Shown piece after piece: positions 1 through 51,543 of a stretch of DNA of 51,543 bases. Every line of letters begins with the position of its first letter. Positions within the stretch are counted from its first letter, which is position 1. The DNA lies in the IMG/VR virus record IMGVR_UViG_3300024054_000001, positions 1 through 51,543 of that record. One strand, given 5' to 3'. Source of the DNA: a virus (taxonomy: Duplodnaviria; Caudoviricetes). The notes under the pieces are model-generated. The model was not told where the DNA came from. It saw only the letters and a program-made list of their open reading frames with translations, and ran no database searches. Position numbers and translations under genes: made by a program.

Positions 1-127
1 TCTCGTCGGCGACGACGGCACGACCGTGGCGCGCCTCGTCGACCGGCCGAGCGTCGACCGGTCGCTCGGATGGTTCGTCGTGGTGCGCCCCACGCGCGAG
101 ACGCCCTGATGGGCACAGTCAACGTCC
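1..127. repeat. 127-bp exact terminal overlap with 51417-51543 (circular assembly overlap)
   Basis: Sequence tctcgtcggcgacgacggc...gggcacagtcaacgtcc is identical at both ends; the head-closure ORF and the next ORF run through the junction. Confidence 0.97.
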
Positions 128-675
128 GGCCCGAGGACTTCGCGGCGGTGTTCGAAGGGCGCGAGAAGGCGCGCGCCGATCGCGTACGCACGGCGGTCCA
201 CGAGGCAGCGATGCTTGGCGCCGAAGTCGTTGCCCGCTCCCAGGACGTCCCCGCCGACACTGGAGGGCTGAAGTCGTCGATCAAGGCGGTTGGGATTCGC
301 GAGTCCCGCTCGGAGATCATCGCCGACGCACCGCACGCGGGCATCATCGAGGCGGGTGCGCGACCGCATCTCACTCCCCTGCAGCCGCTGATCGACTGGG
401 TCAACCGGCACAAGTCTTCGTTCGGCCTGCGGCGTCCTCGAGGCGGACGCCCCGGCATCGGCGCCGGCGCGAACGAGCGCGAGTCGCGTCGACGCGAGCG
501 CCAAGCCTCGAAATACGCCGAGTACGATCGCGAAGTACTCCAGATCGCAGCGGGCATCCGCGCGAAGATCGCGCGCGAGGGTTCGAAGCCTCGCTGGTGG
601 ATGAAGAAGCATCTGCCCGAACTGCGGCGCATCCTCAGCGCGACGATCAATCGGCGAATCAAAGACGAGACCTGA
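109..675 (+). CDS. HK97 gp10-like neck/tail completion protein
   Basis: ATG at 109 overlaps the upstream TGA; motifs P-x-DTGGLKSSI and APHAGIIEAG are typical of this family; lies after head-closure gene. Confidence 0.75.
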   Translation: MGTVNVRPEDFAAVFEGREKARADRVRTAVHEAAMLGAEVVARSQDVPADTGGLKSSIKAVGIRESRSEIIADAPHAGIIEAGARPHLTPLQPLIDWVNRHKSSFGLRRPRGGRPGIGAGANERESRRRERQASKYAEYDREVLQIAAGIRAKIAREGSKPRWWMKKHLPELRRILSATINRRIKDET

Positions 676-678
676 TCG

Positions 679-1308
679 ATGGCCACCGACCTCGTCGAAG
701 CCGTGCGATCGCAGCTTGCGACGTACCTGCAGGCGCAGCTCGTCGGCGCGTTCGCGACGCTGAAGGTCTTCCAGGAATGGCCGACGCCGGGCCGGCCGCT
801 GCCGGAGTACTCGATCGCCGTTCTGGCGACAGATGCCCCCGACGTGCGATTCCACGCGCCGCTGGTGCGCGTGGTGACGCCGGGCGTCTCGCCGAACGGG
901 ACGGTGCGGTATTCGTACGCTCGCGCCACGCTCGACCTGCAGCTCGACGCGTGGGCGCGCTTCGCGGCGACGCGTGACGCCCTCGCCGGCGCCATGCGCG
1001 ACGTGCTCAACCGCCACCCGATCGATTCGCTCGCCCTAGCCGGGCAACTCCCGCACTTCGCTCGCCGGGGCTCGCTGGTGCTCAAGCTCTCGGGGCTGCT
1101 CGATGCCCCGTGCGAGTTCCGCTTCGGCGCCAGCGCGGCGCCGCAGGAGTCCGGACCTCCGGCGCAAGAGGGCGAATGGCGCGCGACCTGGTCGGGCCGT
1201 GCCGTGACGGTCATTCAAACCGAGGAGCAGCTCGCCCTGCTCAAGCAGCTGACGCTCGCCATCGGCGTCAACGGCTCGACCGAGAACACCGTTCTGACCC
1301 CACCGTAG
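679..1308 (+). CDS. putative tail terminator/completion protein
   Basis: Lies between the gp10-like gene and the sheath; LQLDAW...RDAL-type pattern. Confidence 0.55.
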   Translation: MATDLVEAVRSQLATYLQAQLVGAFATLKVFQEWPTPGRPLPEYSIAVLATDAPDVRFHAPLVRVVTPGVSPNGTVRYSYARATLDLQLDAWARFAATRDALAGAMRDVLNRHPIDSLALAGQLPHFARRGSLVLKLSGLLDAPCEFRFGASAAPQESGPPAQEGEWRATWSGRAVTVIQTEEQLALLKQLTLAIGVNGSTENTVLTPP

Positions 1309-1320
1309 GAGACCGATTCC

Positions 1321-2784
1321 ATGCCGCTGTTCATCGACTCGCAGAGCCAGGCTCGAGGCCCGGGCGTCTACGCCATCGAGATCACGCCCCCGCGCGTGAT
1401 CGACGAGGTCTCGAACGGGTACATCGGCCTGGTCGGACAATTCGACTGGGGCCCGAAGCAGTCCGTCTACGTGCCTTCCGATGGCGCGGACTTCCTCGAC
1501 GTGTTCGCGCCGGCTGGCTCGGGCCGGGCGTCGACCGGCTACTACGCGACGATGCGCCGACGCGGACTGACCCTGAAGGTCGTGCGCGTACTGGGCTCGG
1601 GCTCGGCTGCAGCGAGCGACTCGGCCGCCGGGACGGGCGGCAACCTGGTTTCGACGGCCAAGTACCACGGCACGATGGGCAACTCGATCGCCCGGACGAT
1701 CGGAGCGGCCTCGGGCGGCGATGCGACCAAGCGCGACATCACGTTCACGCTGACCAACTCGGTGACGGGCACGACGACCGAGGTCTACCGCGACATCGCG
1801 ATGAACCAGACGATCGACGTCTCGCGGTCGAAGCTCCTCGCGTCGCTCGTGTTCTCCGGCGGCACGATGACGGTCTGGCCGTCGAACGGCACCGTGAATC
1901 TCGCCGGCGGATCGAACGGCGGCGCGCTGGCCTCTTCGGACTACACCGGCACGGCGGGCGCGGCCGACAAGGGCTGCGCGCTCTTCGAAACGCACGACGA
2001 CGTGCGCGTCGTCATGCACGACGACTGCGGCAACACGAACCGGGCCTCGATCAACGCCGCGTTCGCGACCCACGCGGCCACGCTGCGCGATCGACTCGCG
2101 GTGGTCTCGGGCAACTCCGACGCGGCCGACTGGTCGACCGTGAAGGGCTACCGCACCGGCTCGCTGATCAGCGAGTACGTGATCTTCAACGGCGCATGGG
2201 GGAAGTTCTACGACGACGCCGGCGTCCTGCAGACCGCACCGTGCGACGCGAACGTTGCCGCGGCGCTGGTCAACCTCGAGCCGCAGCAGTCCCACGCCTG
2301 GTGGGATCCGAAGGCCACGAAGTACTGCGATTCGATTCAGGACATCGTCGCGACGTTCTCGACGAAGTCGGACACGATCCGCGGCGAGGCCACCGAGCAG
2401 GGCATCAACCTCCCGATCCGGCTGCCGGACGGGCCCTTCGCGTTCCTGCACGACCGCACCGCCGGCACCGGCTTCGCGATCACGCGACGGATCCGGAATC
2501 ACCTGGCGCTCTCCCTCGTGCCTGGTCTGCGGAGCTACACGAACGGACCGAACACGAGCGAGGGCCTGCGCGAGATGAAGGCGATCGTCGACACGTTCCT
2601 GAGCGGCCAGATCCGCAAAGGGCGCCTGACGGCAGCGTCGACCGACGTGTCGATGAACACGGCGGCGTCGATGGCGCTCGGCCAAGCCTCGATCGGCATC
2701 GATGGCACGTCGCCCGCCGCGCGCGAGAAGATCTTCCTGCTGGTCAACGTCGGCCCGACCGTCACGGTCCGCGAGGCCGCCTGA
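1321..2784 (+). CDS. contractile tail sheath protein
   Basis: N-terminal PGVYAIE...IGLVGQFDWGP and C-terminal PAAREKIFL sheath signatures; AGGAGA RBS; 487 aa. Confidence 0.9.
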   Translation: MPLFIDSQSQARGPGVYAIEITPPRVIDEVSNGYIGLVGQFDWGPKQSVYVPSDGADFLDVFAPAGSGRASTGYYATMRRRGLTLKVVRVLGSGSAAASDSAAGTGGNLVSTAKYHGTMGNSIARTIGAASGGDATKRDITFTLTNSVTGTTTEVYRDIAMNQTIDVSRSKLLASLVFSGGTMTVWPSNGTVNLAGGSNGGALASSDYTGTAGAADKGCALFETHDDVRVVMHDDCGNTNRASINAAFATHAATLRDRLAVVSGNSDAADWSTVKGYRTGSLISEYVIFNGAWGKFYDDAGVLQTAPCDANVAAALVNLEPQQSHAWWDPKATKYCDSIQDIVATFSTKSDTIRGEATEQGINLPIRLPDGPFAFLHDRTAGTGFAITRRIRNHLALSLVPGLRSYTNGPNTSEGLREMKAIVDTFLSGQIRKGRLTAASTDVSMNTAASMALGQASIGIDGTSPAAREKIFLLVNVGPTVTVREAA

Positions 2785-2829
2785 TTGCGCTCGATCCCCC
2801 CGCTTCACCCGACACACTGAGGCAAACCC

Positions 2830-3267
2830 ATGGCTGACCCGAAGCTCCCGATGCACGGCGAGAACGTGCCGGTGACCGTGTTCATCGACAACGTGCCCTA
2901 CCCGCAGGCCGACAACGCGATCTCGATCGAGATCGAGCCCGTGATGAAGGAGCACAACTACGAACTGCTCGGACAGTCGCGTGACGTGCTCGACCAGCAG
3001 CTACGCGGGTGGCGCGGGAAGGTTATGTTCCAGCACACCGACAACGTGCTCTTCAAGGCATGGCTCGTGGTGCAGGAAGCGCGCGAGGCCCGGACGCGGA
3101 TCCCCGAGATCATGATCGCGCCATCGTGGGAGATGCGCGACGGCACGACAGAGACCTGGGCGTTGCAGCGCTGCGAGCTTGTGCCGACGAAGAATGTCGG
3201 AGGCGCGACCGAGGACGCGAAGCTCTCCTGGTCGTTCAAGGCGGTCGACTACGAGCAGGTATTCTAA
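2830..3267 (+). CDS. tail tube protein
   Basis: 145-aa beta-rich protein directly after the sheath. Confidence 0.75.
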   Translation: MADPKLPMHGENVPVTVFIDNVPYPQADNAISIEIEPVMKEHNYELLGQSRDVLDQQLRGWRGKVMFQHTDNVLFKAWLVVQEAREARTRIPEIMIAPSWEMRDGTTETWALQRCELVPTKNVGGATEDAKLSWSFKAVDYEQVF

Positions 3268-3803
3268 TGGCGGAGTCGATCTACCAGGCCATTCTTCCGA
3301 GCGGTCGCGCCGTGCGTTTCCGCCGGCTGCGGACGCGAGAGATGCTCGCGATTCAGCAACGCGTCGCGGTGCGGCTCGGCAAGCGCGACGATCCCGGCGA
3401 TGGAATCCGCAACGCGATGGGTAGCATCGAGATCATCGCGACGTGCACCATTGCGATCACGACCTCGCGCCCGTGGCTGTTCCTCGTCCCGGAAGCTGTC
3501 GACGCGGCCGCGGACCCGGATCCCGTCGACGCCCTCGAGGCGCTCGCCGCGGTGCCGAGTCGGAGCACGCCGCGTGAGGCGCCGAAGCGCGTCGACGTCG
3601 ATGCGATGCTCGACGCCCTGAAGCCCGAGGACTGGATCCAACTGAGCTACGGCGAGCTGATTCAACGCGACAAGCCGAAGTCGATGGACGATGTGCTCGA
3701 CAATGCCGCGGACTTTCAGCGTTTGCTCGAGCTGATCCAGAACCCCGACGGGCAGCAGGTCGAGGGTCTCCTGGGAAAAGTGCAGGCCGTTTCGTCCGCG
3801 TGA
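3267..3803 (+). CDS. tail assembly chaperone (gpG-like, 178 aa)
   Basis: ATG at 3267 overlaps the tube stop; lies between tube and tape measure; slippery site near its end. Confidence 0.75.
   Translation: MAESIYQAILPSGRAVRFRRLRTREMLAIQQRVAVRLGKRDDPGDGIRNAMGSIEIIATCTIAITTSRPWLFLVPEAVDAAADPDPVDALEALAAVPSRSTPREAPKRVDVDAMLDALKPEDWIQLSYGELIQRDKPKSMDDVLDNAADFQRLLELIQNPDGQQVEGLLGKVQAVSSA
3773..3779 (+). other. -1 programmed ribosomal frameshift heptamer G GGA AAA
   Basis: In-phase X XXY YYZ (CTG GGA AAA GTG); the -1 frame stays open to TGA at 3941-3943, just before the tape measure ATG. Confidence 0.85.
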
Positions 3804-3943
3804 TCGCCGTTCTCTGTCGATACGGCCATCAGCGCTTGCCGGACCTTCTTGAGATGCAGGTCGACGAACTGCTGATGCTTCACAAGGAGATCCTCGCGAT
3901 CGTCGCGGCGGAGAACAAGACGATCCAACGGCCCGACGACTGA
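3779..3943 (+). CDS. gpT-like frameshift extension of the tail chaperone (54 aa; G-T fusion about 225 aa)
   Basis: -1 frame reads SAGRFVRVIAVLCRYGHQRLPDLLEMQVDELLMLHKEILAIVAAENKTIQRPDD*; not in the ORF track. Confidence 0.8.
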   Translation, partial: SAGRFVRVIAVLCRYGHQRLPDLLEMQVDELLMLHKEILAIVAAENKTIQRPDD

Positions 3944-3946
3944 TCG

Positions 3947-5809
3947 ATGTCCGATACTGTCTACAACGTCCGAACGGTCTACGAGGTCGATGACCGTGGC
4001 GCGGGCGCACGCGTAGGGGGCCTCGGTCGTGCATTCTCGGGGCTCTGGAACACGATCCGAAGCGTCACCGGATCGCTCTTCTCGCTGCGGACGGTTCTCG
4101 GCGGTGCATTCGGCGCCGCGGGCGTCTTCAGTGCGGCCCGCGCGATCACGCGCCTCGGCGGTGAGGCGGAGAGCACGCGGATCGCGATCGCAGGCATGCT
4201 GCAGGCTGGCGGCGCATCCTCGAGCATCGATCGAGCGATGCAGACATCCTCGGACCTCATCGAGCAGATGCGCGTTCAGGCCCGCGCTCTGCCGGGGGAG
4301 TTCCAGGACGTGCTGAATGTCTTCCGTGGCGGCCTCGGCGGCGGACTGGCCGCCGGACAAACCGCGGATCACATCCGCCAAGTGGCTGGGCAGCTGATGG
4401 CTGTCACGCAGGTCCTCGGTGTCGATTCCGAGCAGGCCGGCCGAGACTTTGCGCTCATGCTCGAGGGCCGCGCAGGCGCTCAGGTCGCCACGTTCTCTCG
4501 CTTGCGAGCGCAGATCGGCATGACAGCCGAGGCGTTCAACGCGCTCGCGCCGGCGGAGCGATTCCAGCGGATCGAGCAGGCGATGCGCGGATTCGGTCCC
4601 GCGATCGATCGATACCAGTCGTCGTGGGCGGCGGTCTCGTCGACGACCAGGGACCACCTGACGACGCTCCTACGCACGTCGACGCAGCCGCTCTTCGAGC
4701 GCCTGCGCGACACGCTCGCGCGCGTCAACGAGTGGTTCGAGCGGAACCAGACCCGGGTGCTGGCGTTTGCTTCCTCGATCGGCACGCATCTCGCGTCCGC
4801 GTTCGACCGCATCGTCGGCCTTGCGCAACGCCTCGGGGAGTTTCTCTCCCGTCTGTCGTTCGACCGGCTCCGGTCGTCGCTCACTCAGCTCGGCCCCGGT
4901 CTGCTCGCTCTTCGTGGCGTCGCGGCCCTCGGCCTCGGCGCCGCTGGCGGGGCGATCGCGCTCCCCGTGATCGCCGCGCTCACGAGCGGCGGCCCCGCGG
5001 TGGGCGAGGCGCTGCGTGCGATCGGCGAGGCCAGCCGGCCCCTGGTCACCATGCTCGGCCAGCTCTTCACGGCGACGATGCCACTGGTGACGATGCTGGG
5101 CGTTACGTTGATCGGAGCGATCACGCCGGTCATCGAAATCCTGGGCGGGCTCGGAAGTGCACTGCAGGCCTTCGGTGCGTGGGTTCGGGCGTTGCCAGGG
5201 ATGGAAGGGTTCCTCGCCAATATCCGCGCGGGAATCCAGGAGTTCAACACCGGCGCCGGGCGTTCGGACGTCGCGAACATGGCCGCGGGCGTCGAACGCC
5301 AACGCGAGCATGTCGCGAACGTCGGACGCGTGCAGGACATGCTTCGAGGCGTCCGGGAATCGATGCCGTTCGTTGGGCGCGCGCTGAGCGAAGACAACCG
5401 CACGCGGCTAGCGAATGTTCTCGAGCTGTCGTCCGGCCAGATTGCTGGCAACGAAGCCCTTCGCGGTCGCGTGTCCGCGCTCGCTGCGGTGATGTCGATG
5501 GCCCGCGGTCGTGCCGGCGTCCGTGGGGGCGTCGAGTCGATGGCGGGGCTGCTCAACACTGCCGTCGGGCAGTTGCCTTCGAGGGTCTTCAGCGGAGCGG
5601 ACATCAACATCAGCGGCGACCGAACGCAACCCACGCCGAACGTCGTCGCAGGCAGGGGAAACGTGCACGTGAGTGTCCGCGTCGAGCAGACGATCGAGAA
5701 CGCGAACGACCCGGATCGGGTGCTCATCGCGACGCGCCAGGGCGTGCTCGATGCGCTGATGCATCCGCTCGAGTCGGCGGGGCTCCTCGTCGGCTCCGAT
5801 CTGCGATGA
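3947..5809 (+). CDS. tape measure protein
   Basis: 620-aa Ala/Gly-rich helical protein with a central hydrophobic region, after the chaperone. Confidence 0.85.
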   Translation: MSDTVYNVRTVYEVDDRGAGARVGGLGRAFSGLWNTIRSVTGSLFSLRTVLGGAFGAAGVFSAARAITRLGGEAESTRIAIAGMLQAGGASSSIDRAMQTSSDLIEQMRVQARALPGEFQDVLNVFRGGLGGGLAAGQTADHIRQVAGQLMAVTQVLGVDSEQAGRDFALMLEGRAGAQVATFSRLRAQIGMTAEAFNALAPAERFQRIEQAMRGFGPAIDRYQSSWAAVSSTTRDHLTTLLRTSTQPLFERLRDTLARVNEWFERNQTRVLAFASSIGTHLASAFDRIVGLAQRLGEFLSRLSFDRLRSSLTQLGPGLLALRGVAALGLGAAGGAIALPVIAALTSGGPAVGEALRAIGEASRPLVTMLGQLFTATMPLVTMLGVTLIGAITPVIEILGGLGSALQAFGAWVRALPGMEGFLANIRAGIQEFNTGAGRSDVANMAAGVERQREHVANVGRVQDMLRGVRESMPFVGRALSEDNRTRLANVLELSSGQIAGNEALRGRVSALAAVMSMARGRAGVRGGVESMAGLLNTAVGQLPSRVFSGADINISGDRTQPTPNVVAGRGNVHVSVRVEQTIENANDPDRVLIATRQGVLDALMHPLESAGLLVGSDLR

Positions 5810-7098
5810 CCGACGTATTCTACCCGCGAGCACTGGTGCAACTGCACGCGCGAGTGCTCGGCCAGGATGTGACCACGTCGATCGAGCCGCACCGGGTGTC
5901 GCTCACACGCCGGCCACACAACCAGGCCGACGAGGTCGAGGTCGAGATTCACGGGACGGCGCTGCCGTTCGAACCACGTCACATCGAGGACCTCTGGCTC
6001 GGCGTGTTCCTCGGAGATCCCCGGTCGATGTCTGGGCGCGTCGACACGGATCGCTTCCTGCGGTTCGTGGGCTACGCGGACGACATGGAACCGGGCAATC
6101 CGGCCGCCGAGGCGCCGCGCGTGAAGATCACGGCGCGTGATCGCAGCGCCCAACTGCGCGACTTCAAGCCGCTACCCGTCGCAGCGCAGCCCCGTTACGG
6201 CGACATGCTCGGGCAGGCGATCGAGCGCATCCTTGCAGCGGTGCCGTCGGCCGTCGGCATGGAGCTGCGCTCAAGCGAACACGCATCGATTCCGCTCGCG
6301 CCGCTGGTATCGGCCCGGGCACGTGCCGGACGTATCCCGCTGCCGAACGACTGCACGGCCTGGCAGGCCATCGAGCACGTCTGCGGCCTATGCGCTCGCG
6401 AGGTCACCATCGACCTCGAGGACGTCGTCATCCAGGTGCCCACGGCAGCCCGGTCGAGCCCCTCGGAGGCGGCGGCGAACTTCGTCTTCGGTGGCGTCCG
6501 CGGAAACCTGCTCGAGGCGAAGCGGAAGAAGAAGTTCCAGCGCAACCGCAACGGCGTGCGGGTCGTCTCGTTCGATCCGGCGACGCGACGACGCGTCGAG
6601 GCCGTCTACCCGCCCGACGGTCAGCTCCCGAGACGACATCGCGCGCGAGGACGTCGCGGCGGCGGCGGAGCACAGCCGCCGGAGCGCGACATCTTCGCCC
6701 TCGGCGACGGCATCACGTCGCACGATCAGCTCGAGGAGTACGCCCGACGCATCTACCTCGAGCGGTCGAGGCAGGAGGTCGAGGTCGAGATCGAGTGTCC
6801 GTTCCCGACGGACCAGCACATCGGTCTGCGCAACGGCGACCGCGTCTCGATCGAGATCGAGCCCGGCCTCGCCGACGACATTCGCGGCAGCGGCACGGGC
6901 GCTGTCGCGCTGCTCGAGCGGCGGCTCGGCGTCGACCGCGAAGTCGCGCAGATCCTGGTTCGCTCGGCGCGCGAGCCCACCACGAACCTCTTCTACGCGA
7001 AGACGATCACGACCGAGTTCTCGGCCACCGAGAAGACCGTCGTGAAGATCGACGCGATCAATCTGATTCTCGCCATCGACGACCGTCAAGCCGCATGA
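5806..7098 (+). CDS. baseplate hub protein (P2 gpD/Mu gp44-like)
   Basis: ATGA overlap with the tape measure gene; FVGYADD...ITARDRS pattern; expected size and position. Confidence 0.65.
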   Translation: MTDVFYPRALVQLHARVLGQDVTTSIEPHRVSLTRRPHNQADEVEVEIHGTALPFEPRHIEDLWLGVFLGDPRSMSGRVDTDRFLRFVGYADDMEPGNPAAEAPRVKITARDRSAQLRDFKPLPVAAQPRYGDMLGQAIERILAAVPSAVGMELRSSEHASIPLAPLVSARARAGRIPLPNDCTAWQAIEHVCGLCAREVTIDLEDVVIQVPTAARSSPSEAAANFVFGGVRGNLLEAKRKKKFQRNRNGVRVVSFDPATRRRVEAVYPPDGQLPRRHRARGRRGGGGAQPPERDIFALGDGITSHDQLEEYARRIYLERSRQEVEVEIECPFPTDQHIGLRNGDRVSIEIEPGLADDIRGSGTGAVALLERRLGVDREVAQILVRSAREPTTNLFYAKTITTEFSATEKTVVKIDAINLILAIDDRQAA

Positions 7099-7730
7099 GC
7101 CGTCCCGGACGATCCGCCCTCCGCGAGGTCCTGACGGGACCCGTGCTGCGCGCGATCGCGGGTATCCGTGACGCTGGCGAGCTGCTCCTCGCAGCGGTGC
7201 GGAACATCGACGGCGGCGACCACGTCGACGACCAGGGCAGCGCGGACATCTGGGTGCACTACGAGGACAGCCTCACCGGTGCGCCCGGGATCGCCCGGCT
7301 GTTCGTGCCCGGGAACATCCTGTTCGCGCTCCCCGACGCGGACGACACTGTCATGGTCGCGCGCGGACGCGATGCCGGCGGGCCTGGTGTGCCGTACTTG
7401 CTTCACGGCGACGCCGGCGACGCATCCCGCGTCCCCACGTGGCTTCGAAGCGCCGTCGGCCTGTTCACGAAGAAGCTCCTGCGGCTCGAGTCGAAGGAGG
7501 ACGACGTCGTCGTCGTCGCGGGCTCCGGCAAGTACGTCAAGCTCGGGCTGAACGCTACGCAGTTCGTTGCACTCGCGAATCTGGTCGACGCCCGGCTCTC
7601 CGCCATCGTCACGGCGTTCAACGCGCACGTTCATACGGGCGTCACGACGGGTCCCGGCTCCACCGGCACGACTGCGACGCCTCTCGGGGCGCAGGCCACC
7701 GTTGCGGCGACCGTCGGGAAGGCCGAGTGA
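7095..7730 (+). CDS. baseplate central spike (gpV/gp45-like)
   Basis: N-terminal OB-fold-like region (LPDADDTVMV) and C-terminal FNAHVHTGV HxH metal-binding apex motif. Confidence 0.8.
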   Translation: MSRPGRSALREVLTGPVLRAIAGIRDAGELLLAAVRNIDGGDHVDDQGSADIWVHYEDSLTGAPGIARLFVPGNILFALPDADDTVMVARGRDAGGPGVPYLLHGDAGDASRVPTWLRSAVGLFTKKLLRLESKEDDVVVVAGSGKYVKLGLNATQFVALANLVDARLSAIVTAFNAHVHTGVTTGPGSTGTTATPLGAQATVAATVGKAE

Positions 7731-8758
7731 TGCCAGCCCCGTTCGTCATCGAGGAGCACGAGGTCCCCGACGCGATCCGTGTCGAGTTGGCGGGCGTCGA
7801 CCTGCCCTACGGGAGCGAGGGCGGCCCCGCGGCATTCGAGATGGGCGGCGATCTCGTCCGTGATCGCATCGACCTCCCCGGCCGCCCTCGGCCCATCCTG
7901 CACATTCTCGTCGCCCCCGATCGCCCGCTGAGCATTCGCGGCGCGTTCAAGGATTGGCTCCATGCTCGAGCAGGGTACGCGCGCGAGAAGCGCGACCAAC
8001 TGCTCGAGATCTACCGACGGGCGAACGTCCTCGCGCTGAGCTGGGACGGAGACGCCTGGCTGGGCGTGCTCGACAAGCCGAAGTTCGGTGTCGAGAGCGC
8101 CGGGTCGATCACGTACGAGCTGCAGTTCGAGATCCTCGAGACGTACGGCGTCCCATCGATCCCGGCCGCGGCGACGCCCTCGGCGCCGACGTCGGGGGCA
8201 ATGGCGGCGTTGCGAGCCACCGTCGAAGCCCGACGTGCCCGGATCGCCGCGCAACGCCTGCGGCGTGCCACGCGGCAGGCCATTCTGACGGCGCTCGATC
8301 TCGCCACGAACGCTGCGTCGCGCGTCGAGGATGCGATCCGCGTCGTCGAGGGCATGGCCGGCACGGCGCTCCAGCGCTTCGGCTCCGGGCTCCGGCGCGT
8401 GATCTCGACCGCACGCATCGCCCAGGACCTCGTTGGCGCCGCGCGGTCTCTCATCCGCACGGCCGTCGCCCAGACCGAGGTGACGGTGCGGACGGCGGCC
8501 GCGATCGGCTCGTGGTGGACCGAGCAGGCCGCAGTCGACATCGATCTGCTCTCGCTCCTCGACGGTCTGCGCTCGGTCCGTGCGGCCGCGCGCGCACGCC
8601 TGCGGGCCTCGACGCGACTGTACCAGGTGCGCCCGGGCGACACGCTCGAGTCGATCGCCCGTCAGCAACTGGGCGACGCATCTCGTGCGTCCGAGTTGGG
8701 CGTGCGGTCGGATCAACTCACTCCAGGCCGGCTTCTGCGATTGCCGGCGGCGGCATGA
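7730..8758 (+). CDS. tail tube initiator/baseplate protein with C-terminal LysM domain
   Basis: C-terminal YQVRPGDTLESIARQQLGD...LTPGRLLRLP is a LysM domain. Confidence 0.8.
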   Translation: MPAPFVIEEHEVPDAIRVELAGVDLPYGSEGGPAAFEMGGDLVRDRIDLPGRPRPILHILVAPDRPLSIRGAFKDWLHARAGYAREKRDQLLEIYRRANVLALSWDGDAWLGVLDKPKFGVESAGSITYELQFEILETYGVPSIPAAATPSAPTSGAMAALRATVEARRARIAAQRLRRATRQAILTALDLATNAASRVEDAIRVVEGMAGTALQRFGSGLRRVISTARIAQDLVGAARSLIRTAVAQTEVTVRTAAAIGSWWTEQAAVDIDLLSLLDGLRSVRAAARARLRASTRLYQVRPGDTLESIARQQLGDASRASELGVRSDQLTPGRLLRLPAAA

Positions 8759-8761
8759 TCC

Positions 8762-9442
8762 ATGGCTGCGTGGCTCCAGGCATACGCTCGGTCCGCGCTG
8801 CGGGTCTCCGCGCTGTTCGATGCGACGTTCGCCGGCATGGCGACCGCGTCAACATACGCGATCTCCCGGCAGGACCTCGCGGGAACGACCGTGGTCGTCT
8901 CCCGGGCGTGGAACACCGACACGCTCGCGGTCGAGTTGGCCCTCTCGGAGCCGCTCGTCGAGGGCATCGCATACGTCCTGACGGCGTCAGGGGTCACGGG
9001 ATCTGCCGTCGCGGTGCACCAGGCCGTCGCCGTGCAGGTCATCGGCCCGGACGTCGACGATGCCGATGATCCGGAGGCCGAGGCCTTCGGCGACGACATC
9101 GACTGGCTCGGCGCACAGCTTGGACCCGACGGCGACGCGCCTCGGCTTCGAGGGCTCGAATGCCTCCGGCGTGACCTGGTCGCTCGTGCACTCACGCGAC
9201 GAGGCGAACTCTTCCATCGTCCGACGGTCGGCGCCGGACTCACGATGAGGGTCAACGGTCCGAACACCGATGCGGAGCTGGCCGAGTTGTCGGCGGCTTT
9301 GAAGCGCGAGTGGGCGGATGACGACCGCGTGCGCGGCGTCGCAGTCCAGTCCACGGCCTCGACGAGTGGCGCCGTCACGGCCGATGCGCAGGTGCGCACG
9401 ATCGCGCTCGAGGATCCCATCCAGGTCGTGGTGCGAAGGTGA
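8762..9442 (+). CDS. baseplate wedge/sheath initiator (gpW/gp25-like) with N-terminal extension
   Basis: LTRRGELFHRPTVGAGL...DDRV gp25 motif in the C-terminal half. Confidence 0.8.
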   Translation: MAAWLQAYARSALRVSALFDATFAGMATASTYAISRQDLAGTTVVVSRAWNTDTLAVELALSEPLVEGIAYVLTASGVTGSAVAVHQAVAVQVIGPDVDDADDPEAEAFGDDIDWLGAQLGPDGDAPRLRGLECLRRDLVARALTRRGELFHRPTVGAGLTMRVNGPNTDAELAELSAALKREWADDDRVRGVAVQSTASTSGAVTADAQVRTIALEDPIQVVVRR

Positions 9443-9445
9443 TTC

Positions 9446-10627
9446 GTGGCGAACGCTGATCTGCCAACGACGGACGAACTGGTTGCGGTGGGGCGCACAG
9501 CGCTCCGGACCGCGCTCGATCCGGCCGGCACCGGTGCCGTCAACCTCCGGCCCGGGTCGCGCAACGACACGGCGCTCTCGGTCCTGGCAGCCATGGGCTC
9601 GCGGCTGTCCAAGTACGCGTCGGAACGGTCTGCTGCTGCCCGGGTCTCGTCCGCGGAGGATGAGGACCTCGATGCGCGCGCGGCCGATCTCTACGGCGAG
9701 GAACGCAAGGCCGCAGTGGCAGCGACGGGTCTGCTGCGATTGAAGCGCAGCGGGTCGTCAGCGACCACGATCCCGAAGGGCTCCCGGTTCGGAGTCCCAG
9801 CGACGGCGTCATCTGCAGCAGTGACGTTCGGAGCGTCGGCCGACGTCGCGTCGAGCAGCACGACCGCGGACGTTGCGGTCACGTGTCTCGAGACGGGCAC
9901 GCGCGGCAACCTCGCGAAGGCCTCGGCCTGCTCGTCGATCCTCGATCCCCTGCCCGACGCCGGGTGGTCGGTTGATGTCGTCACGATGGACGGCGCACCC
10001 ACGTCGTACGTGTTCGGCGGCGGTGCGGCCGAGGAGACTACCGACGAGTTGCGAGCCCGTCTGTTGTCGACTTCGCCGGAGACCAACCGGCGCAGGGGCA
10101 CGCGCGACGCGATCCTCGCCGGCACTCTCCGTGTTCCGGGCGTGGCCTTTGCGACGATCGTCGAGTCGCAGGATGGCATGCTGGCGGTCTTCGCCGGCGA
10201 CGCGAACTACGCGCTGCCGACGGCGCTGAAGACGGCGATTGAGACCGAGCTGCTCGACTGGCGCTGCTTCGGCGTCCCGGTGCGGGTGCTGCCGTTCACG
10301 CTCACGACGGTCACGATCGTCGCGACGATCTACATGGCCCGGCCGCTCGTGAACTACGACGCGGCGAGCATCAGGGCCGACGCGGTCGCCGCGATCAAGC
10401 GGTACTTCGACGACCGACTGTATGCCGACGAGTACTACCAGGACCGGATCGAGGCAGCGATGTTCTCCGTGAATGACGAAGTGCAGACGATCGCGAGCAC
10501 GATCACTCCTTCGACGAATGCGACGCGGCCGTCCGATGCGACGTACGCGGGCTACACGCAGTTGACTCGATACGTCGTCAGCGACGCCTCGATCCAGCTG
10601 ACCATGTCCGGACCACTGACCACCTGA
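9446..10627 (+). CDS. baseplate J-like wedge protein
   Basis: TIPKGSRF, GTRGN, GGAAEETTDELRARL and VPGV motifs. Confidence 0.9.
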   Translation: MANADLPTTDELVAVGRTALRTALDPAGTGAVNLRPGSRNDTALSVLAAMGSRLSKYASERSAAARVSSAEDEDLDARAADLYGEERKAAVAATGLLRLKRSGSSATTIPKGSRFGVPATASSAAVTFGASADVASSSTTADVAVTCLETGTRGNLAKASACSSILDPLPDAGWSVDVVTMDGAPTSYVFGGGAAEETTDELRARLLSTSPETNRRRGTRDAILAGTLRVPGVAFATIVESQDGMLAVFAGDANYALPTALKTAIETELLDWRCFGVPVRVLPFTLTTVTIVATIYMARPLVNYDAASIRADAVAAIKRYFDDRLYADEYYQDRIEAAMFSVNDEVQTIASTITPSTNATRPSDATYAGYTQLTRYVVSDASIQLTMSGPLTT

Positions 10628-10628
10628 G

Positions 10629-11150
10629 ATGGCTGCGCAGTATCCCAACACCACGCTCGAGGACGACACGCTCGACCTCGACTACGGCGGCCAGCCCGTG
10701 TCCGTGTTCGGCCAGCCTGCTTTCAAGTGGCTGAACTCGATCGTCCGGTTCCTCGGCCGCGCATACCTGGCCTACCTGCGAGTGCCGTACGGCACGCAGC
10801 TCGTCGTTTCGCAGAGCAGCGCCGCCGCCGGGGACGTCGCGATCTTCGACGCCGAGCGATCGCCGACCACGGTCGCGTACTACGTCTCGAAGCTCGACGG
10901 CGGATTCGTCAAACCGATGTGCTACGGCGTCTTCCTCGAGCCGTGCTCCTCGCTCGCGAAGGCACGCGTGGTCACGGCCGGCATCATCTCCCAGACGATC
11001 CACGGGCTGGCCCCGCAGGCGACGTCGAAGGACGTCGCGCTCGATTCCGGCACCGGGCGGCTGAAGGTCGCGGGCGTCGGCGACGTCGTGCTCGGCAAGC
11101 TCGACGTCAAGGGCAACGTGCTCTTCACGGGCTTCGGCGCCGAGTTCTGA
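10629..11150 (+). CDS. hypothetical virion protein between baseplate J and I-like genes
   Basis: Phage-like codon use; tight spacing with both neighbours. Confidence 0.6.
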   Translation: MAAQYPNTTLEDDTLDLDYGGQPVSVFGQPAFKWLNSIVRFLGRAYLAYLRVPYGTQLVVSQSSAAAGDVAIFDAERSPTTVAYYVSKLDGGFVKPMCYGVFLEPCSSLAKARVVTAGIISQTIHGLAPQATSKDVALDSGTGRLKVAGVGDVVLGKLDVKGNVLFTGFGAEF

Positions 11151-11956
11151 TGCTTCTGCCGACCGACAACTCGGTCGCGCTCGAGCAGGACAACGACGAG
11201 CTGGTCCTCGATGCGAGCGACCGGCCGGCGCCGACGCTCGACGCGATGCTCGAGCTGCTCCCGGGCTGGGCACGCGAACTGTCGAGTCCCGTGCGCGACG
11301 GCCTGCTCGCCGCCTGGCGCGCGATGGGGAACCACCTGTGGGCTCGCATCGGCCAACTGCTCGCCGCGGGTGGGTCGCCGCGATGCGCGGAGGGTGTGTG
11401 GCTCGAGGCGTGGGGCGTCGAGTTCCGTCGTGCGAAGGTGCCAGGCGAGTCCGACGGGCAGTACCGCGCCCGGTTGCTCAATCCGCCCGACGTCGTCTCG
11501 CCCACCGCGATTCGCGAGGCGGTCGAGGCAATCGCCTCCGAGGAAGGCGTCGACGAGGTGCTCTTCCTCGAGCCCGCGATCGACGCGATGTTCGCCGCCC
11601 CGAACGACAACGGGCCGTGGGAGTGTTGGCTGCAGCCTGCAACGGGCCGTTTGTGGCCGACGGACTCGACCCGATCATCGAATCGATACGGCCTCTACGC
11701 CGTGCCCGTGACGGCCAGGGCGCTGTTCTGGATCGTCCTGCCCGGCGATCCCGGTGCCGACGCGAGCGCCTTCGCGGCGCCGAACGACTCGAGCACCATC
11801 CTCGACTTCGTCGGATCGACGTCGACGGTGTTCGTCTACGCCTTCCGCGCTGCCGACCTGCTCCTCGAGCGCATCGCCTCGGAGATCGAGGCCCGTCGTG
11901 GCGGCGGCGTCGTCTGGTTCGGACTTTACGACCCCTTCCTGCTGAACGCTGCGTGA
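11150..11956 (+). CDS. baseplate wedge protein (gpI/gp48-like)
   Basis: AEGVWLEAWG...PGESDGQYRARL...SPTAI motif; TGATG overlap. Confidence 0.7.
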   Translation: MLLPTDNSVALEQDNDELVLDASDRPAPTLDAMLELLPGWARELSSPVRDGLLAAWRAMGNHLWARIGQLLAAGGSPRCAEGVWLEAWGVEFRRAKVPGESDGQYRARLLNPPDVVSPTAIREAVEAIASEEGVDEVLFLEPAIDAMFAAPNDNGPWECWLQPATGRLWPTDSTRSSNRYGLYAVPVTARALFWIVLPGDPGADASAFAAPNDSSTILDFVGSTSTVFVYAFRAADLLLERIASEIEARRGGGVVWFGLYDPFLLNAA

Positions 11957-11963
11957 GAATCCC

Positions 11964-13106
11964 ATGTCAGGACCCCTGAAGAACTGGACCGACGGCGAAG
12001 GCATCGTGACGCCGGAGCTGCAGCGCGCTGCCGACGCGGCCGCCGCGGCCGACGACCTGATCCTGCGCGCTCTCGTGCCACCTGGCGCTGCCGGCGCTTC
12101 GACGTACGGCAAGCGCGTGCTTCCCCTCGTCGAGGAGACCGCCAGCGTCAACCCGCGGCAGCTCGTGTACCCGAGCGGTACTGCGGGCAAGGCGAAGGTC
12201 CGCCCGTTCCAGCTCATCGTCGGCGCGAAAGACATCGTCGCGCCCGACGTCGCGGACGTGATTCTCGCCGGCGCCCGACTCACCGAGTTCGAGAGCACCG
12301 TCTTCGGCAACACTTCGGCGAACAACCGCTGCGATGTGCTCTACGCGCTGATCCAGCGCTCGGGCACGACCGCGAGTCGCAAGGTCAAGGACCCGACGAC
12401 CGGTATCGTGTCGACGCAGTCGATCACGATCTACAAGGACGTCGCGATCTCCTTCGGGATCCAAGTGGGTTCCGAGGGCGGCGGCGCGCCGGTGCCTTCC
12501 CTCCCGTCGGACACGTCGACGGCTTGGTACGTGGCCCTCGCCGAGGTCCGACTCGCGCATCCATTCGTGGGCGGCGCGCTCACGCATGGCTATGCACTGG
12601 GCGGCGCCGGCACTGGCAGGATCGCGCAGGTTTGGCCCGGTTCGTGGATCGCCGACCAACGACTGCGACGGCACCAAGGGTTCACGTCGGTGGTCAACAG
12701 CTCGGGAGTCGTGGCTTCGGCGACGCAGACCACGGAGCGAAGCGGCGCCGGTGCGCGATGCGTCTTCACAATCCGGCAAGTCACCGGATCGGCGAACTAC
12801 TACAAGCTCGACACGACGCGCGACTGGCGCGGCCGCCTGGTCCGAGCGCGCGTGGTCAAGCTCACACCGGCGGGCACGGCCCCGCATGCGGTGACCGCCG
12901 CGGGCGCGCCGACGAGCGACCTCGACACCGGCTCGCGGATGACCGGCACCGACGGCGCGGACTTCTGGACGAGCGGCGGCTCGCCGACGCCGATCTATCT
13001 TCGCGCGAACTCATCCACGGGCGCACTCGAGATCAAGTTCGACAACGCCGGCGCGCCGGACGAGTGGGTCATCGACATCGAGGCGACGGACCAGTTCCTC
13101 GGGTAG
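11964..13106 (+). CDS. tail fibre/baseplate-attached protein
   Basis: NRCDVLYA...PSLPSD...VALAEVRL resembles fibre N-terminal attachment domains; follows the wedge genes. Confidence 0.6.
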   Translation: MSGPLKNWTDGEGIVTPELQRAADAAAAADDLILRALVPPGAAGASTYGKRVLPLVEETASVNPRQLVYPSGTAGKAKVRPFQLIVGAKDIVAPDVADVILAGARLTEFESTVFGNTSANNRCDVLYALIQRSGTTASRKVKDPTTGIVSTQSITIYKDVAISFGIQVGSEGGGAPVPSLPSDTSTAWYVALAEVRLAHPFVGGALTHGYALGGAGTGRIAQVWPGSWIADQRLRRHQGFTSVVNSSGVVASATQTTERSGAGARCVFTIRQVTGSANYYKLDTTRDWRGRLVRARVVKLTPAGTAPHAVTAAGAPTSDLDTGSRMTGTDGADFWTSGGSPTPIYLRANSSTGALEIKFDNAGAPDEWVIDIEATDQFLG

Positions 13107-13868
13107 TCACCGACAGGGGACCAACCCCATCGAGTTGAAGCACGAGCACGCGCGTCCCGATGGGCTGCAAACCATGCAGGTCGGAGCAGTGATCGAGGCG
13201 TAGAGGAAGATGCGCCAGGTTCCGACGCGCATGTCGACGCCCGGATAGATGCAGGCGGCGACCGAATCGCCGACCAGCAACCCCAGGCGCATCGCGTCGG
13301 CAAAGCAGTTGTAGTGCTCCGGGCTCGGACTCATCGGGGGCGGAAACGTCGGCTCGCGAGGGTTGTTGTCCGCGAAGCCGTCGCAGTCGTCGTCGACGCC
13401 GTCGCACCGCTCGAGCGGGTAGCCCGGTCGACGGAGTCGGTTCGAATCGTCGCAGTCGTCGGCGTTGTCGACCGTCCCGTCGGGGCACGCTGCGCCGCAC
13501 ACGACCATCACGGGTCGCGTGCGATCGCCGAACGTGTCGCGGTCGCTGTCCTGGTAGCAGGTGCGTTCGCATCGGTCCGACGGAACGTCGCCGGCGTCGG
13601 CACGGTGGCAGAACCCATCGGCGCCGCAGGTCTCGCCCGCGAAGCACGGTGGCGAGCACCGATACGCGCCGTCGGGGTACCGCCAGGCCTCATCGACGAC
13701 GTCGGTAGCGTCGAGTGGCGTCGGCGTGTCGGTCGACGCGTCGACGACGTCGACGTTCGCGTCCGTCGCGATCTCGACGCTCGCGTCGTTCGTCGTCACG
13801 TCCGTCGCTCCCGTCGTGCCGCAGCCACCGGCTGCGCAGGCAGCTACGAGGCCCCAGATGATTCGCAT
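13107..13868 (-). CDS. Cys/Asp-rich lipoprotein with MopE-type putative metal-binding motif (moron)
   Basis: Signal peptide ending AAGGC; Thr/Asp linker; CYQDSDRDTFGD...DDCDDSN...ERCDGVDDDCDG motif common in myxobacterial surface proteins; antisense to the late operon. Confidence 0.75.
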   Translation of the reverse strand: MRIIWGLVAACAAGGCGTTGATDVTTNDASVEIATDANVDVVDASTDTPTPLDATDVVDEAWRYPDGAYRCSPPCFAGETCGADGFCHRADAGDVPSDRCERTCYQDSDRDTFGDRTRPVMVVCGAACPDGTVDNADDCDDSNRLRRPGYPLERCDGVDDDCDGFADNNPREPTFPPPMSPSPEHYNCFADAMRLGLLVGDSVAACIYPGVDMRVGTWRIFLYASITAPTCMVCSPSGRACSCFNSMGLVPCR

Positions 13869-13903
13869 GCGTCGAGGGTGCGTCGCGCGCCCGCCACGCG
13901 CAA
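13869..13903 (-). promoter_or_regulatory. putative leaderless promoter of the lipoprotein moron
   Basis: Minus strand reads TTGCGC-17 nt-CACCCT-6 nt-ATG; no SD sequence. Confidence 0.45.
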
Positions 13904-13951
13904 CCGCCCCTGAGGGTGGAGTTTCCTTCCGATTCGCACCGTGAGCTGACG

Positions 13952-14716
13952 ATGGCCATTCGCCACAAGAAGAACGCGGGAGGCCTCAGCGTCCTCGACA
14001 TCGATGGGAAGACCATCGATCCGTCGGGCGCCGTGGCGGGCCAGGCGCTGATCTACGACTCGGTCACGGGCAAGTTCGTCCCGGGCTCGAGTCTCTCGCC
14101 GTTCCACTTTCGGCTCGACCCGACGTCGACGGCCGCCTTCGGCACGCCGCGCGCGTCGTCCGGATCGCCGCCGGCGGTCACGACGGGCACGGACACCGCG
14201 GGTCGCAAGTACGTCCGCTTCACGGCGAACACGTCGAACCCCTCCGTGATCCCGATCACGACGCCGGCGCTTTCGCTGACCGGCCGTTTCCGCATCGAGA
14301 TGCGCGCGAACTGGGGCACGGGCCAGGGCGCTTCGCAGCGCGTCGGCATCTGCTGGAACCTCGATCCCGCGTCGGGCTTCACGTGGTTCGGAGTCGGCAA
14401 TGCCTCCGCCGGCGGCGCATCGTTCGACAGCGATCTCGATGGCACGGCCGAGAACTTCACGACGTTCTCCGCCCGGCAGACGGACGCGTCCTACGAGTAC
14501 TCGCCGCTGCACGTCGAGGTGTTCATCGACTCGAGCACCGGGTACTGCACGTACACCTACGGCGGGCAGCCCTTCTACTACGGCGCGTTCCAGCAGCGCC
14601 GGAAGACCGCGCTGCGCACGTCGGGGAAGTTCGGCCTCGGCCTCTGGTCGCAGGGCAACACGGGCACGCTCGACATCGCCGAGCTGCTGATCTGGAAGAA
14701 CGAACGGGACTGGTGA
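13952..14716 (+). CDS. putative fibre/receptor-binding protein with beta-sandwich domain
   Basis: AVAGQALIYDSVTGKFVP fibre-linker motif followed by an aromatic beta-rich domain ending GKFGLG...DI. Confidence 0.55.
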   Translation: MAIRHKKNAGGLSVLDIDGKTIDPSGAVAGQALIYDSVTGKFVPGSSLSPFHFRLDPTSTAAFGTPRASSGSPPAVTTGTDTAGRKYVRFTANTSNPSVIPITTPALSLTGRFRIEMRANWGTGQGASQRVGICWNLDPASGFTWFGVGNASAGGASFDSDLDGTAENFTTFSARQTDASYEYSPLHVEVFIDSSTGYCTYTYGGQPFYYGAFQQRRKTALRTSGKFGLGLWSQGNTGTLDIAELLIWKNERDW

Positions 14717-14717
14717 C

Positions 14718-15164
14718 ATGGACCCCACTCGCTATGCACATCGCCTCGGCGGAGGCCACCGCAACCGCCGCGTCTGGATCCTCACCGTTGACAACACAAG
14801 CGCGGGGCGCGTCGTCACGCTGACGGCGGGCACGTGGGTGCTCGAGGGCAGCGCGATTCAGGTCTACTACTGCACGCGCGTCGCGACCAACGACACGGGC
14901 AGCCTCCACATAGATGAGTCCGCGCCGGCGGCGGGCGACTTCGCGGCGGCCGTCCAAGGCACGCCGATTGCCGGCAAGGCCTACGGCACCGGCAAGCTCG
15001 CCGAGGACAACGGGAGCAGCACGGGCTCCACGCGAGGCGCGCCCGAGGTGCCGACGGACATCAGCCGCGAGGTCGTGTTCACGGTCGCCCCAGGATCGTT
15101 CCTGAACCTCTATGTGAAGGCCGCCTCGGCGACGACCTGCAAGCTGCGCGGCCCGATCACCTGA
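14718..15164 (+). CDS. hypothetical virion protein
   Basis: 148-aa ORF tightly packed in the fibre module. Confidence 0.55.
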   Translation: MDPTRYAHRLGGGHRNRRVWILTVDNTSAGRVVTLTAGTWVLEGSAIQVYYCTRVATNDTGSLHIDESAPAAGDFAAAVQGTPIAGKAYGTGKLAEDNGSSTGSTRGAPEVPTDISREVVFTVAPGSFLNLYVKAASATTCKLRGPIT

Positions 15165-15170
15165 GCGCCC

Positions 15171-16382
15171 ATGCTCGACTCGATCATCGCCACCGGGCTC
15201 GCCGAGGAGTACGGCCTCGAGGCCTCCGACCTCGGCGGCTGCGTGCTGTGGCTCAGCGACGACTCGCGGCTCGCCACGCTCGCGCAGCCGACAGTTGCGA
15301 ACCCGAAGGACCTCTCCCAGGCATCATGGGTCAAGACCGGGATGACGAGCGTCACGCACGGTGCGGCGGACAGCGAAGGCGGCACGAGCGCGGACACGCT
15401 GGTCGAGGACACGTCGACGGGTCTCCACTACCTGCGCGAATCGGTCGGCGCAACGTACGTAGGCGGACTCTCGACCGTCGCCGAGATCGACTTGCTGTAC
15501 GCCGACTGCCCGTGGATCTGGATGCAGTGCTACAACGGCAAGTACGTCTTCTTCAACATCCAGACGCTCACCGTCGGATTCCAGAACAACGCGACCGGTT
15601 CGATTGCTCGGCTTCCGAACGGCTGGATTCGCTGCTCGATGGCATTCACGTCCACAGCCGGCGCTTCCAACTGCGACGTCGGCATGGGCAGCGCCGACAA
15701 CGTGACGAGCTACACGGGCTCCTCGCGATCGGTCCGGGCGTACAACTACCGACTGACACAGAACCGCACTGCACAGCGGCGCGATCGGACAACGAACGCG
15801 AACCACTTCACGCAGGCTGCGGATGCGGCGATGCCCCAGTGGCAGCCGACGAGTGGTCCGCTCGGACGCCCGCAGTTCACGACCGACTCGACGGACGACC
15901 ACCTGACAAACGCCGTCGAAAATACGGTGAGCGCGTACACGCTGTTCGCAGCCGCGAAGGTCTCCGACTTCTCTTCGCAGCGCGCACTGTGGAGCAACCG
16001 GCACTTGGTCGCCCCGGGCGGTGGAACACTCACGTTCTGGGGCATCCAGGCCTCGACGGGGAAACTGTTCCTGTTCCAAAACACAGCCTCGATCGGCTCG
16101 TTACTGACGAGCAATGCGATCACGGCGGGGCAACCATTCATCGCAGAACTGGCTGTCGACGGCACGGGCCGCGCGCTTGCGCTGAACGGTGTCGAGGCAA
16201 CCGACGCCGCGAACAGCACGACGACGAAGATCCCGGCCGGCTACCTCGGTCGCGACTCTGGGGTCTACACGCCCGGCGCACAGCTCGATGTTGCGATGTG
16301 GTCGCGTCGACTGTCATCGGACGATCGCTCGCGCATCAGGCAGGCCCTGGGTGCCAGGTGGGGCGTGGCGGTGACGCCATGA
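15171..16382 (+). CDS. putative receptor-binding/spike protein with carbohydrate-binding and LamG/ConA-like domains
   Basis: TLVEDTSTG...GWIRCS beta-sandwich insert and C-terminal ...MWSRRLSSDDRSRIRQALGARWG typical of phage LamG-like proteins. Confidence 0.6.
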   Translation: MLDSIIATGLAEEYGLEASDLGGCVLWLSDDSRLATLAQPTVANPKDLSQASWVKTGMTSVTHGAADSEGGTSADTLVEDTSTGLHYLRESVGATYVGGLSTVAEIDLLYADCPWIWMQCYNGKYVFFNIQTLTVGFQNNATGSIARLPNGWIRCSMAFTSTAGASNCDVGMGSADNVTSYTGSSRSVRAYNYRLTQNRTAQRRDRTTNANHFTQAADAAMPQWQPTSGPLGRPQFTTDSTDDHLTNAVENTVSAYTLFAAAKVSDFSSQRALWSNRHLVAPGGGTLTFWGIQASTGKLFLFQNTASIGSLLTSNAITAGQPFIAELAVDGTGRALALNGVEATDAANSTTTKIPAGYLGRDSGVYTPGAQLDVAMWSRRLSSDDRSRIRQALGARWGVAVTP

Positions 16383-16642
16383 GAGCCATCGTCCTCCAAG
16401 CCGGCGACGAGGACGCGATCAACACCGCACTCGGCTACCCGACGCCCTGCTACCGCGCGAGCGACGGGCGGGTCGTGCCGGGAGTGTACTCGCTCCGGCA
16501 TCGCGACCCCGAGACCGACACGCTCGCGCGGCAGGTGCTCGTGGTCGACGACGTGGAGACAGCGCTCCCGGCACCGCTGCGGGCGCGCGTGGTCAACGTG
16601 ACGATCCAGGCTGTCGCGGTCGAGGAGCCCGTGGTCGGATGA
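16379..16642 (+). CDS. hypothetical protein (possible fibre chaperone)
   Basis: ATGA overlap; MRAIVLQAGDEDAINTALG...; 87 aa. Confidence 0.55.
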   Translation: MRAIVLQAGDEDAINTALGYPTPCYRASDGRVVPGVYSLRHRDPETDTLARQVLVVDDVETALPAPLRARVVNVTIQAVAVEEPVVG

Positions 16643-16932
16643 TGCTCGTCGCCCAGGCCATCTCCGTGCCAGCGTGGCTCGTGGGGATCGCGGCGACGCT
16701 GTTCCTCGCCGCGCTCGGAGCGCTCATCACCCTCGTCGTGCGCATCACGACGCTCACGAACAAGCTCGACAACGCCATCGAGCGGCTGACCTCGCTCGAG
16801 ACTCGATTCAGCGACATCCACGACCTGCGTACGACGCAGGCGACGATGGACGTCCGGCTGACCGCGGTCGAGCGTGAGCACGATCGAGAGCCCACCGGCC
16901 GACACAACGTGCCGACCCCCGTGAGGAGCTGA
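16639..16932 (+). CDS. single-TM coiled-coil membrane protein (holin-, XhlA- or i-spanin-like)
   Basis: One hydrophobic helix (WLVGIAATLFLAALGALITLVV) followed by a heptad-pattern helix. Confidence 0.55.
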   Translation: MMLVAQAISVPAWLVGIAATLFLAALGALITLVVRITTLTNKLDNAIERLTSLETRFSDIHDLRTTQATMDVRLTAVEREHDREPTGRHNVPTPVRS

Positions 16933-16933
16933 C

Positions 16934-17338
16934 ATGGCCGGATCGAAGTCCAACTACCTCGAGGACAAGATCAACGACCACGTGCTCGGCGGCGGCGACT
17001 ACACGCGCCCCGCGACGGTATACGTGGCGCTGTTCGCGGTTGCACCCACCGACGCCGGCGGCGGCACCGAGGTCACGGGCGGCAGCTACGCTCGCGTAGC
17101 CGTCACCAACAACAACACGAACTGGCCCGCGTCGAGCGGCGGACTGAAGTCGAATGGCACGGCCGTGACGTTCCCGACGGCGTCGGCGAACTGGGGCACG
17201 TGCGTCGCGTTCGCGATCTTCGACGCGTCGAGCGGCGGCAACATGCTGTACTGGGCCGACCTCGCGGTCTCGAAGGCTGTGAACAGCGGGGACACGGCGT
17301 CGTTCGCGATCGGCGACATCGACGTGACGGAGGACTGA
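16934..17338 (+). CDS. small virion fibre-associated protein (mycobacteriophage gp80-like family)
   Basis: SNYLEDKI...YVALF...GGTEVTGGSYARV...FPTASANWGT...FDASSGGNML is a widespread phage family signature. Confidence 0.75.
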   Translation: MAGSKSNYLEDKINDHVLGGGDYTRPATVYVALFAVAPTDAGGGTEVTGGSYARVAVTNNNTNWPASSGGLKSNGTAVTFPTASANWGTCVAFAIFDASSGGNMLYWADLAVSKAVNSGDTASFAIGDIDVTED

Positions 17339-18460
17339 GTGCAGCTCGCGTCACAGCACCGCCCGATCCGTCGCGAGTCGCCGAGCCAACAGGACGCACG
17401 CATCCGCATGGCGCTGTTGGGCGCGCGTGCAGTCGATCGCGTGATGCCGGTGCTCGACCCTCGCGGCAAGGTCGCGGCGTGGGTCTGCGGCGCACCGTGG
17501 TGGGCACGTGATCGTCGGCCGATGTGGGCACCGGCGCGGCCCGGCGATCGAGCGCACCCGCTCCAGTGCGGCTTCACGACGTACGACGACCTGATCGCCG
17601 AGACCAGCAACGCGGGGAAGATGTATCGCGTCCACTGGTCGAAGGGCGCGACGACAGCGCCCGTCGCGTCGAACTGGTACGACCTGTGGCCCGTTGGCGG
17701 GACTCCGGTCGCTGGCACGTATCCCGGCGCAGCGCGCGTTGCGACGCAGTGGAGCGACACGAGCACAGGGGCCATGTGGTGCCACGGCAACGTGTCGACG
17801 GACACGAAGCACGTGCTCTACGGATACGGCCTGTCGTCGGCCGCGCAGCCGACGCTCCTATTCGTCTACGACAGGGTCCTCACGTACGAGGCGTGTGCTT
17901 TCTCGACGTCGAACCAGACGATGACGAACGGCGTGGCCGCGCAGCGCTACATCAGCGCCGGGCAGCCTGCGCTCAAGGTCATGACGACCTGCCAGACGGC
18001 GCTGGGCGCGACGGCATCGACGTTTACGCAGCTCCGGTACACCGATCAGGACGGCAACACACTCCAGTCGATTCCGACCACGGCACCCAACAACGTGATC
18101 GTCTCGGCCGCTGCGCCGACGGCGACGCTCGGTGCGCGCATCGTCCATCCGTCCGCGTCCGGTGCGACGCTGACCGCAGGCCCGTTCATGCAGCTCGCGG
18201 CCGGCGACGGCGGAGTGCGCTTGATCAACGACTTCACGTGCTCGGGCGCGAACACCGGCACGCTTGCGTTCGTGCTGATGCACCCGATCGCGTGGTTCCC
18301 GCTCACGGGCACGGCAGGCGTGCCGGTGATGCTCGACTTCGTGATGCAGTTGGCCGGGCTGGAGAGGATCTACGACGGTGCGTGTCTCGCGCATGGCGGA
18401 TTCTGGGCGGCGGCGACGGCCGCCACGGTGAGCGGGCACCTGCAAGTCGGCTGGGGGTGA
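17339..18460 (+). CDS. hypothetical virion structural protein
   Basis: 373-aa beta-rich ORF abutting both neighbours; start codon uncertain. Confidence 0.6.
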   Translation: MQLASQHRPIRRESPSQQDARIRMALLGARAVDRVMPVLDPRGKVAAWVCGAPWWARDRRPMWAPARPGDRAHPLQCGFTTYDDLIAETSNAGKMYRVHWSKGATTAPVASNWYDLWPVGGTPVAGTYPGAARVATQWSDTSTGAMWCHGNVSTDTKHVLYGYGLSSAAQPTLLFVYDRVLTYEACAFSTSNQTMTNGVAAQRYISAGQPALKVMTTCQTALGATASTFTQLRYTDQDGNTLQSIPTTAPNNVIVSAAAPTATLGARIVHPSASGATLTAGPFMQLAAGDGGVRLINDFTCSGANTGTLAFVLMHPIAWFPLTGTAGVPVMLDFVMQLAGLERIYDGACLAHGGFWAAATAATVSGHLQVGWG

Positions 18461-18463
18461 TCC

Positions 18464-19288
18464 GTGGCGCTCGTCGGGACCGTCCCCGGTCAGCGCTGGG
18501 TCACCCCGTCTGCCAGGCAGACGGGGTGGACGGCGCGCAGCGAGGTCGGCGTTGCCCAGACCGACAAGCTCCCATCGAGCGCGACGACGCCCTACAGGCT
18601 GGCGCTCAAGGCCGCCAGCGGATCGGCAGTATCGCTCGCAGCGACGACGGCCGGCGTCTGTACGGCCGCGAGCGCGCTCTCCGTCACACGCGGACTCGCA
18701 GTGGCACCTGCGGGAGCGTCGACCGCATCTGGCGCTCTCAGGCTCGCGGTCGCGCTCCAGTGCTCGAGCGCAGGCACGTCGACCGTCTCCGGCGCACTGA
18801 GCGCCGCCAGGGCGCTCGCCGCGACGTCCGCGGGCGTCTGCTCCGTCTCGGCAGCCATCGCGGTCGCTCGATCACTGGCAGCGACGGCGACGTGCGCGGC
18901 GACATGCTCGGCGGCCGTTTCGGTCACACGTGGCCTCGCTGCGGCGAGCGCGGGCTCCACGACCGTCGCAGGAGCCATCGCGGTCGCGAGGGCCCTGGCC
19001 GCGCTGAGTGCGGGCAACGCGACCGTCGCGGCGTCCGTCACGCTCGCTCGCGCGTTCGCAACGACGAGCACCGGGCACGCGACGGTTGCCGCTGCGCTCA
19101 CCGTCACGGGCAAGCAACCGCTCGCCCCGACGGTCACCGTGGCCGTCGCCTCCCGTCGATCGGTCACCGTCGCGATCGCGCAGCAGCGGTCGTTGACGAT
19201 TGGCGCGACGAATCGCCGATCCGTCACCGTCACCGGCGACGACGCACTCACCGCAGAGATCGCCGCTCGCTCACGACGTTCGAATTGA
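18464..19288 (+). CDS. Ala/Thr/Ser-rich repeat protein (putative fibre shaft)
   Basis: Eight 20-aa repeats of the form LAAxSAGxxTVxxAxxVxRx. Confidence 0.65.
   Translation: MALVGTVPGQRWVTPSARQTGWTARSEVGVAQTDKLPSSATTPYRLALKAASGSAVSLAATTAGVCTAASALSVTRGLAVAPAGASTASGALRLAVALQCSSAGTSTVSGALSAARALAATSAGVCSVSAAIAVARSLAATATCAATCSAAVSVTRGLAAASAGSTTVAGAIAVARALAALSAGNATVAASVTLARAFATTSTGHATVAAALTVTGKQPLAPTVTVAVASRRSVTVAIAQQRSLTIGATNRRSVTVTGDDALTAEIAARSRRSN
18635..19114 (+). repeat. 8 x 60-bp degenerate coding tandem repeat
   Basis: Protein repeats run from LAATTAGVCTAASALSVTRG to FATTSTGHATVAAALTVTGK. Confidence 0.75.
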
Positions 19289-19291
19289 TCC

Positions 19292-19615
19292 ATGGCCAGA
19301 GTCCCGGTCAACAAGCCCGCTCGCGTGACGGCGTCATTCAAGGACGAGTCGGGCAACAAGTACGATCCGTCGATCGTGAAGCTCCGCGTCGGGCTCGTCG
19401 TTCCGCGCAGCGGCCAGCGTCTCTACGAGGCGACGTACATCTACCCGGCCGGCGACGGCGACGGCACGATCGTGAAGGACTCCACGGGCGACTACCACGC
19501 CGACATCACGATGACCGAGGTCGGGTGGCTCCAGTACCAGTGGGAGGGCGACAACGTGCTCGACCCGATCGGCTGGGACCAGATCGATATCGTCAACCCG
19601 CCGTTCTCCGCCTGA
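19292..19615 (+). CDS. small Ig-like virion protein
   Basis: 107 aa; IVKDSTGDYHADI...GWLQYQWEG beta pattern. Confidence 0.55.
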   Translation: MARVPVNKPARVTASFKDESGNKYDPSIVKLRVGLVVPRSGQRLYEATYIYPAGDGDGTIVKDSTGDYHADITMTEVGWLQYQWEGDNVLDPIGWDQIDIVNPPFSA

Positions 19616-19848
19616 TGTCCCTCGTCGTTTCCATCGCCCGCGGCGTGCTCACCACGCAGGACCTCGACCGCGTGAAGCGCGCCTACGGCGTCGCCGAGGC
19701 GAAGCTCCAAGAGCAGGGCTTCACGCCCACGCCCTCCGCGCTCGACCTGCGCGCCGAGTTGCGGCGTCTCGGCGAGCACCTCTCGATTCCCCACGTCCGG
19801 CAGCTCGCGACGCTCGCGAGGATCCGCCTGGCCGACTCCACCGACTGA
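19615..19848 (+). CDS. hypothetical protein
   Basis: TGATG overlap; MSLVVSIARGVLTTQDL...; 77 aa. Confidence 0.55.
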   Translation: MSLVVSIARGVLTTQDLDRVKRAYGVAEAKLQEQGFTPTPSALDLRAELRRLGEHLSIPHVRQLATLARIRLADSTD

Positions 19849-19857
19849 GGTTCCACC

Positions 19858-20502
19858 ATGTTGCTGACCGCATTGTTCGAGCGCCTGATGGCGCTGGCGC
19901 ACCTGTCCGCCTACACGCAGCTCGCGTATCGTCTCGGCGCCGAGTTCGCCGCGTGGGGAGCGTTCTTCTCGCTGTTCTGGCGCGCTCTCCCACAGGCTCG
20001 CCGCGACACGATCGAGCGCTCGTGGCCTCGCCTGGTGGGGCTCGTGCGCGTGCTGATCGCGTGGGGCGTCGACCTCCGCACCGCGGCCGCTGCCGCCGGC
20101 TATCAGATTGTCGCCGGTGTGCCGAAGGCCGACGCGATCGCGCGCAAGAGTGCGACACCGCGGCCGCCCCCGCTGCCGCTCCTGCTCGCCCTCGGACTCG
20201 GTGTGCTCGCGGGATGCCCGAGACTGCCTCCCGTCGACCTGTGTCAGCCAGGCGCGCAGTCGTGCAACGGCGACCGGCCACACGTGTGCTCGCAGTCGCA
20301 GCGCTGGGCGCCGGCGTCGCCGAGGACCTGTGCGAGTGCTGGCCTCGTGTGCTGCTACACGCGCAGCCCGTTCGGGCACGACGTCTACGCGTGTGTGCGC
20401 GCGGCGGCGTGTCTGCCCGAGGGGCCGGTCGAGTCTCCCGCGGTCGGGGACGGTTCTGCTGCAGTGACGACGTCGTCGACGGCAGATGGAGGTGCGCGAT
20501 GA
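19858..20502 (+). CDS. membrane (holin-like) protein with an internal lipobox and Cys-rich C-terminal domain
   Basis: GAGG RBS; hydrophobic N-terminal half; LLLALGLGVLAG-C120; 8 further Cys; lies upstream of the endolysin. Confidence 0.6.
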   Translation: MLLTALFERLMALAHLSAYTQLAYRLGAEFAAWGAFFSLFWRALPQARRDTIERSWPRLVGLVRVLIAWGVDLRTAAAAAGYQIVAGVPKADAIARKSATPRPPPLPLLLALGLGVLAGCPRLPPVDLCQPGAQSCNGDRPHVCSQSQRWAPASPRTCASAGLVCCYTRSPFGHDVYACVRAAACLPEGPVESPAVGDGSAAVTTSSTADGGAR

Positions 20503-21128
20503 TCTCGCTCGTTCTCGCGATGCAGTTCGCTCGGCAGATGGCCGAGCGGTTCCACGCTCGACTCGTTCGAAAGAGCGACGCGATCGAGATGAAGCTCGTC
20601 GCGGCCGCGCTCGAGGCCGCCCGTCTGTTCGGCGCGCGTCTCCCGTCGACCGACGAGTTCCTCACGCGCTACGCCACGACGATCGGGCCCATGATCTACC
20701 TGCCCGACTCGATGTGGGACGACCCTCGCGCTCTCGTCGAGGTCGTGACGCACGAGTGCCAACACGTCCGGCAGTTCTGGCGTGGCAGCGGCGACGGCGT
20801 CGCAGGACCGACCGACAGGGACCTGCCGGGTGGATTCGGGTTCGGGTGGCTGTACCTCACTCAGGGCGAGGCGCGCGTGCGGTTCGAAGCCGAGGCGTAC
20901 GTCGCGGGCCTCGAGGCGACCGTGATCGGCATCGGTGAGCCGCTGCCGACGTCGCTCGAGCCGCTCGTCCAACCACTCGAGGGCGGCTACGCGCTCAACG
21001 ACGGCGAGATCGCGCTCGCTCGCGGTCTGCTCGAGGTCGGCGCGACGCAGGTCGCCCAGGGCGTCGCCCTCACCGACGCGGGGCAGACGGCGGTCGAGCT
21101 GCTCCGGCAGCTCGGGGTCGGGCGATGA
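20499..21128 (+). CDS. HExxH zinc metallopeptidase-like protein
   Basis: ATTIGPMIY...VTHECQHVRQ...FEAEAY zincin pattern; GGAGG RBS. Confidence 0.75.
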   Translation: MISLVLAMQFARQMAERFHARLVRKSDAIEMKLVAAALEAARLFGARLPSTDEFLTRYATTIGPMIYLPDSMWDDPRALVEVVTHECQHVRQFWRGSGDGVAGPTDRDLPGGFGFGWLYLTQGEARVRFEAEAYVAGLEATVIGIGEPLPTSLEPLVQPLEGGYALNDGEIALARGLLEVGATQVAQGVALTDAGQTAVELLRQLGVGR

Positions 21129-21174
21129 TGCTCGACGATCCCGACCGCTTCGACGCTGCGCCGTGGTGCGCGTC

Positions 21175-22038
21175 GTGAGCGGCCTCATCCTCGACGGCCG
21201 CGTCGTGCCGGTGCCCGGCGTCGACGTGCACTCCTACCTCGACGACGACCGGATCCCGGAGGCCACGGATGGCTACCGGCTCCGTCGCCGTCCGGTCGGC
21301 CCGAAGCGTGACGCGGCCGACGGCCCGTGGATTCGCGCGATCGTGCTGCACACGGTGCATGGCAAGCGTGGCGGCACGCTGCGCGCCGGACTCGGTCCAC
21401 CGTCGCAGCGAGACGTCTGGTACGCGCAGTACCAGGCGCGCACGCCCCGCGACGTCTCGTGGGACTACACCGTCGACACCGACGGGAGTGTCGCTGTGTC
21501 GAACGACCCGCTGCGCCGCGCGAGCTGGCACGCCGGGGGCGTCAACCGCCTCACGATCGGCATCGAGCTGGTGCAGGAGTCCGACGGCTCGCTCTGGATG
21601 GGGCAGCTCGACGTGCTCGTGCGCGTGCTCGACGTGCTCACGCGCGAACTGCGCATCCAGCGGCAGGTGCCGTTCGTGCCCGGCCAGGGCGCGCAGCGAG
21701 ACGTGTTCCCGCGGCTGCACAAGGTCGTCTCGACGCCACGACTGCACGAAAAGCCCGGCACCGATCCGGGTGGCGCATCGCTCGTCGGGATCTACGGCCA
21801 TCGCAACCAGACGATCCAGCGCGGCGTGGGCGATCCCACCGACTGGCCGTTCGAGCGCCTGGTCGACGCCGGCTACGAGGCCATGGACATGATGCACGGC
21901 GGCGACATCGACACGTGGCGGGTGCGCCAGGCGCAGCTCGGCATCGGCGTCGACGGGATCGCGGGGCCCGCGACCGTTGCCGCGCTCGAGCACGCCGGAC
22001 ACGCCCACGGTCTCTGGGCCAGTCGGCCGGGGGACTGA
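21175..22038 (+). CDS. endolysin: N-acetylmuramoyl-L-alanine amidase (Amidase_2) with peptidoglycan-binding tail
   Basis: IVLHT, SWHAGGVN, IGIE, GHR...DP motifs and C-terminal GIGVDGIAGPAT; start GTG inferred. Confidence 0.85.
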   Translation: MSGLILDGRVVPVPGVDVHSYLDDDRIPEATDGYRLRRRPVGPKRDAADGPWIRAIVLHTVHGKRGGTLRAGLGPPSQRDVWYAQYQARTPRDVSWDYTVDTDGSVAVSNDPLRRASWHAGGVNRLTIGIELVQESDGSLWMGQLDVLVRVLDVLTRELRIQRQVPFVPGQGAQRDVFPRLHKVVSTPRLHEKPGTDPGGASLVGIYGHRNQTIQRGVGDPTDWPFERLVDAGYEAMDMMHGGDIDTWRVRQAQLGIGVDGIAGPATVAALEHAGHAHGLWASRPGD

Positions 22039-22469
22039 TGGTCGCCCGCCTGCTCGTCGCCCTGCTCTCGCTCCTGCGCGGGCCGCAGTCCGCGTGCATC
22101 GAGTCCCGCCGGGATGTGATCATCGCCGCGGCCGAGGCCGGCGAGCGCGACCACGGCGTGCCGCCGGTGATCCTGCTCGTGATCGGCTTCGCCGAGAGTC
22201 ACCTCGGATGCGACGTCGGCGAGGGCGGCGGGTGGGGCGCCCCGATCTCGCGCACGCGCCGGCACACGGCCGGCACACCCGACCACGCTGCACGGGCGCT
22301 CGCCCGCAGCTACGAGGTCTGCGGCACCTGGCTCGGCGCCGTCTCGCGCTTCCGGTGCGGCCTCTGCCGCTGCCCGAGGCTGCGCGGCTACGACCCGACC
22401 GACGCGATGCGCCTGGTCGACCGCGTCTCGACGAGGGCCGGGACGCCGGCGCCGACGGGGGCGCCGTAG
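22038..22469 (+). CDS. secreted lysozyme-fold/lytic transglycosylase-like protein
   Basis: N-terminal hydrophobic signal; HGVPPVILLVIGFAES matches SLT motif I (catalytic Glu); WLGAVSRF matches a degenerate motif III. Confidence 0.55.
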   Translation: MVARLLVALLSLLRGPQSACIESRRDVIIAAAEAGERDHGVPPVILLVIGFAESHLGCDVGEGGGWGAPISRTRRHTAGTPDHAARALARSYEVCGTWLGAVSRFRCGLCRCPRLRGYDPTDAMRLVDRVSTRAGTPAPTGAP

Positions 22470-22472
22470 CTC

Positions 22473-22501
22473 TCGACGCGACTCGCTCGCTCACGTACTC
22501 T
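22473..22501 (+). promoter_or_regulatory. putative promoter TCGACG-17-TACTCT
   Basis: Intergenic; exact 17-nt spacing; same -10 hexamer as the ImmA promoter. Confidence 0.45.
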
Positions 22502-22507
22502 TGAGCC

Positions 22508-22571
22508 TCACCGGTTGGTGGCGCTCGCCGATCGACCCGTACGCCCGCTCCCTTCGGGGGGCGGGCGTTTC
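22508..22571 (+). ncRNA. candidate small RNA (two hairpins)
   Basis: Lies between the putative promoter and the terminator; 5' hairpin CGGUUGGUG/CGCCGAUCG. Confidence 0.3.
22541..22571 (+). terminator. intrinsic terminator hairpin between convergent late operon and integrase
   Basis: ACGCCCGCTCCC-TTCG-GGGGGCGGGCGT followed by a short T run. Confidence 0.8.
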
Positions 22572-22572
22572 G

Positions 22573-23892
22573 TCATTTCACGACCCGGCGCCGCGTTCGC
22601 TGCTTCACATCTGCTACAGCGGCTCTCGTCTCACGTGGTTTCGCCAACGGCGACGCAGGCTTGGGCAGCCAGATCGCGCGACTTTTAATCCGTTGGTCCA
22701 GGGTTCGATCCCCTGAGGTCCCACTGTTTTTCTCGGCGTTTCCAGCTTCCGTCAGTCCAGGGAGTCCATGGAGTGCTGCCGAGTCCACCGAGACTGCTAC
22801 ACCGGCGCTACAGTCGATCGTCGCAGCGAGTCGTGACGCGAGCGCGTCGGTCGACAGTCGCGCGTAGACGAGTTGCAGCATCGTCGTCGTGCGGTGTCCC
22901 ATGACGGGTGCGATCAACTCGAGCGGCGCGCCCGCGTGACGCAGCCAGGTCGCGCACGTGCGTCGCAGGTCGTTCGGTGTGCACCGCGTGATCGCCGCGT
23001 CCGCGCACTCGGCGCGATCGCACTGCCAGTGCTTCGCGATCGCGGCAGGGCATCGACGCGCGACGCATCCCGCACGCCGACACGCGCGCTCGAGGTCGCG
23101 CATCGGGTTGGACCACGAGCGGAAGAGCTGGGGTGCACGGCCGCCGGCATGCTCAAGCGCGAACGCGAGCATCGCGGACTGCTCGGGTGACACGATCGGA
23201 ACCTCGCGGTCCGACAGCTCGGTCTTCGTGCCGCGGAGGTGCACGCGATCGCCGCGGGCGTCGCCGCGCTCGGCTCGACACGTCTCGCCCCACCGTGCCG
23301 ACGTCGCGAGGATGAACGCCACGCGCGCGGCTCGGTCGGGCTCGAGGGCGCCGAGAAGTCTCTGGGCCTCGGCGAGCGTGAGCGCGCGCGTCCGTGGACG
23401 GTAGCCGCTCTCGACACGCGCCGGCATCACCGCGTCGATCGCGCCCGACCAGGTCCCGCGTCGCAGCGCCAAGCGCAGCGCCGACCGCAGTGTCGTCAGC
23501 TCCTTCGCGATCGTGTGCTCGCTCGTGCGCTCGCGACGTCGCTGCGACAGGTAGCCGTCGATCGTCGCTGCGTCGAGTTGCGCGGCCGGAAGGTCCCCGC
23601 CGAGCACGCGGAGCCACTGAGCGGCGCAGCCAGCGTAGAACTTCACCGTGGCGTGACTGCGGACGCCAGCGACGGCCTGCTCGTGTCGTGCATCGACGAG
23701 GGTCTGCAGGAGCGTTGCTAGGGTCGTCGACCGCCGCGCTGCGCGGGCCGGATCTTGGGCGGCTCGTTCGAGCCCACGAGCCGCAGACTCGGCCGCTCGT
23801 CGATCATGGCAGCGGGTCGAGCGGCACTGCCGCGCGCCCGACGCGTCGTAGAACCAACACCACCAGACCGAACCTCGGCGATAGAGCCGCAT
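22573..23892 (-). CDS. int: tyrosine integrase (439 aa) containing attP in its 3' end
   Basis: GAGGAG RBS before MRLYRRGSVWW; catalytic R (ARWGE), K (GTKT), NDLRRT, MGH and Y (LVYAR). Confidence 0.92.
   Translation of the reverse strand: MRLYRRGSVWWCWFYDASGARQCRSTRCHDRRAAESAARGLERAAQDPARAARRSTTLATLLQTLVDARHEQAVAGVRSHATVKFYAGCAAQWLRVLGGDLPAAQLDAATIDGYLSQRRRERTSEHTIAKELTTLRSALRLALRRGTWSGAIDAVMPARVESGYRPRTRALTLAEAQRLLGALEPDRAARVAFILATSARWGETCRAERGDARGDRVHLRGTKTELSDREVPIVSPEQSAMLAFALEHAGGRAPQLFRSWSNPMRDLERACRRAGCVARRCPAAIAKHWQCDRAECADAAITRCTPNDLRRTCATWLRHAGAPLELIAPVMGHRTTTMLQLVYARLSTDALASRLAATIDCSAGVAVSVDSAALHGLPGLTEAGNAEKNSGTSGDRTLDQRIKSRAIWLPKPASPLAKPRETRAAVADVKQRTRRRVVK
22600..22812. promoter_or_regulatory. 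putative integrase arm-type sites and Xis-binding repeats flanking the attP core
   Basis: CTGCTTCA/CTGCTACA at 22600/22611 and CTGCTACA/GCGCTACA at 22794/22805 (both pairs 11 bp apart); AGTCCA at 22754, 22763 and 22782. Confidence 0.55.
22680..22724 (+). other. attP core: 3' half of tRNA-Lys(UUU)
   Basis: GA-CTTTTAA-TCCGT-TGGTC-CAGGG-TTCGATC-CCCTG-AGGTCCC-AC gives the anticodon loop, variable loop, T arm and acceptor strand; the 5' half is absent. Confidence 0.92.
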
Positions 23893-24086
23893 CGGATCGC
23901 CTCCTCGAGCTGCCGCGAATACTGTTGCCACCGGTCGGCCGGGACACGCAAGAACCCTCTCGCCCCACGCTCGCGCCCGGCCGCGCGTCGCAGGTGCTCG
24001 TACGCGAGCGATCGGCTGCATCCGAGCGCCGCCTGCACGTCGTCGACGCCGAGCCACTTCTGCACATGGGGGAGGGGAGCGGTCAT
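23718..24086 (-). CDS. excisionase/recombination directionality factor-like HTH, overlapping int by 175 nt
   Basis: WLGVDDVQAALGCSRSLAYEHL is an HTH_17/AlpA-type motif; lies immediately upstream of int. Confidence 0.7.
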   Translation of the reverse strand: MTAPLPHVQKWLGVDDVQAALGCSRSLAYEHLRRAAGRERGARGFLRVPADRWQQYSRQLEEAIRCGSIAEVRSGGVGSTTRRARGSAARPAAMIDERPSLRLVGSNEPPKIRPAQRGGRRP

Positions 24087-24250
24087 CGACGCACCCATCC
24101 CGCGAGCACGTGTTCGGCGACTCGTCGCCAGCCCTCGCGCGCGCGCTCGGAGAGCGAGTGCCAGTGCCCCGGCGACCACGGCTGACGCCAATACGCGCAC
24201 TCCAGGCGCGAGGCGAGGTCGTCGAGCGGCGTGAGCGGCGGGCGGGTCAT
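24083..24250 (-). CDS. hypothetical protein
   Basis: MTRPPLTPLDDL...; ATGA overlaps on both sides. Confidence 0.5.
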   Translation of the reverse strand: MTRPPLTPLDDLASRLECAYWRQPWSPGHWHSLSERAREGWRRVAEHVLAGWVRR

Positions 24251-24633
24251 CGCGGATTCACCGGCTCGAGTTCTTTCGGGCCACGCCTTCCGTCCGTGCC
24301 GAGCACGATCGCCCGCAGCACGCGGGTGTGAGAGAGTCGGACATGCGGCTGCCATTCGGCGGCCGTCGCTCGCTGGATCTCGATCACGCACTCGCGGATC
24401 GCGCCCACGAGCGCACCGATCCGAGCCGGCACGACGTCTCCATCCGTGGCGCCAAGCAGCGCAATGGACGAGCGTTCCAAGTCGTCGGCCGCTTCGCGAA
24501 TCGCATCGATGCGTCGATCGAGGTCGTAATTGATCGCGCGCGCGCCCCACAGTGCGCTCGCCGTGCATTCGGGGCACGGCTTGTGGTCGTTGTACCGTCG
24601 GCGATGAGACACGCAAAGAGACCACTTGATCAT
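24247..24633 (-). CDS. hypothetical protein
   Basis: 128 aa; ATGA overlaps; N-terminal C/H cluster. Confidence 0.55.
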   Translation of the reverse strand: MIKWSLCVSHRRRYNDHKPCPECTASALWGARAINYDLDRRIDAIREAADDLERSSIALLGATDGDVVPARIGALVGAIRECVIEIQRATAAEWQPHVRLSHTRVLRAIVLGTDGRRGPKELEPVNPR

Positions 24634-25148
24634 GACGTGTGTCTCCGCTGCGCCACGATCGCGTCGATCACATCGGTCGGAATCCGATGCCGTGCGCCCT
24701 TATGTCTGTGATCCCGGAGCACGCCTGCCGCGCGCAGCCAGCTGTGCATCGTGGCGATGCAGATGCCTCGACGCCGAGCGGCTGACCCGACTGTTTCCGT
24801 CGCTCCTCGTGCCTCGACTGCCCAACGAGCGGCGAATCGATCGACGAGGAGCTGTGCTCGCCCGTTCCGTCGCGTCCGAAACGATGTCCTGCGCACCATT
24901 GCGACGCCGGCCTCACGAAGAATCCGACGCAGCGAACGCGGATCATACCCGGTCTCGATCGCCGCGGCTGCGAGCGAGACGAAGCCTTGTGAGCGGCTCG
25001 GAAGCCCGAAGCGAGACGCGCGTCGGTAGATGGCGCAGGGCGTCCGACCGAGCAGTTCTGCCAATTGCTCGAGCGTCTTCTCGCGCCATAGAGATCGCAG
25101 CCGATCATCGTCGACGGCGGACCATCGTGGGCCGGGACGGCGGGTCAT
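24630..25148 (-). CDS. multi-HTH DNA-binding protein
   Basis: WSAVDDDRL...LAELLGRTPCAIYRRASRFGL Myb/HTH-like domain plus two further HTH-like segments. Confidence 0.65.
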   Translation of the reverse strand: MTRRPGPRWSAVDDDRLRSLWREKTLEQLAELLGRTPCAIYRRASRFGLPSRSQGFVSLAAAAIETGYDPRSLRRILREAGVAMVRRTSFRTRRNGRAQLLVDRFAARWAVEARGATETVGSAARRRGICIATMHSWLRAAGVLRDHRHKGARHRIPTDVIDAIVAQRRHTS

Positions 25149-25414
25149 GGCCGACGTCTCCCCCGCTTCTTCTCCGGCACGTCGACGTCCCACAGCACTT
25201 GCGCTGCCGCTGCGTGGCGCATCCGGTGGGCGTAGCGTTGGGCGCGCTCGATCGCAGCAAAGAGCCTGTGAATCGTCGGGTCGTCGGCGTCGATCGAGTT
25301 GACGACGCGCAGTGCCTTTGCGTCGTCGAGCGCGGACTCGGCGGCGTTGAGGTGTTCGATCACTCGCCACATCGCGTCGTACGCGGCGCGGCGGTCGGAG
25401 GGGTCAGCCGACAT
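25145..25414 (-). CDS. hypothetical protein
   Basis: 89 aa; GGAGG RBS; part of the operon. Confidence 0.55.
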   Translation of the reverse strand: MSADPSDRRAAYDAMWRVIEHLNAAESALDDAKALRVVNSIDADDPTIHRLFAAIERAQRYAHRMRHAAAAQVLWDVDVPEKKRGRRRP

Positions 25415-25754
25415 CGCCCGCCTCCAGTCTCGCCGCGACCTCGGCGGCCACCTGCCGGATCGACCGCGCTAGCGCGCTCGCCTGTTCGATCGTGAGGCGC
25501 ACGTCTCCGCGCGAGTTGCGCGGACTCCACAGTCGCACGAGGGTGCGGCCGGCCTCGGTGATCGTCTCGACGGCGCACCGCTTGGCGCGGTACGCACTCC
25601 GAGCCTCGATCGCCGATCCAAGCTCGACCATCTCGACGAGGGTTCCCTCGATCGACTCCCAGCACGGCGATAGGTGGGTCCGTTGGTCGATGATCGAATA
25701 CCAACCATCACCACAATCGTCGAGCACGAGGTCGTAGCCTGCGGGGCCGGTCAT
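25404..25754 (-). CDS. hypothetical protein
   Basis: MTGPAGYDLVLDD...; GAGG RBS; ATGA overlap. Confidence 0.55.
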   Translation of the reverse strand: MTGPAGYDLVLDDCGDGWYSIIDQRTHLSPCWESIEGTLVEMVELGSAIEARSAYRAKRCAVETITEAGRTLVRLWSPRNSRGDVRLTIEQASALARSIRQVAAEVAARLEAGDVG

Positions 25755-26020
25755 CGTGGACCTCGCTTGACCCAGCGCATCGCGCCCGGCGGAGCCTCCA
25801 GGATCATGCTGATCGACTGGCCTGCGGTGGTCCACGTGCCCAGTGCCGCGCCGAGGTAGCGATCGCCGGGGCGGATCGTGCACACCGGCTCGAGATTCTG
25901 CCCGCGGACGATCCCGAGGTTGCCCGCTGGGTCCGGCGTTGGGTTCATCGGATTGATCTTCCGTGAGTCGCGGAAGCGGACCCAACGAACGGCAGCACCG
26001 CAGGATCTACAGGCGGCCAT
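25751..26020 (-). CDS. hypothetical Zn-ribbon-like phage protein
   Basis: MAACRSCGAAVRWV...P..GNL common phage motif; GAGG RBS. Confidence 0.6.
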   Translation of the reverse strand: MAACRSCGAAVRWVRFRDSRKINPMNPTPDPAGNLGIVRGQNLEPVCTIRPGDRYLGAALGTWTTAGQSISMILEAPPGAMRWVKRGPR

Positions 26021-26492
26021 CGGAACGCCTCGATCGCGAAACGCGTCCATCTCGCCGGGCGCGCTGGTACTCTGCCGAGAGGCCCGCATCCCCCAGCATC
26101 CGCATCACGCTCGCCGGGCCTGCGAGCCCGAGCGTCTGAGCCGCGCGAGTAAGATTCCACGCGTGATGCTCGAGCACGGCGCGCAGAACGCTGGCTCGCA
26201 GGACTCTTGAAACACCGTCGCTCCATCGGCTGACGAAGCTTGCGCCGACGGGCGGCCGCAGAACGCGTTTGCGGTGACCGCCGACCACGATCACGCCAGA
26301 GCGACGTGCCGCAAGGTATTCGCTCTTCAGACCGAGGATCGTGATCTCCCGGAGCACGCCTGCCGCGCCCGAGAGTTTCAGGAGTTCGGCGGCGTGCGTG
26401 AGATTCCATTCGGTCGCGATGAGGACGTCGAGCAGCATCGCCCTGCGAAGCTCCCTGTGCGCGTCGTTCGAGATCTGGATGAGCGGGAACAT
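26007..26492 (-). CDS. tandem Fis-type HTH protein
   Basis: Two copies of L..(T/H).WNLT.AA..L.L.G...V.R.....GL. Confidence 0.7.
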   Translation of the reverse strand: MFPLIQISNDAHRELRRAMLLDVLIATEWNLTHAAELLKLSGAAGVLREITILGLKSEYLAARRSGVIVVGGHRKRVLRPPVGASFVSRWSDGVSRVLRASVLRAVLEHHAWNLTRAAQTLGLAGPASVMRMLGDAGLSAEYQRARRDGRVSRSRRSDGRL

Positions 26493-28219
26493 CACTCCGC
26501 CTCGCCCTCGCACGCCGAGCACACATCGGCTGCGATCCACGAACACGCTTCCCCCTGCTTGGACACGCACGGCGTCGTGTCGGTGCACCCGCAATAGCCG
26601 CACGTGCGGACTTTCGCCGTCTTCGCCGCAGTCGGCTTCTTCGTGGTCTTGTTCGCCGGCGGCTTCGGCTTCTTCTTCGCGGCCGCCTTGGACTTCGCCT
26701 CGTCGGCGACCTGCTTGCGCGCCTCATCGAGCTTCACGCCGAACAGCGCGCACGCCGCGCCGAACGCGCTCCCGTTGTTGGCCTTCGCGGAATTCCACGG
26801 GCCTGCCTTGCGCGAGATCGCCAGCTCGAGCACGAGTGCCCGCAGCTCGCCGCCCTTGAGCCGCTGCAACTCGGCGTTGAGCGCCTTCTCCGCCGGGTCG
26901 CGCTGGTAGCCCTTCGCCTTCGGGATCTCGATCGCACGCCGCCGGCAGACTTCCTTGTGCGTGTCGTTCCAGCTCGTCTCGAGGATCCCCTGGCCGAGCA
27001 CTCGCCAGAACGCGTCGGAGGGCTCGCGCTTCTCGCACGCGCGGACGATGCCGGCGAGCGCGATCGAGAGTGCCAGGTTCTCCGCCCGAGCCTTCTGCTG
27101 CCGGCGCTTCTGGTCGTCGGCGAAGGTGTTGGCCTTGTTCTTCGGCAGCAGCTTGTTCGCGTCGGTCTGCCTGACCAACTCGTGCACGCGGCCGCTCGAG
27201 TCGCGCGCGATCGTCACGGGCGGCAGCTGCCCCTTGAGGATCTGCCGGTACGTGCGCCGCTTGTTGTCGGCGTAGTCGGTCTGGTCCAGGTCGAGGAACC
27301 CGGACCTGCTCTCGAGTGACGAACTGTACGGGAAAGCCTTCTTCGCCTCCGCGTCGGAGAGTACCTTGAGACCCTTCGCGCGCGCCGCGTCCGCCTTCTT
27401 CGCCCACGCCGCGTCGCGCTTCGCGCCGAAGCACGCCGGATCGGTGCACGTGTCGGGGCTCTTCACGTCAGCGAACAGCTCGGCCTGGTTGCCCGTGCGC
27501 TTCGGGCACGTGGTGCACGCCCCAGCCTTCGGCACGAGCGTCCCGTCACCGCGGTCGAACGGAGCGTCTTTCAACCCGAGCAGGAAGCCCCTGTCGAGCA
27601 TCCGCCGCACCAGCCAGGTCGCTGGCGGGGTGACCGTGTCCCCGTCGACGTCGGTTTCCTCCTCGATCGCATCGAGCAGCCGCTGCTGCAGCTCGGGCGT
27701 CGGTAGGCGCGCGACCATCAACGCCGTCGCCGGCGTCAGCCACCCCTCGTAGAACGCCTTGCGCGCGGGCTTGGACAGCGCGCAGAGCTTCATCCGCGCG
27801 TAGACCGTCGACGGCGCCTTGCCGACCTTCGCCGCGATCTCCTCGACCGACAGGCGGTGCTTCGTGTGCAGGACCTCGTAGCCTTCGGCCTCCTCGAGCG
27901 GGTGGATCTCGATGCGCTTCGAGTTCTCCACGAGTTGCATCTCGAGAGCTTCCTGATCGGAGAGCTTCCGGACGGTCGCGAGCAGCGACTTCAGTCCTGC
28001 CACCTGCGCCGCCCGAAACCGGCAATGGCCGAACACGATCTCGTAGCCCTCGCCCGACACGGGCTCGAGACGCACGAGGATTGGCTGCAACTGCCCGTGC
28101 TGTTTCAGGTCGGCCGCAAGCTCGGCGATCGCGGCCGCGGGGAACGTCTTGCGTGGATTGAAGGGCGACTCGACCAGCGCGGTGAGCGGGATCTCTTGGT
28201 ACGGCGACGGTGCAGTCAT
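26492..28219 (-). CDS. ParB/Spo0J-family protein with Cys-rich inserts (575 aa)
   Basis: SPFNPRKTF...GQLQPILVR...YEIVFGHCRFRAA...EN..R..IHPLEEA, an HTH, CxxC...C...C, and a C-terminal CGYCGCT...CSAC. Confidence 0.85.
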   Translation of the reverse strand: MTAPSPYQEIPLTALVESPFNPRKTFPAAAIAELAADLKQHGQLQPILVRLEPVSGEGYEIVFGHCRFRAAQVAGLKSLLATVRKLSDQEALEMQLVENSKRIEIHPLEEAEGYEVLHTKHRLSVEEIAAKVGKAPSTVYARMKLCALSKPARKAFYEGWLTPATALMVARLPTPELQQRLLDAIEEETDVDGDTVTPPATWLVRRMLDRGFLLGLKDAPFDRGDGTLVPKAGACTTCPKRTGNQAELFADVKSPDTCTDPACFGAKRDAAWAKKADAARAKGLKVLSDAEAKKAFPYSSSLESRSGFLDLDQTDYADNKRRTYRQILKGQLPPVTIARDSSGRVHELVRQTDANKLLPKNKANTFADDQKRRQQKARAENLALSIALAGIVRACEKREPSDAFWRVLGQGILETSWNDTHKEVCRRRAIEIPKAKGYQRDPAEKALNAELQRLKGGELRALVLELAISRKAGPWNSAKANNGSAFGAACALFGVKLDEARKQVADEAKSKAAAKKKPKPPANKTTKKPTAAKTAKVRTCGYCGCTDTTPCVSKQGEACSWIAADVCSACEGEAE

Positions 28220-28563
28220 GGTGTCCTCGTTGCCGGCGGCGCCGGCGGCTGAATGGAGTGGGCTCGCAGTTCGCGCCGCATCGCGATCTGCATCGCGCGC
28301 TCGAGCACTGGGCCGGCGTCGAGGCCGAAGAAGTCGAGCACGTCGACCAGCTGCAGCACCGCCAGGCCGGCGATCTGCGTGCGCTGCTCGACGGTGGCGT
28401 TCGGCCCCTGGAAGATCGTCGTGGCGATGAGCTGCCCGACCTCGACGGACTTGATCGCGGCGCAGGCGGCATGCGTGCATGCCTGGCCGGTCGACCGATG
28501 CTGCCGAAGCAGTTCGGCGAGCGTGATCTCGACAGGGACGGCAACGAGGGCGTCGACGCTCAT
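28216..28563 (-). CDS. hypothetical protein
   Basis: MSVDALVAVPVE...; ATGA overlaps. Confidence 0.5.
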   Translation of the reverse strand: MSVDALVAVPVEITLAELLRQHRSTGQACTHAACAAIKSVEVGQLIATTIFQGPNATVEQRTQIAGLAVLQLVDVLDFFGLDAGPVLERAMQIAMRRELRAHSIQPPAPPATRTP

Positions 28564-29309
28564 GTCGCGGCCCCGCTGGCGACGTCGCCCTTCGGCGCCA
28601 CGGCGTGCACGGTGCACTCGAGCCCGAAGCGCTTCGCCATGTTCATGAGCGACTTGGCGTTCAGCCAGGCCATCGGGTTGCTCTCGATGTACGCCTCGCC
28701 GCCGCCGGCGGCCCAGTAGAACGGGTACTGCGTGAGCTTCGAGCGCTTCGCCTGCGGCAGCGCTTCCCACTGCTCGCGCGGCACGTGCAGCACCACCGTC
28801 GTGCTGTTCGGGAGCTTCGCACCTCGCTTCTTTTTCTCCGCCGGCGCCGGGTCTCCGGCCGCGCCTTCCTGTTCGACGACGTCGTCGTCGGCATCCTCGT
28901 CCTCGGTCTCTTCTCCCGCCGTCACGGCCATGTCGGCGACGACGGGCTGCCCGGCGAGGTCGAGTTCGCCTTGGCGCTCCTCGATCGTCATCGCGCGTTC
29001 GCTCACCACCTCGCCCGTGTCGAGCCGGACCATCTCGATCCGGTTGCCCGTGTCGATGCGCCGTTCGACGACTGGCACTTCGCGCTCCTCGGTGCCCGAG
29101 GCGATCGCGCGCCGCAGCTGCGCGATCTCGGCATCGATCTGCTCGAGCTGCTCCTTGTACTCGGAGGCCTTCTCCTTGCGCTCGTCGTCGACCCGCTCTC
29201 GCTTGTCCATCTTGCCGGCGAGTCGGCCGCCGCGCTCGAGCAGTTCGTCCGTCGTCAGCCTGCACGCGAGCAAGCGTTTCTTGTGTCCCTCGTCCATCAC
29301 AGTCATCAC
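28560..29309 (-). CDS. hypothetical coiled-coil phage protein
   Basis: GGGAGG RBS; coiled coil followed by RLDTGEVVSERAMT..ERQ and an acidic linker. Confidence 0.65.
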   Translation of the reverse strand: MMTVMDEGHKKRLLACRLTTDELLERGGRLAGKMDKRERVDDERKEKASEYKEQLEQIDAEIAQLRRAIASGTEEREVPVVERRIDTGNRIEMVRLDTGEVVSERAMTIEERQGELDLAGQPVVADMAVTAGEETEDEDADDDVVEQEGAAGDPAPAEKKKRGAKLPNSTTVVLHVPREQWEALPQAKRSKLTQYPFYWAAGGGEAYIESNPMAWLNAKSLMNMAKRFGLECTVHAVAPKGDVASGAAT

Positions 29310-29977
29310 AGTCCTCCCTTCGGATCCATCAACCGGGCTTCAGGCCGGAGGCGTTCGAACAGCGGCCGCAGCACGGCGACATCGCGCGCGCAGTACTCCG
29401 CGATCTCGACGAGGCGCTCCTCGCGCCAGAGCTGCTCGACCTGGTTGCCGGCGACGCCGGCGGCCTTCGGCGACTCGATCCCGACCGACCGGCACATGCA
29501 GTCGAGCGACACGCGCCGCGTGTTCCCGAACGCCGTGACCACTTCGAGCAGATCGCAGTGCTCCGCGAAGCTGTACCGGTAGGGCAGCAGGTTCCGGGTC
29601 GGCGGAACGTTCGCGATGATCGATCGCGTTCGCAGGAACGGCGCGTCGAAGCCCCGGCTGTTCCACCCGATGATCCGGCGGTAGCGAGCAGCGATCGACC
29701 ACCAGCGCTCGAGCAGCGCCCTCTCGTCGCCCACCCACTCGATGAGGCTGTTCGTCGCCTCCACCGGCTGCCGCGCTGCCACGATCACGCGCACGAAGCC
29801 CTGCTCTTCCGCCCAGCCGATGCAGGCGACGCGGCCGGCGAACGGTGAGAGGGCCGCAGTGTCGGCCGTCGCGATCGCGGGGCTCCCGTTGCTGAGGTAT
29901 GCCCGACGCTCGTCGTCGAGCGCGTCCCAGACCGACACGGTCTCGACGTCGAAGAACAGGTTCTCCGGGCGGATCAC
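29306..29977 (-). CDS. DEDDy 3'-5' exonuclease (PolB-like/RNase H fold)
   Basis: ExoI FDVET, ExoII WNSRGFDAPFL and ExoIII YCARDV. Confidence 0.85.
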   Translation of the reverse strand: MIRPENLFFDVETVSVWDALDDERRAYLSNGSPAIATADTAALSPFAGRVACIGWAEEQGFVRVIVAARQPVEATNSLIEWVGDERALLERWWSIAARYRRIIGWNSRGFDAPFLRTRSIIANVPPTRNLLPYRYSFAEHCDLLEVVTAFGNTRRVSLDCMCRSVGIESPKAAGVAGNQVEQLWREERLVEIAEYCARDVAVLRPLFERLRPEARLMDPKGGL

Positions 29978-31110
29978 TGCGCACCGCCCTTCGTCGCGCG
30001 CTCGCCCTTGCGCGAGGCCCGTTGCTCGGCGTGCTTCGCGATGTCTCGGTCGATCGCGTCCTGCAACTCGTTGTGCTGCACCTCGTCGACCAGCCCGCGC
30101 TCGAGGGCGTCGGCGACGGCGCCGCGCAGTTCCTCGAGGTCCACGGGCTTGGTCGCCTTCACGAGCCCATCGCGCAACGCCTGCAGCGCGCCCGCCCGGT
30201 CCTCGTCTGTGATCGGCTTCGGCTCGGCCGGCGCCGGCGGATCGCTGTCGGTCGCGCCGGGCCCAGCCTCCTGCTCGGTCGGCGGATCGCCAGGGCGATC
30301 GCTCAATCCCCATGCAGCGTTCTCGCCCGCGGCTTCAGTCGCCGGCTCTGCCTTCGCGCGCAGCGCGTCGTATCGCGCCTTGATCGCGCGCCGGGCGGCC
30401 GCCTTCTCGGGCTGCGACAGGTCGGCCTCCTCGAGGTCACGCCGGAGGGCCTGCAGCAGGTCGAGGGAGTTCGCGCTCGATGCCGCTTCGAGCATGTGCA
30501 CGAGTGCCGGGCTCTGGGCGTTCGACGGCTTCGCCTTCGTCGCCGGCGCCGGCGTGGGCTTTGCCTCGAGGACCTCCGCGACGGGAAGCTCGTCCGTCGT
30601 GTAGAGGTCGCCGCAGTCTTGCGGGAACGCCTTCCGGATGCCGAGGGCCTCGGCACACTTCGCCAGCATCAGCAGGGGCTTCTCGGCCCACATGCGCGTC
30701 AGCCGGTCGCCCTTGTACTGGGCGTACTCGTCCCAGTGCGCGATCCCTACGAAGGGCCGGGAGATGTCGCGGCGGTAGACGCGGACCTTGCAGCAGATCA
30801 CCTGCTGTCGACGGTCGTACTCGTACTCGGGCTCGTCCTGGCCGGCGTACAGGCCCGTCCGTTCGGCGATCGCCCGCAAGCCATCGATACCGACTTGGAC
30901 CGTCCAGCGCACGCCGCCGTCTTGGTCGCGTCGCGAGACGAAGTGGCACTGCCCGAGGAACGGGTCGAGCTGCCGCCGCTCGGCGACCGAGATCAACGCG
31001 AGGAACTCTTCCTCGGATGCCCGCGGCGCGTAGATGCGCCGAATCAGAGTCTTCTGGTCCTGCGTGAACACGGGCACGGTCGTCGACCGTGCGATCTGCT
31101 GCTGCTCCAT
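29974..31110 (-). CDS. bet: single-strand annealing recombinase (Bet/RecT family)
   Basis: LDPF..Q, QVGIDGLRAIAERTG.YAG and MW..KP..ML.KCAEA...RKAFP....LYT.DE; GGAGG RBS. Confidence 0.9.
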   Translation of the reverse strand: MEQQQIARSTTVPVFTQDQKTLIRRIYAPRASEEEFLALISVAERRQLDPFLGQCHFVSRRDQDGGVRWTVQVGIDGLRAIAERTGLYAGQDEPEYEYDRRQQVICCKVRVYRRDISRPFVGIAHWDEYAQYKGDRLTRMWAEKPLLMLAKCAEALGIRKAFPQDCGDLYTTDELPVAEVLEAKPTPAPATKAKPSNAQSPALVHMLEAASSANSLDLLQALRRDLEEADLSQPEKAAARRAIKARYDALRAKAEPATEAAGENAAWGLSDRPGDPPTEQEAGPGATDSDPPAPAEPKPITDEDRAGALQALRDGLVKATKPVDLEELRGAVADALERGLVDEVQHNELQDAIDRDIAKHAEQRASRKGERATKGGAQ

Positions 31111-31131
31111 CGTTGTCCCTCCGTCGTTGAT

Positions 31132-31350
31132 TCAGTTCGGTGCCCAGACCCACCGTTCGCGCCCGTCGTCGGCGCGCTCGAGCCGAAAACCCGCGGCGCG
31201 CAGCGCGTGCCTGCAGATCGCGCTCAGCCGGGGCGAGACGACGACCAGCCACGCCGGCCGTCGGCCGATCACGCACCCGCGCACGCCCGCGCGCTCGACG
31301 TCGAATGCCACCGCGGCCGCGGCCCACACGTGCGGCGGGAACGTGCTCAT
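31132..31350 (-). CDS. hypothetical protein
   Basis: MSTFPPHVW...; ATGA overlap. Confidence 0.45.
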   Translation of the reverse strand: MSTFPPHVWAAAAVAFDVERAGVRGCVIGRRPAWLVVVSPRLSAICRHALRAAGFRLERADDGRERWVWAPN

Positions 31351-31604
31351 CGCACAGCACTCGCCTGCTCGAGGCGCCGAAGTGGTGCCCGGTCGAGATG
31401 CTGCGCCCGGGGGGATGACGCAGGTTCGACCGACCGGGCACCACTTCGAAGCCCGAAGCAACGATTCAATGCATCGCGGACGACGGCGACGCAAACCACG
31501 CGCGCCCGCGTCGTGCCACATCGAGGGCACTCCGCGAACTCCAGCGCCTCGTCGATGAACCACCCGACCCGGGCCAGGTTCGGCAGCGTGGGCCATTCGA
31601 TCAC
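31347..31604 (-). CDS. hypothetical protein with CxxC
   Basis: GTGA overlap start; ECPRCGTT. Confidence 0.4.
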   Translation of the reverse strand: MIEWPTLPNLARVGWFIDEALEFAECPRCGTTRARVVCVAVVRDALNRCFGLRSGARSVEPASSPRAQHLDRAPLRRLEQASAVR

Positions 31605-31909
31605 GTGCCCGCCGGCGGCGAGGCAGGCGTCGACGGCGGTGCCGATCCGGCAAGGCGCATCGCCCGCTTCCGCCCCGCCGGCGTGAGCGCCCAGCGCGCT
31701 CCCTCGCGTTCCAGCAGCAGCTTCGCGAGCAGGCCCCTCGCCCCGAAGCACTTCGAGTCCACCTTGATCGCCGACGGCAGCGCGTAGCCCGTCAACCCGA
31801 ACGCCTCCGGGAACTTTCGCCACGCCGCGACGACCAGGTCCTCGCGCGTGAACGTTGGCGGCAGATCCAGCGCCGCAATCAAGATCAGGTCCCGGTGCGG
31901 CCATGTCAC
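31601..31909 (-). CDS. winged-helix-like protein
   Basis: FTREDLVVAAWRKFPEAFGL...WALTPAG wHTH ending; GAGG RBS. Confidence 0.55.
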   Translation of the reverse strand: MTWPHRDLILIAALDLPPTFTREDLVVAAWRKFPEAFGLTGYALPSAIKVDSKCFGARGLLAKLLLEREGARWALTPAGRKRAMRLAGSAPPSTPASPPAGT

Positions 31910-32253
31910 GCCTCGCTCCGGGTGAAGATCGACCGCACGTGATCCCACCACTCCGGGTGCTGCTCGAGCCAGCTCGCGATGTCCGGGGGAGTTGTGCTCG
32001 CCAGCGCGTACCAGGTGTCCAACTCGATCTGGTCGACGCCCAGCGCAGTCGCGAGGTGCGCCAGCGGAACCCTCGTCGTCGCGTGCCGCCCCGCCTCGAC
32101 GTCCTCGAGGTCGCGCTCCATCCCGCACCACGACCGCCCCTGCTCGCGCAGTCGCGCGGCCAACTGCCGAACGCTCAGGCCCGCCAGCGCCCTGCGCTGC
32201 CCGATCAGCCGCCCGAGTTGGATCATCCGCGCATCGCGCTCCGCCGAACTCAC
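31906..32253 (-). CDS. XRE-family HTH regulator
   Basis: LGRLIGQRRALAGLSVRQLA...VEAG...LATALGV. Confidence 0.75.
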   Translation of the reverse strand: MSSAERDARMIQLGRLIGQRRALAGLSVRQLAARLREQGRSWCGMERDLEDVEAGRHATTRVPLAHLATALGVDQIELDTWYALASTTPPDIASWLEQHPEWWDHVRSIFTRSEA

Positions 32254-32531
32254 GACACGACCTCGGGGTCGACGATCAGCTCGGCCGCGTAGCCTCGCTG
32301 CGCCATCTCGCACTGCAACTCCTGCGCGAAAGCGCCCACGTGCTGGGCAGCGCAACGGAGCGTCAGCGTCAGCGAAGCACCAGCTGCCCGGATCTCGTCC
32401 CGCCCGATCCGGAGCGCCACAGCGCGCAATGACTCGATCAACGCGTCCTCCGCCGCGTCGAAGTTCTCCTCCGCCGAAGCCTCCCACCGCAGCCTGATCA
32501 CCCCCGTGCCCTGCGTCACCGTCACGTCCAT
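32250..32531 (-). CDS. hypothetical protein, first gene of the early-left operon (leaderless start)
   Basis: ATG at 32531 lies 7 nt after the -10 of the PL-like promoter. Confidence 0.55.
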   Translation of the reverse strand: MDVTVTQGTGVIRLRWEASAEENFDAAEDALIESLRAVALRIGRDEIRAAGASLTLTLRCAAQHVGAFAQELQCEMAQRGYAAELIVDPEVVS

Positions 32532-32567
32532 GGCGACACTTGTACTCGTGGGTACAAGCGTCGTCAA
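32532..32567 (-). promoter_or_regulatory. PL-like early promoter with palindromic operator CTTGTAC-N6-GTACAAG
   Basis: Minus strand reads TTGACG-17-TACAAG-TGTCGCC-ATG; the inverted repeat at 32539-32558 covers the spacer and -10. Confidence 0.8.
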
Positions 32568-32692
32568 TAGGAGTCACACGGAATTCGTCGACAGCCCGGT
32601 GAGCTCCTCGGCGGCTCGCCCGGACGGGCGATTCCCTGTCGGGCGCTCTCGGGAGACGATCGAACCGTCGGATCACCGATCGGAGAAGAGGG

Positions 32693-33007
32693 ATGGCGAC
32701 GGAGTTCGAAATCGTTCGGGATCATCTGCACTACATCGAGCGATCGCAGCGGCGCCTGGTCACGCTTGCCCTCGTCGCCATGCTTTTGGCGGTCGGAGCG
32801 ATCGCTTGGCACTTTCTCGCGCCGGCAGAGGCCCAGCGGGTGCGCTGGGAATATCGGATCGAGTTCTTCCTCGAAGGCGCGGTGGCGACGGGACTCAACA
32901 CCGCCGGCGAAAGCGGATGGGAAGTCGTCGACGTGCGTCGCGCGCGAACGGGTTCGGGAGAATCCGGCGAGTGGGGCAGCGAAGTCGTATTCAGGCGGCG
33001 CCGGTGA
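32693..33007 (+). CDS. membrane-anchored DUF4177-like protein (moron)
   Basis: One TM helix followed by RWEYRI...LNTAGESGWEVV...VFRR. Confidence 0.7.
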   Translation: MATEFEIVRDHLHYIERSQRRLVTLALVAMLLAVGAIAWHFLAPAEAQRVRWEYRIEFFLEGAVATGLNTAGESGWEVVDVRRARTGSGESGEWGSEVVFRRRR

Positions 33008-33038
33008 GCGTCAGCCGGCGATGCCGCAGGAGAGACGA

Positions 33039-33260
33039 ATGATTTCAGGACACGTGCGATTCATTCTGGCAACGATCTTCGCGACGCTCCTCGCGGTGCT
33101 GTCGTCCGTCCCGGAAGCATCGGCATCCGAGCGGGATGCGTCCGGCGATGGCGGCAGCGAGTCACGTGTCGAGAAGACACGCCGCGTGCGGGTGCGGGGC
33201 TACACCCGGCGCAACGGGACCTACGTTCGGCCGTACACTCGCCGCGTGCGCCGGCGCTGA
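33039..33260 (+). CDS. small secreted basic protein with VRGYTRxNGTYVxPYxR motif (moron)
   Basis: AGGAG RBS; signal peptide; motif recurrent in prophage accessory genes. Confidence 0.65.
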   Translation: MISGHVRFILATIFATLLAVLSSVPEASASERDASGDGGSESRVEKTRRVRVRGYTRRNGTYVRPYTRRVRRR

Positions 33261-33265
33261 CTTGC

Positions 33266-33838
33266 CTACAGCGCGTCCCTCGGCGCCACGACGAACCTGC
33301 GCGCGTCCGTCAGCGGCACGACGCGGGCGACGTCCTCGCCGCCGTGGCGCGCCCATCGACGTAGCGTGCCGTCGTCGACACCGATCTCACCGCGACGAAC
33401 GACGCGCCCGGACCACACGACGGCGAGTTGCAGATCGAACACCTCGCCGGCGCGCAACGCGACGATGGTCTCAGTCGTGCGGAACACTCGAGCGAGAGCC
33501 GGCAGCCTGAACGGGTGCTCGTAGAACGCACGACGGAACTCGCGCCGCGGGCAGATGATCGCGGCCGCGACCGCGTTGACGAGCTGCTCATCGTGCGGCC
33601 TTGCGACGCCGGCGACGTCGAGCGCCAAGTGCCCCAGTTCATGCGCGCAGCGCCACGAGACGGCCTCGGGTGCGCCGCGCATCGACACGCGCAGGACGTC
33701 GTCGAGCTGCCCCTGGCAGCCGGCGCCGACGCGTCGCGAGAGTCTCAGGCCGAGGCCGGCGGCCAGTTCTGCAGGGTCGTGCGTGTCGAGCCTGGCGATC
33801 GCGCGCAGCTCATCGGCGAGGGAATCGGCGGTGTCCAT
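33266..33838 (-). CDS. ImmA/IrrE-family metallopeptidase (anti-repressor protease)
   Basis: CAHELGH...E...NAVAAAIICP...LARVF. Confidence 0.85.
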   Translation of the reverse strand: MDTADSLADELRAIARLDTHDPAELAAGLGLRLSRRVGAGCQGQLDDVLRVSMRGAPEAVSWRCAHELGHLALDVAGVARPHDEQLVNAVAAAIICPRREFRRAFYEHPFRLPALARVFRTTETIVALRAGEVFDLQLAVVWSGRVVRRGEIGVDDGTLRRWARHGGEDVARVVPLTDARRFVVAPRDAL

Positions 33839-33873
33839 CGCCCGAGAGTACGGACGGACGTGGTCGGTGTGGA
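33839..33873 (-). promoter_or_regulatory. putative leaderless promoter of the ImmA-like gene
   Basis: Minus strand reads TCCACA-17-TACTCT-6 nt-ATG. Confidence 0.5.
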
Positions 33874-33921
33874 GCGCGGGTCGCGGTCCCGGGGTGCGCG
33901 AAAACACCGGGCGGCGAGGGG

Positions 33922-33939
33922 TGTGGATACGTATCCACA
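33922..33939. promoter_or_regulatory. perfect 18-bp palindrome TGTGGATACGTATCCACA
   Basis: Intergenic; each half is GTATCCACA, an 8/9 match to the DnaA box TTATCCACA. Confidence 0.6.
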
Positions 33940-33984
33940 GGCAGAGCGTAGCGCGGGCGAGGGGTTGGGCGGGGACAGGGAATG

Positions 33985-34194
33985 TCAGGGCAATTCGCGA
34001 TGCTTCCGGCGCTGCCTAAGATCGTCAACATCGTGCAGGAAATCCCAACCGATGATCGCCGTTACGAGCAGCGCTCCGACGGCGAGGGTCGAGCCGAACC
34101 ACACAGGCCGAATCCAATGCCGTCCGATGACCATCGCCGAGCTCAGAAGCATGCCGTAGACGAGCACCCACGCTGGCGTTCGAAGGTTCTTCAT
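33985..34194 (-). CDS. small 2-TM membrane protein (69 aa)
   Basis: MKNLRTPAWVLVYGMLL...LAVGALLVTAIIGW; ATGA overlap with the upstream gene. Confidence 0.6.
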   Translation of the reverse strand: MKNLRTPAWVLVYGMLLSSAMVIGRHWIRPVWFGSTLAVGALLVTAIIGWDFLHDVDDLRQRRKHRELP

Positions 34195-34793
34195 GGCTTG
34201 ACTTTCCTGGACTCGATCGTATGCACGTCGGCTTCGTCGCGCAACTCGGCCACTGTTGCAGGGACCGATACCGCCGCTACTCGGACCGCTGCGGGTGAGT
34301 CGCGACGATCCAAGAGCACGCGGACGCGTCGCAGCAAGTCGTCGAGTGAATCGGCCATCACGCGAACGTCTCCGCTCCGGACCAGCGTGCGTAGCGCCGC
34401 CCAAACGAAGGGCAGCGCAGGCCACCAGCCGATCAGCGCGGCGTCGATTCCATGCGCTTTCACCGCCGACGCAAAGAGCCCGAGCAGCGTCGTGAGCGTC
34501 GCTCCTGCGATCGTCACCGATCGTGCCGCGCGCCGTCGGAGGCTGTCTCGGGTCATGGTCATGTCACCGAGCGACGCCGGTAGGAGCGCGCGATCGAGGC
34601 CCTGGAGTCCGTGCGCGTCGAGTTCTTGATGTGCGACGTGGATCGCTGACAGGAAATCCGCGGTCGTGAGCTGATCGCTCCTGGTTGCGAGCGCGTCGAA
34701 AGACTCGGCCGCCGTTCGATATGGGTGTTTGATGCGAGATGCCTCGGAAAGCGCGTCGCGGACAATCTTCGCGGCCTCTTTCTCTGCGCTCAT
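34191..34793 (-). CDS. 2-TM membrane protein co-transcribed with the repressor (200 aa)
   Basis: ATGA overlap with the repressor stop; two central hydrophobic helices. Confidence 0.65.
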   Translation of the reverse strand: MSAEKEAAKIVRDALSEASRIKHPYRTAAESFDALATRSDQLTTADFLSAIHVAHQELDAHGLQGLDRALLPASLGDMTMTRDSLRRRAARSVTIAGATLTTLLGLFASAVKAHGIDAALIGWWPALPFVWAALRTLVRSGDVRVMADSLDDLLRRVRVLLDRRDSPAAVRVAAVSVPATVAELRDEADVHTIESRKVKP

Positions 34794-35452
34794 CGCTTCC
34801 GCCCACCCTTCTTCCTCGCCGCCTCCAGCCTCTTTGCTCCCTCCGCCGGATCCGCGCCCGCTGCCCTCGCCTTCGCCTCGGTCTCGGCGTTCAGCTCGGT
34901 GTCGGCCTGGTCCGCCCGCTCGGTGATCCCGGCCCTGTAGGGCCCGACGGCGACTTGCGCGACCACGTCCCTCGGCGTTGCCTTCCCCGCCCGCCGAACG
35001 GCCCTGGACGCCACGAGGAGATCATGTCCGAGCCGTTCCTGGTCCACACCCTCCCGCGTCAGCCTGGCGACCTCCCGGGCCGCGTCACGTGCGAGGACGA
35101 GGTCGTCGGTCGTGAAGGCCGCTGCGTCCCGTGCGAGGGCTCGAGCGAACGCCAGGGCCACGGCCTGCTCGAGAACCGTCGCGTCCCCGGATGGGGGTTC
35201 GGGGTCGCGGTGGACGACGGTGCCCGCGGGTTCGGGGGTGCCTGGGTCGCCCTTCCCGTCCGCCAGCCACTCGATCGAAACTCCGGTCGCGCGCGCGATC
35301 TTCGTGAGACTGCCGCCCCGCGAGTTGTCGCCGCCACGCTTCAGCATCTTCCCGATGCTGCCCTCGGCCAAGCCGGCTCTCCGACTCAGTTCGCGCTCGG
35401 AGATGTCGAGTCGCGTGAGCAGCACCCGAATGCGGTCCGCAACCGTGCCCAT
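34790..35452 (-). CDS. XRE-family immunity repressor (220 aa; no S24 autoprotease domain seen)
   Basis: ISERELSRRAGLAEGSI...LTKIARATGVSIEWLADG; divergent from cro. Confidence 0.85.
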   Translation of the reverse strand: MGTVADRIRVLLTRLDISERELSRRAGLAEGSIGKMLKRGGDNSRGGSLTKIARATGVSIEWLADGKGDPGTPEPAGTVVHRDPEPPSGDATVLEQAVALAFARALARDAAAFTTDDLVLARDAAREVARLTREGVDQERLGHDLLVASRAVRRAGKATPRDVVAQVAVGPYRAGITERADQADTELNAETEAKARAAGADPAEGAKRLEAARKKGGRKR

Positions 35453-35488
35453 CGGCGAGACGGTATCGATCCCGCCGACAGCTGTCAC
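35453..35488 (-). promoter_or_regulatory. PRM-like leaderless repressor promoter
   Basis: Minus strand reads GTGACA-17-TACCGT-7 nt-ATG. Confidence 0.65.
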
Positions 35489-35510
35489 CAGCGTCCGAGG
35501 CGCAAAGCGG

Positions 35511-35546
35511 TTGACGCCAATTGTCGTCGCGGGTACAAGTGTCGCC
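35511..35546 (+). promoter_or_regulatory. PR-like early promoter/operator
   Basis: TTGACG-17-TACAAG-TGTCGCC-ATG; shares GTACAAGTGTCGCCATG with the PL-like promoter. Confidence 0.8.
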
Positions 35547-35846
35547 ATGAATTCATCCCTCGGTTCGCGTCTGGCCCGGTTGCGGGACCTCGCAGGCGTA
35601 TCCCAGCGAGCCCTCGGATCGGCCGCCGGTCTCGATCCGAGCCACGTGCGTCTGATCGAGACAGGTGCGCGTGAAAACCTCCACCCCGACACGATCGCCT
35701 CGCTCGCAAGCGCCCTTGGCGTGACGACGGACTGGCTGATCCTCGGGACGGGGCCCGAGCCGACGGTGGAGCAGGTGCGGGCAGCGGTTGCGGCCGCGCG
35801 CGAGCGCCTGGCAGCGGCGCCAAAGGTCACCGGGACGGAGGGCTGA
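35547..35846 (+). CDS. Cro-like XRE HTH protein
   Basis: LGSRLARLRDLAGVSQRALG...IETG...LASALGVTTDWLILG; first gene after PR. Confidence 0.85.
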   Translation: MNSSLGSRLARLRDLAGVSQRALGSAAGLDPSHVRLIETGARENLHPDTIASLASALGVTTDWLILGTGPEPTVEQVRAAVAAARERLAAAPKVTGTEG

Positions 35847-35849
35847 TCG

Positions 35850-36068
35850 GTGGACGACGACGTCGCCACGATCCGGCGTGACGGGCACCTCACGCACTGC
35901 ACGGTGCTCGAGCAGCCGCCGTTCGGCGACCGCGTCGTCGTCGACCACTGCGGCGTGCGGCGCGTGTTCAAGCGCTCGCAGCGCTGGGTCGACCTCGACG
36001 GCTTCGAGCTGCTCGCACCACACACGACGACGGTCGGCACCGACGCAACGCGCAGGGAGGGCCAATGA
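35850..36068 (+). CDS. hypothetical protein
   Basis: GGAGG RBS; 72 aa. Confidence 0.5.
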   Translation: MDDDVATIRRDGHLTHCTVLEQPPFGDRVVVDHCGVRRVFKRSQRWVDLDGFELLAPHTTTVGTDATRREGQ

Positions 36069-36544
36069 GCGACGGAGAACGCACTGCACGCCGGAGCAGC
36101 CGGCGAGACGCCGCGAAGGCCGCGGCCGCGCGCGCATTCGATCGCACGATCCGGGGGCGTGACTTGACGAACGACGCCGCCGGCGAGGTCCTGGGCGTGA
36201 ACGCCACGCGGGCGCGCCGGTTGCGTTCGGACGATCGAGACGACCTCGACGTTTCCCCCGGCACGCACGACCTGCTGCTCGTCGATCGAGAGACCTACGA
36301 GCGCTGGCTGCTCGAGCTGGGACTCGCGCGCGAGTCGATGCACGCGCCGGCGGCGCTCGAGAAGCTCGAGCCGCAGCTCGCTCGCGCGCTGCAGCGATGT
36401 GCTCGCGTGTCGCTGCGCGGCGCGGAGGCCCTCGAGGACGGCGTCGTCACACCCGACGAGATCCCGACGCTGCTCGAGGACGCGAAGGCCCAGTTGATCG
36501 AGTTGGGCCGGCTGGTCGAGGCGCTGCAGCGGAGGATGCGATGA
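36065..36544 (+). CDS. CII-like regulatory protein
   Basis: HTH-like N-terminus and C-terminal ALEDGVVTPDE motif typical of P2/186 CII-like proteins; position after cro. Confidence 0.6.
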   Translation: MSDGERTARRSSRRDAAKAAAARAFDRTIRGRDLTNDAAGEVLGVNATRARRLRSDDRDDLDVSPGTHDLLLVDRETYERWLLELGLARESMHAPAALEKLEPQLARALQRCARVSLRGAEALEDGVVTPDEIPTLLEDAKAQLIELGRLVEALQRRMR

Positions 36545-37212
36545 TCGATCCGGCCGCCTACGTCGTCTGCGAACTCGACGGCAGCATAGTGCACACGACG
36601 ACCGACAGCGAGGACGCCACGCGCGTGCTCTCGCGCGATCCCGCACGCAGGTGCGTCGTGCGCAACGGCGCTGTGCTGCGCTGGGGCGCCGACATCAAGC
36701 CAGGGGAACGCACGAGCGCGGAGGCTTTCCTGCGCCGCGCAAGGCTGATCACAGGCCGAGCGTCCACGTCACCTGAGGAGACCCGTGCTCGCATCGCGCA
36801 TAGCGACGCGAAGCCCGACAACGTCACGCCGGCGCCGCCGGCCGAGGAGGACAACTTGCCATCGACGAACATCTCGCACGAGACCTGCCGGTTCGAAGGC
36901 TGCACATCCGAGATCGGGATGATCCGCTCGGACACTCGCAAGGAGTGGCAGGTCTTCTGTCGCAAGCATCGCAGCACGATGCGCAACCTCGAGCGTAACC
37001 GTTCGACGGCGGTGAAGACAAAGACCACGAGCAAGGCTCCGAAGCCGAAGCCTGCGTCGAAGCAGGCGACGCCGACGAAGCCAAAGAAGCCCACGCAGCG
37101 CGAGCCTCGCGTGGTCGACATCTTCGACGAGATGCGTCGCTGCGTCGCCGTGGTCGACCAGCTCGGCGGCATCGAGAAGGCGGAACAGCTTGCGTCGGTG
37201 ATCGGCCGATGA
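36541..37212 (+). CDS. hypothetical protein (C-x4-C...C-x2-H finger, Lys/Pro-rich linker)
   Basis: GGAGG RBS; ATGA overlap. Confidence 0.55.
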   Translation: MIDPAAYVVCELDGSIVHTTTDSEDATRVLSRDPARRCVVRNGAVLRWGADIKPGERTSAEAFLRRARLITGRASTSPEETRARIAHSDAKPDNVTPAPPAEEDNLPSTNISHETCRFEGCTSEIGMIRSDTRKEWQVFCRKHRSTMRNLERNRSTAVKTKTTSKAPKPKPASKQATPTKPKKPTQREPRVVDIFDEMRRCVAVVDQLGGIEKAEQLASVIGR

Positions 37213-37451
37213 CCGACGTCGCTCGCATGCCGGTGCGGCTGCGCGTCGTTCCCGACGCTGCACGCCCACGTGTGTCGCTCGCCGGCGGGCACGTGATCGT
37301 CTGCTACCGGCGTAACGTCGACCTCTCGCCGGCGCAGTGCAGGACCCATCGCTGGGCGGAATTGCGCGCCCCGGGCCTCTGCTGGCGCTGCCCCATCGGT
37401 CTCGAGCTTCAACGGCGGGACCGTGTTCCGACACCCGGAGGTGCCTCATGA
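37209..37451 (+). CDS. hypothetical Cys-rich protein
   Basis: ATGA overlaps; C...C...CWRCPIG. Confidence 0.5.
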   Translation: MTDVARMPVRLRVVPDAARPRVSLAGGHVIVCYRRNVDLSPAQCRTHRWAELRAPGLCWRCPIGLELQRRDRVPTPGGAS

Positions 37452-37806
37452 TCGACCCCGTTTCTCTCGGAGCCCATCGCGATGTTCGTCGGCTCTCGCC
37501 GGCGGGCAAGCGCGTCTACCGCACCCTACTGCTGCGCGCGGGGCACCAGGTGCCCGCGAAGAGCGAGCTACGGCAACTTCCCGATCTCGAGCGCGGGCTC
37601 GAGGAACTGCTCCGCGTCGGACTCGTCGTCGCCTGGGCTGACGGTTCGTTCGAGGCCATCGGGCCCGACGAACGCGACGACGCGTCGCTGTTCGCGTTGT
37701 CGGCCGACGAGGTCGCGCGACGTGATCGGCGATCGAAGGGCTGGCTGGTCGGCCAGGTGCGCGAGATCGACCGCGAGATCGCGGCGAGGAAAGCGGGCGC
37801 GGCCGC

Positions 37807-37810
<4 letters not shown>
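37448..37810 (+). CDS. hypothetical wHTH-like protein
   Basis: GGAGG RBS; LSPAGKRVY...LEELLRVGLV. Confidence 0.5.
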
Positions 37811-38899
<1,089 letters not shown>

Positions 38900-38913
<14 letters not shown>

Positions 38914-40345
38914 GAACCACACGCCCGAGCACATCGAGCAGGCCATCCTCGGCGGTCTCATCGCGGGCATGCGCGATGGTCACGGCGTGCGAACGTTCGA
39001 CCTGGTGCACGGCATCCTCCGCGCAGAGGACTTCGCCGGCGCAGGGCACAGGCAGATCTTCGAAGCGTGTGAACGGATCAATCTTCGCGGCCTCGATGCA
39101 TCGCTGTTTGCGGTCGCGCACGAGTTGCGCGAGATGCAACTCCTGAATGTCGTAGGCGGCGAACCGAAACTGCAGCAGCTCATCGATTGCTGGCTGACGA
39201 ACGAACGCATCGAACTGCACGCATACGCGTTGCGCCGCGGCGCGCGAGCACGTCGGATCATCGCCGACTGCGAACGCGTCGCGCGGCTTGGTCGAGCGCC
39301 GGTCTCGACCGAGGACTTTCTCTCGCGTGCGTCCCAAGTCCTCGCGGACGCGCTGCACGAGGACGCGAGCGAGGCCCGCAGCCAGGCCGTCGGCGAGGGC
39401 ATTCACGACGTCGTGGTCGAGGCCGACCAGGGCATCAAGCGCGAACCGCTCAAGTGCGGAATCGAGGCGGTCGACAAACTCGCCGTGTTGAACTCGAACG
39501 CCTTCGTGGTTCTCGGTGCGCGCCCCAGTGTCGGCAAGACTGCGCTCGGCACGCAGATCGGCGTGTGTGTCGCCGCGATGAACCCAAACGCGCCCGTGCT
39601 GCTGCTCTCGCTCGAGATGCCATCGGCGGATATCTGGTCGCGACTTGCGTCTGCGGGAACGCGAATTCCCCACTCGCGAGTCCGCCATCGAGATCTCTCT
39701 CGGCAAGAGATCGAACAGGTGCGGCGCGTCGCCGAGGAGATGCGCTCCGTTCCGTTCCATTGCTACAGCGCTGGCGAAGGACGTCGACCACCGAGAATCG
39801 ATGAGATCGTCGCGTTCGCGCGTGCGTTCAAGCGACGGCAACGCGGGCTCGGAATGCTGATCGTCGACTACCTGCAAATCGTTCGCGGAGGTCGCGGCGA
39901 GTCGATGGAGAACCGGATCGCCGACATCTCGGCGACGCTGAAGTTGCTCGCGAACGAACTCAACTGCTGCGTGCTCGCGTTGTCGCAGCTCAATCGCGAC
40001 AACGAACGAGAGGGTCGCCGACCTACGGCCGCCGATCTTCGGTACTCGGGCGCGATCGAACAGGACGCCGACGCGATCGCGCTCCTGCATCGACCGGCAC
40101 AAGTGCCGCAGAGTCTATCGACAGACTCCCGAACGGATCACGAGGGCGTCGTGATCGAGCTGCTCGTGGTGAAGAACCGTCACGGTTCTCGAGGAAGGTC
40201 GGCGTTGTTCTTCCGCGAGGCGATCACTCACTTCGACGAGGCGCCCGCGGACATCAAGCCGATGAACGCCAAGAGCCCGCGGTACGGCGGCGGGCGGAAC
40301 GTTCCTGCGTCGCACGAGGAATCCGATGGAGAGCGGGCCGAATGA
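38900..40345 (+). CDS. dnaB: replicative DNA helicase (DnaB family)
   Basis: GARPSVGKT Walker A, SLEM, IVDYLQ, LSQLNR, DLRYSGAIEQDAD and KNRHG; GAGGAG RBS. Confidence 0.95.
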
Positions 40346-40863
40346 GTCGACGCCCAATGCACGTGCGCGACCTGCCGCCTGGCGCGACGTTCGACGAACG
40401 CGGCCGACTCATCGCTCCGAAGGCGTCGCGCGCTGCCGCGACTCCGCGTGCTCCACGCCGGGCGAGCATCACGATTGTGCCGATCGAGCAGGGCGTACGC
40501 ATCGAAGGCCTGGGACTGCGCACGCTGGCGAACGCTCGGTTGCACCACTTCGTGCGCGCGCGCTACGTCCAACGGACGCGCACCGCAGTGCTCGCGGCGC
40601 TCAACGGTCGGACGCCGCCGCAGCTACCGTGCGTGATCGTGATCACGCGGCGAGACCCCGGGCGCGTCGACGACGACAACGCCACGAACGCCGCGAAGGG
40701 CGTGCGCGACCAGGTCGCGAAGTGGCTCGGCGTCGACGACGGCGATCCGCGGGTGGTCTGGCACGTGCGCACGGATCGAGGTCCACGCGCGGTGACGATC
40801 GAGTGGGTGTCGCAGACCGCACGCGAGGAGGGCGTCGACGATGGAGGACCTGGACACGGGTGA
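40342..40863 (+). CDS. RusA-like Holliday junction resolvase
   Basis: DDDNATNAAKGVRD...GVDD matches the RusA DxDNxxKxxxD...DD pattern. Confidence 0.7.
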   Translation: MSRRPMHVRDLPPGATFDERGRLIAPKASRAAATPRAPRRASITIVPIEQGVRIEGLGLRTLANARLHHFVRARYVQRTRTAVLAALNGRTPPQLPCVIVITRRDPGRVDDDNATNAAKGVRDQVAKWLGVDDGDPRVVWHVRTDRGPRAVTIEWVSQTAREEGVDDGGPGHG

Positions 40864-41434
40864 CGACGCGATCCGCGTCGCGGCGTTCGTGAAGGACGCG
40901 CTGCAGCTCGCGCGCTGGGATGCGCGACGAACGCGCATTGTCTCGGCGCTCGAGGGCTTCACGTCGCCGTCGGGCGCGATCGTCGAGATGGCGCGTGTGG
41001 GCGTACGCGGCTCGGGCAACCGGGGCTCGAAGGGCACCGGACGTGCTGGAGGCCCGACCGATCGGATCGACGTTGCGGTCGACGCGCTCGATGATCTGCC
41101 GAACGCTCCCGAGTGCTTCGCGGTGTACCTGCGCTGCTCGACGCGCACGCGCGCACTCGCCGATTGGATCGGCGCCGCGACAGACGGTCCACGAGCCAGC
41201 TACGAGGTGCGCTGCGACAATCGGAAGGTCACCGACGTCGCCTTCGAGGCGTACGTGGGCCTGCACTGGGGACCCGACGCCGATCGGTTGCGATGGCAGC
41301 GCAAGATCGCCGCGGGTGATTCACGCCCCGCGCTCGAGGCCGCGCATCGCCGGGGCGTCGAGATTCTCATCCGGGCAGCGCGAGAATGGCTGAGAGTTCC
41401 AGGCGATCACGAGAATCTCGCAGCGCCGCATTGA
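40841..41434 (+). CDS. hypothetical protein (positional late-gene regulator/antiterminator)
   Basis: GAGGAGG RBS; last early gene, ending on the -35 of the putative late promoter. Confidence 0.5.
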   Translation: MEDLDTGDDAIRVAAFVKDALQLARWDARRTRIVSALEGFTSPSGAIVEMARVGVRGSGNRGSKGTGRAGGPTDRIDVAVDALDDLPNAPECFAVYLRCSTRTRALADWIGAATDGPRASYEVRCDNRKVTDVAFEAYVGLHWGPDADRLRWQRKIAAGDSRPALEAAHRRGVEILIRAAREWLRVPGDHENLAAPH

Positions 41435-41459
41435 CAGATGAATTGGGCCACGGCAGTCT
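41431..41459 (+). promoter_or_regulatory. putative late promoter (PR'-like)
   Basis: TTGACA-17-CAGTCT in an AT-richer gap upstream of the packaging genes. Confidence 0.6.
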
Positions 41460-41505
41460 CAGTTGCGGCTGGGCGATCTATGCCCACAGACGACCAGCCC
41501 ACGCG

Positions 41506-41730
41506 ATGACGAAACGACTCGACGTCGCTGCGGTTTCGACCGCGATGTGCATTCCCGCACGCACCGTCCGGCGCTGGCTCTCGTTCTGGGAGTCGCTGGC
41601 GGTGCCAGGGATCCATCGACAACGGTCACGCGGCGCGAAGGGTTGGCGATACGTTGTCGATCGTACGCTCGTGGATCGGTGGCTCCGTTGCGAGCTGCCG
41701 AATCCCCGGGCGAGACTTGCTGCCGCGTGA
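41506..41730 (+). CDS. small HTH DNA-binding protein
   Basis: LDVAAVSTAMCIPARTVRRWL. Confidence 0.55.
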   Translation: MTKRLDVAAVSTAMCIPARTVRRWLSFWESLAVPGIHRQRSRGAKGWRYVVDRTLVDRWLRCELPNPRARLAAA

Positions 41731-41858
41731 ACGCCGGAGCCAGCTGCCGATTCGCAGCAGGCCTCTCCTCCCCCGATGACGCACCCCCGAATGGGCGGTT
41801 GGCTCGGGCGTTCATGGGGCGTCGTCGCGTTGTGAACCCCTGTGGCTCGACGTGACGA

Positions 41859-42368
41859 TTGCAGCCCAAAGCCCCACGCCGGCGACGTACGCCGATCCGT
41901 CCGCCTGCGCCCGAGCGCGTGGCGCGTGCGCTGATCGACGCCGACATGCTCGGCGACACGGGCGCAGCACGGAAGCACGGCGTGCACTTCAACACGATCG
42001 CCAACTGGCGGAAGCGTTGGGGTTCCACGCCGGCGGTGCGGCGCGTGATGAACACGCTGCGCGAACGGGCCTCGCGCGGATGGATCGAGCAGGGACGCGA
42101 CGCGCGCCTGCAACTCGTCGCGAAGGTCGCGGAGATCGCCGGCCGCGCCCGGTCGGTGAAGGACCTCAAGGCCGTCACGGACGCACTGCGACGGATCCAC
42201 GAGGTCGTGCTGTCGCACGAGATCCTCGGCGGCGCGGAGACCAAGGCCAGTGATCAGCGCGACGAGCCTGATCAACCGCGCGATGAACCTCCGGCTCCGT
42301 CGGCAGGAGAAACGCGGCGCCCCGACGGCAGCAGCGAGCCCGAGACTCCTCCGGGCGGCAACGGCTGA
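41859..42368 (+). CDS. terminase small subunit
   Basis: HTH AARKHGVHFNTIANWRKR and a helical C-terminus; immediately upstream of TerL; start uncertain. Confidence 0.7.
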   Translation: MQPKAPRRRRTPIRPPAPERVARALIDADMLGDTGAARKHGVHFNTIANWRKRWGSTPAVRRVMNTLRERASRGWIEQGRDARLQLVAKVAEIAGRARSVKDLKAVTDALRRIHEVVLSHEILGGAETKASDQRDEPDQPRDEPPAPSAGETRRPDGSSEPETPPGGNG

Positions 42369-43740
42369 GTATCGCGAGCGGCAGGAGCAGGTCTTCGGGC
42401 TCGCACGCGAGGCGGCCGACCAGATCATCGAGCAGGCGGTCACGCTGCCCGCGGACCTGCCGCCGGCGTTCGTCGAGTGGCTCCGTGGGTGCTTCCTGCC
42501 CTACCAGTTGCGCTGGATCGTCGACGGCACCGACTTCGGCCTGGCGCTGAAGGGCCGGCAGCTCGGATACACCGACGCGACGGCTGCCCGGTGCCTTGTC
42601 CGGGCGTACCTGCTGCGTCGACCGCAGATCGTTCTGTCGGCCGCGCAGCGCAACGCCGACGAGCTGCTCGAGGCGGTGCGCAAGCACGCCGAGTTCATCG
42701 CCGCGATCGGGATGCCCGAGGTCGGGCAGCTCTGGCCCGACAAGGCATCCGAGGTCGGGTGGCGAAGACGAGGCAGCGTCACGGCGCTCGCCTCGAACCC
42801 ACGCACGGCGCGGTCGTTCCACGGCGACGTCTACCTCGACGAGTTCGCATACCACGCGGACCCCGAGGCGATCTGGCGCGCATCGGCGCCGATGGCCACG
42901 CGCGGCGACTGGGGCCTGCGCGTCATCTCGACGCCGGCGGGAGCCCAGGGCCCGTTCTACGACCTCTGCAGCGATCCGCCGGACGGCTGGTCGTTCCACC
43001 GTGTCTCCCTCGACGACGCAGAGCGCGAAGGCCTGCGCGTCGATCGTTCGAAGCTGTTGAAGCTCGTCGGCGGCGACGAGCGAGCGTTCGCCGAGGCGTA
43101 CCTCCTCGAGTTCCTCGACGCGAACCTGCAGTTCATCCCGACGGCGATGGCCGATCGGGCGCTGCACTGGGAGGGCTCACTCCCCGATCTCACCGGCGCC
43201 GAGATCTACGCGGGCCTCGACGTCGGACGCACGCAGGACCTCACGGCGCTGCTGATCGTCGCGGTCGTCGGCCAGGTCGCCTGGGTCCTCGCAGTGCTCA
43301 CGTGCAAGCGCACGGCGTTCAAGGCGCAGAAGCGGATGATCCGCGATGCGCGCGCGACGTTCGCGTGGCACACGCTGCACGTCGACGAGACCGGCCTCGG
43401 CAAGCAACTCGCCGAGGAGCTGGAGGAGGACTTCGGTTCGGAGGTCGTGCGCGTGACGTTCACGAACGACACGAAGGCGGACATGGCCACGCGCACGCTG
43501 CGATGGCTCCGTGACACGCGGGTGCGATTCCCCAAGGGCGCGCCTGGCAAGGCGCTGCACGCCGAGACCATTGCCGTGCGACGGAAGATCACCGGCAGCG
43601 GGAACGTCGTGTACGAAGTACCTCGCACCGCGAAGGGCCACGGCGATCGATTCTGGGCGCTCGCGCTCGCGCTGAAGGGCGCAGGCGAACCGATGCCGCC
43701 TCGAGAGCTGGGCGTCGAGCCCGTGTTGGCCGTGGCATGA
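42250..43740 (+). CDS. terminase large subunit (Mu gp28-like)
   Basis: LPYQ, KGRQLGYT, YLDEFA, ISTP.G, GLDVGRTQDLT, VDETGLG and HGDRFWALALA. Confidence 0.95.
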   Translation: MISATSLINRAMNLRLRRQEKRGAPTAAASPRLLRAATAEYRERQEQVFGLAREAADQIIEQAVTLPADLPPAFVEWLRGCFLPYQLRWIVDGTDFGLALKGRQLGYTDATAARCLVRAYLLRRPQIVLSAAQRNADELLEAVRKHAEFIAAIGMPEVGQLWPDKASEVGWRRRGSVTALASNPRTARSFHGDVYLDEFAYHADPEAIWRASAPMATRGDWGLRVISTPAGAQGPFYDLCSDPPDGWSFHRVSLDDAEREGLRVDRSKLLKLVGGDERAFAEAYLLEFLDANLQFIPTAMADRALHWEGSLPDLTGAEIYAGLDVGRTQDLTALLIVAVVGQVAWVLAVLTCKRTAFKAQKRMIRDARATFAWHTLHVDETGLGKQLAEELEEDFGSEVVRVTFTNDTKADMATRTLRWLRDTRVRFPKGAPGKALHAETIAVRRKITGSGNVVYEVPRTAKGHGDRFWALALALKGAGEPMPPRELGVEPVLAVA

Positions 43741-43937
43741 TCTTCGAGCAGGCGCCCTCGCAGCCCGACCGCCGGCCGTTCTGGCAAGAGCTGGTGCTCG
43801 CGGCCGTCGCCGGCGCGGTCGTGCCTCTCGCGCACCACGCAGGCAAGGCGCTCCGCGAAACCCTCGCCGCCCGGCGCCGATCACGCGTGGCGAACACGTC
43901 CGAGTACACGTTGCCCGAGCACTCCTCCGAACAATGA
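43737..43937 (+). CDS. small hypothetical protein with a hydrophobic segment
   Basis: ATGA overlaps with both TerL and portal. Confidence 0.5.
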   Translation: MIFEQAPSQPDRRPFWQELVLAAVAGAVVPLAHHAGKALRETLAARRRSRVANTSEYTLPEHSSEQ

Positions 43938-45436
43938 AGCTCAAGCTGCTGCAGCGGCGCCACGCCGACTTCGACGCCGAGACGCTTCAGACCTACGAGG
44001 ACCTGCTCGTGGGCGGTGCGCAGTTCCGGAAACACGCGACGCGGTATCTGATCCAGAACGACGTCGAGCCGAAGTCCGCGTTCGAGAAGCGCGCGAAGGC
44101 CTCGCACTACCTGAACTACGTCGCCCCGCTCGCGAACTTCTTCGCGTCCTGGCTGTTCAGCTCCCAGCTCACCTATCGGGCCGACGGCAGCGCCGACGAA
44201 GAGGCGTACGCCGAGTTCCAGGAGGACTCGGACGGCACGGGCACGTCGCTCGAGCGGTTCCTGCGCCAACGGTTCGTCGAAGCGCTCACCGTGCAGCGGG
44301 CGTACTGGCGCGTGGTGTTCCCGACGCCGATGACGGCTGCGACGGATCTCGCCGAATACGAAGCCCTCGGACTGAATCGACCCACGCTCGAGAAGATCCC
44401 GGCGTGCTGCGTGGTCAACTGGCGCCGAGCGGCCGACGGCTCGTTCCTCTGGCTGCTCGAGTACCGCTCCGTCGAAGAGCTGCTCGAGATCGAGAATCCC
44501 GACGCCACCGTCACCGAGACGTGGACGCTCTGGCGCGCGGACGGAACGGCTCGGCGCTGGCAGCTTCGCCGGGACAAGCGCGATCACGTGACGCCGGACA
44601 CGGACGTGCCGGAGATCGATCCGCCGCACAATCCTATTGCAGCGCTGCCGATCGTCGAACTGCAGCTTCCTCCCGAACTGTGGCTCGTCGACCAGATCGC
44701 CGACGCGCAGCTCGAGCACTTCCGTCAGCGCAACGCGCTCTCGCACGCGATTCGTCGCACGTGCTTCGCGATGCCGGTGTTCAACCTGAAGGACACCCGC
44801 AAGAAGCCGACGCTCGGCACGGGCTACTACCTGATGATCGGCCTCGAGGAGAAGGTCTCGTGGCCGGCTCCCGATGCCGCACCGTTTGCGGTCGTTGAAG
44901 CGAACGCCGCGGGATTGAAGGACGAGATTCATCGCGTCGCGGCCCAGCTCGGTCGCGGCGTCGACAACAACGCGGCCGCCGTGGGCCGCAGCGCGGAGTC
45001 GAAGCAACAGGACGACTCGGCCACCGAGATCGTGCTGCGCGCGTACGGCGGCCTGATGCGCGACGCTGCCGAGCGGACGTTCGATCTCGTGTCGCTCGGC
45101 CGTGACGACGACATCGCGTGGGATGTGTCCGGCATGGACAAGTTCCACGTGACCGACGCGAAGGCAGTCACGGACCTCGCGGTTGCGAGCGGGACGTTGC
45201 AGATCCCGTCGGCGACGTATCGCCGAGAGCTGGCGAAGCGTGTCGTCCGCGCGCAACTGCCGGACCTCGACGAGAAGACTGCGCGGACGATCGAGAAGGA
45301 GATCGAGGCGGGCATCACGAACGAGGACCTCGTTCCACCGCCGGCCCCTCCACCGCCAGGCCCCCCGAACGACGGAGGCGGCGCGCCGCCGCGCTCCGGC
45401 GCGGGTCCCGCCGACGACATGAATGGCGACACGTAG
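43934..45436 (+). CDS. portal protein
   Basis: 500 aa between TerL and MuF; SAESKQQD clip-like motif; Pro-rich tail. Confidence 0.8.
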   Translation: MKLKLLQRRHADFDAETLQTYEDLLVGGAQFRKHATRYLIQNDVEPKSAFEKRAKASHYLNYVAPLANFFASWLFSSQLTYRADGSADEEAYAEFQEDSDGTGTSLERFLRQRFVEALTVQRAYWRVVFPTPMTAATDLAEYEALGLNRPTLEKIPACCVVNWRRAADGSFLWLLEYRSVEELLEIENPDATVTETWTLWRADGTARRWQLRRDKRDHVTPDTDVPEIDPPHNPIAALPIVELQLPPELWLVDQIADAQLEHFRQRNALSHAIRRTCFAMPVFNLKDTRKKPTLGTGYYLMIGLEEKVSWPAPDAAPFAVVEANAAGLKDEIHRVAAQLGRGVDNNAAAVGRSAESKQQDDSATEIVLRAYGGLMRDAAERTFDLVSLGRDDDIAWDVSGMDKFHVTDAKAVTDLAVASGTLQIPSATYRRELAKRVVRAQLPDLDEKTARTIEKEIEAGITNEDLVPPPAPPPPGPPNDGGGAPPRSGAGPADDMNGDT

Positions 45437-47270
45437 ACCGGCGCTGCCGGTCGAACAGCACGCCCCTGGTCTCGACGCTCCCGCGGTCCCAACCGCGCGG
45501 CAGCTCGCCGGCGTCGAGCGGATGCTCGAGCAGGCCTCGCACGAGGTCACGCAGCTCGCCCGTCCGGCGCTCGATGCGTTGCTGCCTGCCCTGGCGCAGG
45601 CCCAGCGCGAAACGGCACAAGGGCTCGCCGCGTGGCTCAAGCGCGTCGAGAACGGTGACCTGCGGTACACGGCGCAGCAGCACCGGGTCGTGCTGCTGAA
45701 TCTTGAGCGCGCCTTTCGCACGATTCGCACGCTCGACCCGACAATGTCGGCGGCCCTCGAGCGCATGGGCGTGCAGGCGGGCCGACTGTCGGTCACGCAT
45801 CTGCAGAACGAGGTCGCCCGGCTCTCGGAGATCTTCGAGGGCAGCGTCCGTCGAGTCCCGATCGACGTCGCCGGCGTGGTCGCGACCGGGCAGTCGTTCA
45901 TCATCCCTCGAGTCCGGACATCGGCCGCGCGGTATGCCGGCCAGGTCCGCGACGACATTCAGCGCGAGCTGGCTGTCGGGATCCTCCGCGGCGAGTCGAT
46001 CTCCGCGACGATCGACCGGCTCGTCCGGCACGGTGGCCCCCGAGGCGAGGTCGCGCTGCGAGGCGTCGCCGGCGAGCCCGGCGCTGTCACCGAGCACATC
46101 GCCGAGGGCCTCTTCCGTCGATACCGCTACTGGGCCGAGCGCGTCGTCCGTACGGAGACGCAGTCGGCGTACAACACGCATCTCGACCAGGGCTTTCGCC
46201 AGGCCCACCAGCTCATCCCGGACTTGGTGCGCCGGTGGGACGCGTCGCTCGATCTTCGCGTCTGCGAGATCTGCGCTGCGCTCCATGGCACGACGGCGCC
46301 GATCGGCGGGACGTTTCCCGACGGCTCGACGGGGGCGCCTCGGCACCCGAACTGCCGTTGTCGCGTCGGGGCGTGGCGCGCCGAGTGGAGCGAGATCCTC
46401 AATCCGCCTGCACCGCCGCCGCCGCCGGCCGCACCGACTGTGGTGCCAGCGACGCCCGCAGCGGCGCCGAAGCGTCGACGACGCACGCAGCCCGCCCCGC
46501 CACCGGATCCGTTCCGCGAATCGATGCGACGGGTCGCTGGTGCCCTGCGAAACATCACGCCTGCTGGCGGAAGCGATCTCGACCAGGCGCTGGTGCGAAA
46601 CCAGCTCCGCGCGCTCGTGCAGGAACTCGGGCTTGTCGATCGAGACGCGATGGCGTCGAGCGCCAATCGGTATCAGGTTCGGCCTCGATCGCGCATGCGC
46701 GGCGCTCGAGGCCTTCACAACACGGTGACCGGGCAGATCACGGTCTCGACACCCGTTCACAACGGAGCGAAGCGATTCGCGACAGCCGTCGCGACGGGCC
46801 GAGCCCCACGAGCGGTCGACGCGCACGACTTCCGGACGCTGCTCCACGAGACGGTTCACGGCCATTCGCCGATGGATCACTCGGTGTACATCGGCGTCGG
46901 ACGTGTGATCGAAGAGGTCAGCACCGAGTTGACCGCTCGGCGGATCGTGCGGCAGCGGTTCGGCGTCACGAGCGAACTGCTTCAGGCACCGCTCGGACCA
47001 GCCGACCCCAGCCGCCGCAGCTACGATCAGTGGATCGTCGCGGTGCGCCGGATCCTCGAAGCCGAGGGCTACACGGCGCGTGCGGCGATCGATGCGATGG
47101 AGGATGCGTCGATCACGCTTCGCCGATACGCCGGCCCGGTGATCGATCGGCCCGAGGAATACGCCCGGAAGTGGCTGGAAGGGCTTCCGCCACCTGATCC
47201 ACCGAACGACCGACTTGCTCGGGACGCTCGGAGGCGTAGGATCTTCGATCGACTGAAGGCTCTGCCATGA
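45423..47270 (+). CDS. MuF/SPP1 gp7-like minor head protein with C-terminal HExxH metallopeptidase domain
   Basis: AERVVRTE...AYN, VCEICAALHG and HPNCRC; Pro-rich linker; LLHETVH...IEE at 46845-46859. Confidence 0.85.
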   Translation: MATRRPALPVEQHAPGLDAPAVPTARQLAGVERMLEQASHEVTQLARPALDALLPALAQAQRETAQGLAAWLKRVENGDLRYTAQQHRVVLLNLERAFRTIRTLDPTMSAALERMGVQAGRLSVTHLQNEVARLSEIFEGSVRRVPIDVAGVVATGQSFIIPRVRTSAARYAGQVRDDIQRELAVGILRGESISATIDRLVRHGGPRGEVALRGVAGEPGAVTEHIAEGLFRRYRYWAERVVRTETQSAYNTHLDQGFRQAHQLIPDLVRRWDASLDLRVCEICAALHGTTAPIGGTFPDGSTGAPRHPNCRCRVGAWRAEWSEILNPPAPPPPPAAPTVVPATPAAAPKRRRRTQPAPPPDPFRESMRRVAGALRNITPAGGSDLDQALVRNQLRALVQELGLVDRDAMASSANRYQVRPRSRMRGARGLHNTVTGQITVSTPVHNGAKRFATAVATGRAPRAVDAHDFRTLLHETVHGHSPMDHSVYIGVGRVIEEVSTELTARRIVRQRFGVTSELLQAPLGPADPSRRSYDQWIVAVRRILEAEGYTARAAIDAMEDASITLRRYAGPVIDRPEEYARKWLEGLPPPDPPNDRLARDARRRRIFDRLKALP

Positions 47271-47440
47271 CGATCGCAAACGTCCCGCTGGATGACATCG
47301 ACGCAGCCGTGCGCTTCTACCTGGAACGCAAGGCCCGCGGCGGTGTGACCGAGGACGAGATGGAGATGCTCCTCATGGCGCAGCGCGATCCCGATGCGCT
47401 GCTGCGCAGGCTCGACGAAGTCGATCCGCCCAAGCGCTGA
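47267..47440 (+). CDS. small acidic protein (57 aa), candidate MuF-toxin immunity/partner
   Basis: ATGA overlap; MTIANVPLDDIDAAVRFYLERKARGGVTEDEMEMLLMAQRDPDALLRRLDEVDPPKR*; not in the ORF track. Confidence 0.65.
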   Translation: MTIANVPLDDIDAAVRFYLERKARGGVTEDEMEMLLMAQRDPDALLRRLDEVDPPKR

Positions 47441-47446
47441 ATCACA

Positions 47447-47542
47447 CATCGCTCCGATGCGATGAACGCGTCCCGCGCGCCACGGCGTGCGAGCGGGACG
47501 ACGGCACCCCCACGCCGCACGCGCACCTCGCGCGCAAAGAGG
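47447..47542 (+). promoter_or_regulatory. structured RNA leader upstream of the scaffold gene
   Basis: Hairpins CATCGC/GCGATG and CGTCCCGC/GCGGGACG, plus CCTC/GAGG pairing over the RBS. Confidence 0.45.
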
Positions 47543-47550
47543 CACCCATC

Positions 47551-48345
47551 ATGGGAGACGACAAGAAGCCCGCTGGCAACGACGGCGGCGCCGACGACAA
47601 CGACATCGACTCGAAGATCGAGGAGAAGGTCAACGCCGTCGTGAACAAGGCCGTGTCGACGCACGTGAAGCGCGCGCTCGCTGGCATCGAGAAGACGATC
47701 GCCTCGACAGTGTCGAAGGCGCTCGAGGCATCGAAGCCCGGGGACGACGCGAACGACGACGACGACCAGGCCGATGACCCGCCCGAGAAGCCCACGGCGA
47801 AGAAGACGCCTGCGCCCAACGGCGCGCCGACGTCGGGCCCCGACAAGGCGACCGCGAAGCGCCTGGCCGACCTCGAGAAGCGTCTCGGCGAGTCCGAAAC
47901 GGCCCGCAAGGCCGCCGAGGACAAGGCTCGGAAGGACGCCGCGCGAACGACGCTGCGAGAGCAGTTGGCCGCCGCGAAGGTTCGGCCCGAGCTGCTGCCA
48001 GCGCTGATGAGCCACCTCGAGGCGAGTGGCGCCCTGCGCTACGACGACGAGGGCAAGCCGAAGCTCGCAATCACTCGCTCGCGCATGAAGGGCGCGGACC
48101 CTGAAGAACAGGAGTTCGATCTCGCGGCCGGCGTGAAGGACTGGCTGCAGACGAACGATGCGAAGCCGTTCCTGCCCGCTCCCGCTGGCGCCGGAGCGCC
48201 CGCACCGAAGCCCGTGTTCGGAGCGGGTCTGCAGCGACCGGCCGCAGGCGCGGCGAAGAACACCGGCATGTCCGAGCAGGACGCGCTCGCACGCACGATG
48301 GCCTCGCTCAAGAGCGCCGGCGTCGACGATCTCAGTTTCGAATGA
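47551..48345 (+). CDS. capsid scaffolding protein
   Basis: Charged coiled-coil protein ending ...KPFLPA..GAG; directly before the capsid gene. Confidence 0.8.
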   Translation: MGDDKKPAGNDGGADDNDIDSKIEEKVNAVVNKAVSTHVKRALAGIEKTIASTVSKALEASKPGDDANDDDDQADDPPEKPTAKKTPAPNGAPTSGPDKATAKRLADLEKRLGESETARKAAEDKARKDAARTTLREQLAAAKVRPELLPALMSHLEASGALRYDDEGKPKLAITRSRMKGADPEEQEFDLAAGVKDWLQTNDAKPFLPAPAGAGAPAPKPVFGAGLQRPAAGAAKNTGMSEQDALARTMASLKSAGVDDLSFE

Positions 48346-48404
48346 TGCTCGACCGGCTCGCCATGGTGGCGGCCGTCAGCTGACGACCAAAAAAGGATTG
48401 CACC

Positions 48405-49433
48405 ATGGCTGACACCCCAGAGTCGCTTGCGACCATCACCAACGCGATGTCGCAGAACTTTCGTCCGCGTGTCGTGCGGACGTTCAACGCACGCGCGCAG
48501 CTTCTTCGGAGCCTGCCGATCGTGGCTGGCGAGGGCAAGAACATCGCCTTCGACGCCGAGTTCAACGACTCGGGCTCGATCGCCGAGGCGTTCGCGGACG
48601 GCGCCGACGTCGCGAACTACGGTTCGGACGTGCACCTGCCGGCGACGCTCGGCTGGGCGCTGTACCGATCGAACTTCAGCGTGACGGATCTCGCGCGCTC
48701 GGTCGCGCGAACGTCGCGCAGCCCCGACGGCATGCTGCGCTTGATGGCGCGGAACTTCGAGAACTCGATCCGCAAGCTCGCTGCGTACCTGAACAGCGAG
48801 GCGTACGTCGGACCGGGTTCGGGCAACCGCATGCTTGGACTCGACGGGCAGCTCGTCGACACGGGCACCGTGCTCGGCATCGACAAGAGCACGTACTCGG
48901 GCTGGCGCGCGAAGGTGATCGACCCCGGATCGCTGACGGCGCCGACGATCGCGTTGCTGCGCGACGACATCTCCGCGATCTACGACGCGTGCGGCGAGAG
49001 CCCGGACGTCGCGTTCTGTCCCACCGCGGTGTGGAACAAGATCGCATCGCTGTTCCAGGAGAGCCGACGGCTCGTCCAGGACGTGCAGACGGCCCGCGGC
49101 CTGATCCGTCTCGACGGCTCGGCGGGAGCGATCGAGATCGACGGCTGCGTGTTCATGAAGGACAAGGACGCGACCGCGAACCGGATCTACTACCTGAACT
49201 CGAACTACGTTCGGTTCGAGTACCTGCCGCAGCAGGACGAGGGAGACATGCTCCCCGAGGCTGCCCAGATGGTGGACCTCGACGACGGCTACGGAGCCTT
49301 CCCGCTCGGGATGAAGACGTATCCGATCGCCCGCGTCGGTGCTCGACGGAAGGTCTCGACTCAGGTGTTCCTGAACCTGGTGGTCGAGAAGCCGAACGCC
49401 TGCGGCATCCGCAAGAACGTCGCGACCACCTGA
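48405..49433 (+). CDS. major capsid protein (HK97 fold)
   Basis: 342 aa; G.G....MLGL, GID......W, IYYLN and NLVVEKPNACG; AAAGGA RBS; followed by a hairpin. Confidence 0.85.
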   Translation: MADTPESLATITNAMSQNFRPRVVRTFNARAQLLRSLPIVAGEGKNIAFDAEFNDSGSIAEAFADGADVANYGSDVHLPATLGWALYRSNFSVTDLARSVARTSRSPDGMLRLMARNFENSIRKLAAYLNSEAYVGPGSGNRMLGLDGQLVDTGTVLGIDKSTYSGWRAKVIDPGSLTAPTIALLRDDISAIYDACGESPDVAFCPTAVWNKIASLFQESRRLVQDVQTARGLIRLDGSAGAIEIDGCVFMKDKDATANRIYYLNSNYVRFEYLPQQDEGDMLPEAAQMVDLDDGYGAFPLGMKTYPIARVGARRKVSTQVFLNLVVEKPNACGIRKNVATT

Positions 49434-49440
49434 TCGTGAC

Positions 49441-49460
49441 CGGGGGCCTTCGGGCCCCCG
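49441..49460 (+). terminator. GC hairpin with UUCG loop after the capsid gene (attenuator or mRNA stabiliser)
   Basis: CGGGGGCC-TTCG-GGCCCCCG with no U tract. Confidence 0.6.
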
Positions 49461-49494
49461 ACGCAACCGCCCCAACCACTGGAGAACCCGAATC

Positions 49495-50250
49495 ATGGCA
49501 ACCGTCCTCCGCCGCGTTCATCCGCTCTGCACCGTCATCCGCGACAGCGCGAACCTCCCGAAGAAGCAACGTGGTGCGGTCGACATCCAGCGCGGCACCG
49601 CGACGCTCGTGTCCGGCACCGTCACCGTGTCGGGTGTGCGGCTAACCGCTGCGGCCCGCATCGTCGTCACCCGCATGACCAAGGCGGGCTCCGTCGCTCA
49701 CGGTCTGCTCGAGGTCCCCGCAGGCAGCCGAACCACGGGCGCGGCGGGCCAGTTCGTCATCAACGCGATCTCGGAGGCCGCCGGCGCGGTGGTCACCTCG
49801 GACGTGTCGACCGTCGACTGGATGGTGATCAACGAATTCCCCCACAACGACATCTCGGAGCGGACGATCGTGTCGCCCAACGCGACCGATCTCGCGACGT
49901 CGCTCACGCTGATCAACGAGATTCTCGCGGTGTACGAGTTCCACCGCGTGGACGACCTGGCGCACAAGGCCGCCGACACATCGAACCCGATCGCGGCGCC
50001 GCGCGCCACCGACCTGACCACGGCCCAGACGCTCGCCAACGAGCTGAAGGCCGACTTCAACCTGCACCGCGCGCAGGCCGGCGTTCACTTCCAGAACGAC
50101 GGCGGCAACGCGATCACGTCGGCCGACGCGACGGATCAGTCCTCGCTGAACACGCTCGCCAACGAGCTGAAGACGGACATCAACGCCCACTTCGGCGCGT
50201 TCGGCGCGCCGCTGGACGTCACGCCGTCGATTCGCCTGGTGGATGCGTGA
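49495..50250 (+). CDS. putative head decoration/head fibre protein
   Basis: Three ATD....TL.NE......N.H-like repeats; follows the capsid gene. Confidence 0.55.
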   Translation: MATVLRRVHPLCTVIRDSANLPKKQRGAVDIQRGTATLVSGTVTVSGVRLTAAARIVVTRMTKAGSVAHGLLEVPAGSRTTGAAGQFVINAISEAAGAVVTSDVSTVDWMVINEFPHNDISERTIVSPNATDLATSLTLINEILAVYEFHRVDDLAHKAADTSNPIAAPRATDLTTAQTLANELKADFNLHRAQAGVHFQNDGGNAITSADATDQSSLNTLANELKTDINAHFGAFGAPLDVTPSIRLVDA

Positions 50251-50708
50251 GCCGACTGGCGACGTACTTCCGGAACGACACGACCCGCACGCTCGACTTC
50301 GATGTCGAGGGCGAACGGTTCGTCGTTCCGCCGGGGGGCGGGTGCGAGATCCCTCGACGCTTGGCGTACGTCATTGCGTCGAGGGGCTTGCCGCTCACCA
50401 AGCTCGAGGACGGTGACGCGCTCCCCGGGGCGCTCGTCGAGCCGACCCGTGTCGCCGCGCGACCGAACCGCCCACCGCCTGGTGTGCACACCGGACGCGT
50501 CCGGCCCGAAGAACTGACCGAGAACACCGATGCCATGTTTGGCGTCGAAGACGATGAGACGGACGGCGAACCGGGCGTCGAGTCGTCCGAGCTTCCGGCG
50601 GCCGACGTGGCCGAGGAGTCCGATGGCGCAGCTGCGGTCGCAGCTGCAGTGAAGGACCTCGAAGCCCAGGGCGCGACTTTGCCCAAGGGCCGCAAGCGCG
50701 GCCGCTGA
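50247..50708 (+). CDS. hypothetical protein (acidic C-terminal half)
   Basis: GTGA overlap; head-completion region. Confidence 0.55.
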   Translation: MSRLATYFRNDTTRTLDFDVEGERFVVPPGGGCEIPRRLAYVIASRGLPLTKLEDGDALPGALVEPTRVAARPNRPPPGVHTGRVRPEELTENTDAMFGVEDDETDGEPGVESSELPAADVAEESDGAAAVAAAVKDLEAQGATLPKGRKRGR

Positions 50709-50715
50709 TCCGACA

Positions 50716-51078
50716 ATGGCCCTCACCGAGACGCAGAAGGCCCAGGTGCGCATGTATCTGGGCTACGAGCGCGCGCAGGACATCTATCCTGAGGTCGAGA
50801 GCAAGTTCGGGATTCTGAGTTCCGACGAGGAAGCCCAGATCATCGCGAAGATCACGTCGCTCGCGGATCTCGACACGCGGCTCGACACGATCGACACCGA
50901 CGGCACCCTCGAGGCGCTCAAGATCGACGAGATCGAACTGCGCGCCAACCCGCTCGAGCTGATCTACCGGCGCGGCCGCCAGCTCATCGCCGCGCTGGCA
51001 GGACTGATGGGCGTCGAGCCACTGCGGGACTACTACGGCGACTCGGCGCCGTGGAACGGCGCGTACGCCGTCGGGTGA
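50716..51078 (+). CDS. putative head-tail adaptor
   Basis: MALTETQKAQVRMYLGY helical 120-aa protein; expected position. Confidence 0.6.
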   Translation: MALTETQKAQVRMYLGYERAQDIYPEVESKFGILSSDEEAQIIAKITSLADLDTRLDTIDTDGTLEALKIDEIELRANPLELIYRRGRQLIAALAGLMGVEPLRDYYGDSAPWNGAYAVG

Positions 51079-51081
51079 TCG

Positions 51082-51525
51082 ATGGCCCTGCGCGACAACC
51101 TGCTCCCGGTTGCGAACACGCTGCGCGCGAAGGCGGAAGCCTTCGGCGTGCGGCGATACTCGGTGACGGTGCGACAGCGCACCTGGTCGGGCGGACGTCC
51201 CGGCCTCGGCACGATGACGCCGACGGACCTGACGCTTTCGCCCCGTCCGCGCGTCCGGGCGGTCTCCTCGAGGGAGATCGCGGCTTCGGGCGGGACATTC
51301 ACGCAGGGCGACCTGCGCATCGGACCGATCACGCCGTCGAATGGCGCCGGCGTCGGCTACACCGCGGCCCAACTCGCGCCGGACGTCTCGAGTGCCAACG
51401 GCGACGTGATGTACGTTCTCGTCGGCGACGACGGCACGACCGTGGCGCGCCTCGTCGACCGGCCGAGCGTCGACCGGTCGCTCGGATGGTTCGTCGTGGT
51501 GCGCCCCACGCGCGAGACGCCCTGA
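51082..51525 (+). CDS. putative head closure/stopper protein
   Basis: 147-aa beta-rich protein between the adaptor and the gp10-like gene. Confidence 0.55.
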   Translation: MALRDNLLPVANTLRAKAEAFGVRRYSVTVRQRTWSGGRPGLGTMTPTDLTLSPRPRVRAVSSREIAASGGTFTQGDLRIGPITPSNGAGVGYTAAQLAPDVSSANGDVMYVLVGDDGTTVARLVDRPSVDRSLGWFVVVRPTRETP

Positions 51526-51543
51526 TGGGCACAGTCAACGTCC
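51417..51543. repeat. second copy of the terminal overlap
   Basis: Identical to 1-127. Confidence 0.97.

Follow-up and report, generated by a model that had tools for sequence, protein, structure and literature searches.

Integrases that carry attP within the gene

Phage Mx8 integrates at tRNA-Asp. Its integration gives the integrase gene (int) a new 3' end, as stated in the accessible part of a review (PMC6070905). Mx9, which has two attB sites for its one int gene, follows 'a similar principle' in the same part of that review, and the text there agrees with an earlier note on the DNA analysed here, which placed attP within int in both phages and gave Mx8 an altered, less active Int after integration (PMC6070905). 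An attP inside int and a swap of the integrase (Int) C-terminus on integration are already known from Mx8 and Mx9, and Mx8 has so far been the textbook single case of a bacterial integrase that rewrites its own gene. Self-disrupting integrases are called exclusive to archaea in the part of PMC8371274 available. Islander treats integrases that 'extend across attP' as a stated exception, with Mx8 and SSV as the examples in the accessible text (PMC4383910).

The integrase gene and the attP core

The window (the whole stretch of 51,543 nt that was analysed) is an entire phage genome of 51.5 kb in its free form, with terminal repeats present and the record 100% complete. The source of the phage is lake water and the host is myxobacteria-like; the phage is most likely temperate and the host an uncultured, high-G+C member of the Myxococcota. 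The features of int and of the predicted attP core include:

22573..23892, minus strand: tyrosine integrase gene, phage (attP) form, 439 aa (ORF list, Pfam, PHROG)
22855..23382, minus strand: catalytic domain according to Pfam, spanning residues 226-401 in the 494-aa ORF
22680..22723, plus strand: predicted attP core, corresponding to the 3' portion of tRNA-Lys(UUU) (sequence, contig matches, T-arm pattern)
22682-22688, plus strand: anticodon loop, within the core
22699-22715, plus strand: T arm, within the core
22716-22722, plus strand: acceptor 3' strand, within the core
22723, plus strand: discriminator A, end of the core
22576..22680, minus strand: 35-codon Int tail of the free-phage form only (RAIWLPKPASPLAKPRETRAAVADVKQRTRRRVVK), predicted to be replaced on integration
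22657..22671, minus strand: W-L-P-K-P tail motif, a hydrophobic-P-x-P element at a fixed distance past the core in relatives
22573..22575, minus strand: TGA stop of the phage-form int, 104 nt past the anticodon loop

The longest int ORF covers 22573..24057 on the minus strand (494 aa, GTG start at 24057, first stop at 22573-22575). The start at 23892 is set by the conserved N-terminus MRLYRRG, which aligns with the starts of homologues and gives 439 aa. Int matches Pfam PF00589 (38.4 bits versus a cut-off of 27.1), PF02899 and, over residues 4-375, the phrog_1 integrase (E=2.4e-37). K223, R310, H333 and Y343 are invariant in a 31-sequence alignment; the first three are presumably catalytic and Y343 the nucleophile. 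In the 439-aa Int the core lies ~47 residues past the catalytic Tyr (Y343), so every catalytic part of Int is upstream of the core. An AlphaFold2 model of Int is folded up to ~residue 360.

The core lies downstream of Tyr343 in the int frame that ends at 22573. The int codons across it (GGG GAT CGA ACC CTG GAC CAA CGG ATT AAA AGT) are the antisense of the T arm, the variable loop, the 3' strand of the anticodon stem and the loop CTTTTAA, with the Lys codon AAA of int in frame opposite the anticodon UUU. Int contains NSGTSGDRTLDQRIKS and then exactly 35 residues (RAIW...RRRVVK; 11 K/R, 2 D/E); the reading of int as running antisense through a tRNA-Lys fragment and on into 35 basic residues is, thus, an accurate description of the sequence.

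The core is without the tRNA 5' half and without CCA. Contigs of real tRNA-Lys(UUU) genes, assembled from the same lakes' metagenomes, differ from 22680/22682-22715 at 1-2 of 34-36 nt and continue into canonical 5' halves and different acceptor arms. Because these contigs diverge there, the tRNA likeness begins at positions 30-31, just before the anticodon loop, in line with the earlier placement of its start at that loop. ARAGORN detects no whole tRNA in the window, and Rfam at E<=10 calls no tRNA on the fragment, only tRNA-like families (E ~0.7-0.8) at 22678-22723. A strict T-arm pattern applied to both strands has 2 matches in the window (the core and 3230-3246) and 1 in Mx8, included as a positive control, at the known attP. 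The match at 3230-3246 was rejected as a tRNA site; it is attributed to chance, other tRNA features being absent. The locus has the layout of tDNA-targeting elements of the anticodon-loop type: the tDNA it carries extends from that loop to the tRNA 3' end, and the neighbouring int would converge on the tRNA once this is rebuilt. The acceptor strand of the core is AGGTCCC, from which position 7 of the host tRNA would be T and a TAA stop would arise in the prophage int. Comparison with relatives strongly supports the structural reading, which is held as probable: the attP core is the 3' part of tRNA-Lys(UUU) inside int, and the Int C-terminus would be replaced on integration.

The region on either side of int and attP includes:

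20935..22038, plus strand: lysis gene, N-acetylmuramoyl-L-alanine amidase (Pfam PF01510, E=5.5e-10), beyond attP on the far side
22541..22568, plus strand: 12-bp G+C-rich hairpin (UUCG loop, then a U-rich run), separated from the int stop by 5 nt
23718..24086, minus strand: small ORF, candidate excisionase, upstream of int and overlapping its start

The amidase gene flanks attP on the P side; thus, the P arm is phage DNA and not host DNA. The convergent lysis operon probably ends at the hairpin, which would also be the outer limit of attP. It folds well, but the 76-nt stretch is unexceptional versus shuffles (z=-1.5), and a strict promoter/terminator scan of 22300-24400, the hairpin at 22541-22568 included, was empty. 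The small ORF has no match in Pfam, PHROG or NCBIfam and no similarity to Mx8 Uoi; it has the motif ALGCSRS.AY.HLR in common with the ORF upstream of int in L008, a relative at tRNA-Lys.

Putative arm-type repeats in the coding sequence

The paired arm-like repeats that had been reported from coding sequence are present at 22611-22623 and 22794-22806, at the positions of a family motif:

22611..22623, plus strand: putative P-arm repeat copy CTGCTACAGCGGC at +75 relative to the T arm, within tail codons A-A-V-A-D
22794..22812, plus strand: putative P'-arm repeat copy CTGCTACACCGGC at 22794-22806, encoding C-S-A-G-V-A, -97 from the T arm

The two copies are 12/13 identical and both are within int codons, the P-side copy ~70 nt and the P'-side copy ~115 nt away from the anticodon loop; on its own the pair is weak, as ~0.1 such pairs are expected by chance (own estimate). 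The family provides a wider basis. The stretch 22799-22812 is the reverse complement of TGTAGCGCCGGTGT and agrees with the family motif at 12/14 positions (2 mismatches). Among attP-like loci the arm motif is found on the P' side in 14/36 and on the P side in 11/36, versus ~0.02 expected per locus, and it is on the P side in 0/40 prophage forms. Exact repeats between the flanks occur at 13/34 loci versus ~1.4 expected; 11-nt direct repeats with 1 mismatch between the flanks were set aside, as ~1 is expected per locus (own estimate). By these sequence comparisons, the flanking repeats are predicted arm-type sites typical of the family.

Integrase endings among relatives

The integrase family is large and uncultured: the protein collection yields 267 matches, while 138 relatives come from species genomes and 54 from viral contigs. 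At 43/80 bacterial loci of relatives the int ORF terminates within a complete, convergently oriented tRNA gene (Phe 40, Lys 2, Met 1), 61-66 nt from the tRNA 3' end. At viral loci a stop inside a full tRNA is found in 0/53, and read-through of a tRNA fragment in 24/53. One viral locus (L085) has a 'full' tRNA-Lys called by ARAGORN within the Int ORF; with its mismatched acceptor stem and 3-bp D stem it is treated as a fragment. Of the best 120 protein homologues, 52 have an ending antisense to the D arm, whereas 43 continue further, with a median tail length of 34 residues. These counts support the earlier claim that attP lies in int and that integration rewrites the Int C-terminus as far as relatives are concerned; for the phage itself, neither attB nor a lysogen was found in the sets searched.

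Two relatives at tRNA-Lys carry the same host gene beyond the tRNA. L008 encodes an intact Int of 433 aa with its stop in the D arm. L052 shares the frame of the window, and its Int ends ...GIKNPLLCRLS-TAA, with the stop as the antisense of tRNA positions 9-8-7. The prophage ending predicted earlier, PLLY(Q/R)LS-stop, has a near match in this locus (...IKNPLLCRLS-stop). L052 is considered a decaying element because its N-terminal half is frameshifted, and it is the sole same-frame integrated example, the 8/8 closest Lys-type relatives being long forms. A tree computed from tail-less sequences places the window Int in a clade of 12 leaves (support 0.79), to which all 8 sequences with the RIK-type core belong. 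Together, the loci suggest that an entire family of integrases from myxobacterial phages and prophages carries attP in int as a rule.

Proposed mechanism and the role of the tail

In the proposed mechanism, attP would be built into the 3' end of int, with the tRNA core read antisense after the catalytic Tyr. The phage attP would recombine with the host tRNA-Lys gene, strand exchange probably occurring in the anticodon loop as the relatives indicate. The tRNA would be rebuilt from the host 5' half and the phage 3' part, leaving int convergent on it. By analogy with integrated relatives, the prophage int would continue antisense into the anticodon stem and D arm contributed by the host and stop there, to give an Int ending of ~...RIKS-P-L-L-C/Y-Q/R-L-S-stop. 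Integration would, in this way, swap the last 35 amino acids of Int for ~7: a catalytically complete Int of ~411 aa would take over from the 439-aa form, the basic tail with WLPKP would be lost, and the long form would be regained on excision.

That the long and short forms differ in activity and bias the system towards a stable lysogen is a real possibility, held with somewhat less than even confidence; the term 'switch' is still an analogy with Mx8, since the conserved tail peptide is the translation of a DNA site and the tail is predicted to be mostly unstructured. A further-reaching proposal is speculative and rather unlikely: that attP, with tRNA core and both arm sites, is inside int family-wide in Myxococcota, and that integration removes a docking tail of ~34 residues, editing the catalyst reversibly and setting directionality. 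If this were true, the hydrophobic-P-x-P element of the tail would dock on Int itself or on a neighbouring protomer, directionality would be set without an excisionase or in addition to one, and one short stretch of nucleotides would be protein code, Int-binding site and tRNA all at once. The Mx8 arrangement would then be no oddity but a member of a family that targets tRNA-Phe, -Lys, -Met and others.

The strongest alternative, which has close to an even chance, is that the overlap is real but a neutral by-product. The functional part of Int would extend little further than the helix downstream of the catalytic Tyr, the int ORF would run through attP because stops are rare at ~70% G+C, the exchange of C-termini would have no important effect, and the tail peptides would be shadows of DNA sites (arms, spacing). 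Composition is compatible with this account: 35 stop-free codons have a chance of ~0.5 (own estimate from composition) and the stop-free run of 93 codons at ~71% GC one of ~0.15 (hand estimate), so that the open int frame alone is unsurprising at this G+C. It is the family-wide frame control that lifts the case above chance. In 85/96 loci the int frame has no stop before the tRNA core, versus ~30/96 for the other frames (32 and 29), which neutral read-through does not predict. Past the core, frame 0 is only modestly longer (median 110.5 nt versus 71 and 74.5) and is the longest in 18/36 loci (own count).

The tail itself has evidence on both sides. The P'-side copy of the motif TGTGACGCCGGTGT is translated C-D-A-G-V (C-D/S-A-G-V) and the P-side copy V-T-P-V; since the two sides read as different peptides, the motif is conserved at the DNA level, and the tail peptide V-x-P-V-x-Q is conserved because it is the translation of an arm-type DNA site. 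Several relatives stop before the P-arm site (e.g., L074, L079, L120 and L121 stop at +76 and have the repeat at +81 to +86), and the linker and tail sequences are highly variable. In the AlphaFold2 model residues 361-403 and 421-439 have pLDDT <50 and are without secondary structure; thus, most of the tail is predicted to be unstructured, which was counted against the functional part of the proposal, as was the spread of tail lengths from 14 to 77 residues in the wider family. By contrast, tail lengths cluster at 32-36 residues though the sequences are only ~45% identical, and a hydrophobic-P-x-P element ([WLIV]PxP within 16 aa past the core peptide) follows different tRNA cores in 26/43 long-form homologues. 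The P-x-P is kept in frame despite two core reading frames (starting at +33 in the window and at +34 in L012 and L083), and pLDDT rises to 66-74 over this motif (~401-420). The prophage form of Mx8 is also reported to behave differently, according to the part of the review available (PMC6070905).

Search for the host attB and a lysogen

The earlier note had proposed a search for the host tRNA-Lys or integrated reads; neither was found in the sets searched. The exact 43-mer of the core has 0 matches in viral contigs, the exact 42-mer 0 in genome contigs and 0 in metagenome contigs, and the exact 26-mer (T arm and acceptor) 0 in metagenome contigs. In 401 sampled genomes of the phylum of L008, the 42-mer with <=3 mismatches and the 26-mer with <=2 mismatches have 0 matches each, and the 42-mer has 0 in 5 individual sequence entries. 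These searches covered samples and the counts read as 'not found in the sets searched', not as 'absent'. Among the lake-run matches listed there is no attL/attR junction contig of a lysogen, and the tRNA-Lys contigs listed share the stretch from anticodon loop to T arm and have acceptor stems different from that of the core.

This outcome is what would be seen if the tRNA-like piece were a relic, left by an earlier junction or by a phage tRNA gene that has decayed, with the phage integrating elsewhere or never: attB and lysogen were not found in the sets searched, and the acceptor strand is unmatched among the same-sample tRNA-Lys contigs listed. The relic is nevertheless improbable. The piece is at the core position of the family, past the catalytic Tyr in an Int frame that is open, with family-type arm repeats on either side at family-typical distances. 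It begins at the anticodon loop and ends exactly at the discriminator base, like tRNA-targeting elements in the accessible text of PMC4383910; Int clade and core type coincide; and the window has no second tRNA-like site with flanking tRNA features.

The attP form is also spanned, with 0 differences and no insertions or deletions, by contigs of three more lake runs:

22140-24157, run X3: attP form bridged, 0 differences
22359-22726, run X5: attP form bridged, 0 differences
22536-22877, run X6: attP form bridged, 0 differences

That the long ORF is an assembly or sequencing artefact with the true stop upstream of the core is very improbable indeed. Nothing specific favours an artefact beyond the window being a single metagenomic assembly; these independent contigs cover 22359-22877 or more and leave intact the earlier reading that no real int stop precedes the core, and dozens of relatives have the same open arrangement.

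Significance

With attP placed inside int as proposed, the relatives supply many natural pairs of long and short enzymes with which control of directionality by the swap can be tested. The arrangement would explain why the annotated integrase C-termini of these genomes look like antisense tRNA (GIEPPTRGFS..CSTD, RIKS..), and tools that forbid overlap between a tDNA fragment and coding sequence will overlook such elements. New tools for site-specific integration at tRNA-Lys and tRNA-Phe sites in myxobacteria may also be derived, where Mx8 and Mx9 alone are in common use. A literature search, with most subscription journals outside its reach, found no paper on the family-wide pattern.

Comparison with known integration systems

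Mx8 is among the closest described systems. As in the window, the T arm of the tRNA fragment is read antisense after the catalytic domain (at ~residue 416 of 533), and a small upstream gene overlaps the int start. An arm-type motif occupies the corresponding P'-side position in both phages: TGTGACAGCGGTGT at -84 in Mx8, where it encodes C-D-S-G-V, and TGTAGCGCCGGTGT at -97 in the window, where the peptide is C-S-A-G-V. The two systems differ in the target tRNA (tRNA-Lys in the window), in the length of the tail past the core (~113 codons or 340 nt in Mx8, 35 codons in the window) and in the upstream ORF, which is unrelated to Uoi. The two Int proteins are similar in an N-terminal segment (33 aa, 39% identity, E=1e-4 in pairwise BLASTP) and have no detectable similarity outside it, so that the family link to Mx8 by BLAST is limited to the N-terminus. 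A tblastn search of the window Int against 50,697 phage records gave 0 matches at 1e-5 and no Myxococcus phage even at E<=1, where the matches are only to integrases <30% identical from unrelated phages. Thus, the window Int may work like the Mx8 Int but cannot be filed as a close relative; the likeness to Mx9 is by description only.

The Int of phage lambda has a short Trp-bearing tail after the catalytic Tyr that docks on the neighbouring protomer and tunes catalysis. By analogy, the WLPKP element of the window Int could have a role like that of the lambda tail.

Ordinary tRNA-targeting integrases, as the available text of PMC4383910 describes them, resemble the window in carrying tDNA from the anticodon loop to the 3' end, in having int beside attP and in rebuilding the tRNA. 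The tDNA fragment of these elements is usually just outside int, whereas that of the window is inside it. The 'suicidal' integrases of the archaeal SSV1/pTN3 type share with the window an att site within the integrase gene, so that int, attP and directionality form one compact module (PMC8371274, accessible part). Integration of the SSV type splits int into inactive N and C parts; by contrast, the prophage forms of the window's relatives keep the whole catalytic domain. As the core comes after the catalytic Tyr, the prophage int of the window would likewise stay catalytically complete, and the tail alone would change.

The integrase gene and its tRNA core

The 3' half of a tRNA-Lys(UUU), taken as attP, lies inside the ORF of the tyrosine integrase (Int) of the phage, and this observation of the earlier note is real. 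The window is a case of the Mx8 paradigm at tRNA-Lys(UUU), and attP within int is the norm in the large uncultured integrase family of its Int. The site is set among the following features:

20935-22038, left of the core: lysis gene, an amidase (Pfam PF01510), with a small ORF next to it
22682-22688: anticodon loop of the core, CTTTTAA
22699-22715: T arm of the core
22573-23892, minus strand, right of the core: tyrosine integrase gene

The minus-strand ORF (22573..24057) meets its first stop only at 22573-22575; since its homologues begin with MRLY(K/R)RG, Int likely starts at 23892 and is 439 aa long. The Pfam integrase match stops at residue 401 of the 494-aa ORF, and the phrog_1 match spans residues 4-375 of the 439. 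As first noticed, the gene reads antisense through the tRNA fragment: in codon view the peptide G-D-R-T-L-D-Q-R-I-K-S is the exact antisense of the T arm, variable loop, anticodon-stem 3' strand and anticodon loop, with the Lys codon AAA in the Int frame opposite the anticodon UUU. Because CGCGA, the five bases before the loop, fits the expected stem strand at its last two positions only, tRNA likeness begins at 22680, two bases before the loop where the earlier note had placed it. The likeness stops at the discriminator A (22723), which is followed by CTG, without CCA. The truncated piece receives no Rfam tRNA call, and ARAGORN finds no complete tRNA gene in the window. No real int stop precedes the core, either in the ORF or in the identical lake contigs X3, X5 and X6, and the 35 basic residues said to follow it are there (RAIW...RRRVVK, net charge about +9).

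When contigs of four metagenome runs from lake water are aligned to window positions 21500-24300, some bridge the whole attP form with zero differences (X3 22140-24157, X5 22359-22726, X6 22536-22877 and X4 22451-22694). The match of a second kind is confined to 22680/22682-22715, with 1-2 differences; these contigs continue on the left into the 5' half of a canonical tRNA, with acceptor, U8-A9, D arm and the 5' strand of the anticodon stem, and on the right into other acceptor strands, then CCA. They are tRNA-Lys(UUU) genes of co-resident organisms, and the identity of the fragment is confirmed. None of the listed lake tRNA-Lys contigs is the attB of the phage, as their acceptor stems are unlike the phage AGGTCCC. 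A strict T-arm pattern has the known attP as its sole match in Mx8, and matches the window at the core and at one featureless position. The latter (GGTCG TTCAAGG CGGTC, 3230-3246) lies in coding sequence without other tRNA features and is rejected as a second tRNA site, the match being put down to chance.

Genomic setting of attP

The window (G+C about 69%) has direct terminal repeats at the ends of its 51,543 bp, and the virus record is rated 100% complete. Phage genes flank the tRNA-like piece on both sides; thus, the DNA on either side is phage, the window is the free attP configuration and a prophage junction is excluded.

Several other elements are noted near int. Between int and the convergent lysis genes, 5 nt separate the int stop codon from a G+C-rich hairpin (22541-22568) whose 12-bp stem is perfect, with a UUCG loop and a U-rich tail; a strict terminator scan makes no call there. 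Upstream of int, both the window (23718-24200) and L008, a bacterial genome locus (L008:2366-3226), have a small ORF whose overlap with the start of int is about 175-225 nt. The two ORFs have a common motif (ALGCSRS.AY.HLR ... LLRV ... W..Y) and no match to a known family, and are candidates for a new excisionase type. A 15-nt direct repeat, GCAGCCAG[G/A]TCGCGC (14/15 identical, 22941-22955 and 22665-22679), matches tail codons A-I-W-L to catalytic-domain codons A-T-W-L and may be a coincidence.

Short and long integrase forms

Among 8,000 candidates scored from the protein collection, 267 are Int homologues at E<=0.001; those with names are Myxococcaceae or Polyangiaceae MAG proteins. The C-termini of the homologues contain peptides recognisable as antisense tRNA. 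In the best 120, 52 proteins end in D-arm antisense at most 12 residues past the anticodon-loop peptide (e.g., ...TRGFSVLCSTD, ...RIFSPLLYQLS), 43 continue for another 16-77 residues (median 34), 5 have other short ends and 20 have no regular-expression match to the anticodon-loop peptide.

A species-genome scan found 138 Int relatives, of which 80 loci, nearly all from Myxococcota MAGs, were kept for tRNA geometry. At 43 of these the tRNA gene is complete and convergent and Int stops within it; the tRNA is Phe-GAA at 40 loci, Lys-UUU at 2 and Met at 1. Every such stop is 61-66 nt from the tRNA 3' end, which places it in the D arm or at positions 7-9. The remainder read through a T-arm fragment without full tRNA (11) or through a full tRNA (2), stop before a tRNA (2), run off the contig (7) or have no tRNA-like element (15). 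By contrast, among 53 scored of 54 loci in viral contigs, Int stops within a full tRNA at none, reads through a tRNA fragment at 24 and through an ARAGORN 'full' tRNA at 2 (L085 and L117), has a T arm after its stop at 6 and has no tRNA-like feature at 21. Integration-dependent rewriting predicts this pattern, in which chromosomes have the short form and viruses the long one. The earlier structural reading, by which integration would rewrite the Int C-terminus, holds up well in comparison with the relatives. The whole tRNA-Lys called inside the Int ORF of L085 (1607-1680) is spurious, with two acceptor-stem mismatches and a D stem of 3 pairs only. It probably represents an attP fragment whose 5' half is fortuitous, and the anticodon arm of the piece (ACGGA/TCCGT) fits the 3' strand of the window.

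The commonest target of the family by far is tRNA-Phe(GAA), and the ending at such sites, ...GIEPPTRGFS(V/I)(L/P)CST(D/N/S), recurs in database proteins annotated just 'integrase'. Int-family contigs L015, L043, L050, L054, L071 and L074 are binned in Chloroflexota, Gaiellales, Gallionella and Peribacteria MAGs, and may be mis-binned mobile elements or reflect true spread beyond Myxococcota.

A maximum-likelihood tree was built of 121 Int sequences (120 homologues and L008, without the frameshifted L052), cut at residue 360 against tail influence, with core types labelled by regular expression. The window Int falls in a 12-leaf clade (support 0.79) that holds all 8 RIK-type-core sequences; thus, core type tracks Int lineage, as expected of a working attP. 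No published description of the family-wide pattern was found in a search mainly of non-subscription journals, which included the accessible text of a 2026 myxophage preprint.

An open frame through the core could also arise by chance. From the end of the catalytic-domain match to the T arm (median 119.5 nt, 96 loci), the Int frame is open at 85 loci and the other two at 32 and 29, a contrast that is large yet gives no probability, as the loci are related. In the 36 attP-like forms, the median distance from the T arm to a stop is 110.5 nt in the Int frame, versus 71 and 74.5 nt in the other two, and by our own count the Int frame stays open longest in 18; this excess is at most a weak signal. 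Taken on sequence comparison, the structural reading, attP in int with a C-terminus rewritten on integration, appears highly probable.

The predicted prophage form

Both genome loci at tRNA-Lys(UUU) bear on the prophage ending. The Int of L008 is intact (433 aa) and ends ...GLEPTTLGLKIPCSTD-TGA within the D arm, reading the tRNA one frame off that of the window. L052 uses exactly the window frame (GGG AAT CGA ACC ... ATT AAA AAT) and ends ...GIKNPLLCRLS-TAA, the TAA being antisense to tRNA positions 9-8-7. Its int (L052:2700-4130) has frameshifts in the N-terminal half, with the C-terminal half and junction intact, and is that of a prophage in decay, though misassembly may also account for the frameshifts. 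In these two different MAGs a common host gene (L008 4300-5652, L052 4234-5496; about 420-450 aa, motif NPWAMAHGL) lies beyond the tRNA, on the side opposite the integrase; that side is thus chromosome, and the site looks like a conserved chromosomal hotspot.

Read by hand from the window frame, the antisense of the 5' half is ...RIKS-PLLCQLS-stop for one of two lake tRNAs and ...RIK(R)-PLLYH-stop for the other, and the window acceptor strand implies T at position 7 in the true host, hence a TAA stop. With L052, these readings make the predicted ending RIKS-PLLY(Q/R)LS-stop essentially right. As judged from these endings, integration would put about 7 residues in place of 35 (about 411 aa versus 439). 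The tail swap would leave the catalytic domain untouched, as Tyr343 and the folded region to about residue 360 lie upstream.

Possible function of the tail

Several features favor a working tail: lengths cluster at 32-36 residues among proteins about 45% identical; past the core, 26 of the 43 long forms have a hydrophobic-P-x-P element, whether the core is of the Phe, Lys or another type, and this element stays in frame despite the core being read in two frames (+33 versus +34; three loci with DNA); and an AlphaFold2 model (31-sequence alignment, mean pLDDT 82.5) gives pLDDT 66-74 over about residues 401-420, with <50 on both sides. Against this, the model has no secondary structure past residue 360, tails of more distant relatives vary greatly, and the Int stop precedes the P-arm site in several relatives. 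Also against it, a 2003 paper, by its title, reportedly finds that excision does not need the Mx8 C-terminal segment. A functional difference between the long and short forms is a tentative proposal, somewhat more doubtful than not.

Arm-type sites and comparison with Mx8

The paired arm-like repeats that had been seen in coding sequence are recovered, together with a family motif:

22794-22806 and 22611-22623: 13-nt repeat pair
22799-22812, -97 from the T arm: P' arm motif TGTAGCGCCGGTGT

Exact direct repeats of at least 11 nt flank the core at 13 of 34 attP-like loci examined, versus about 1.4 expected by our own estimate, and in 12 of the 13 their distance from the T arm is about 70-130 nt on the upstream and 65-120 nt on the downstream side. 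A recurrent arm motif, TGTGACGCCGGTGT (at most 3 mismatches; background about 1.1 hits per 10 kb), occurs at 14/36 attP-like loci on the P' side (toward the catalytic domain) and at 11/36 on the P side (beyond the core). Prophage forms, in which the P side is host DNA, have it there in 0/40, a count of little power since only 5/43 prophage forms have this variant on the P' side. The motif translates as C-D/S-A-G-V on the P' side, and the P-side copies, in a frame shifted by one, give V-T/A-P-V; the tail peptide V-x-P-V-x-Q (A-V-A-D-V-K-Q in the window) is thus the shadow of a DNA site and cannot be taken as a sign of selection on the protein.

Mx8 has a similar motif, TGTGACAGCGGTGT, at -84, coding for C-D-S-G-V, and the BLASTP likeness of its Int to the window Int covers only 33 residues at the N-terminus, the region of arm-binding domains. 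Thus, the two systems seem, from these likenesses, to have arm recognition in common, the rest having diverged beyond BLAST. Primary papers on the Myxococcus phages Mx8 and Mx9 are reported to describe a prophage form of lower activity, arm sites inside int and Uoi as the excisionase. The earlier statement that both phages have attP within int agrees with a review, in which Mx8 attP lies in int, integration makes a new 3' end and alters enzyme behaviour, and Mx9 follows a similar principle (PMC6070905). Integrases that split and inactivate their own gene are called exclusive to archaea in another review (PMC8371274); the window Int is of another kind.
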